From the IMG/VR virus record IMGVR_UViG_3300011338_000078, positions 1 to 34,898 of that record: a stretch of DNA of 34,898 nucleotides; one strand, written 5' to 3'. The notes under the pieces were generated by a model, which did not search any database, was not told the origin of the DNA, and saw only the letters and a program-made list of their open reading frames with translations. This document shows, piece by piece, positions 1-34,898 of this stretch. Each line of letters opens with the position of its first letter. The first letter of the stretch is position 1. The DNA comes from a virus (lineage: Duplodnaviria; Caudoviricetes). The position numbers and the translations under genes were made by a program.

Positions 1-127
1 CTCAGCCTCATGGACTGAGGCTATGCGTATTGACAACGCAGGTAACGTGCTTGTCACTTCCGCTGCTGGTCTTGGCTACGGCACAGGCTCTGGTGGTACT
101 GTTACACAGGCAACAAGCAAGTCAACA
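1..127. repeat. Terminal direct repeat (127 bp), copy 1; circular assembly overlap
   Basis: 1-127 is identical to 34772-34898 (ctcagcctcatgg...caagtcaaca). 127 is a common assembler k-mer size and the repeat lies inside an ORF. Confidence 0.97.
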
Positions 128-403
128 ACGGTAACGCTGAACAAGCCTACTGGAAAAATAACTACTACTGCGGATGCTTTAGCATCAAATACCACTGTAG
201 CTTTTACATTTAATAATTCTCTTATAGCAGCAACAGATAACGTAGTATTTACGTTTGCTGACGGAAATGGTTATCAGTATTTGGTTTGGGCGTATAACAT
301 GTTAGCTGGGTCATGTACTGTTGCTTTGAGAAACATTACCGCAGGTTCTTTGTCTCAAGCTCTACCAATTAACTTTGCCATTATCAAAGGCGCAACATCT
401 TAA
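1..403 (+). CDS. C-terminal part of the tail fibre/receptor-binding protein (continues from 34032 across the circular junction)
   Basis: ATG at 23 corresponds to 34794, in frame with ATG 34032 (762 nt upstream, no stops). Contains the [11 protein letters not shown] fibre repeat motif. Confidence 0.85.
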   Translation, partial: SASWTEAMRIDNAGNVLVTSAAGLGYGTGSGGTVTQATSKSTTVTLNKPTGKITTTADALASNTTVAFTFNNSLIAATDNVVFTFADGNGYQYLVWAYNMLAGSCTVALRNITAGSLSQALPINFAIIKGATS

Positions 404-413
404 GGAGTAAATC

Positions 414-599
414 ATGATTTATTTAGCAGCAATGTGTCACGACATTAAATCCAACACCTTAGAAGCCACATGGCTAGAGGAAACGGAAACGGAACTCAAG
501 CGAGTAAAGTGCCGCAACTACAGCGCAGAACAGAAGGACGAGTTCCTTGCTGACTGTGGTGCGGATGGTGAAAAGTACGCAGACTTAGCGGGGTGGTGA
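414..599 (+). CDS. Small acidic protein, possible tail fibre assembly chaperone
   Basis: Strong RBS AAGGAG, directly after the fibre gene. Function is inferred from position only. Confidence 0.6.
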   Translation: MIYLAAMCHDIKSNTLEATWLEETETELKRVKCRNYSAEQKDEFLADCGADGEKYADLAGW

Positions 600-832
600 T
601 GGACAAGCCAGAAATTGACCCTGTACGCTATGGAGTCCTGTGGCAGAAGGTGCAGGACTACGAGCGCCGGTTTGACGATATGAGCGCCAAGATCGACAAG
701 ATGGAGTCATCTATCGAAACGCTGGTTGCTATGGCGAACCAGGGCAAGGGTGGTTTCTGGATGGGCATGGTGATCGTGTCCGCTGTCGGAAGTCTTATTG
801 GTTACTTCGCGCATCTATTTGGCAAACCGTGA
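599..832 (+). CDS. Coiled-coil protein with C-terminal TM helix (XhlA/holin-like)
   Basis: TGATG overlap at 597-601. Heptad region followed by GFWMGMVIVSAVGSLIGYF, within the lysis cluster. Confidence 0.6.
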   Translation: MDKPEIDPVRYGVLWQKVQDYERRFDDMSAKIDKMESSIETLVAMANQGKGGFWMGMVIVSAVGSLIGYFAHLFGKP

Positions 833-838
833 TCCAAA

Positions 839-1309
839 ATGATCGACCCCATCACAGCCTTTGCGACTGCACAAGCCGCGATAAAGGGGGTGCAGGCCGC
901 CATCAAGATGGGCAAGGACATCCACGCCATTGGCGGGGAGATGATGAAGTTTTTCGAGGCAAAGGACATTGTCCAGAGGGAAGCGTCCAAGCCTAAGAGC
1001 AGTTTTGCAAAGTCAGATACGGCGGCGGCGTTTGAGATAGTGATGCAGGCCAAGCAGTTGGCTGATGCCGAAAGAGAGCTGAATAACTACATGGTGATGT
1101 CTGGTAATGCTGATCTCTGGCAGCAGCTCATGGTGGAGCGCAACAACATCATCAAGCAGCGCAAGGTAGAGGAAATATTGGCAGAGAATCACGCTAAGAA
1201 GCGCAAGGCAGAGATTGAAGATTTGTTGACCTGGTTAATTGGTGGCGCGCTTGCGCTACTGTTGCTGGGTCTTTGTTTTTGGTGGCTAACACTTTTGATG
1301 GAGAAATAA
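839..1309 (+). CDS. Membrane-anchored coiled-coil protein of the lysis cluster
   Basis: 156-aa ORF with C-terminal TM segment WLIGGALALLLLGLCFWWL. Confidence 0.65.
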   Translation: MIDPITAFATAQAAIKGVQAAIKMGKDIHAIGGEMMKFFEAKDIVQREASKPKSSFAKSDTAAAFEIVMQAKQLADAERELNNYMVMSGNADLWQQLMVERNNIIKQRKVEEILAENHAKKRKAEIEDLLTWLIGGALALLLLGLCFWWLTLLMEK

Positions 1310-1825
1310 ATGCTCACGATCCTATCTACTCTGATCTCTTTCCTGATGGGCGGCCTGCCTAAGTTGCTGGACTTCTTCCAAGATCGCAACGACAAGAAGC
1401 ACGAGCTGGCGCTGGCCGCCATGCAGATTGAACGTGAACTAGAGCTGCGCAAAGCAGGTTTTGAGGCGCAGGAACGGGTGGAGCAGATACATAGCCAGCA
1501 ACTGGAGTTAGAGACAACTGCCAAGGCTAACGAGAACCTGGTCAACGCGCAGGTGGCTGAGATGAACGCTATCTACAAGCACGACGAGTCTCTGGGAGAG
1601 GGTACATCACAGTGGATAAAGGACTTGCGTGCCGGTACGCGCAGTTTCATCACTATGGGTTTCTTTCTGCTGCTGTGCTTTGTGGACGTTGGCCTGTTTA
1701 TCTACGGGTATAACAATGGCGTGGCGTTTCCTGCGCTGGCTGAGAAGCTGTGGGATAGCAATACCCAGGCGCTGTTTGCTTCTATCGTAGCATTTCACTT
1801 TGGTGGCCGAGCCTTTGGAAAATGA
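1310..1825 (+). CDS. Putative holin (3-TM, GTA-holin-like layout)
   Basis: N-terminal hydrophobic helix, DKKHEL coiled coil, two C-terminal TM segments ending FHFGGRAFGK, upstream of the endolysin. Confidence 0.6.
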   Translation: MLTILSTLISFLMGGLPKLLDFFQDRNDKKHELALAAMQIERELELRKAGFEAQERVEQIHSQQLELETTAKANENLVNAQVAEMNAIYKHDESLGEGTSQWIKDLRAGTRSFITMGFFLLLCFVDVGLFIYGYNNGVAFPALAEKLWDSNTQALFASIVAFHFGGRAFGK

Positions 1826-1974
1826 TCTGGACACTGGTGCTAGTAACAGGTATCAACATGAACTCAATAATGATCGTCGGTTATTTTGAGGTGGAGTCTG
1901 CTTGCCAGCGTGCTGCTAAAGAGTGGCGTGATCTTGGCTACAAAGTAGGGTGCGTGCAAACGCAAAAGAAATGA
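1822..1974 (+). CDS. 50-aa hypothetical protein (not in ORF track)
   Basis: MIWTLVLVTGINMNSIMIVGYFEVESACQRAAKEWRDLGYKVGCVQTQKK. ATGA overlaps with both neighbours. Confidence 0.65.
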   Translation: MIWTLVLVTGINMNSIMIVGYFEVESACQRAAKEWRDLGYKVGCVQTQKK

Positions 1975-2447
1975 AAGTCTCAGCCAAGGCATTGTCCATG
2001 ATTAAGCACCACGAGGGGACCAGGCAGCGTCCGTATCGCTGTCCTGCTCTGCTTTGGACTGTTGGCGTTGGCCACGTACTGTACCCAGCCCAGGGTAAGC
2101 AAAAGATTGAAGAACGTAATGGCTATTTATTGAGGCCAGAGGATGACAGGTTGTGGTCTATGGAGGAGGTAGATGGAATACTTGCAGCAGACCTTGAGCG
2201 CTTTGAGCGCGGAGTGGAACGATTCTGCCCTGTTGTTCTTACGCAGGGTCAGTTTGATGGTCTTGTCAGTTTCTCTTTTAATGTGGGCCTTGGGACACTC
2301 CAGCGTAGCACGCTACGCCAGAAAGTGCTACGCGGGGATATGGAAGGCGCTGCGGAAGAACTCCTAAAGTATTGCATGGCCGGTGGCAAGCCATTGAAGG
2401 GTTTGCAGAACCGGCGCAAGGATGAGCGCGTCCTATTCTTATCCTAA
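1971..2447 (+). CDS. Endolysin, GH24 phage lysozyme
   Basis: E-x8-C-x5-T triad (HEGTRQRPYRCPALLWTVGVGH), QGQFDGLVSFSFNVG and GLQNRRKDE motifs. Start taken at the ATGA overlap at 1971. Confidence 0.93.
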   Translation: MKVSAKALSMIKHHEGTRQRPYRCPALLWTVGVGHVLYPAQGKQKIEERNGYLLRPEDDRLWSMEEVDGILAADLERFERGVERFCPVVLTQGQFDGLVSFSFNVGLGTLQRSTLRQKVLRGDMEGAAEELLKYCMAGGKPLKGLQNRRKDERVLFLS

Positions 2448-2465
2448 TGGTGGCACAATAAAACT

Positions 2466-3104
2466 ATGGCCATCCAGCAAAAACTTGAGACTCCGACACC
2501 GCCTAATCTGGGCTATCCACCAGAGCTATACGAGCGCCGAAATTTCAACGAGTCCAACGGCGCGCTGAATGTTTACTTTAGGAAGGTGACTTCGGTGCTT
2601 GGCGCCTTGTTTGGCGTCAAGGGCAGCCGGTACATAAACGCGCCCTATGGAGCCTTTCAGAGCACCGCAGACCAGACGGCAGCGGCCATCAATACCGCGT
2701 ACGCGATGACGTTCAATACGACTGATTACACCAATGGCGTCACGGTAGTCAGCAATTCGCGCATCACGGTAACTGATTCTGGCATCTACAACTTTCAGTG
2801 GTCTGGAGAATTTGAGAATACAGACAGCCAAGAGCATGATGTAAGGATATGGATTAAGGTCAATGGGACAAACCTGGTTGGCTCTACAGGATTTGTTGGG
2901 ATACCGTCTAAGCATGGAATAGTCAATGGTCACGCAATAGTTTCATGGAACTACTTCCTATCACTTGCCGCCAATGACTACATAGAGCTTTGGTGGGAGA
3001 CTGACAGCACCACAGTCAGCATCCAGGCATACGCTGCTGCGTCCAACTACCCGTCTACCGCGTCGCTGATTGCGACAATGCAATTTGTGTCGAACACAAT
3101 GTGA
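2466..3104 (+). CDS. Virion structural protein with beta-sandwich (C1q/TNF-like) C-terminal domain
   Basis: RITVTDSGIYNF, IKVNG and LAANDYIELW patterns typical of C1q-like jelly rolls. Confidence 0.55.
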   Translation: MAIQQKLETPTPPNLGYPPELYERRNFNESNGALNVYFRKVTSVLGALFGVKGSRYINAPYGAFQSTADQTAAAINTAYAMTFNTTDYTNGVTVVSNSRITVTDSGIYNFQWSGEFENTDSQEHDVRIWIKVNGTNLVGSTGFVGIPSKHGIVNGHAIVSWNYFLSLAANDYIELWWETDSTTVSIQAYAAASNYPSTASLIATMQFVSNTM

Positions 3105-3111
3105 GAACGTC

Positions 3112-4596
3112 ATGTACATACCCTTAAAAATACCACCAGGCATCTACCGTAACGGAACCGAGTACCAATCATCTGGGCGCTGGTACGACGCCAACCTGGT
3201 ACGCTGGTACGAGAATACCCTGCGCCCGATTAACGGGTGGCGTAAACGCTTTAGCACTCAGACGGCGATGAGTGGAAAGTGCAGGGGTCTGATTACCTGG
3301 CGTGATAACACCGCAGACCGGTGGATTGTTGCTGGGACGCACAGCAATCTGTATTGCATGAATGAAACCGGAACTTTAAAAAACATCACGCCTACAGGTT
3401 TTACTACTGGAATTCCAGATGCGCAATCATTTACTGGATATGGATATGCAGGATACGGAAACTTCGCGTATGGTATCCAGCGACCAGACTTGGGCAATAT
3501 CGTACCTGCGACAACATGGTCTATGGATACCTGGGGCGAGTACCTTATTGCTTGCAGTAGTTACGATAGAAAAATCTATGAGTGGCAGTTAGGATTTACA
3601 ACGCCAACGCTGGCCGCTGTGATTACCAATGCACCAATAAACAACAACGCAGTTATGGTCACTGCTGATCGGATCATGTTTGCCTTGGGTGCTGGCGGTA
3701 ACCCACGAAAGGTAGCCTGGTCAGATCAGGAGGACAACACGGTGTGGACTGCCGCCATAGACAATTTGGCGGGTGACTACGAACTTACAACGCCAGGTAC
3801 TTTGATGGCCGGTAAGCGCGTCAAGGGTGTAAACCTACTATTCACTGACGTTGATGTACACACCGCGCAATACATTGGAGCGCCGTTCGTTTACGGGTTT
3901 GAGAAGGCCGGTAGCGGGTGCGGGTTGATCTCGGCGCAGTCAGTGGCTGCCATAGACACCGCCGCCATCTGGATGTCTAGCAGTGGCTTCTGGATGTACG
4001 ACGGGTACGTCAAACCATTGCCTTGTGACGTTTCTGACTACGTTTTTAACGACATAAACTTGACGCAGAAGTCAAAAATATACGCTGTCCACAATAGCAA
4101 ATTTGGTGAGATATGGTGGTTCTACCCGTCCAACGACTCCAACGAGAACGATTCCTATGTGACGTATAACTACCGTGAAGGACACTGGAACATAGGCACA
4201 TTGTCTAGGTTGGCGGGTGCTGATGCTGGGGTGTTCACTTACCCATTGATGGTTGACAGCAGCGGATACATCTACGAACATGAGGTCGGGTTTGACTATG
4301 ACTCTGCCGTTCTGTACGCGCAATCTGGACCCATTGAACTTGGGACAGGCGAGAACATAATGAACGTCAAACAGGTAATTCCTGACGAGCAGACGCTGGG
4401 CGAGGCGCTGGTTTCGTTCAAGTCAAGGTTCTACCCTACCGGCGCGGAATCTACTTTCGGACCCTATACGGCGGCAAACCCTACCAGCGTCCGGTTCTCT
4501 GGGCGCCAGGTTGAGATTAAGGTCACGGGTAACACCTTGGCAGATTGGCGTATCGGGGTTATGCGGTTGGAGGCTACGGCCGGTGGGCGTAGATGA
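3112..4596 (+). CDS. Tail nozzle/head-closure protein (P22 gp10-like beta-propeller)
   Basis: About 494 aa, beta-rich, with VAWSDQED, EIWWFYP and YNYREGHW motifs, upstream of the ejection genes. Start moved to ATG 3112. Confidence 0.7.
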   Translation: MYIPLKIPPGIYRNGTEYQSSGRWYDANLVRWYENTLRPINGWRKRFSTQTAMSGKCRGLITWRDNTADRWIVAGTHSNLYCMNETGTLKNITPTGFTTGIPDAQSFTGYGYAGYGNFAYGIQRPDLGNIVPATTWSMDTWGEYLIACSSYDRKIYEWQLGFTTPTLAAVITNAPINNNAVMVTADRIMFALGAGGNPRKVAWSDQEDNTVWTAAIDNLAGDYELTTPGTLMAGKRVKGVNLLFTDVDVHTAQYIGAPFVYGFEKAGSGCGLISAQSVAAIDTAAIWMSSSGFWMYDGYVKPLPCDVSDYVFNDINLTQKSKIYAVHNSKFGEIWWFYPSNDSNENDSYVTYNYREGHWNIGTLSRLAGADAGVFTYPLMVDSSGYIYEHEVGFDYDSAVLYAQSGPIELGTGENIMNVKQVIPDEQTLGEALVSFKSRFYPTGAESTFGPYTAANPTSVRFSGRQVEIKVTGNTLADWRIGVMRLEATAGGRR

Positions 4597-4961
4597 CAGA
4601 CCTGGAGGACTTGCACAGGCTGCGCCAGCAGGTGCAATCGGCTTTAGAATACTCTGGAGGCACACACACATTTGACGATATAGCCCAGGCTGTAACCGAG
4701 AATCGGTTCCAGGTATGGCCAGGCGTCAATTCGGTGGTAGTGACCGAGATCATTGTCTACCCGCAACTCAAGAACTTGCACTACTTCTTAGCTGGCGGCG
4801 ACCTCGATGAACTCAGAGCGATGCGACCATACATCGAACGCTGGGGTAAGAGTTTAGGTTGCACGCGAGTTACTCTCGCAGGACGTAAAGGCTGGGCCAA
4901 GACGTTCCTGCGCGATGAAGGATACGAACCTAGATGGTTCATTTTGAGCAAGGAGCTTTGA
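4593..4961 (+). CDS. GNAT-fold-like small protein
   Basis: ERWGKSLGCTRVTLAGRKGW...GY pattern. Podoviruses commonly carry such a gene between the nozzle and ejection genes. Confidence 0.5.
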   Translation: MTDLEDLHRLRQQVQSALEYSGGTHTFDDIAQAVTENRFQVWPGVNSVVVTEIIVYPQLKNLHYFLAGGDLDELRAMRPYIERWGKSLGCTRVTLAGRKGWAKTFLRDEGYEPRWFILSKEL

Positions 4962-4962
4962 T

Positions 4963-6795
4963 ATGGCGCGAATGATTAATTATGGAGATGATGAGCTTCT
5001 AGCAAATCCATTTGCGTTTGCTGCGCAAGCTCCTGTTGCTCCGGCAATGCTTGCACCAGTTGCCCAAGCTCCAGTTGCACCAGTTGCTGCCCCCAGGCGT
5101 AGCGATCAAACAATGTACTCCCAAACTCAAGAGTATGGGATGGTTCCTGTTTATGAACAGCAGGGGGGTAGAGCGGGGGAGCGAGGAGAGCCTGTTTTTT
5201 TAGGTTATGAATTTAATCCTATTGCCGCAGGACTAGAAATATTAGAAGCGCCAAAACCAGTGGGTGTAATTGCGGAAGAAAAAAGGCTTGGCACAACGAT
5301 GGAGCCTATTTATCAAACGTACACGACCCCCCGAGGAGGTCGTGATGGGGATAACCCAGAAACAATACAGTATGGTCCACCCATAGGCTACCGCTACGAC
5401 AACGGGAAAAGTCAGTATGTAAATTTTGATGCAGGTGGGCAATTTGTAAATACGCAAGACAGAAAAAAAAGTAGTCTTGCTGATCTTTGGCCGATTTTGG
5501 CAATATTAGCAATTCCGTTTGTTGGTCCTTCTTTGCTTCCATCTGTATTTGGTGCTGGTGCTGAAGCCGCTGGTGCTGGTTTGTTGGCAGACACAGCTGC
5601 ACTCGGTGCTGGTCAGGTTGCTGCTGCTGCACCATTGGCGTTTACTCCAGAGATGATTGCAGCCGGTGCATTTACGCCAGGCTCTATTGGTGCTGCTGGC
5701 GCTGCATCTGGTGCATTGACAGCGGGGCAATTGGCTGCCGCTTATGGCGTCCCAGGATTACTGTCAGAGTTGGCCCCGCTTGCTGCTGCGCCAGAAGCTG
5801 TATCTCAAACAATTCCAGAAGTCATTGCTCAGACTACACCACAAGCTGTAACGCCAAGCATTAACGAGATGGTGGCATCTGGAACATTTACACCAGGATC
5901 TGCTGGTGCTACTGGTGCTGCGTCAGGTGCATTGACAGGTGAAGCATTAGCTGCTGCTGGTGGACTGTTAACTGAAGGTGCGACTCCAGCATTGGTAGAT
6001 ATGGCAGCACAAGGAGCACAAAACTACCTTGAGTCTGGTGGTGGTGCTCAAGCTGGAGCCGGTGGTGGTCCTAATGGCACGGATATTTTTAGAGAGATGT
6101 CAGTAAATCAAGGCGTTGCGTCTGGCCTTGGCCCTGGCTCTATGGGTGCTGATATGGCAGCAAAAGGATTATTGACGGCAGAGCAGTTAGCGGCAGCGGC
6201 TGGAACTACTGGCGCTGGTTCTTCTTTATCAATGCCATCATTGTCAACAATAAAAGATGCACTGACAGTTGCAAGTCTTGTGGGTGGTGCTGTAGGTAAT
6301 AACAATGCCTCTACAGCAGCACCATTCACGATGGCGCCGTATGTGCCGCCATCAGGAAAGCCATTTGCTAATTTGGGTATGTCGCCTATTGCAACCCCGT
6401 ACACACCGACAAGGATTGCTGGCCAGTACGACCCGACAAAGACACCTGGTGGGATTAGCCCATACGAGCTAATCATGGCGCAGATGCAAGCACCAAAGAA
6501 CTTGTATGCTGACTTTGAGGCAGGTACGAATATTGGTGGTTACGACCCGCAAAGGTTTGTTGTCCCACCGGCTGCGGCAGCAACAGCACCGCCTAATAAC
6601 ATGGGCGGCATGATTAACAAGTCTAGGATGGTGGGTCCCAACCCTATGGGTCCAGATAACGGGTTTGCGTCTATTCAAGATGGCGAGTTTGTGATGAACC
6701 GCAAGGCTACACAAAAGTACGGCATTGAGTTAATGAACGCAATCAACAGCGGCAAGATTTCTAAGGGCAAGCTATTCGGCTTGCTGGAAGCATAA
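4963..6795 (+). CDS. Ala/Gly-rich internal virion protein with TM segment and C-terminal GEFV motif
   Basis: 610 aa, low complexity, hydrophobic LWPILAILAIPFVG, C-terminal DNGFASIQDGEFVMNRKATQKYG...INSG. Confidence 0.6.
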   Translation: MARMINYGDDELLANPFAFAAQAPVAPAMLAPVAQAPVAPVAAPRRSDQTMYSQTQEYGMVPVYEQQGGRAGERGEPVFLGYEFNPIAAGLEILEAPKPVGVIAEEKRLGTTMEPIYQTYTTPRGGRDGDNPETIQYGPPIGYRYDNGKSQYVNFDAGGQFVNTQDRKKSSLADLWPILAILAIPFVGPSLLPSVFGAGAEAAGAGLLADTAALGAGQVAAAAPLAFTPEMIAAGAFTPGSIGAAGAASGALTAGQLAAAYGVPGLLSELAPLAAAPEAVSQTIPEVIAQTTPQAVTPSINEMVASGTFTPGSAGATGAASGALTGEALAAAGGLLTEGATPALVDMAAQGAQNYLESGGGAQAGAGGGPNGTDIFREMSVNQGVASGLGPGSMGADMAAKGLLTAEQLAAAAGTTGAGSSLSMPSLSTIKDALTVASLVGGAVGNNNASTAAPFTMAPYVPPSGKPFANLGMSPIATPYTPTRIAGQYDPTKTPGGISPYELIMAQMQAPKNLYADFEAGTNIGGYDPQRFVVPPAAAATAPPNNMGGMINKSRMVGPNPMGPDNGFASIQDGEFVMNRKATQKYGIELMNAINSGKISKGKLFGLLEA

Positions 6796-6806
6796 GGAGC
6801 ACGATT

Positions 6807-7682
6807 ATGAGCAAAGGCGGCGGCACACAGACAAGTACGACTAGCGTTGATCCAGACATCAAGAAGGCGTACCTAGAGAACTATCAGCAAGCACAGGGCG
6901 TGGCGGCATCACTACCGCAGCAGCAGTTTGCGCCAATGAACGCGATGTACCAAAGCGGCGAGCAGGCGCTGACAAATGCAGCGCTTGCAGGCCAGGGGCT
7001 GACATCAGTTGACCAGGCTGCACTGCTAACGCAACAGGCTGCCGGTCCGCGCAACCTGTCACTTGGTCAGGGTCCAGGGACACTGGGCAGCTACATGAAT
7101 CCGTACAGCCAGGGCGTTACGCAGAATGCTTTAGCTGACTTGGAGGCATCACGTCAGAACGCTTTGCGTCAGACTTCGCAGCAGGCGCAGGCAGCGCGCG
7201 CCTTTGGCGGTTCACGCCAGGGTGTAGCAGAGGCGCAGACAAACCTTGGATTTACCAAGCAGTACGGCGACCTGTCCGCAAGGCTGAACGAGCAAGCATT
7301 TAACCAGGCTATGAGTGCGCAAGGGCAAGACCTTTCCCGTCAGATGATGGGCGCGCAGCAGTTGAGTGGCATTGGTGGCCAGCAGCAGCAGTTGCGTCTT
7401 GGCGGTGCTCAGCAGGTTATGGGAGCCGGTGGCGCACGACAGCAGTTGGAGCAGCAGCAGCTCGATGCCATGCGCAGCCTGGCTACTCAGCGCCTTGGTA
7501 TCCAGCAGGCTGCTTTGGGTATGCAGCCTGGAAACCTTGGCCAGAGCACTAGCACTCCGCTGTACCAGAACCGTGCCGGTGGTGCTCTTGGCGGTGCTCT
7601 GGCTGGGTATCAATTAGGCGGGAAAGACAATTCCGGACTTGGCGCCGCACTCGGTGGCTTGCTCGGATACTTTGGCGGTTAA
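6807..7682 (+). CDS. Internal virion/DNA ejection protein (Gln/Ala/Gly-rich)
   Basis: RBS AAGGAG. MSKGGG start, YMNPY and AFGGSRQGV motifs, C-terminal glycine zipper. Confidence 0.7.
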   Translation: MSKGGGTQTSTTSVDPDIKKAYLENYQQAQGVAASLPQQQFAPMNAMYQSGEQALTNAALAGQGLTSVDQAALLTQQAAGPRNLSLGQGPGTLGSYMNPYSQGVTQNALADLEASRQNALRQTSQQAQAARAFGGSRQGVAEAQTNLGFTKQYGDLSARLNEQAFNQAMSAQGQDLSRQMMGAQQLSGIGGQQQQLRLGGAQQVMGAGGARQQLEQQQLDAMRSLATQRLGIQQAALGMQPGNLGQSTSTPLYQNRAGGALGGALAGYQLGGKDNSGLGAALGGLLGYFGG

Positions 7683-7694
7683 AGGGGAAACATC

Positions 7695-9089
7695 ATGGCA
7701 GATTTTGATTTAGGTGGCCTGCTGTTTGGCAATGCGCCATCCAGCGGCCTGGAAAGCTACCTGGACCCAGAGCAACTACGCAGGATGCAGCAGCAGGGCG
7801 TCATGCAGGCGGCTATGGCGCTCTTGAAGGCGTCCGGTCCCAGCACTCAGCGCGTAGGGCTAGGGCAGGCTCTAGGTGGCGCATACGAGGCTGGACAGGC
7901 TGGCTATCAGCAGGCGCAGCAGCAGGGTCTGGCTGGCATGATGACTAAGCAGAAGCTGGATGAGGCTAAACGTAATCAAGAATTGCAGCAGACTGTAGGA
8001 ACGTTCTTAGGTCAGCAGGCTCCAGAAGGTACATCACCGACAGAGTTTAAAGCGCAGCAGTACATGAAGCTGGCAGACCTTTATGCCGCACGCAATCTAG
8101 ATCAAGCCAGTAAATTCTTTGATATGGCGCAGAAACTTACGCCAACAAGGGCAAAGGTTAGCGGGCAGCCGTTTGAGGTAAGTGGACCGGATGGAAAGCC
8201 AATTCTTGTACAGCAAAATGAGTTTGGTGATATCACCACAATGCAAGGGTTCGGGCCAAAGCGTAAGGTTGTATTGCAAAACATTGATGGCGTTATGACT
8301 GCCGTGGATGAGTCTGCGCTTAAAGGTGGCGAGACGTTTGGTACTGGAATAAGCAAAGCTGAACAAGCACGCATTGACGCTGACAAAACTCGATTAGATT
8401 ATGAATTTCAGCGCCTTGGATTTGATAAGCAGCGTATTGATATGGAGAAAAACCGCCTTGGTATGGAGCAAAAGCGTTTGGGACTTAGTCAAGCTGAATT
8501 TGCTCGCGGTGGATACGACAGAATCACCAATGAGCAAGGCGTTTTCTACGTTCCTAAGACGCCAGGCTTGCCGGTTATTCCAATTGCTGGACCTGGTGGT
8601 GAACCATTAAAAGGTACTGCGCCTCCAAAGGCTACAGAGTCAGAGCAAAACGCGGCAGGGTTTGCGCAGCGTATGGAGCGTGCTGATGCCATTGCAAACT
8701 CATTGGCAGGGCAGCAACCTGGTTTAGGTTCATCTGTTGCTGGCTCTATTCCGCTTGTTGGTGGTATGGCAAAGCGTTTGGTGCAGCCAGGCCAAACTCA
8801 GCAATTTGAGCAGGCTGCAAACGATTGGATTCGCGCTAAGTTGCGTAAGGAATCAGGCGCCGCCATTGGCAAAGATGAGATGGAATCCGAGTTTAGGACT
8901 TACTTTCCTATGGTTGGAGACACTGCGGCAGTTATTACGCAAAAGGCAGAGGCACGCCGTATCGCTACCGATGCAATGCGTCTTAATGCTGGTGGCCAGT
9001 ATCGTCCTTATGCCCCGTCTGCTGCGCCTGCCGCAACTGGTGGCGCTCTTACATGGGACCCCGTTAAAAAGCAATTTGTAAATAAGTGA
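7695..9089 (+). CDS. Internal virion/DNA ejection protein
   Basis: 464 aa, coiled-coil, with LRKESGAAIG...YFP motif, in the ejection cluster. Confidence 0.65.
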   Translation: MADFDLGGLLFGNAPSSGLESYLDPEQLRRMQQQGVMQAAMALLKASGPSTQRVGLGQALGGAYEAGQAGYQQAQQQGLAGMMTKQKLDEAKRNQELQQTVGTFLGQQAPEGTSPTEFKAQQYMKLADLYAARNLDQASKFFDMAQKLTPTRAKVSGQPFEVSGPDGKPILVQQNEFGDITTMQGFGPKRKVVLQNIDGVMTAVDESALKGGETFGTGISKAEQARIDADKTRLDYEFQRLGFDKQRIDMEKNRLGMEQKRLGLSQAEFARGGYDRITNEQGVFYVPKTPGLPVIPIAGPGGEPLKGTAPPKATESEQNAAGFAQRMERADAIANSLAGQQPGLGSSVAGSIPLVGGMAKRLVQPGQTQQFEQAANDWIRAKLRKESGAAIGKDEMESEFRTYFPMVGDTAAVITQKAEARRIATDAMRLNAGGQYRPYAPSAAPAATGGALTWDPVKKQFVNK

Positions 9090-9096
9090 GGCTAAT

Positions 9097-11016
9097 ATGC
9101 CAACAGTAAACGTATTGGGTTATGGGACAGTGGAATTTCCTGATGGGATGACCCAGGAGGAGATGGCCTACGCACTGAGCCAACTACCTGAGAAGTACCC
9201 TGGCACGCCATCAATGGCAGACCAGTTGCTGCGCCAGGTGGGACTCACTGCGCGTGCAGTTGGTCCGGTTGGTGTAGGTGCTCTAGGTGGAGCAGCATTA
9301 GCCGGTCCCCCTGGCGCTGCCGTTGGAGCGCTTGGCGTTGGACTTGGCCAGATGGTAGGTGATCCGCTGGTTGGACTCTACAACCGAGCTATGGGTACTA
9401 ACGTGCCTACGCCATCACAGTCGATGGAAAGCCTAATGACTAAAGCTGGGCTGCCCGAGCCAGCTACGCCAACAGAGCGAGTAGTGCAAGACATTACCCG
9501 TTCTGGAGCCAGCGCTACCGGCTTTGCGCGCGGTGCTGGTCAGATGGGTACAACCATGCTGGCAGGGCGCCAGATGGCTGGTCAGCCTGCCGGTATCGCG
9601 CCTGAGATTTTGAAGTTGCTTGCTCGATACCCTGCCCAGCAGGTATCGGGCGCTGCGCTGGCCGGTGGCGCTGGTGGGATGCTGCGCGAGGGTGACGTAG
9701 GCACTGCCGGTCAGATGGCCGGTTCGTTGGCTGCTGGCATGGTGGCGCCTGGCGGTCCCAAGCTGCCGTTGACTCAGCGCATTGTTGCAGCACCTAAAAC
9801 GCTGGTGCAGCCGTTCACCGAGGAAGGCCGCCAGGTAATGATCGGCGGCGTGCTCAATAAGCTGGCGACTAACCCTGCCGCTGCGCAGGCACGTCTTGCA
9901 GAGGCTGCACCGCTTGTTCCTGGCGTCAGGCCAACTGTTGCGGGTGCTGCCTACGATCCAGGTCTTGCGGGTGCAGAGACAGCGATTAGGGGGTTGGATC
10001 AGTCTGGCGCTTTTGGGGCGCAAATAACTGCTAACCAGCAGGCATTGCTAGATGCCTATCGCCAATTATCGGGAAAACCAGGTTCTATTAAATACGCAGA
10101 GGAAAAGCGTGCAGGAATGACTACTCCAATGCGTGAGGAGGCATTTGGTGCTGTAACTGTTAAGCCAGAAACATTTCAAAGTGCAATTGGTTTGGTAGTC
10201 AATAACGCAGTCAAGAATGTTATGGATAGTCCAGTTGGAGTGCGTCTAGATGTTGAGAATGCAATGAATTGGGCGACAAGCAGAATTGCAAAGGCTAGAA
10301 ATCCGCAAGAGTTGTATGAGGTTCGCAAGGATTTGGCCGCAGCAGCACAAGGTAAATATAACCAAGATATTCCAAGTCTAAGACTTGCAAAGGGTCAACT
10401 TGCAGACGTAATTAGATCAATTGATGATGTGATCGAGGCTGCTGCACCTGGTTACGCTGAATACATGAGCAAGTACAAAAAAATGTCTAAGCCCATTGAC
10501 CAGATGCAATTGTTGCAGGACATTGAAGGAAAGGTAACTACTGGCTTACCAAATGTTGTCACTCAACAACCTGTTTTAGAAGCTGCAAAGTTACGCCGTC
10601 AGTTGGCAACCAGGGCAGATGAGATTGGAGCAGACCTATCTGCGCCTGCGCAGCGTCGCCTTGACAACATCATCACCGAGATCAATCGAGGCATGGCGGC
10701 TACAGGACCAGGCATCAAGGTCCCAGGCTCTGATACCTTTAAAAATATGTCTATGGGTAACTTTATCGGAAAAATGTTTAGCGAGTCCCTAGCCACCAAT
10801 ACTACGTTGCGCACCATGAGCAGGCCGTTGGACTTCCTGTACAAGCTGCCAGACGATAAGTTGCAGCAGTTGCTGGTGGAGGCTATGCTTGACCCTCAGT
10901 TAGCTGCGGTGATGATGAGCAAGGCCAACATGATGAAGGTAGAGCCTCTGGCCACATCACTACGTCAGAAGGCTATCCAGATGGGTATGGGTACGGCAAT
11001 CGGCGCCGGTCAATAA
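9097..11016 (+). CDS. Large internal virion/DNA ejection protein
   Basis: 639 aa. N-terminal VEFPDGM motif, glycine-zipper hydrophobic segments, helical C-terminus (EAMLDPQLAA). Confidence 0.65.
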   Translation: MPTVNVLGYGTVEFPDGMTQEEMAYALSQLPEKYPGTPSMADQLLRQVGLTARAVGPVGVGALGGAALAGPPGAAVGALGVGLGQMVGDPLVGLYNRAMGTNVPTPSQSMESLMTKAGLPEPATPTERVVQDITRSGASATGFARGAGQMGTTMLAGRQMAGQPAGIAPEILKLLARYPAQQVSGAALAGGAGGMLREGDVGTAGQMAGSLAAGMVAPGGPKLPLTQRIVAAPKTLVQPFTEEGRQVMIGGVLNKLATNPAAAQARLAEAAPLVPGVRPTVAGAAYDPGLAGAETAIRGLDQSGAFGAQITANQQALLDAYRQLSGKPGSIKYAEEKRAGMTTPMREEAFGAVTVKPETFQSAIGLVVNNAVKNVMDSPVGVRLDVENAMNWATSRIAKARNPQELYEVRKDLAAAAQGKYNQDIPSLRLAKGQLADVIRSIDDVIEAAAPGYAEYMSKYKKMSKPIDQMQLLQDIEGKVTTGLPNVVTQQPVLEAAKLRRQLATRADEIGADLSAPAQRRLDNIITEINRGMAATGPGIKVPGSDTFKNMSMGNFIGKMFSESLATNTTLRTMSRPLDFLYKLPDDKLQQLLVEAMLDPQLAAVMMSKANMMKVEPLATSLRQKAIQMGMGTAIGAGQ

Positions 11017-11028
11017 GGAGAAACTGAG

Positions 11029-13176
11029 ATGGCAGACCGTATTCAAGCTACACCAAGAAATCCATTTCTTGGATTGTTGTATGACTACACGCAAGGTGGA
11101 CTAGATTACTTGCGCGATCCAAGGTTTAGGCAGGCCATGATGCAACTGCCTGCTCCAGTGCGTCCTTTTGGCATGGGCGCAGTTTCATTGCCAGGATTGC
11201 TTGAAAGCACCGGCCTACCTAAGACGTTAGAGCGATCTGCTTACGGTGAGGATTTGACAAACATTAGCCGAGCCAATGTGCCAATGCTCAAGCCTGAGAC
11301 TGCTGATGCCTTGATGACTTTGGCGCCAATGATTGGCCCTGCTATACGTCAAACCGCATCGACATCTAGGTTTTTGGCGCCTAAAGCTGGACAGTTAGCA
11401 GAGGACTATATGCGAGGCATGGGAATGATGCCTGGTATTGTGCCTAACGAGGGTGCAGGACTGCTTGGAAATACTCCTACTACCGCAAAAGCATCAAACC
11501 TCAGAGAGGCAGAGGTTGGTCGAGTAAATCGTCGAATAGCAACTACTGGACAGTATGTTGGAGCGCCACCAGGAGTTGATTCTCCGCAATCGTTAGGTGC
11601 AATGGTTAACAACTACGTCAAAGGCATGGAAGAAGGGTTGCCTGGTAGAAATTTCTACACTGATTCAAGTAAAGATATTTTTGCTCGCACTGGTCAAAAT
11701 ATGACAGAGTCAGATTTACTTGCGCAAAATATTGCTACTCTAAGCAGAGCAAACAATGTTGGTGGAAACACATCAATGTCTGCAAAGGCGCACATACAGG
11801 CAGCAACTGGCGACCCAATCAAAACAGGACGATTCCCAAGCAAGGATTCACCGCCATTACAAGCAATGTATGACGCTGGTCAAGCTGAATACTTAGGCCA
11901 CAAACGCGATCCGTTTGCTACTCAACTTGGCGTTGAATGGGCGCCAGAACGCATTGGCCGTGGTGTTAACGATATGCATGAAGCAGAGTTGATGGGATAT
12001 CCATCTGGGAAAGTTGGTGGAGCTACGCAGCATGACTTTATGGATGAGGTAAGGGCGCGTGCAATTGCTAAAGCCAACGAACTTCAGTTAGGTGGTTTTT
12101 CAGATTGGAATACAGGAAATGCACAAGCAGCAGCATGGACCGGTAACAAAATTAGACGGGGAGATTTATCTGCTGGTGATGCAGCAAAATCCTACGCAAA
12201 TTATTTTCCATTACATGAAGCAAATGCAACATATGAGTCTGTAAGCAGTCCAGTGACAGGGCATTTGCGAGGACTTTTAGATGCTCCATTTGAGGAGCGT
12301 TTAAAGTACACGCTAGACCCCAGAGGTTCATGGGATACTTCAGCCTCTGGACGAGACATCGGATATACAGCAGCAGGAATGCTTCCTGGTGAAACAGTAC
12401 AAACAGTTGGAAGATTCAAAGAATCTGCAAACCCAGCATTTGTTGCTAGGCCAGTAATTGGAACCGAGACTACAGCAGACGGTTCAAGAGTAATGACTCC
12501 AGGCTCTAAAAAATCATTAACCGCCGTAGAGGCTTCCAGAGCATATTTTGATGCGCAAGAGGCAGGTGCATGGCATCGAATCATGCCAGCAAAAAATGCA
12601 GATGCATACACTGGTGCTGGTATTGATTTTGGTAGAAACTTTACTGCCTCAGACATGGAAAAAATTGCTCCATTATTTGAAGCGCGAGGATATTACCTAG
12701 GTAGTTCTCCGAACGGAATTACTGTCATGGCAAATAATTCCACTAAAGTAGGAAAAGATTTTTCAAAAGAAATTAAAGAAATTTTAAAATCAAACAAAGA
12801 GGCATTTAAAAATGCAAAAGTAGAATTTGGAACACTTGAAAGTGATTACATTGATTACGGTGGAGCTTACACAAGCAATGTTCCTGGATCAGTTACATCT
12901 GAAATGCTAAAGCGTCTTGATGCAGCACCTGAAACTGCTGGACTATTACAAAATAGCCAACTTTATAAGGATACAGTTCTTGCAAGAAATGCACGAGATG
13001 CGGATGCTGCAAAAGCAGGATATGGGGTAAGCAGAAAAGACTTGGAAAATGCAAGAAAAATATTTGCCAAAGAGGGGTTTGAAGGTCTTCGGCGTGCAGC
13101 TGCTGCCGGAACTGTGCCAGCCGCCTTTATGTACGATGCAGTTCCAGGCCAGCAACCATCTTGGATGAGGCGTTAA
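11029..13176 (+). CDS. Putative virion-associated protein with leader plus helical cargo domain (HhH-glycosylase/DUF7178-like motifs)
   Basis: RBS AAGGAG, 715 aa, last gene of the late operon. Motif series FY...ATLS....V..N...GHK...F...VNDMH...QAAAW. Confidence 0.55.
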   Translation: MADRIQATPRNPFLGLLYDYTQGGLDYLRDPRFRQAMMQLPAPVRPFGMGAVSLPGLLESTGLPKTLERSAYGEDLTNISRANVPMLKPETADALMTLAPMIGPAIRQTASTSRFLAPKAGQLAEDYMRGMGMMPGIVPNEGAGLLGNTPTTAKASNLREAEVGRVNRRIATTGQYVGAPPGVDSPQSLGAMVNNYVKGMEEGLPGRNFYTDSSKDIFARTGQNMTESDLLAQNIATLSRANNVGGNTSMSAKAHIQAATGDPIKTGRFPSKDSPPLQAMYDAGQAEYLGHKRDPFATQLGVEWAPERIGRGVNDMHEAELMGYPSGKVGGATQHDFMDEVRARAIAKANELQLGGFSDWNTGNAQAAAWTGNKIRRGDLSAGDAAKSYANYFPLHEANATYESVSSPVTGHLRGLLDAPFEERLKYTLDPRGSWDTSASGRDIGYTAAGMLPGETVQTVGRFKESANPAFVARPVIGTETTADGSRVMTPGSKKSLTAVEASRAYFDAQEAGAWHRIMPAKNADAYTGAGIDFGRNFTASDMEKIAPLFEARGYYLGSSPNGITVMANNSTKVGKDFSKEIKEILKSNKEAFKNAKVEFGTLESDYIDYGGAYTSNVPGSVTSEMLKRLDAAPETAGLLQNSQLYKDTVLARNARDADAAKAGYGVSRKDLENARKIFAKEGFEGLRRAAAAGTVPAAFMYDAVPGQQPSWMRR

Positions 13177-13321
13177 GAGTATTTTGATGGGATATTTGCC
13201 GAGGCAATGCTGTTGTAACTTGGCTAAAAAATCCCATTAAATAATCCGCACGTTTTTCCCACCGTTCATCTGAACGACTTTTTCGCCATTGAATTTCTGC
13301 GTTTGTACGATTTTTCTTCAC
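13127..13321 (-). CDS. 64-aa basic hypothetical protein convergent with the 11029 gene
   Basis: GTG start overlaps the upstream TGA (GTGA), with GGAG 7 nt upstream. Overlaps the opposite gene's 3' end by 50 nt. Confidence 0.5.
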   Translation of the reverse strand: MKKNRTNAEIQWRKSRSDERWEKRADYLMGFFSQVTTALPRQISHQNTLNASSKMVAGLELHRT

Positions 13322-13689
13322 TTGTACTCTCCATAAAACGCGCTAATCATAGGATCGCGCCTAGGTTTGATGCTCTTAGCCTTCTCCCTGGCCTGGCGAA
13401 ACTCTTTGTCCTCCTGAGTCTCCCTGGCTCTGGACTTCTTCTTACGCTCTGTATCCGTCACCCGTGGAGGCTTTGGCGTATCGACGCCTATGCCTGCCCT
13501 AAACACTGCCGCAATGCCGTCGGGCTGCCTTCGCCACCCTGACCTGTAGATCAGCCCCTTGCGGCGCATCTTGGCCAGCAGCTCCTGCGCAGACCTTTGG
13601 GTGCAGTGGACCAGAACGCATATCTCTGATGTGGACATATCCTTGCGCTGCAATATGTCTAGTATGCGCGGTTCCCTGACGGACTTCAT
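13318..13689 (-). CDS. Winged-HTH DNA-binding protein
   Basis: ILDILQRKDMSTSEICVLVHCTQRSAQELLAKMRRKGLI is a wHTH pattern, followed by a basic tail. Confidence 0.7.
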   Translation of the reverse strand: MKSVREPRILDILQRKDMSTSEICVLVHCTQRSAQELLAKMRRKGLIYRSGWRRQPDGIAAVFRAGIGVDTPKPPRVTDTERKKKSRARETQEDKEFRQAREKAKSIKPRRDPMISAFYGEYK

Positions 13690-13895
13690 ATCCCCCTACT
13701 CCTGATCTGGAGGTGGTCATTGGCGCCAGGGCGAGGCGTGGCCATCTGAGGCGGTTGATACACTGGCTGGCGCCAGATAGAGATCGCGGGAGGCTCGGCT
13801 TCGCCTGGCAGTTTCTCGCGTGGTGACCACTCACCAGCCAGGCCGAGTACGCGGCGCTTAGAGTCGCTGCCATTTGCAAATCGTGTGACTGTCAT
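13686..13895 (-). CDS. Hypothetical protein
   Basis: ATGA overlaps at both ends. Ends RPGANDHLQIRSRGI. Confidence 0.65.
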   Translation of the reverse strand: MTVTRFANGSDSKRRVLGLAGEWSPREKLPGEAEPPAISIWRQPVYQPPQMATPRPGANDHLQIRSRGI

Positions 13896-14083
13896 GTGTT
13901 TTCCTGTGGTGGTGTGCAAGTGTGGATGTGGTCAGCAGCGCCTAATCGTTTGCCGCAGCGTTCGCAGAAATTTCGTTCTTTCAGTTTGTACTTTTTCTTT
14001 GCGTCAAAGTACCCGCTTTGGTACGCAATCAGCAACGCATTGCCATCGTCTTTGTAGACTTGGATGTCATCATCTTCATTCAT
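13892..14083 (-). CDS. Small zinc-finger-like protein
   Basis: FCERCGK...HIHTC, coupled to its neighbours. Confidence 0.65.
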   Translation of the reverse strand: MNEDDDIQVYKDDGNALLIAYQSGYFDAKKKYKLKERNFCERCGKRLGAADHIHTCTPPQENT

Positions 14084-14405
14084 TGTTTTCTTCCTTTAAC
14101 TTAGCCGCCACAGCCTGAGTAATAATAAGGAAGTCAGCAAAATCAATCTCTGCTTCCGTTTCATTTGCAACTTGTGATACACGCCACCATTCAAACCATT
14201 CATTACCCGTTGGCTCTACCCACGGGCGCTGTGGTGGGGTGGTGTAAAGGGGAATAGTTGGTTTGAATCCGTGATATTCGTCCATCTCTTTTGTGTCCTT
14301 CCAAAACACCATGTTCTTGTCAGGATGTTTCCACGCTACCGGCTCCTGCGCTGGCTGTTCCAGCTTGTCCCGCGCCGCTGCCTTTTTGCTTTGATAGCCT
14401 GTCAT
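14076..14405 (-). CDS. Eaa/Ead-like modular early protein
   Basis: QEPVAW...PLYTTPPQRPW motifs typical of lambdoid ea-region proteins. Start at the ATGA overlap at 14405. Confidence 0.65.
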   Translation of the reverse strand: MTGYQSKKAAARDKLEQPAQEPVAWKHPDKNMVFWKDTKEMDEYHGFKPTIPLYTTPPQRPWVEPTGNEWFEWWRVSQVANETEAEIDFADFLIITQAVAAKLKEENNE

Positions 14406-14485
14406 TTTCCGCAACTCCTACACTTAGTTAATATTGTGAACACAGGTCGCTTGCAGTACACGCAATAAGATTGATAGCCTGTCAT
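14402..14485 (-). CDS. 27-aa zinc-ribbon miniprotein (not in ORF track)
   Basis: MTGYQSYCVYCKRPVFTILTKCRSCGK, with two CxxC pairs, RBS AAGGAG and ATGA overlaps at both ends. Confidence 0.7.
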   Translation of the reverse strand: MTGYQSYCVYCKRPVFTILTKCRSCGK

Positions 14486-14730
14486 GTTTGCTCCTTAGTA
14501 AAACCGCGCCATTTTGAGCCCACAAGCACCATGCTTGAGTAAGACGTATTTGTACTTGATGTGTAGTGCTTTTCTTGTTCAGCGTAATCTATTCGATTAC
14601 TACATAGCCGCCATCCACGATGGTCGTAATAGGAATATTTATTTGACTTACTGTTTGGCGTTCGCACTTCGTAAACACCCTTATGCACAGGCTTGATGTG
14701 CGATGGAAACCACGGTGTCATCTTATTCAT
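14482..14730 (-). CDS. Hypothetical protein
   Basis: MNKMTPWFPSHIKPVHKGVYEV...WRG. TGATG overlap with the upstream gene. Confidence 0.7.
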   Translation of the reverse strand: MNKMTPWFPSHIKPVHKGVYEVRTPNSKSNKYSYYDHRGWRLCSNRIDYAEQEKHYTSSTNTSYSSMVLVGSKWRGFTKEQT

Positions 14731-14951
14731 CACTTCCCCCAAATAACCAAACACACAATCCACACGCCAAGCACCGCAGTCAACATGGTAAGCAAGGCTT
14801 TAAACGTGTCGGCAAGGTCGTCTATCGGGTCGCCTAACTGTGCGTCCTTGTACCCATTGCAATAGGCGTCATTGATTTCTTTAAGTCGTTGCTTGCGTAT
14901 GGGGCAGTCTTTGCCTTGTTCGCATTGACCATTTGCGTTACAGCAGTTCAT
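14730..14951 (-). CDS. Cys-rich small protein with C-terminal TM helix
   Basis: MNCCNANGQCEQGKDCPIR...LLTMLTAVLGVWIVCLVIWGK, ATGA coupling. Confidence 0.7.
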   Translation of the reverse strand: MNCCNANGQCEQGKDCPIRKQRLKEINDAYCNGYKDAQLGDPIDDLADTFKALLTMLTAVLGVWIVCLVIWGK

Positions 14952-15115
14952 TTTGCATCCTTCCATGTCCAGCCAAGCAAGCGCTCGGTGTTGGCAATCT
15001 GTTCGTCTGTGGGTTTGTGATACATGGAAAACATAGTTTTCTGCGGCGCTTCGGCGTACAGCACCCAGTACCCAACTGGCGGCGGCGGTGGTGCGTAAAA
15101 TTTGTATTCGTTCAT
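14948..15115 (-). CDS. 55-aa hypothetical protein (not in ORF track)
   Basis: MNEYKFYAPPPPPVGYW...LLGWTWKDAK. RBS GGAG and ATGA overlaps at both ends; fills the gap exactly. Confidence 0.7.
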   Translation of the reverse strand: MNEYKFYAPPPPPVGYWVLYAEAPQKTMFSMYHKPTDEQIANTERLLGWTWKDAK

Positions 15116-15303
15116 TTGTACTCTCCCAAACGTGTGTTCAGACGCTCAATGCGGCCCAAATTAAGGTCAAGCACCGCCTGTGCATACTCAACTGCCCCTT
15201 CGGCCTCAAGCCTGTCTAGGTGGGCCTGCGCCAGTTCACGCTGGATAACCTCGGCTGGCGTTAGGTCGCGGTAGTAGTCCTTCAGAAACTTTATAAATTT
15301 CAT
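15112..15303 (-). CDS. Hypothetical coiled-coil protein
   Basis: 63 aa, RBS GGAG, coupled to its neighbours. Confidence 0.7.
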   Translation of the reverse strand: MKFIKFLKDYYRDLTPAEVIQRELAQAHLDRLEAEGAVEYAQAVLDLNLGRIERLNTRLGEYK

Positions 15304-15770
15304 GCTGTTTTCTCCATAATTACCAGCGCCTTGCGGTTCTTGATTTCGTCCCTGACCATGTTGAGGGCATCCTCCATATGGTGTATGGCGGTCACTTCTA
15401 TCTGCGCATCATGTATCTCCATGCCCAGGTTAATGGCAGCCAATTCCTGCCCTTTAAGCACAAAGCGATACTCTCGGTCTATCCCGCGTTTAGAGACGGC
15501 GTATAGCGCGTCCTGGGCGGCTCTAACGTCATCCCTGTACTCATCACCGATGCCAAGACGTTGTAGTGCCTCTGCAATGTTGAAAGCCTCAATGATGCAG
15601 TCAATATCCTCTCGGTCCGCAACGCCTTTGCGTAGTGCGTCGATGGCGTGGTGGTTCTTGATCTGCACATTGACAATGCCAGCCTGCGATATAGGCTTGA
15701 ACCCGTTCATCAACCAGGCTACGGGGTTGGGGTGCTGCGGCTTGGGCCTGTAACTGCTACGCTTTCTCAC
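15300..15770 (-). CDS. Hypothetical protein
   Basis: 156 aa helical protein, GTG start overlapping the upstream stop. Confidence 0.75.
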   Translation of the reverse strand: MRKRSSYRPKPQHPNPVAWLMNGFKPISQAGIVNVQIKNHHAIDALRKGVADREDIDCIIEAFNIAEALQRLGIGDEYRDDVRAAQDALYAVSKRGIDREYRFVLKGQELAAINLGMEIHDAQIEVTAIHHMEDALNMVRDEIKNRKALVIMEKTA

Positions 15771-16012
15771 CGCTTCAACTCCATGATCTCAAGCTCCAGC
15801 TGCTTGCAATGCTGGGCAAGGTTGTCGTAGTCCTGCTTGTACCTGGTGCTGGTCAGTTTCTCAGCACCGACCCACCCGATTAGCGTTCCCCTGGTGGCCG
15901 CCATCCGCAGGTGGGAAACCATCTCATGCGTGGTCAGGATTCCCAGGCTGCCTGGTTTGGGTGACAGCTCTGCCACCAGCGCGTCTATCTCTTTTTGCAT
16001 TGACTCAGACAT
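15767..16012 (-). CDS. Hypothetical protein
   Basis: Start at ATG 16012 (MSESMQKEID), with GGGAG upstream. Confidence 0.65.
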   Translation of the reverse strand: MSESMQKEIDALVAELSPKPGSLGILTTHEMVSHLRMAATRGTLIGWVGAEKLTSTRYKQDYDNLAQHCKQLELEIMELKR

Positions 16013-16013
16013 A

Positions 16014-16127
16014 TCAGACTCCCATGAATAAGAAAAAGGCCAACCCGACTCCGATGGCCAGGGCCAGGGCAAGGTCTGCCCACTTACGGGTTGTCGGTTG
16101 GATGGTGTAGTGTTCGCGGTAGCGCAT
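16014..16127 (-). CDS. 37-aa single-TM protein (not in ORF track)
   Basis: MRYREHYTIQPTTRKWADLALALAIGVGLAFFLFMGV, RBS TAGGAG. Confidence 0.7.
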   Translation of the reverse strand: MRYREHYTIQPTTRKWADLALALAIGVGLAFFLFMGV

Positions 16128-16144
16128 AGTGATCTCCTAAAGAT

Positions 16145-16158
16145 GGGGCCGTAGCCCC
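16145..16158 (-). promoter_or_regulatory. GC hairpin with cUACGg (UNCG) tetraloop just upstream of an RBS
   Basis: Minus strand reads GGGGC-TACG-GCCCC followed by ATCTTTAGGAG. Confidence 0.55.
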
Positions 16159-16164
16159 GTGGGT

Positions 16165-16353
16165 TTACTGGTAAGACAAACCTTGAAACTCAAACGAGTC
16201 TGCTAACTCTGGCGCAGCAGACTTGCGAACGTTGATAGAAATACAAGCAAAGCCATAACGCTCTGCAAGGTACTCCAAAGCGTCTGGAGTGTTAGCCACT
16301 ACCGTGATGGTGGTAGCGTTAAAGTCTGAGGGAGCGAAAGTGAAATCGGTCAT
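16165..16353 (-). CDS. First early gene, small acidic hypothetical protein
   Basis: 62 aa, RBS AGGAGG, directly downstream of the leftward promoter. Confidence 0.75.
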   Translation of the reverse strand: MTDFTFAPSDFNATTITVVANTPDALEYLAERYGFACISINVRKSAAPELADSFEFQGLSYQ

Positions 16354-16397
16354 AAGACCTCCTAGAAAGTGCCTTGCGGCGGGTTGTTGATGGCTGA

Positions 16398-16427
16398 ATC
16401 ATAATGCCTAATTGACTACTTCGTCAA
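16398..16427 (-). promoter_or_regulatory. Leftward sigma70 promoter
   Basis: Minus strand TTGACG (16422-16427), 18-nt spacer, TATGAT (16398-16403). Confidence 0.7.
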
Positions 16428-16513
16428 CTATTTATCTAGGGGTTTTCCCTAAGTACCACAAATAAATTGCTTTTCTAGTCAAAAAACAGGTCTAGAATGG
16501 ACGCATTCGTCAA
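16412..16513. promoter_or_regulatory. Three operator-like palindromes, consensus TTGAC-N6-GTCAA
   Basis: TTGACtacttcGTCAA 16412-16427, TTGctttctaGTCAA-type copy 16467-16482, TgGACgcattcGTCAA 16498-16513. Confidence 0.65.
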
Positions 16514-16531
16514 TTAAAGGGGTTAGGCACA

Positions 16532-16741
16532 ATGGTTACGTCAACAGAGCAAGCAATTAAGGCAATTCTTCGGAGGGCAAAGAAAAAAGGGTTCAAGATG
16601 AACGATATTGCGTACGCGGCTGGAATAGACCCTGCCCAGATCAGTAGATGGAGCACCGGCAAGACTATCCCTTTGTACTCCAACATCTTGAAGTTGGAGC
16701 AAGCCGTGGTCGCGCTGATAGCGGCCAAGGCGCAAGCATGA
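16532..16741 (+). CDS. Cro/XRE-family HTH regulator
   Basis: MNDIAYAAGIDPAQISRWSTGKTIP is a classic XRE HTH. 69 aa, with no peptidase domain. Confidence 0.88.
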   Translation: MVTSTEQAIKAILRRAKKKGFKMNDIAYAAGIDPAQISRWSTGKTIPLYSNILKLEQAVVALIAAKAQA

Positions 16742-17208
16742 TAGTCATGGCCATCGACCCAGGCTTATCGGGCGCCATTGCCGTGTTTATTGATGACGTT
16801 TTGATTGACGTTGTGGATATGCCAACGCATGAACTCACTCGCAATGGAAAGACCAAGCGGCAGATTTCAGCCTCCGCGCTGGCAGGCATATTCACCCAGC
16901 ATGACCCACGCCACGTAGTAGTTGAGCGCGTCTCCGCAATGCCAGGGCAGGGGGTAACGTCAATGTTTAGTTTCGGACGTTCGTTTGGCATCATTGAGGG
17001 CATCCTAGCCGCCTACAACATACCCGCCACCTACGTCATGCCTAGCGTATGGACTAAGGGCATAGGCCGTGGTGCAGGTAAGGACGCATCACGCGCACGA
17101 GCCTGCGAACTCTATCCAAGCCACCAGAAATCCTTTGCACGGGTCAAGGATGACGGGCGCGCCGATGCCGTGCTCATTGGCGCCTGGTACTTGAAGGGGA
17201 ACAAGTGA
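16738..17208 (+). CDS. ruvC: RuvC-like Holliday junction resolvase
   Basis: AIDPGLSGA, VVVERV, FSFGRSFG and DGRADAVLI catalytic motifs. ATGA overlap at 16738. Confidence 0.85.
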   Translation: MIVMAIDPGLSGAIAVFIDDVLIDVVDMPTHELTRNGKTKRQISASALAGIFTQHDPRHVVVERVSAMPGQGVTSMFSFGRSFGIIEGILAAYNIPATYVMPSVWTKGIGRGAGKDASRARACELYPSHQKSFARVKDDGRADAVLIGAWYLKGNK

Positions 17209-17402
17209 GCCTGCAAGACCAACGAACCCTCAGAGAGCACGCCGTGTACCTAGCCACGCAACTGGAGCAAGAGCGCAACGCATCACGCGACAAGACTGAA
17301 TTCTTAAAGCGACTTGTCCATCCCGAGGACTTAGGCCACGCCGTATCAACCGAGGTACGCAACCTAGCCTACCAATTACTTATCAATGAAAGCCAAGAAT
17401 GA
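17205..17402 (+). CDS. Hypothetical protein
   Basis: 65 aa, GTGA overlap, LVHPEDLGHAV. Confidence 0.65.
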   Translation: MSLQDQRTLREHAVYLATQLEQERNASRDKTEFLKRLVHPEDLGHAVSTEVRNLAYQLLINESQE

Positions 17403-18490
17403 AGCAACTATTACTGCGTCCATCATCAGCATCACGCTGGATAGCCTGCCCCGCATCAGCACGCCTGTCTCTGCAAGTACCTTATGAGGAGTCAGGTGAG
17501 GCGGCGAAGATAGGCACTGCCATCCATGCGCTGTCGGAGACTTGCTGGCAGTTGGACCAGGACCCGATGGACTTTGTTGGTAAGACGATAGAGGGTATCG
17601 TGATGACCAGGGAGAACGCTGAGTTTGCACTCGCTCATATCCGCACAGTGGCTGCGCTGGAGAAGGAACTAGGCACTATTAAGGTGGAGCAATACGGGGT
17701 TGCTTACGAGACCCCGCTTGCCAAGGTCGGCGGTACTGCGGACGTTGTTGCGTACAACCTGGACAAGTCGATCCTTGAGATTGCAGACTTGAAAACAGGC
17801 AGGCAGTGGGTGGACGCTGACTCTGCGCAGATGAAGATTTACGCGCTGGGCATCATGGGTAAGCTGGTGAAGGTATTCGACACTGTGCGCCTGACCATTG
17901 TCCAGCCCCAGACGGGTGAGAACCGAACTCACGTTACAACTGGTGACGAACTCATGGCGTGGAAAGCAGACACACTGATACCTGCTGCCGTGTCTGCTGC
18001 TGACGGACGCATCGACCCTACGCCAGAGAAGTCAGCCTGCCAATACTGTCCAGCTAAGATGATCTGCCCAGCTCAAACCAAGGCATTGGCCGCAGTACCC
18101 GTGACTGCTGACGTTACAACGCTAACACCTGACCAGGTTAGTGACTTGCTGGACAAGGCAGAACTGGTGGAGGACTTCATCACTGCGCTGCGCAAGCAGG
18201 CCACCAAAACATTGACAGAGGGTGGTGTGCTGCGGGGCTGGCAGATGGCGCCTAAACGTCCCACCAGGCAGTGGACTAAGGAAGCGGACGCGGTAAAGGC
18301 GCTGCTGTCTTGCGGCGTGCCCGAAACACAAATCTACGAGACATCAATCATTTCACCTGCTGCTGCCGATAAGTTACTCGGCAAGGACAGGAAACAAGTT
18401 TTGGATAGCGTGACCACTAAAGTAAGCAGTGGACTCACGTTATCTAAATCCCGTGGGCTAGGCGAGAGCACAGCCCTATTACAACTCTGA
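17399..18490 (+). CDS. PD-(D/E)XK nuclease, DUF2800/Cas4-like
   Basis: PSSASRWIACPAS, GTAIH, GGTAD...IADLKTG, QMKIYALG and CQYCPAKMIC. Confidence 0.85.
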   Translation: MKQLLLRPSSASRWIACPASARLSLQVPYEESGEAAKIGTAIHALSETCWQLDQDPMDFVGKTIEGIVMTRENAEFALAHIRTVAALEKELGTIKVEQYGVAYETPLAKVGGTADVVAYNLDKSILEIADLKTGRQWVDADSAQMKIYALGIMGKLVKVFDTVRLTIVQPQTGENRTHVTTGDELMAWKADTLIPAAVSAADGRIDPTPEKSACQYCPAKMICPAQTKALAAVPVTADVTTLTPDQVSDLLDKAELVEDFITALRKQATKTLTEGGVLRGWQMAPKRPTRQWTKEADAVKALLSCGVPETQIYETSIISPAAADKLLGKDRKQVLDSVTTKVSSGLTLSKSRGLGESTALLQL

Positions 18491-18510
18491 AAACTGAAAG
18501 CTAAACGCAA

Positions 18511-19083
18511 ATGCTAAATCTATCAAGTGGTAGCGGCTCTGGTAACTACATCCGCTTTTCGCCCCAGGCTAACGCTTGGACTAACAACAACAATGAGGAG
18601 ATCACGTTAAAGAAAGTGGTGTTCGACATCGACAACATTAAGACAGGCTGGCTATTGCTGGGTGTCGGTGTACGCGATTGGGTGCAGGATGAATCTGTCG
18701 GTAAGAAGGGTCCGCAACCTAGCCCCGAGCACAAACGCGGTTTCCAGGTTGTTCTGTACAACAAAGAGATCGGCGCTGCCGAGTGGAGCAGTAACGGGGT
18801 AGGGCCAAATATTGGATTGGAGCAGATGTACAAGGCTTGCGCTGCCGAGCGTGCCGCTAACCCTGGCAAGCTGCCCGTGTTGCAGTACGCGCACTCCAAG
18901 GCAGAAAAGATCGGCAAGGGTACGACTCGCATCCCAATATTCTTGCTGACGGGTTGGGTTGCACGTCCTGCGGGGATGGATGCGGTGGCCGAGGAACCTG
19001 AGTATGTGCCAGAGCCAGTGCAACCAGTACGCAAGGCGCCGGTTAAGGCTGCCGTGGTGAAGGACGATGACGAAATGTTTTAA
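18511..19083 (+). CDS. Putative single-stranded DNA-binding protein
   Basis: Beta-rich core and acidic-aromatic tail DDDEMF, located between the nuclease and the primase. Confidence 0.5.
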   Translation: MLNLSSGSGSGNYIRFSPQANAWTNNNNEEITLKKVVFDIDNIKTGWLLLGVGVRDWVQDESVGKKGPQPSPEHKRGFQVVLYNKEIGAAEWSSNGVGPNIGLEQMYKACAAERAANPGKLPVLQYAHSKAEKIGKGTTRIPIFLLTGWVARPAGMDAVAEEPEYVPEPVQPVRKAPVKAAVVKDDDEMF

Positions 19084-19099
19084 GCGTTAGACTGAACGC

Positions 19100-19130
19100 G
19101 CCGGTAGCTGATCCCTACCGGCTTTTTTTT
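19100..19130 (+). terminator. Rho-independent terminator
   Basis: GCCGGTAG, 7-nt loop, CTACCGGC, followed by T8. Confidence 0.85.
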
Positions 19131-19155
19131 CCCCTCGAATAACGAGAACGAATAA

Positions 19156-21162
19156 ATGGACACAGAAACAATAGCCAAGGCCTTGGGTAACGCCAAGCAG
19201 GTCAACGGGCAGTGGGTAGCCTCCTGCCCCGTACCTGGCCACGGCAGAGGGAACGGGGATAAGAACCCATCACTCTCGATCACCGAGTCTGAGGGCAAGG
19301 TCCTGTTCCACTGTCACGGCGGGTGCGACCAAAGGGACGTGTTCGACGCTGTCAGGGCTAGGGACTTGCTCCCCACAATAGCCAAACGTGAGGAGATTAG
19401 CTTCACGCAGCACCAGGCGCCGGTCTTAGAAAAGGAATGGGTGTATCGCAGTGAGGACGGCGACGTGCTGTTTACCAAGCGCCGGTACAAGACATCAGAC
19501 GCAAAGGGTAAGACATACTCAATTCACCGCGTAGACGCAACAGGTAAGCGCATTGCTGGACTCAAGGACACGCGCATAGTGCCGTACCAGCTACCAGAGC
19601 TGCTGGACGCTAAGACCGCGGGAAGGGCCATCTACCTGGTGGAAGGTGAGAAGGCAGCGGACGCATTGGTCAGCATTGGAGCCATTGCCACCACGAGTCA
19701 CACTGGCGCAGGCAGTTGGCCAGCAGAGATAACCCAATACTTTGCTGGCGCTAACATAGTAGTGATACCGGACAACGACGAGCCTGGCCGCCAGTACGCC
19801 AGACGCGCAATACAGAACCTGTTACCTGTGGCCAAGTCAATCCGGTACTTGGACCTGGACCTGATGGTGGAGGGTGATGACGCCTACGAGTGGGTGTATC
19901 ACGCCAAAGGAACGCGCAAGGAACTCGCAGAACTCGCAAAGCAGGCTCCAATCATCACTAAGGAACTCGCGGTCACAGACAGCGAACAGTTAGAAGATAC
20001 AACGCAAACAGAGCAGGAAGCTTATAACCCTACGCCGCAGTTGCTCAACATCGAGGCCTGGGACACCATTAAGGATGAGCCGGTCAGGTGGATCATTGAG
20101 AACGTATTACCGAAGAAGGGGTTCGCAGCGCTGTACGGGCCACCTGGCAGCTACAAGAGCTTTATAGCGCTCGACATAGCCGAGGCGGTGGCCACAGGAC
20201 GCCAGTGGATGGGTAACCAGGTTACGAACCCTGGCGCCGTGCTCTACATTGCCGGTGAGGGTCACGGCGGTATCGGGGCAAGGATCAAGGCCTGCAAGAT
20301 CAACCACCAGACGCAGGACGGGGCAGAGATATACGTCATCCGGTATCAGTTGAACCTGAGATCGAGCGCTGACGACTTCAACCTATTGATGGAGTCAATT
20401 GACAACCTGATAGAGCGCACGGGCATAGAGCTGCGCCTGGTGCAGATAGATACCCTAGCCAGAGCCTTCGGCGGCGGCAACGAGAACGACAGCCAGGACA
20501 TGGGCGCATTCATCCATAACGCGGGCAGGCTGCAACGCAAGCTGGACTGCGCACTCATGGTTTTGCACCACTCAGGCAAGGACGCCACCAAAGGATTGAG
20601 GGGTCACAGCAGCCTATTAGGCGCCGTGGATACGCAGTTGGAACTGCAAAAGCTAGAGCAAACCGAGCGCAAGGATGGGGTAGCAGGACAAGGAACCCTC
20701 ACCATCAGCAAGCAAAAGGATGGCCAGGACAACCTTAAATTCGGCTTTGAGATGGTCCAGATCAACATCAATCAGGGCAAGGAAATCGGCCTCGGGCTGG
20801 ACGAAAACGTCTCTTTAGCGGTCAGGGAGCAGCAGGAAAACATCGACCAGCAGCACAAAAAAACCAAGGTTCCACCGGCAAGGACAGGTAAAGGCGGAGT
20901 CCAAATGGTAGCCCTGGACGCACTCCACAAGGCAATTGCAGAGCATGGCGAGATGCGGGAAGTTGCTGGAAAACGCAATAAAGTGGTCCATGTTGACCAG
21001 TGGAGAGCAGCGTTTGAGGTTACTCAAATTGATAAAGTAGACATTAAAACTCGGTTCAATAAACGCCTTACATCCCTTCAAAACGCCAAAAAGTTGGAGG
21101 TTCACAATCCGTATGTTTGGATCATTTACAAAGATGATGGTCAAAATGATGGCGACTTTTAG
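19156..21162 (+). CDS. Primase-helicase (Zn-binding, TOPRIM and AAA_25/RepA-type helicase domains)
   Basis: CPVPGH...HCHGGC; VEGEKAAD and PDND; Walker A GPPGSYKS, IDTLAR, LHHSGK, LRGHSSL, KQKD. Confidence 0.92.
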   Translation: MDTETIAKALGNAKQVNGQWVASCPVPGHGRGNGDKNPSLSITESEGKVLFHCHGGCDQRDVFDAVRARDLLPTIAKREEISFTQHQAPVLEKEWVYRSEDGDVLFTKRRYKTSDAKGKTYSIHRVDATGKRIAGLKDTRIVPYQLPELLDAKTAGRAIYLVEGEKAADALVSIGAIATTSHTGAGSWPAEITQYFAGANIVVIPDNDEPGRQYARRAIQNLLPVAKSIRYLDLDLMVEGDDAYEWVYHAKGTRKELAELAKQAPIITKELAVTDSEQLEDTTQTEQEAYNPTPQLLNIEAWDTIKDEPVRWIIENVLPKKGFAALYGPPGSYKSFIALDIAEAVATGRQWMGNQVTNPGAVLYIAGEGHGGIGARIKACKINHQTQDGAEIYVIRYQLNLRSSADDFNLLMESIDNLIERTGIELRLVQIDTLARAFGGGNENDSQDMGAFIHNAGRLQRKLDCALMVLHHSGKDATKGLRGHSSLLGAVDTQLELQKLEQTERKDGVAGQGTLTISKQKDGQDNLKFGFEMVQININQGKEIGLGLDENVSLAVREQQENIDQQHKKTKVPPARTGKGGVQMVALDALHKAIAEHGEMREVAGKRNKVVHVDQWRAAFEVTQIDKVDIKTRFNKRLTSLQNAKKLEVHNPYVWIIYKDDGQNDGDF

Positions 21163-21191
21163 GCTGTTTTATGACTTACATATTTGGATGC

Positions 21192-21381
21192 CGACAAATG
21201 GACGACAAATGGTAGGAATCGACGTAAACAGTGCAAATTCGGTTTTCCGACAAATGGAACAAATGGCGACAAATGGACGACAAATGGACGACAAATGGTA
21301 GAAAAATGTGTTTTGGCATAGATTTGGCAGGAAAAGACAAATGGGAGAGCGTATGTCTTAATATACGCTCCCATTTGTCTT
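21192..21381. repeat. Iteron array and hairpin, putative replication origin
   Basis: ACAAATGG occurs 8 times directly (mostly as CGACAAATGG) plus once inverted. Stem-loop at 21334-21381. Immediately follows the primase-helicase. Confidence 0.8.
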
Positions 21382-21410
21382 CCGCCTAATGCCCAGAATC
21401 GGAGAACCAA

Positions 21411-22058
21411 GTGGCAACAAATAAACTTAAAACATTGGCGATTACAACGCCGACCATGCCGAGCTTTCCAGCAGACAAGTTTGACGTGTTCAAAAACGCG
21501 GTCATGGTTGAGCTGACAAACCGGAAGAATACCCATGATGCGGTGTGGGGTATTGATAGGCTGGTCTGGTTGGTGGATACCGAGCTGCGGGAAAAGGTGT
21601 GGCTGCAACTGGAGCGGGTCTGGCAGGCACAGGAAGAACGCAACGACGAAAAGCTGAACAAGGCGGTCAGGGGAATGTGCAAAGCCTACGACGCGATGGA
21701 GGCCTGGGCTGCGGCCAACGGAGTCAGCGAACTACCGGACCTGGGACAGATCGAGCACCAGCGCGAGGATGGAACGGTTTTCGTTGTCGTGCCAAACGAG
21801 AAGGCGAAGCAGCTCTACTGCCAGCAGTGGCCAGGGACAACGGACAGGCAGGTCTGGACAGCAGCAGAGATTGCGATAATCCTAGCCAAGCAGGCAGGCG
21901 GTCAGCTAGGCGAGATCAAGCGGCTGTGGCCAGAGAGCAAGCTGGTATCGGTTGGCGGTCCAAGCGGGTTCGATGACATGGTCAATGACCTGGATATGAG
22001 CAAACCGAGCACGCTGCCGAAATTGTTCGACACAAAGGCGTTTAAAGGGGCTAGATGA
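21411..22058 (+). CDS. Hypothetical protein
   Basis: 215 aa, GTG start with GGAG RBS, WGIDRL motif. Confidence 0.75.
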   Translation: MATNKLKTLAITTPTMPSFPADKFDVFKNAVMVELTNRKNTHDAVWGIDRLVWLVDTELREKVWLQLERVWQAQEERNDEKLNKAVRGMCKAYDAMEAWAAANGVSELPDLGQIEHQREDGTVFVVVPNEKAKQLYCQQWPGTTDRQVWTAAEIAIILAKQAGGQLGEIKRLWPESKLVSVGGPSGFDDMVNDLDMSKPSTLPKLFDTKAFKGAR

Positions 22059-22135
22059 TGCGTAGAAGCGATTATGTGGGGATGGGCATGGGTAAGGTGC
22101 TTGGCATGGCTCAATTCGATTTAAAGGCTTTCTGA
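22055..22135 (+). CDS. Possible 26-aa minigene
   Basis: MMRRSDYVGMGMGKVLGMAQFDLKAF. ATGA overlap upstream and TGATG overlap with terS. Confidence 0.35.
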   Translation: MMRRSDYVGMGMGKVLGMAQFDLKAF

Positions 22136-22572
22136 TGGCTGGACAACCGAAAAAGACCAGCGACCTAGCAGTGCTGGACTCGCTCCAGGTCGAGGAGATC
22201 GTGGCCATGTTTGAGGCCGGCAAGTCAACGGCGCGGATATGCGAGGCACTGGGAATCGGGCGGCGGGCATTGGAAATATGGTGCGATATGCCCGATAACG
22301 AGCATAAAATTGCTCGCGCGCGCGCCCGTGCAGCAGATGTGCTCGCTTGCCAGACGCTGGAGATCGCTGACCAGGCAGCGCCAGAGGAGAGCAACCTGGC
22401 TCGCGTGCGCATCCAGACGCGGCAGTGGGTGGCAGAGCGATGGAAGCCTAGCGTCTACGCTCAACAGCGCGGTCCCGCGGTGAACATCAGCATTGGAGGG
22501 TTGCGCCTGGATGCGCTGCGTCACGTCGAGGTGGTGCAGGACGCTGACACCATGCCGCAGGTCTGTGGATAA
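22135..22572 (+). CDS. terS: Terminase small subunit (Sf6-like)
   Basis: N-terminal HTH GKSTARICEALGI, ARAR...LEIAD and RIQTRQW motifs, upstream of TerL. Confidence 0.8.
   Translation: MAGQPKKTSDLAVLDSLQVEEIVAMFEAGKSTARICEALGIGRRALEIWCDMPDNEHKIARARARAADVLACQTLEIADQAAPEESNLARVRIQTRQWVAERWKPSVYAQQRGPAVNISIGGLRLDALRHVEVVQDADTMPQVCG
22564..22572 (-). promoter_or_regulatory. DnaA box
   Basis: TGTGGATAA is the reverse complement of TTATCCACA and includes the terS stop codon. Confidence 0.6.
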
Positions 22573-22591
22573 CCATGTCTCAAGCCTATGT

Positions 22592-22619
22592 ACTTTATAC
22601 GACGGACGTTATGTTAAGT
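22592..22619 (+). other. dif-like XerC/XerD recombination site
   Basis: 11-6-11 layout ACTTTATACGA-CGGACG-TTATGTTAAGT. The right arm matches the E. coli XerD arm TTATGTTAAAT at 10/11 positions, and the outer ends ACTT/AAGT are inverted. Confidence 0.7.
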
Positions 22620-22639
22620 TGTTCAGCCTGTGACTATCC

Positions 22640-22648
22640 TGTGGATAA
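22640..22648 (-). promoter_or_regulatory. DnaA box
   Basis: Second perfect TGTGGATAA. Both copies sit in the context CTGTGGATAACC. Confidence 0.6.
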
Positions 22649-22769
22649 CCTACCCCTGTACGCGGGGTACTGGCCCGTCCGCTGGGAGGGGGGCAGCCCG
22701 ACCCCCCCCTTTGCGCCAGCAGCGGGGGCGGCAACTGCTGCACCTAAACAGACACCGCCGCCCTAAACC

Positions 22770-24290
22770 ATGACCCCTACCCCCCTACCCGTGTCACCGG
22801 CAGCGCCCACTGCCCTAAAAAAAATAAAAACTGTGCCAACTATCGCGTCCACTGTCACCGAGATGACAGAGGCACAGACTGAGCAGTCAAAGAACCCCTT
22901 CATTGAGTGGGCGAAAAAGTATTACAGGAATCCTGTAGCGTTTGTCCAGGAGGTGCTAGGCACGGAACCGGATGAGTGGCAAAAGACTTTTCTGATGCAC
23001 ATTGCCAGGGGTGAGCGCAGGATTAGCGTGAGGTCTGGGCATGGCGTGGGAAAGAGTACGGCAGCGGCCTGGGCGATTATTTGGTATGCGTTTCTGCGGT
23101 TTCCGGTGAAGATTGTGCTCACCGCGCCCACCAGCTCGCAGTTGTATGACGCATTGTTCGCTGAGCTGAAGCGGTGGGTGAAGGCGCTGCCCGAGACGTT
23201 GCAGAACCAGCTTGAGGTTAAGCAAGACAGGATTGAGTTTAAGGAATTCCCGAACGAGGCGTTTATCTCGGCACGCACATCAAGGGCAGAGCAGCCCGAG
23301 GCCTTGCAAGGGGTCCACTCGGACCACGTCATGCTGGTGGCAGACGAGGCGTCGGGTATACCGGAGCAGGTGTTTGAGGCAGCGGCTGGGAGTATGTCGG
23401 GGCATAGCGCTGTAACTTTGTTACTAGGTAATCCGGTACGCAGCAGCGGTTTTTTCTTTGATACGCACAACCGTCTGGCGGGTGACTGGATCACGATGAA
23501 GGTTAGCTGCGCGGACTCTCCCCGCGTGTCGGAGGCGTACATCGAGGAGATGAAGTCGCGTTATGGCGAGGAGAGCAACGCGTACCGGATTCGCGTGCTG
23601 GGTGAGTTTCCCAGGTCCGATGACGATACCGTGATACCTATGGAGTTGCTGGAGATGGCCACACAGCGGGACGTGGCGCCTAGCTTGAGCGCGCGCCTGG
23701 TGTGGGGATTGGACGTGGCCAGGTTTGGATCGGACAGGAGCGCGCTGTGCAAGCGCCAGGGTAACGCGGTGCTTGAACCGATTAAGACTTGGAAGAATTT
23801 GGATTTGATGCAACTGACCGGCGCCATTGTGTCTGAGTATGAGGTCCTGATGCCGAGCCAGCGTCCGCACGAGATACTTGTGGACAGCATTGGCCTGGGT
23901 GCTGGCGTGGTTGACCGGCTGCGCGAGCTGAACTTGCCTGCACGCGGGATCAATGTATCGGAGAGTCCGGCGATGGGCGGGACGTACAGGAACCTGAAGG
24001 CTGAGCTGTGGCACAAGGCCAAGGCGTGGCTGGAGCAGCGCGACTGCACCATGCCCAAGGATGATTTGTTGATCTCTGAGCTGGCCACTGTAAGGTATTC
24101 GTTTACCAGCAGCGGGAAGATTCAGATTGAGGGCAAGGACGAGATCAGGAAGCGCGGGTTGGCGAGTCCGGATAGGGCAGATGCGTTTTGCTTGACGTTT
24201 GCCTCTGACGCAATAACGGGTGCTTTTGGCTCTGCGTCCAGCAATAAGTGGGGGCAGTCACTGCGCAGGAACATACCCCGCGTAGCATAA
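22770..24290 (+). CDS. terL: Terminase large subunit
   Basis: Walker A RSGHGVGKS, Walker B LVADEAS, LLGNP, and nuclease motifs GLDVARFGSD and SPDRADA. The true start may be downstream (GTG 22833 or ATG 22863). Confidence 0.95.
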   Translation: MTPTPLPVSPAAPTALKKIKTVPTIASTVTEMTEAQTEQSKNPFIEWAKKYYRNPVAFVQEVLGTEPDEWQKTFLMHIARGERRISVRSGHGVGKSTAAAWAIIWYAFLRFPVKIVLTAPTSSQLYDALFAELKRWVKALPETLQNQLEVKQDRIEFKEFPNEAFISARTSRAEQPEALQGVHSDHVMLVADEASGIPEQVFEAAAGSMSGHSAVTLLLGNPVRSSGFFFDTHNRLAGDWITMKVSCADSPRVSEAYIEEMKSRYGEESNAYRIRVLGEFPRSDDDTVIPMELLEMATQRDVAPSLSARLVWGLDVARFGSDRSALCKRQGNAVLEPIKTWKNLDLMQLTGAIVSEYEVLMPSQRPHEILVDSIGLGAGVVDRLRELNLPARGINVSESPAMGGTYRNLKAELWHKAKAWLEQRDCTMPKDDLLISELATVRYSFTSSGKIQIEGKDEIRKRGLASPDRADAFCLTFASDAITGAFGSASSNKWGQSLRRNIPRVA

Positions 24291-24319
24291 TTGGCGTAAT
24301 TAATTGGAGGGGTAAAACC

Positions 24320-24490
24320 ATGAAGATGACCAAGGCGCAGAAGAAAGTTGGCAAGGTGATGGGTGAGTACAAAAGCGGAAAGCTGCACTCTGGTGCTGGC
24401 GGCAAGGTAGTGAAGAACCCTAAGCAGGCGATTGCGATTGCGCTGTCCGAGGCCAAGATCAAGCCTAAAGCCATGAAGGGGAAGATGTAA
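24320..24490 (+). CDS. Small basic protein (DUF6496-like)
   Basis: KVMGEYKSGKLHSG...KQAIAIALSEA, RBS GGAGG. Confidence 0.75.
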   Translation: MKMTKAQKKVGKVMGEYKSGKLHSGAGGKVVKNPKQAIAIALSEAKIKPKAMKGKM

Positions 24491-24975
24491 TGGCCACAAG
24501 TATGCGCGACGTGCCAGCGCGCTACCAGGGCGCGATGAAGCAGATGATGTCTAAGACAGACAAGAAGTGTCCGCTGCCAACGCAGGACGTGACATTGAAC
24601 TTGAAGAACCGCGCCAAGGCGATTACTACTGCGGCGTATGGTCCAGAGAATCCTGATCTGCCTAACACCGCGTACTGGAAGAAGAAGGCCGATACATGGG
24701 ACGTGACAGTAAGTGACGCCAAGCAAAGCCGCTGCGGTAACTGCGCGGCATTCAATGTGCAGGACTCCATCAAAGAGTGCATTGCCAAGGGTATTGGCAT
24801 GGAGGCAGACCCGTGGGGAACGATTGCGTTGGCAGACCTTGGGTACTGCGAGATATTCGACTTCAAGTGCGCAGCCAGCCGAACGTGCGATGCGTGGGTT
24901 GTTGGCGGTCCTAACACGGGCGAGGACAGCGACGAGGAATATGTTGACACCGAAATGGAAGGGGACGAGGAATGA
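24490..24975 (+). CDS. Cys-rich protein with HiPIP-like cysteine pattern
   Basis: CGNCAAF...GYCEIFDFKCAASRTCDAW, with an acidic tail. Confidence 0.6.
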   Translation: MATSMRDVPARYQGAMKQMMSKTDKKCPLPTQDVTLNLKNRAKAITTAAYGPENPDLPNTAYWKKKADTWDVTVSDAKQSRCGNCAAFNVQDSIKECIAKGIGMEADPWGTIALADLGYCEIFDFKCAASRTCDAWVVGGPNTGEDSDEEYVDTEMEGDEE

Positions 24976-25127
24976 AACCTGGACTTTATGCCAATATCAA
25001 CGCCAAGCAGGCCCGTATCAAGGCTGGCTCTAAAGAGAAGATGAACAAGGTCGGCAGCAAGGCAGCGCCATCTGCTGCTGACTTTAGACAGGCGGCTAAG
25101 ACGGCCAAGCCGGTGAAGAAGAAGTGA
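24972..25127 (+). CDS. 51-aa Lys/Ala-rich protein (not in ORF track)
   Basis: MKPGLYANINAKQARIKAGSKEKM...AAKTAKPVKKK. ATGA and GTGA overlaps with neighbours. Confidence 0.75.
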   Translation: MKPGLYANINAKQARIKAGSKEKMNKVGSKAAPSAADFRQAAKTAKPVKKK

Positions 25128-25819
25128 TCTCACCGATTTGCATATCAACTGTCCACGGCAAGGGTTTGCGGGTGATGCTCGCAAGCATTGCCGAGTACTG
25201 TCCCGAGGTCCCTGTCTACTTGCGCGGCCCTGAGTCCGTGATCGGCGGCTTTGATACTGACCTTAAAGTGTTTGGTTCGCCGCATAATTTTGGTGACGAT
25301 TACAACCAGGTCATGGACAAAGCCTTTTCTGATGGGTTTGATTCGGTGGTCTGCGCCAACGACGATATTGTGCTCACGCCTACCAGCTACAAGTATCTGT
25401 TGGAGGATGTAAAGCAGTTAAAAGACGAGACAGGCGAGCCAGTGGGCTGGGTGGCGGCGCGCTGTGATGCGGCACGTCCGCAGCAAAACATTCGCACCAA
25501 TCTCTATGACGAGGAGCTGCACTATTTTAAATACCCGTGCGAGGACTGCATTGTGCAGATGCCGGTGCTCAGTCCCATATTTGCGTGGATTGAGCGCGAT
25601 GCGTGGGAGTGCTTTAAGTTTCCCCCGCTGAACTGGTTCTCCGATGATGTCCACTGCAAAGACTTGCTTCAAGCGGGTTTCCAGCATTTTCTGAGTCGCT
25701 CTTATGTGCATCACGTTGGCAGCCAGACCATTGGCTTTGAAGGTGAGAGATTGACCCAGCAGGCCATGCCGTGGCTGCTAAAGAACCGACCCCACTACGC
25801 AGAGGCTTGGTTCAAATGA
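25124..25819 (+). CDS. Glycosyltransferase, GT-A fold (family 2-like)
   Basis: NFG...N, CANDDIVL (DxD equivalent), WFSDD and YVHHVGSQT. Confidence 0.75.
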   Translation: MISPICISTVHGKGLRVMLASIAEYCPEVPVYLRGPESVIGGFDTDLKVFGSPHNFGDDYNQVMDKAFSDGFDSVVCANDDIVLTPTSYKYLLEDVKQLKDETGEPVGWVAARCDAARPQQNIRTNLYDEELHYFKYPCEDCIVQMPVLSPIFAWIERDAWECFKFPPLNWFSDDVHCKDLLQAGFQHFLSRSYVHHVGSQTIGFEGERLTQQAMPWLLKNRPHYAEAWFK

Positions 25820-26331
25820 GTCACCAATCACAAATTGATTTTGTCAGTGGCGTAAGGAATCGTTTCCCTGAGTTTTTTTTGGGTGGGCGGGTTTTGGAGA
25901 TTGGCTCACTGGACATCAACGGCAGCGTGCGTGATTTCTTCTCAAGCTCTGAGGAGTATGTAGGTTGTGACTTGGGTGAGGGTAAGGGCGTTGACATTGT
26001 GTGCGCGGGGCATGAGTTGCCGCACCCTGATGGCTATTTTGATGTGGCCATATCGTGCGAGTGCTTTGAGCATGACCGGCACTGGCGCAAGACATTTACC
26101 AAGATGACTGACCTGGTAAGGGTTGGCGGCCTGGTCGTATTTTCTTGTGCAACAACGGGTAGGCATGAGCACGGGACAACGAGAACTTCACCGGCTGATG
26201 CGCCATTTACCAATGACTACTACATGAATCTTGAGGCGGGTCACTTTGGTTTGTTGGCAAAGAGGTTTTCACGGCATGAATTTAGCCAAAACCAATCACC
26301 GCGAGATTTGTATTTTTGGGGCATTAAATGA
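25816..26331 (+). CDS. Class I SAM-dependent methyltransferase
   Basis: VLEIGSLDING, YVGCD, FDVAISCECFEH and LVRVGG. ATGA overlap at 25816. Confidence 0.85.
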   Translation: MSHQSQIDFVSGVRNRFPEFFLGGRVLEIGSLDINGSVRDFFSSSEEYVGCDLGEGKGVDIVCAGHELPHPDGYFDVAISCECFEHDRHWRKTFTKMTDLVRVGGLVVFSCATTGRHEHGTTRTSPADAPFTNDYYMNLEAGHFGLLAKRFSRHEFSQNQSPRDLYFWGIK

Positions 26332-26621
26332 AAACACCAGCATGGCAGCGTAGCGAGGGAAAGAACCCCGCTGGTGGCTTAAACGCCAAGGGGCGCGCCA
26401 GTGCCAAGGCCCAGGGCATGGATTTGAAGGCGCCGGTTAAGTCAGGCGACAACCCGCGCAGGGCGTCATTCCTTGCGAGAATGGGCAATATGCCTGGCCC
26501 TGAGATGAAGGACGGCGAACCGACCAGGCTGCTGTTATCCCTTAAAGCCTGGGGTGCTTCATCCAAGGAAGATGCTCGCGTAAAGGCAAAAGCAATATCT
26601 GCAAGGAATAAATCAAAATGA
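26328..26621 (+). CDS. Small basic protein (DUF6321-like)
   Basis: AWQRSEGKNPAGGLNAKGRAS...RRASFLARM...SLKAW. Confidence 0.7.
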   Translation: MKTPAWQRSEGKNPAGGLNAKGRASAKAQGMDLKAPVKSGDNPRRASFLARMGNMPGPEMKDGEPTRLLLSLKAWGASSKEDARVKAKAISARNKSK

Positions 26622-28795
26622 TGAACGAATTACCAAACACCGACGTGTCGGCAATGGAGCCGATGGACGACGCCGAGCTGGAGGCGATTATTGGCCAGGA
26701 CCTGACCGACGCCGTGAGCTATGTAGATTCTGACCTGTCGCCTATCCGTGCGCGCGGTACTGAGTATTACCGTGGCGATAAGTTTGGCAACGAGGAAGAT
26801 GGCCGGTCACAGGTGGTGGCTATGGAGGTGCGCGATACCGTATCTGCCATGATGCCCAGTTTGATGCGGGTGTTCTTCTCCAGCGAGAACGTAGTTGAGT
26901 TTGTGCCAGAGGGTCCCGAGGACGTGGCATTTGCCAAGCAGGCCACCGACTACGCAAACTTTGTCTTTAACTCTGACAACAACGGGTTTATGACCACCTA
27001 CGCCATCTTCAAAGATAGCCTGGTGCGTAAGTGCGGAATTGCTAAGTATTGGTGGGAGGAGACAGAAACTGTCCGCATTGAGGAATATTCTGGCTTAGAT
27101 GACCAGACATTGCAGATACTTGCGCAAGAAGATGCCGAGGTCAAGATTGTTGTCTCTTACCCTGACCCTGCGGCAGCGCAGGCGATGCAGGGCATGGCGC
27201 CACAGGTTGACCCGATGACCGGCCAGCCGATGCCTATGCCGCCACCGCCGATGCTGCACGACGTGCAGATCAAGCGCGTGATAAAGGATGGCCGTATCCA
27301 GATCATGGCAGTGCCGCCCGAGGAACTGCTGCTTGATCGGCGCGCTAGGTCCTTTGATGATGCTGGCATCATTGCCCACCGCAAGATGGCCACAGTCGAG
27401 GAGCTGGTGGCAATGGGCTACGACGAGGACGAGGTGCGCGACAACATCACGTCTACAGATTTGGACAGCAACGAGGAGTACCTGGCGCGCCAGCCGCTGT
27501 CTACTACCTTTGGCATGAACGACAGCGCAAACCCCATGCAGCAGCGCGTGCTCTACATTGAGGCGTACTCGCGCATTGACTACGACGGCGACGGGATGGC
27601 AGAGCTGCGCAAGATTTGCTGCATTGGCTCTGGATACAAGGTAGTGCGCAACCTTCCAGCGTCCTATATCCCGTTTGTTGACTTTCCATGCGACCCAGAG
27701 CCGCACACCAGCCCCCTGGAGGCGATGTCTATTTTTGATATCACGCACGACATCCAAGAGATCAAGTCGGAGATTTTGCGCAATACGCTGGATTCTTTGG
27801 CGCAAAGCATCCACCCGCGTACTGCGGTGGTTGAGGGCATGGTCAACATGGATGACGTGCTCAACAACGAGACGGGCGCCGTTATCCGTATGCGCCAGCC
27901 TGGGATGGTGCAGCCCTTTAGTAATCCATTTGTTGGCCAGGCAGCGTTCCCCATGATCGACTACATGGACCAGATGCGCGAGAACCGCACCGGCATGAGC
28001 AAGGCGGCTATGGGCTTGGATGCCGATGCATTGCAGTCGAGCACCAAGGCAGCGGTAGCGGCCACCATCAGCGCAAGCCAGGGTCGCATTGAACTGACTG
28101 CACGCTTGATGGCCGAGGGTATGAAAAAGCTATTTAAGGGCATATTGTTCCTGCTGGTAACGCACCAAGACAAGCCGCGCATGATTCGTTTAAGTAACGA
28201 GTTTGTGCAGATGGACCCGCGTTCGTGGAACTCTGCGATGGACGTGCATATCAATATTGGCCTTGGCAATGGCGACACCAACGAGCGCATCCAGGCTCTG
28301 ATGATGATCTTGGCCAAGCAGCAGGAGGCACTTACCCAGCTAGGCCCACAGAACCCGCTGGTGACCCCGTCTCAGTATTCCCATACCTTGCGCCAAATCG
28401 TGGCTCTGTCTGGGTTTAAGGACACGTCTCAGTATTTCAATGACGTGCCTGCCGACTACCAGCCTCCAGCGCCACCAGCCCCGAAACCGACTCCAGAGGA
28501 GGTGCTGGCGCAGGTGCAGGCTAAGTCTATTGAGGCTGATATTCAGAAGAAGGCTGCCGAGCTAGAACTCAAGCGCCAGCAGATGATGCGCGACGATGAC
28601 TACCGGCGAGATCAATTAGCACAAGACTTATTCTTAAAGAAATACGAATTAGAATTAAAGTACAACGCACAGATTTCTACGGCTGAGATTGAAGCACAGC
28701 AAAATCTCAACCGAGAAGCGATGCAGCAGCAGACTACCCTGGCACAAGGCCAGATGTCAGCGGCTGCGCCCATCAACCAATATGGAATGGCATAA
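26618..28795 (+). CDS. Portal protein (P22-like)
   Basis: 725 aa between TerL and the scaffold. YYRG, RTGMS and VHINIGLG patterns, with a long Gln-rich C-terminal coiled-coil barrel. Confidence 0.88.
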   Translation: MMNELPNTDVSAMEPMDDAELEAIIGQDLTDAVSYVDSDLSPIRARGTEYYRGDKFGNEEDGRSQVVAMEVRDTVSAMMPSLMRVFFSSENVVEFVPEGPEDVAFAKQATDYANFVFNSDNNGFMTTYAIFKDSLVRKCGIAKYWWEETETVRIEEYSGLDDQTLQILAQEDAEVKIVVSYPDPAAAQAMQGMAPQVDPMTGQPMPMPPPPMLHDVQIKRVIKDGRIQIMAVPPEELLLDRRARSFDDAGIIAHRKMATVEELVAMGYDEDEVRDNITSTDLDSNEEYLARQPLSTTFGMNDSANPMQQRVLYIEAYSRIDYDGDGMAELRKICCIGSGYKVVRNLPASYIPFVDFPCDPEPHTSPLEAMSIFDITHDIQEIKSEILRNTLDSLAQSIHPRTAVVEGMVNMDDVLNNETGAVIRMRQPGMVQPFSNPFVGQAAFPMIDYMDQMRENRTGMSKAAMGLDADALQSSTKAAVAATISASQGRIELTARLMAEGMKKLFKGILFLLVTHQDKPRMIRLSNEFVQMDPRSWNSAMDVHINIGLGNGDTNERIQALMMILAKQQEALTQLGPQNPLVTPSQYSHTLRQIVALSGFKDTSQYFNDVPADYQPPAPPAPKPTPEEVLAQVQAKSIEADIQKKAAELELKRQQMMRDDDYRRDQLAQDLFLKKYELELKYNAQISTAEIEAQQNLNREAMQQQTTLAQGQMSAAAPINQYGMA

Positions 28796-29050
28796 ATGGA
28801 TAACGACGAACTTGTACGCAAGGGCCGAAAGGCTGGCCAGTTGCTGGAGGATGAAACCTTCAACATGGCAATCAACAAGATGGAGAACGACCAGCTCTGG
28901 TACTTTCGGTCAACGAAACCAGAGGAGTCAGCCAAGCGAGAGATCGCCTGGTCCATGCTCAAGGCAATTGACAATCTAAAGATTGAATTGCAAAAGATTG
29001 TTGACAACGCAAAGGTGGCGCAACGCGCCATTGAGCGCGCGAATAAGTAA
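28796..29050 (+). CDS. Small helical head-assembly-region protein
   Basis: 84 aa, between portal and scaffold. Confidence 0.7.
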   Translation: MDNDELVRKGRKAGQLLEDETFNMAINKMENDQLWYFRSTKPEESAKREIAWSMLKAIDNLKIELQKIVDNAKVAQRAIERANK

Positions 29051-29059
29051 GGTACATTT

Positions 29060-30046
29060 ATGCAACAAGCACAAACGGGTTCTGCGGGACCCATGAATCT
29101 GGACCAAGCGGCCCAGGCACTCTCTGCAATGCTGCCCGATGAGGGAGAACAGTCAATTGAGGAGACGTTTGACGATTCGCTGGAAGGCGAGTCGGCGGCG
29201 CCAGCCGATACATCAGCGGAAGATGCAGACGCAACCGATGATGTCACGGATGGCGAACAGTTAGAGGAAAGTGAAGATTCCGAGGAGGAGAAGCCAGATC
29301 AGACCTTTACCGTCAAAGTTGACGGCACTGAGGTTACTGTAACCCTGGACGAACTTCAGAAGGGATATTCACGGACTCAGGACTACACGCGAAAGACTCA
29401 GCAAATTGCCGAAATTCGACGCCAAGTTGAGTCGGAAGCTGAAGCCATTCGCGCCGAGCGTAGTCAGTACGCTCAGTTGTTAGGAGCATTGGAGTCGCAG
29501 GTTCAGCAAGCCGCGCAGCCTAATATTGATTGGGATCGCCTCTACCAAGAGGACCCCATCGAGTGGGTGCGGCAGAAAGAGGTGATGCGTGAAAACCAAG
29601 CAAAGTCGCAAGCTATTCAATTTGAGCAGCAGCGTCTAGCGGAAATTTCACAGCAGGAGCAAGCTCAACAGATGCAATCATTTTTGGCGCAGCAGCGGGA
29701 TGAATTGCTGAAGGTTTTGCCTGATTGGAAGGACCCAAACAAGGCGAAAAAAGAGAAAGAATTGCTTATTGACTTTGGCCAAAAGGCTGGGTTTAGCGCC
29801 GATGAACTGAAGAACATATTCGACCACCGAGTCGTTAATGTGCTGCGTAAAGCGGCACTGTACGAGCAGATGATGACCAAGAGGCAGAACATCAAGCCGG
29901 TGACGAACAATGGTCCACGTCCTGCCAAGCCAGGTGCAGCAGGCCGTGTCTCCACGACAAGTGAAGCTACTCGCGCAAAACAGCGTCTTGCAAAAAGTGG
30001 TCGCGTTAACGACGCGGCCTCCGCAATTGAACTTTTATTAAAGTGA
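29060..30046 (+). CDS. Capsid scaffolding protein
   Basis: Acidic N-terminus, TVKVDG...VTLDEL..GY.R..DYTRKTQ motif and coiled coil, upstream of the capsid gene. Confidence 0.85.
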   Translation: MQQAQTGSAGPMNLDQAAQALSAMLPDEGEQSIEETFDDSLEGESAAPADTSAEDADATDDVTDGEQLEESEDSEEEKPDQTFTVKVDGTEVTVTLDELQKGYSRTQDYTRKTQQIAEIRRQVESEAEAIRAERSQYAQLLGALESQVQQAAQPNIDWDRLYQEDPIEWVRQKEVMRENQAKSQAIQFEQQRLAEISQQEQAQQMQSFLAQQRDELLKVLPDWKDPNKAKKEKELLIDFGQKAGFSADELKNIFDHRVVNVLRKAALYEQMMTKRQNIKPVTNNGPRPAKPGAAGRVSTTSEATRAKQRLAKSGRVNDAASAIELLLK

Positions 30047-30053
30047 GTAAATT

Positions 30054-31016
30054 ATGACTATCGTAACTAACACCTTCACCACCTTTGACGCCAAAGGTAT
30101 CCGTGAAGATTTGAGCAATATTATTACCAATATTGCACCGGAAGAAACTCCGTACATGAGCAACATTGGCCGCGAGTCAATCAGTAACTCTTTGTTTGAG
30201 TGGCAAACCGATACCCTGGCAGCAGCCGCAGCCAACAAGCAGTTAGAGGGTGACGACGTGTCGTCATTTGATGCTGTTGTTGCTACTGTGCGTTTGCAGA
30301 ACTATGCTCAGATTTCGCGCAAGACTATCGTCCTGTCCGCAACTGAGGAAGTGGTTAACAAGGCCGGTCGCCGTTCTGAGTTGGCTTATCAGATCGCCAA
30401 GCGCGGTTCTGAGTTGAAGCGTGACCAAGAATTCACCATGCTCAATGGTGCAGTCGCTGCCGCTGGTAACACTACCACCGCGCGCGGTACTGCTTCTCTT
30501 GGCGCATTTGTGAAAACAAACGTCGATATGCAGACCAATGGTACTAACCCTTCGTACACGACGCTGCCTAACAGCGCCCGTACTGACGGTAACGTGCGTA
30601 CCTTCACCGAGACAATTTTGAAGAACGTCATCCAGCAAGTCTGGGCCGCTGGCGGTACTCCAAAAATCTTGATGACAGGTCCTGTGAACAAGCAGCGCGT
30701 CTCTGGCTTTGCTGGTATTGCATCCTCGCGTTTCAACATTGATGGTGGCGTAAAGCCTGCAACCATCATTGGCGCAGCCGATGTCTATGTCAGTGACTTC
30801 GGTAACGTGCAGGTGGTTCCTAACCGCTTCCAGCGCGAGCGTGATGCTTGGGTGATTGATCCTGAGTACGCAAAGATGACTACCCTGCGTCCTTACCAGC
30901 AAGTTGAGCTGGCTAAGACAGGCGACGCCGAGAAGCGTATGCTGATTGTTGAGTTTGGTCACAAGGTCTTAGCAGAAAATGCCCACGGTTTGGCTGCTGA
31001 CCTGATTACTTCGTAA
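30054..31016 (+). CDS. Major capsid protein (DUF5309/SU10-like)
   Basis: GIREDLS, FEWQTD, NYAQI, ELKRDQE, SDFG and LAKTGD motifs, followed by a terminator. Confidence 0.9.
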   Translation: MTIVTNTFTTFDAKGIREDLSNIITNIAPEETPYMSNIGRESISNSLFEWQTDTLAAAAANKQLEGDDVSSFDAVVATVRLQNYAQISRKTIVLSATEEVVNKAGRRSELAYQIAKRGSELKRDQEFTMLNGAVAAAGNTTTARGTASLGAFVKTNVDMQTNGTNPSYTTLPNSARTDGNVRTFTETILKNVIQQVWAAGGTPKILMTGPVNKQRVSGFAGIASSRFNIDGGVKPATIIGAADVYVSDFGNVQVVPNRFQRERDAWVIDPEYAKMTTLRPYQQVELAKTGDAEKRMLIVEFGHKVLAENAHGLAADLITS

Positions 31017-31028
31017 TCAATCATGGAA

Positions 31029-31056
31029 GGGATCAGGGAAACCTGGTCCCTTTTTT
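31029..31056 (+). terminator. Rho-independent terminator after the capsid gene
   Basis: GGGATCAGG-GAAA-CCTGGTCCC followed by T6. Confidence 0.85.
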
Positions 31057-31058
31057 AA

Positions 31059-31373
31059 ATGAGCGAACCAAAAATATTTGACACAAACGCAGACCTTGGA
31101 ATTACTCGGACGTGGCACTACGACGAGGAAACCGACAAGGCGACCATCCAGACAAGTCAAGATGTAACTGCCATCATTGAAGAAAACCGCAGCATCTATA
31201 ACCAAGGTGAGAAGCACGACAAGTATGGCGAGTGGAGCCGTGTGGCGTCCATACCATTAAGCGTGTACTTCAATCTCAAGGCAGAGGGAAAGCTCGATGA
31301 CGATGCGTACATGAAACGCTGGCTCAACGATCCCGAAAACCAATACTTTAGAACTCGACCAGGACAAGTATGA
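31059..31373 (+). CDS. Hypothetical protein
   Basis: 104 aa, RVASIP and WLNDPEN..FRT motifs. Confidence 0.75.
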   Translation: MSEPKIFDTNADLGITRTWHYDEETDKATIQTSQDVTAIIEENRSIYNQGEKHDKYGEWSRVASIPLSVYFNLKAEGKLDDDAYMKRWLNDPENQYFRTRPGQV

Positions 31374-32026
31374 ACTATGTAGCAGTCTGCACGCCAGCGC
31401 GTGATATGGTCCACACAAACTTCACCTACTGCCTGGTGAACATGGTGGCGTATCACACTATCAATACTACCGATGCCGTATCTCTCAAGATCATGCAGGG
31501 TACGCTGATACAGAACCAGCGCGCTGACCTGGCGCTGGACGCGATGGCCGAGGGTTGCACGCATATCCTGTTCATTGACTCAGATATGACCTTCCCGCAG
31601 GACATGGTCGGACGGTTACTCAAGCACGACTTGGACATTGTGGCCACCAACTGCGCCAGGCGCCGTATGCCTACCGGACCCACCGCGCAGAACTACAAGG
31701 CTGACGGGACCAGGGAGCTGGTGTACACCATGCCCGAGTCCACCGGCATTGAGGAAGTTGGCTCCATTGGTATGGGCGTGATGCTGATTAAGCGCAACGT
31801 CTTTGAGAAGCTGTCCGAGCCTTGGTTTGAGACGCCGTGGCGCCCAAAGGAGCGTGGCTACATTGGCGAGGACATTTTCTTCTGCCGTAAAGCGCAGGAG
31901 GCAGGGTTTAAAATCCACATTGACCATGACGTGAGCAAAGAGATTGGTCACATTGGCACGTTTGAATTCAAGCACGACCACACCTGGGTGATGCGCGAGC
32001 TTGAAGAAAAGGAAAAGGCAACGTAA
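31370..32026 (+). CDS. Glycosyltransferase-like protein, GT-A fold
   Basis: HILFIDSDMTF (DxD), GMGVMLIKRNVF, GEDIFFC and IGH. Confidence 0.78.
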   Translation: MNYVAVCTPARDMVHTNFTYCLVNMVAYHTINTTDAVSLKIMQGTLIQNQRADLALDAMAEGCTHILFIDSDMTFPQDMVGRLLKHDLDIVATNCARRRMPTGPTAQNYKADGTRELVYTMPESTGIEEVGSIGMGVMLIKRNVFEKLSEPWFETPWRPKERGYIGEDIFFCRKAQEAGFKIHIDHDVSKEIGHIGTFEFKHDHTWVMRELEEKEKAT

Positions 32027-32649
32027 TGGCTCTGACAACGTACACGGAGTTAAAGACATCAATCGGTGACTGGCTTAACCGCACCGATTTAACGGCTGCC
32101 ATTGCCGACTTTATCTCTCTGGCAGAGGCCCAGATTGAGCGCCAACTGCGCACCAGGCAGATGATTACCAGGTCTACCGCTAACTTTTCCACAGAGTACG
32201 GCGCCGTCCCTGATGATTTTTTAGAGACAAAGTCACTCAAGCTCACCGGCACAAACCCCGTCACGCCGTTGGTGTTCCAAACCATTGACGCATTGGACGA
32301 TCTGGCTAGACAATATTCTGCTGCCTCGCGTCCTAAATACTTTGGCATTGTCGGTGGCCAGATCAGGCTAGTGCCTACGCCAGATGCAACGTATTCCACT
32401 GAACTGGTTTACTACGCTAAATTGACAAAGCTGTCATCCACAGTAGCAACCAACTTTCTGCTGGCATCCAGCCCCGACATCTACCTTTACGGGAGTCTGT
32501 TGCAGGCTGCCCCATACTTGCAGGATGATGCGAGAATACCCGTATGGTCAAGCCTGTACGATAAAGCATTGAATGATGTACAAACAGCAGATGACCGTGG
32601 CTCTACATCCGGTGGGGCCATGTCTGCACGCGCAAGGGGATTCGGATGA
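32026..32649 (+). CDS. Head-tail adaptor protein
   Basis: TYTELK..I..WLNR.DL, FI.LAE, PTPD..Y and PDIYLYGSL, downstream of the capsid gene. Confidence 0.7.
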   Translation: MALTTYTELKTSIGDWLNRTDLTAAIADFISLAEAQIERQLRTRQMITRSTANFSTEYGAVPDDFLETKSLKLTGTNPVTPLVFQTIDALDDLARQYSAASRPKYFGIVGGQIRLVPTPDATYSTELVYYAKLTKLSSTVATNFLLASSPDIYLYGSLLQAAPYLQDDARIPVWSSLYDKALNDVQTADDRGSTSGGAMSARARGFG

Positions 32650-32837
32650 TTGTTACCACCACCAAGGGTGAGATGGACGACTCTTTGCTGGTGAAGCAAG
32701 AGGGCGCCATTGAGAACGATAACGAGCTGACCAGTTGGACTGAATACTGGTTAGATGGGGAGCTGGTCCACAGATCGGTTCATGTACTGTTGAAAAAGAA
32801 CGTAGCGGCAGAGGGTGTCGCTGCGATGATTGGATAG
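32646..32837 (+). CDS. Hypothetical protein
   Basis: 63 aa, ATGA overlap, EYWLDGELVHRSV. Confidence 0.7.
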   Translation: MIVTTTKGEMDDSLLVKQEGAIENDNELTSWTEYWLDGELVHRSVHVLLKKNVAAEGVAAMIG

Positions 32838-32846
32838 GAATACATC

Positions 32847-33308
32847 ATGGCAAATACCCAGGCAATGTGTACATCGTTCAAGGTTGACCTGCTGAACGCG
32901 GTTCATGCGTTTAACGGCACTGGAGTACCTGCGCACACCGTATCCACGGCAGACAGTTTCAAGGCTGCCCTGTACTTGGCCAGCGCCACCGTGAACGCCA
33001 CTACAACGGCCTACAGCGCCACCGGAGAGGTGAGTGGCACTGGGTATACCGCTGGAGGTGTTGCGGTCACGTTTGGCACTGCCCCGTCCTCCACAAGCAC
33101 CACAGCGTTTATCACTCCCAGCGCGAGCATTGTCTACACGACAGTCACGCTGACTACAGCGTTTGATGCGGTGCTCCTCTACAACTCAAGCCAGAGCAAC
33201 AAGGCAGTCAGCGTGCATACCTTTGGGTCACAGACAGTGACCGCCGGTACGTTTACCCTGACCATGCCAACAAATGACTCCAGCACCGGCCTGATTCGGC
33301 TGGCATAA
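32847..33308 (+). CDS. Thr/Ser-rich virion structural protein
   Basis: FKAALY, EVSGTGYTAGG and GTFTLT beta-sandwich patterns. Confidence 0.7.
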   Translation: MANTQAMCTSFKVDLLNAVHAFNGTGVPAHTVSTADSFKAALYLASATVNATTTAYSATGEVSGTGYTAGGVAVTFGTAPSSTSTTAFITPSASIVYTTVTLTTAFDAVLLYNSSQSNKAVSVHTFGSQTVTAGTFTLTMPTNDSSTGLIRLA

Positions 33309-33323
33309 CCTGGGGGCAGCGAT

Positions 33324-34022
33324 ATGGCTGCATATGGCTCTGGCTATTACGGCAAGGGCGTCTACGGCATAGGCAATGTCGTTGTCAGCGGCAACCAGGC
33401 AACTGGCGCCGTTGGCACATTACTTGTCAACATATCCGAGCAAGAGGACGGCGTCATTGCCACCGGCAATGTAGGCACTGTCAGCACATCAGTTTCGGTG
33501 GCCGTCACCGGCAACGCGGCGACCCTGTCCGTTGGCTCGGTTACGGTATCCAGCACCAAGGCAGTTACTGGCAACGCATCAACCCTGTCACCTGGCACTG
33601 TGGCGCCTGCCAAGGCAGTGGCGGTATCGGGTAATGCTTTAACTGCTGACGTTGGCACGGTTGCTCTGAGCAGCAGTCCCTCGATTACTGGAAACGCCTC
33701 AACCTTGTCCCCTGGTAGTGTTGACCATTCCAAGGTAGTGGCAGTATCGGGTAACACCGCAACCTTAAATGCTGGCAGCGTCACAAACAGCGTTTCGGTG
33801 GCGATAATTGGGGTAAGTGCATCATGTTCTGTCGGCACTATATTGGGTTACGGTTGGGGCGTTACGCCGGACACACCCGAGACCTGGTCAGGTCAGTCAG
33901 ACACACCAGAAACCTGGTCAGCGATTTCGGATACATCCGAGAGCTGGACACCAGGCACAGACACTTCAGAAACATGGACAGCAATTTCAGATAACACGGA
34001 AACTTGGCAAGCAATTGCATAG
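33324..34022 (+). CDS. Repetitive fibre-like structural protein
   Basis: YG-rich N-terminus, about seven 20-aa V(S/T)GN-x-x-T-L-x-x-G repeats, and five 10-aa DTxETW repeats. Confidence 0.7.
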   Translation: MAAYGSGYYGKGVYGIGNVVVSGNQATGAVGTLLVNISEQEDGVIATGNVGTVSTSVSVAVTGNAATLSVGSVTVSSTKAVTGNASTLSPGTVAPAKAVAVSGNALTADVGTVALSSSPSITGNASTLSPGSVDHSKVVAVSGNTATLNAGSVTNSVSVAIIGVSASCSVGTILGYGWGVTPDTPETWSGQSDTPETWSAISDTSESWTPGTDTSETWTAISDNTETWQAIA

Positions 34023-34031
34023 GAGTAAATC

Positions 34032-34898
34032 ATGGCAGATTCAACTACGACAAACCTACTACTCACCAAGCCAGAGGTAGGGGCAAGTACCGACACCTGG
34101 GGTACAAAGATCAATACCGACCTTGACACGGTGGATGCATTGTTCACTGCTGGTGGCACAGGTACTTCTGTCGGCCTCAATGTCGGTTCTGGCAAGACGC
34201 TGGCGGTGGCGGGGACTCTGACAAGCACCGGCACTTCATCCTTCTCTGCTAACCCAACATTCTCAGGCGGCACAGCCAACGGGGTAACCTACCTTAACGG
34301 CAGCAAGGTACTGACAAGTGGTAGTGCGCTAACCTTTGACGGGACTAACTTTGCCACTACCGGCACGGCAACGGCTGCAAAACTTATCCCCACCGGCTCT
34401 AGCGTAACTGGTAACGGCTTGTACCTTCCTGCTGCCAACAGCGTAGGTCTATCTACCAATGGCACAAACGCTGTCTATATCGACTCAAGTCAAAACGTAG
34501 GGATAGGGACAAGTTCGCCAAGCACATACGGAAAGTTTGTTGTATCAGGTAGCAACAATTCTGGTGTTGCAACATTTATTGGTAACGCATCGTTAACAGG
34601 TTCTGCTCCTACATACCAAGGCTCAATTCGTTTAATTGATAACCCATCATCAGCAACTGCTGCTAATGGCGGTATTGAGTTTCTTACGTCAACTTTTGGT
34701 TCTGGCTATGGATTCAAAATAGCATCAGTTGACAGTTCGGGTGTTTCGCTAACCTTTGCAATACGTCAAAACTCAGCCTCATGGACTGAGGCTATGCGTA
34801 TTGACAACGCAGGTAACGTGCTTGTCACTTCCGCTGCTGGTCTTGGCTACGGCACAGGCTCTGGTGGTACTGTTACACAGGCAACAAGCAAGTCAACA
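34032..34898 (+). CDS. Tail fibre protein, N-terminal part (380 aa in total, ends at 403 across the junction)
   Basis: [36 protein letters not shown] anchor and [14 protein letters not shown] repeat. Open to the window end, so missed by the ORF track. Confidence 0.88.
34772..34898. repeat. Terminal direct repeat (127 bp), copy 2
   Basis: Identical to 1-127. Confidence 0.97.

Follow-up and report, generated by a model that had tools for sequence, protein, structure and literature searches.

The DNA analysed here (the window) is a complete circular assembly of 34.8 kb (34,898 nucleotides), with a 127-nt overlap of its ends and the IMG/VR class "direct terminal repeats". Annotation of its 51 ORFs with PHROGs and Pfam describes a podovirus-like phage, with SU10-type portal and capsid, an Sf6-type terminase small subunit (terS) and a large subunit (terL). 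No integrase, site-specific resolvase or DNA polymerase was found among the ORFs scanned, and no tyrosine integrase in 50 whole related records, in agreement with an earlier note on this DNA that had described the phage as lacking an integrase. Iteron-like repeats found 3' of the primase-helicase gene are likely the phage origin, separate from the element described below. In three relatives (L334, L335 and G348), the place after the primase-helicase and upstream of terS holds a second DnaA-box cluster.

A motif scan of the window placed a dif-like core, ACTTTATACGA-CGGACG-TTATGTTAAGT, at 22592-22619, between terS and terL. Two perfect DnaA boxes, both in the same orientation, flank it at 19 bp on the left and 20 bp on the right, and the last three bases of the left box are the terS stop codon. 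The coordinates, spacing and orientation claimed by the earlier note for this core and its boxes, hereafter named the cassette, were all reproduced. The core has the layout of an XerCD site (xrs), with two 11-bp arms around a centre of 6-8 bp, the XerD arm being the better conserved. With a weight matrix built from 25 chromosomal sites it scores 36 bits, against 7.6 for its own reverse reading and 6.6 for the next-best place in the window. The XerD arm, allowing one mismatch, occurs in the window at the site itself and nowhere else, and the exact arm pair is expected by chance 2e-9 times per genome. The two boxes are the only perfect ones in the window; base composition would predict about 0.23 per genome. 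The central hexamer may resemble the psi centre. GC content is 58% over positions 22001-23000, and no sigma-70 promoter was found between 21100 and 22950. Having two boxes only, and no IHF consensus near the site, the cassette does not look like an oriC-like DnaA origin.

Table 1. Position of the features discussed in the text, in window coordinates.
Feature	Position	Strand	Remark
Cro-like HTH gene	16532-16741		
RuvC-like Holliday junction resolvase	16648..17208	+	could process XerC-made junctions
Phage exonuclease	17399-18490		
Iteron-like CGACAAATGGA repeats and inverted repeat	21192..21379	+	3' of primase-helicase
terS, Sf6-type	22135..22572	+	
Candidate 510-bp direct terminal repeat	22233..22742	.	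would hold the whole cassette; a hint only
Perfect DnaA box TGTGGATAA, offset -28	22564..22572	-	overlaps terS stop; invariant in 18 close relatives
63-codon ORF over cassette	22575..22766	+	probably spurious
XerC-type arm ACTTTATACGA	22592..22602	+	identical to chromosomal dif arm in G001, G004, G133
Central hexamer CGGACG	22603..22608	+	host centre is TGTATA
XerD-type arm TTATGTTAAGT	22609..22619	+	identical to host; 1 of 11 columns variable in 18 close relatives
Perfect DnaA box TGTGGATAA, offset +48	22640..22648	-	1 of 9 columns variable in 18 close relatives
Poly-C / G-run hairpin ending in TGCACC	22701..22744	+	matches right end of phiM5 terminal repeat
terL	22863..24290	+	likely start 22863; 54% identical to phiM5 terL

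We searched for the same arms in bacterial chromosomes. A scan across GTDB for these arms around a CA-ending centre yielded 8 matches, all in Betaproteobacteria MAGs, and two of the genomes matched, a Limnohabitans (G001) and a Rhodoferax (G004), contain ACTTTATACGA-TGTATA-TTATGTTAAGT in addition. In these two genomes and in G133, the arms of the host dif are letter-for-letter those of the window, and the centre alone differs. Among Comamonadaceae genomes, the strict pattern was present in 65 of 301, and TGTATA was the centre in 51 of 70 matches. The polarity of KOPS, with the motif taken from 10.1101/2024.04.05.588136, flips at two TGTATA-centred sites, from 26:3 to 1:36 (G270) and from 22:1 to 3:26 (G221), which indicates that such sites are true dif. 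The earlier note's suggestion that Comamonadaceae dif sites resemble this one was therefore right, and the match of the arms points to this family as the likely host. A consensus DnaA box was present within 120 bp of only 1 of 25 host dif sites, so that the phage did not obtain its boxes together with dif. Host chromosomes as a whole have few perfect boxes (12 in 3.2 Mb, 16 in 5.2 Mb), and oriC did not stand out in this search. No convergence of KOPS on the phage site was detected (17 toward and 11 away in 11 genomes, p 0.34), and KOPS near the site point either way among relatives. Control by FtsK was rejected: the KOPS at 22775 and 22783 of the window do point at the XerD arm, yet relatives do not conserve them, and KOPS show no bias across the genome.

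A looser pattern was then used to scan IMG/VR. From the 13 of 64 parts read, about 620 stretches are estimated to match. A perfect DnaA box lay within 100 bp of 86 of the 120 viral sites read, and none was present in control flanks taken 700-800 bp off (13.8 kb of control for 23.4 kb of test sequence). We analysed 97 box-flanked sites out of 138 distinct ones, the other 41 being set aside; these sites are related by descent, so that counts are not independent events. The site follows terS in the orientation of the window in 66 cases and is inverted in 13, the remaining 18 having no terS in the available stretch. Thus, 79 of 97 sites are just 3' of a terS of the window's family. The downstream gene varies, and includes terL types from different families: the cassette is tied to terS rather than to terL. 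No match to its DNA was found in cultured-phage or plasmid collections. A dif-like site was not found in phiM5, LUZ24, phiEco32 or T5, and P26218, Venkman and the other annotated stretches scored had no convincing dif core. Around its terS start, the cultured Methylophilales phage Venkman (MT375522, L250; 1-373, 1758-1798, 38614) carries five perfect DnaA boxes together with an IHF-like motif.

In an alignment of 27 close terS relatives, the layout of the cassette is kept in 24, and in the other 3 the site is inverted and accompanied by extra boxes. Inverted sites occur in relatives with a terL 94% identical. Box offsets of +38/+79 and +94/+104/+117 on the XerD side recur both in the 66 co-oriented and in the 13 inverted sites; they are fixed relative to the core, not to terS, and the cassette inverts as a unit. 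Median identity of the spacer that separates the +38 from the +79 box is 47% over 38 versions. The centre follows Y-G-N-S-C-R, with C at position 5 in 93 of 97 box-flanked sites, and is never the host TGTATA (0/97). Its first three bases are those of the host in 9 of 97 relatives and its last three in none. Arms, spacing and DnaA boxes are therefore conserved in relatives, where the earlier note had proposed to look for them, and it is confirmed that the cassette is a real, conserved cis-element, not a chance occurrence. By its features we predict a variant of accessory-controlled Xer sites, bound and recombined by XerC and XerD.

Another flavour of XerD arm, with CA-ending centres, was seen at 26 viral loci (L444-L469, of which 25 are listed). 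None of them has a perfect DnaA box within 150 bp, and one is near a terS of the window's family, so that not every kind of phage dif-like site comes with DnaA boxes. Several of these loci adjoin G/C-run hairpins resembling genome-end elements. Separately, four AT-rich viral contigs (L092, L119, L132 and L153) have apparent tandem dif-like cores some 60 bp apart, with no DnaA boxes.

We next compared gene content around terL in relatives. In the best 80 terL relatives out of some 9,300 matching stretches, with 59-97% identity to the query alignment, 40 had the site, 14 a serine recombinase (PF00239) between terS and terL, none had both, 16 had neither within 2.5 kb upstream of terL, and 10 were too short. 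Of these 16, L355 has a variant site that narrowly misses the threshold. Perfect DnaA boxes were present upstream of terL in 38 of the 40 site-bearers and in none of the 14 recombinase-bearers. Many relatives that lack the site thus have a serine recombinase gene of their own where it would be, so that the two elements alternate, and the 16 relatives with neither element indicate that neither is essential. On a terL tree, from which the 10 short loci were left out and to which the window, phiM5 and C72C1 were added, the two states require at least 4 changes; an independent-pairs test of site against recombinase on this tree was not significant. G348 is nested among site-bearers: core and boxes are cleanly missing between its terS stop and the hairpin element, after which comes a resolvase, and its second DnaA-box cluster, upstream of terS, is retained despite the loss of the cassette. 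Among the 50 whole records, a resolvase was found in 0 of 34 site-bearing ones and in 8 of the 16 others. For the 25 records at least 90% complete, 23 had the site with no recombinase and 2 a resolvase with no site. Named records agreed with this alternation, with an integrase and no site (phiM5), a site with no recombinase (C72C1) and a resolvase with no site near terL (MW202879). The dif-like core of C72C1 (OQ984150, L245:2320-2347), between terS and terL, has other arms and the centre CGTCCA. A clade formed by L318-L325, L348 and L351 has terS abutting terL, and no site, boxes or resolvase upstream.

Is the cassette close to a genome end? The closest named isolate by terL is phiM5 (MF074189; 54%, and 53% for the capsid), which has a related terminase and the same end element as the window. 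Its 357-bp terminal repeat, as annotated in GenBank, begins inside the 3' part of terS and stops just before the TGCACC of the hairpin, which is equivalent to position 22738 of the window. This hairpin element is kept in dif-bearing and in resolvase-bearing relatives. In 3 of 8 runs (X2, X3 and X16, from two studies), Logan contigs stop at 22742; a break at 22233 is seen in 2 of 8 (X2 and X15, again two studies). In X2, contig depths across the two borders are 21.8, 34.8 and 19.9; in X3, depth is 71.5 inside the candidate repeat for 26-31 outside, and in X16 it is 299, then 20-23. These depths are one figure per contig and not copy numbers, strain mixtures confound them, and X2 and X3 are possibly the source of the window itself. 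Depth does not step in X15, X11 is unbroken at 22742, and X1, X4 and X13 cross the region as single pieces. Bases at the 22233 and 22742 breaks are invariant in 19 and 20 relatives, respectively, and contigs of three relatives start at 22242-22257. More broadly, a contig end was found within 400 bp of 19 of 88 box-flanked sites (8.2 expected) and of 5 of 32 box-less sites (2.5 expected). GC-rich hairpins also break contigs. Two contig ends were discarded: the start of a G354 contig at the end element, explained by an allele difference 20 bases later and not counted as a terminus, and a loose contig end at 22591, which belongs to another phage with a different terS and is no junction. The cassette falls in the region that matches the annotated phiM5 repeat, and the contig data hint at a terminal repeat that would contain it, with the borders proposed in Table 1.

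A case of this kind was seen in an unrelated phage. PV763136, a cultured rV5-like E. coli phage (L494 and L495), has an exact terminal repeat of 458 bp, each copy of which contains a dif core with a non-host centre and no DnaA box. rV5 itself (DQ832317, 105,14x; L492:1500) has a dif core with a non-host centre, and this stretch is covered by 111 phage records.

Sites with the window-type centre were also found outside phages. The 60 metagenome sites with such a centre consisted of 39 of the terS type, 19 of an island type and 2 others that are phage-like. Island sites (G004:C20:71000, G012:C1:2196514, G110:C1:668004, G208:C66:9153, G283:C278:2440, G001:C2:116078, and the 19 loci L387-L438) mostly have the centre CGGGCG and a degenerate DnaA-like motif at -16; an IHF-like motif is present at -58/-59 in 18 of 21, and 11 of 21 share their full 28-mer with a terS-type phage. 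All six annotated secondary sites in chromosomes adjoin a P4-type integrase; five have a primase gene as well, which is DUF927-type in four, and the small ORFs scanned there gave neither terminase nor capsid. Islands that own an integrase still keep a dif-like site.

Everything points to recombination of one phage copy with another by host XerCD, at a centre that avoids the chromosome. In the reading that we prefer, and to which we give about an even chance, host XerCD would recombine two phage copies, closing the incoming genome into a circle and later keeping this circle monomeric. With the dif copy in the likely terminal repeat, the incoming linear genome would have one at each end; XerC and XerD would recombine them, and afterwards act on multimers of the circle. 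With its altered centre, the phage site would be kept from recombining with the host dif. At its fixed spacing from the core, and with help from IHF in some relatives, DnaA would probably build the synapse or gate the reaction, a role that we liken to that of PepA, ArgR and ArcA at cer and psi, and the RuvC-like enzyme of the phage could resolve a junction made by XerC. That DnaA is an XerCD accessory factor is suggested by its boxes' co-occurrence with the core, their joint loss and their fixed spacing. Position at the genome end and the rV5-like case favour end-joining, whereas replacement by a resolvase, the existence of the islands and the example set by plasmids favour dimer resolution; the two are not exclusive. 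Closure of the repeat could instead be made by annealing, with the phage exonuclease. The swapped-in resolvase gene is not within the predicted repeat, and resolvases as a rule require a supercoiled circle, which again favours dimer resolution. Accessory-dependent Xer recombination needs supercoiling as well, and we counted this against synapsis of linear ends. A bolder version is doubtful: DnaA would be a true XerCD accessory making closure DnaA-dependent, so that commitment is tied to growth state, and integrase-bearing islands with an identical 28-bp site would fuse with the phage and ride along in packaging.

Dimer resolution alone, as at cer and psi, is possible but somewhat doubtful. Exonuclease and annealing would close the genome, XerCD and DnaA would monomerise replicating circles, and the place after terS would simply be spare non-coding DNA. 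Alternation with a resolvase-type gene mirrors plasmids, which have either an Xer site or a recombinase of their own (10.1101/2024.04.05.588136). Integrase-owning islands with the same cores, and with the IHF-like motif at -58, fit this reading, as does the lack of an annotated DNA polymerase together with an iteron-like origin, which makes circles likely. On the other hand, none of 26 complete records has a ParA (PF13614), the partition ATPase of phage-plasmids, so that there is no sign of a plasmid state, and the site, whichever way it points, stays within the terS-hairpin interval, and it is also present in the repeat of an unrelated phage. Would binding suffice, with no recombination? Many phage copies could titrate XerCD and DnaA, stalling host initiation or segregation, or DnaA could control read-through from terS into terL. 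The scarcity of perfect boxes in host chromosomes, to which a replicating phage would add many, and the DnaA boxes kept in the terminal repeat of T5-like phages (10.1101/866236) agree with such a decoy or brake. We nevertheless consider it unlikely: such a role has no need of a constrained non-host centre or of box offsets that are fixed, and a recombinase gene would not replace it. A role in maturation of the terminus is quite unlikely. In a phage with no polymerase of its own, DnaA and an Xer nick would assist in duplicating the terminal repeat or in processing concatemers at packaging, which agrees with how strictly the site is linked to terS and the end element; but either orientation of the site is tolerated, and the cassette is absent from close relatives, L307 among them, in which the end element persists. 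Moreover, Xer cleavage leaves a 3' phosphotyrosine and not a primer end.

Integration at the host dif in the manner of IMEX, which the earlier note had put forward as separating terS from terL, is highly unlikely. It would suit a phage with no integrase, arms identical to those of the host and a Cro-like gene, and the 9 relatives with the first three central bases of the host recall the XerC side of VGJphi-type attP, as described in PMC5357621. CGGACG is nevertheless mismatched with TGTATA at both ends, so the window has no centre homology with the host dif, and the XerC-first and XerD-first IMEX routes, as outlined in PMC5357621, would both be blocked. The search for split prophages or joining reads that had been suggested gave nothing in the samples covered: no phage-host hybrid was found among the 60 metagenome sites, no integration junction in Logan contigs and no integrated tailed phage of the window's kind at the 8 GTDB-wide matches, and 6 distant terL matches in 401 Comamonadaceae genomes had no site in the stretches returned. 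The companion proposal, that self-resolution is favoured over a simple dif x dif exchange, is supported by the non-host centre. Two loci are ordinary IMEX candidates: a 6.4-kb viral contig that ends 37 bp past a host-type dif (L047:1501), and a microvirus in which a dif-like site separates the replication and capsid genes (L112:1688). Finally, chance has a negligible probability, and coding in ORF 22575-22766 is refuted as the cause of the motif. This ORF is still open at 63 codons in most close relatives, yet the amino-acid selection that could have explained the sequence is not strong (19 synonymous and 30 non-synonymous variant codons, for 69 and 19 in terS), the frame is shifted in 4 of 16 distinct versions, and the inverted sites and the rarity of the arm pair given above are opposed to both.

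For phages with fixed terminal repeats and no recombinase, the means of closing and maintaining their DNA is seldom known. A route through the host recombinase, suggested by hundreds of freshwater phage contigs and by the core in an rV5-like repeat, can be tested in xerC and xerD mutants of a laboratory strain. If it holds, DnaA would join the short list of Xer accessory proteins, and Xer use would extend to tailed phages, for a purpose other than integration. The arms of the site also offer a sequence-based hint to the host of uncultured phages. Our literature search, largely confined to open-access sources, found no tailed-phage dif-like site with DnaA boxes or in a terminal repeat.

One functional likeness is P1, where site-specific recombination by Cre between loxP sites, terminally repeated near the packaging start, closes the incoming genome. 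P1 codes for its own Cre and has headful redundancy, whereas the window phage would use a host recombinase and a fixed repeat. In phiM5, the terS-hairpin-terL layout is shared and a repeat is annotated, but the phage codes for a tyrosine integrase and its repeat has neither dif nor DnaA box, unlike the candidate repeat of the window. Compared with the dif/XerCD/FtsK system of Comamonadaceae, the phage site has the same 11-bp arms and 6-bp spacing, but another centre and no KOPS convergence, and the host dif has no DnaA boxes nearby. In T5, the injection-stop region within the terminal repeat contains DnaA boxes at precise spacings (10.1101/866236); that preprint contains 0 occurrences of "xer" and T5 has no Xer core, whereas the window phage has one. 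IMEX phages (CTXphi, VGJphi, TLCphi, gokushoviruses and double jelly-roll vibriophages) likewise lack an integrase and have a dif-like site. The Xer-using phages in the literature listings we drew on are filamentous, microviral or double jelly-roll, and IMEX phages, in the papers listed, are non-tailed and integrate, whereas the window phage has no dif homology at its centre and no junction. Similar in architecture are the cer (ColE1) and psi (pSC101) sites of plasmids (10.1101/2024.04.05.588136; PMC5357621): as in the phage, a core for host XerCD has a non-chromosomal centre and host-protein sites at fixed distances, and is an alternative to a self-coded recombinase. At cer and psi, ArgR or ArcA and PepA bind on the XerC side, whereas the phage cassette, with its accessory sequence also at fixed distance, has DnaA boxes on the XerD side or on both. 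Unlike cer and psi, it is carried by a tailed phage, beside terS, and probably duplicated at the ends of a linear genome.
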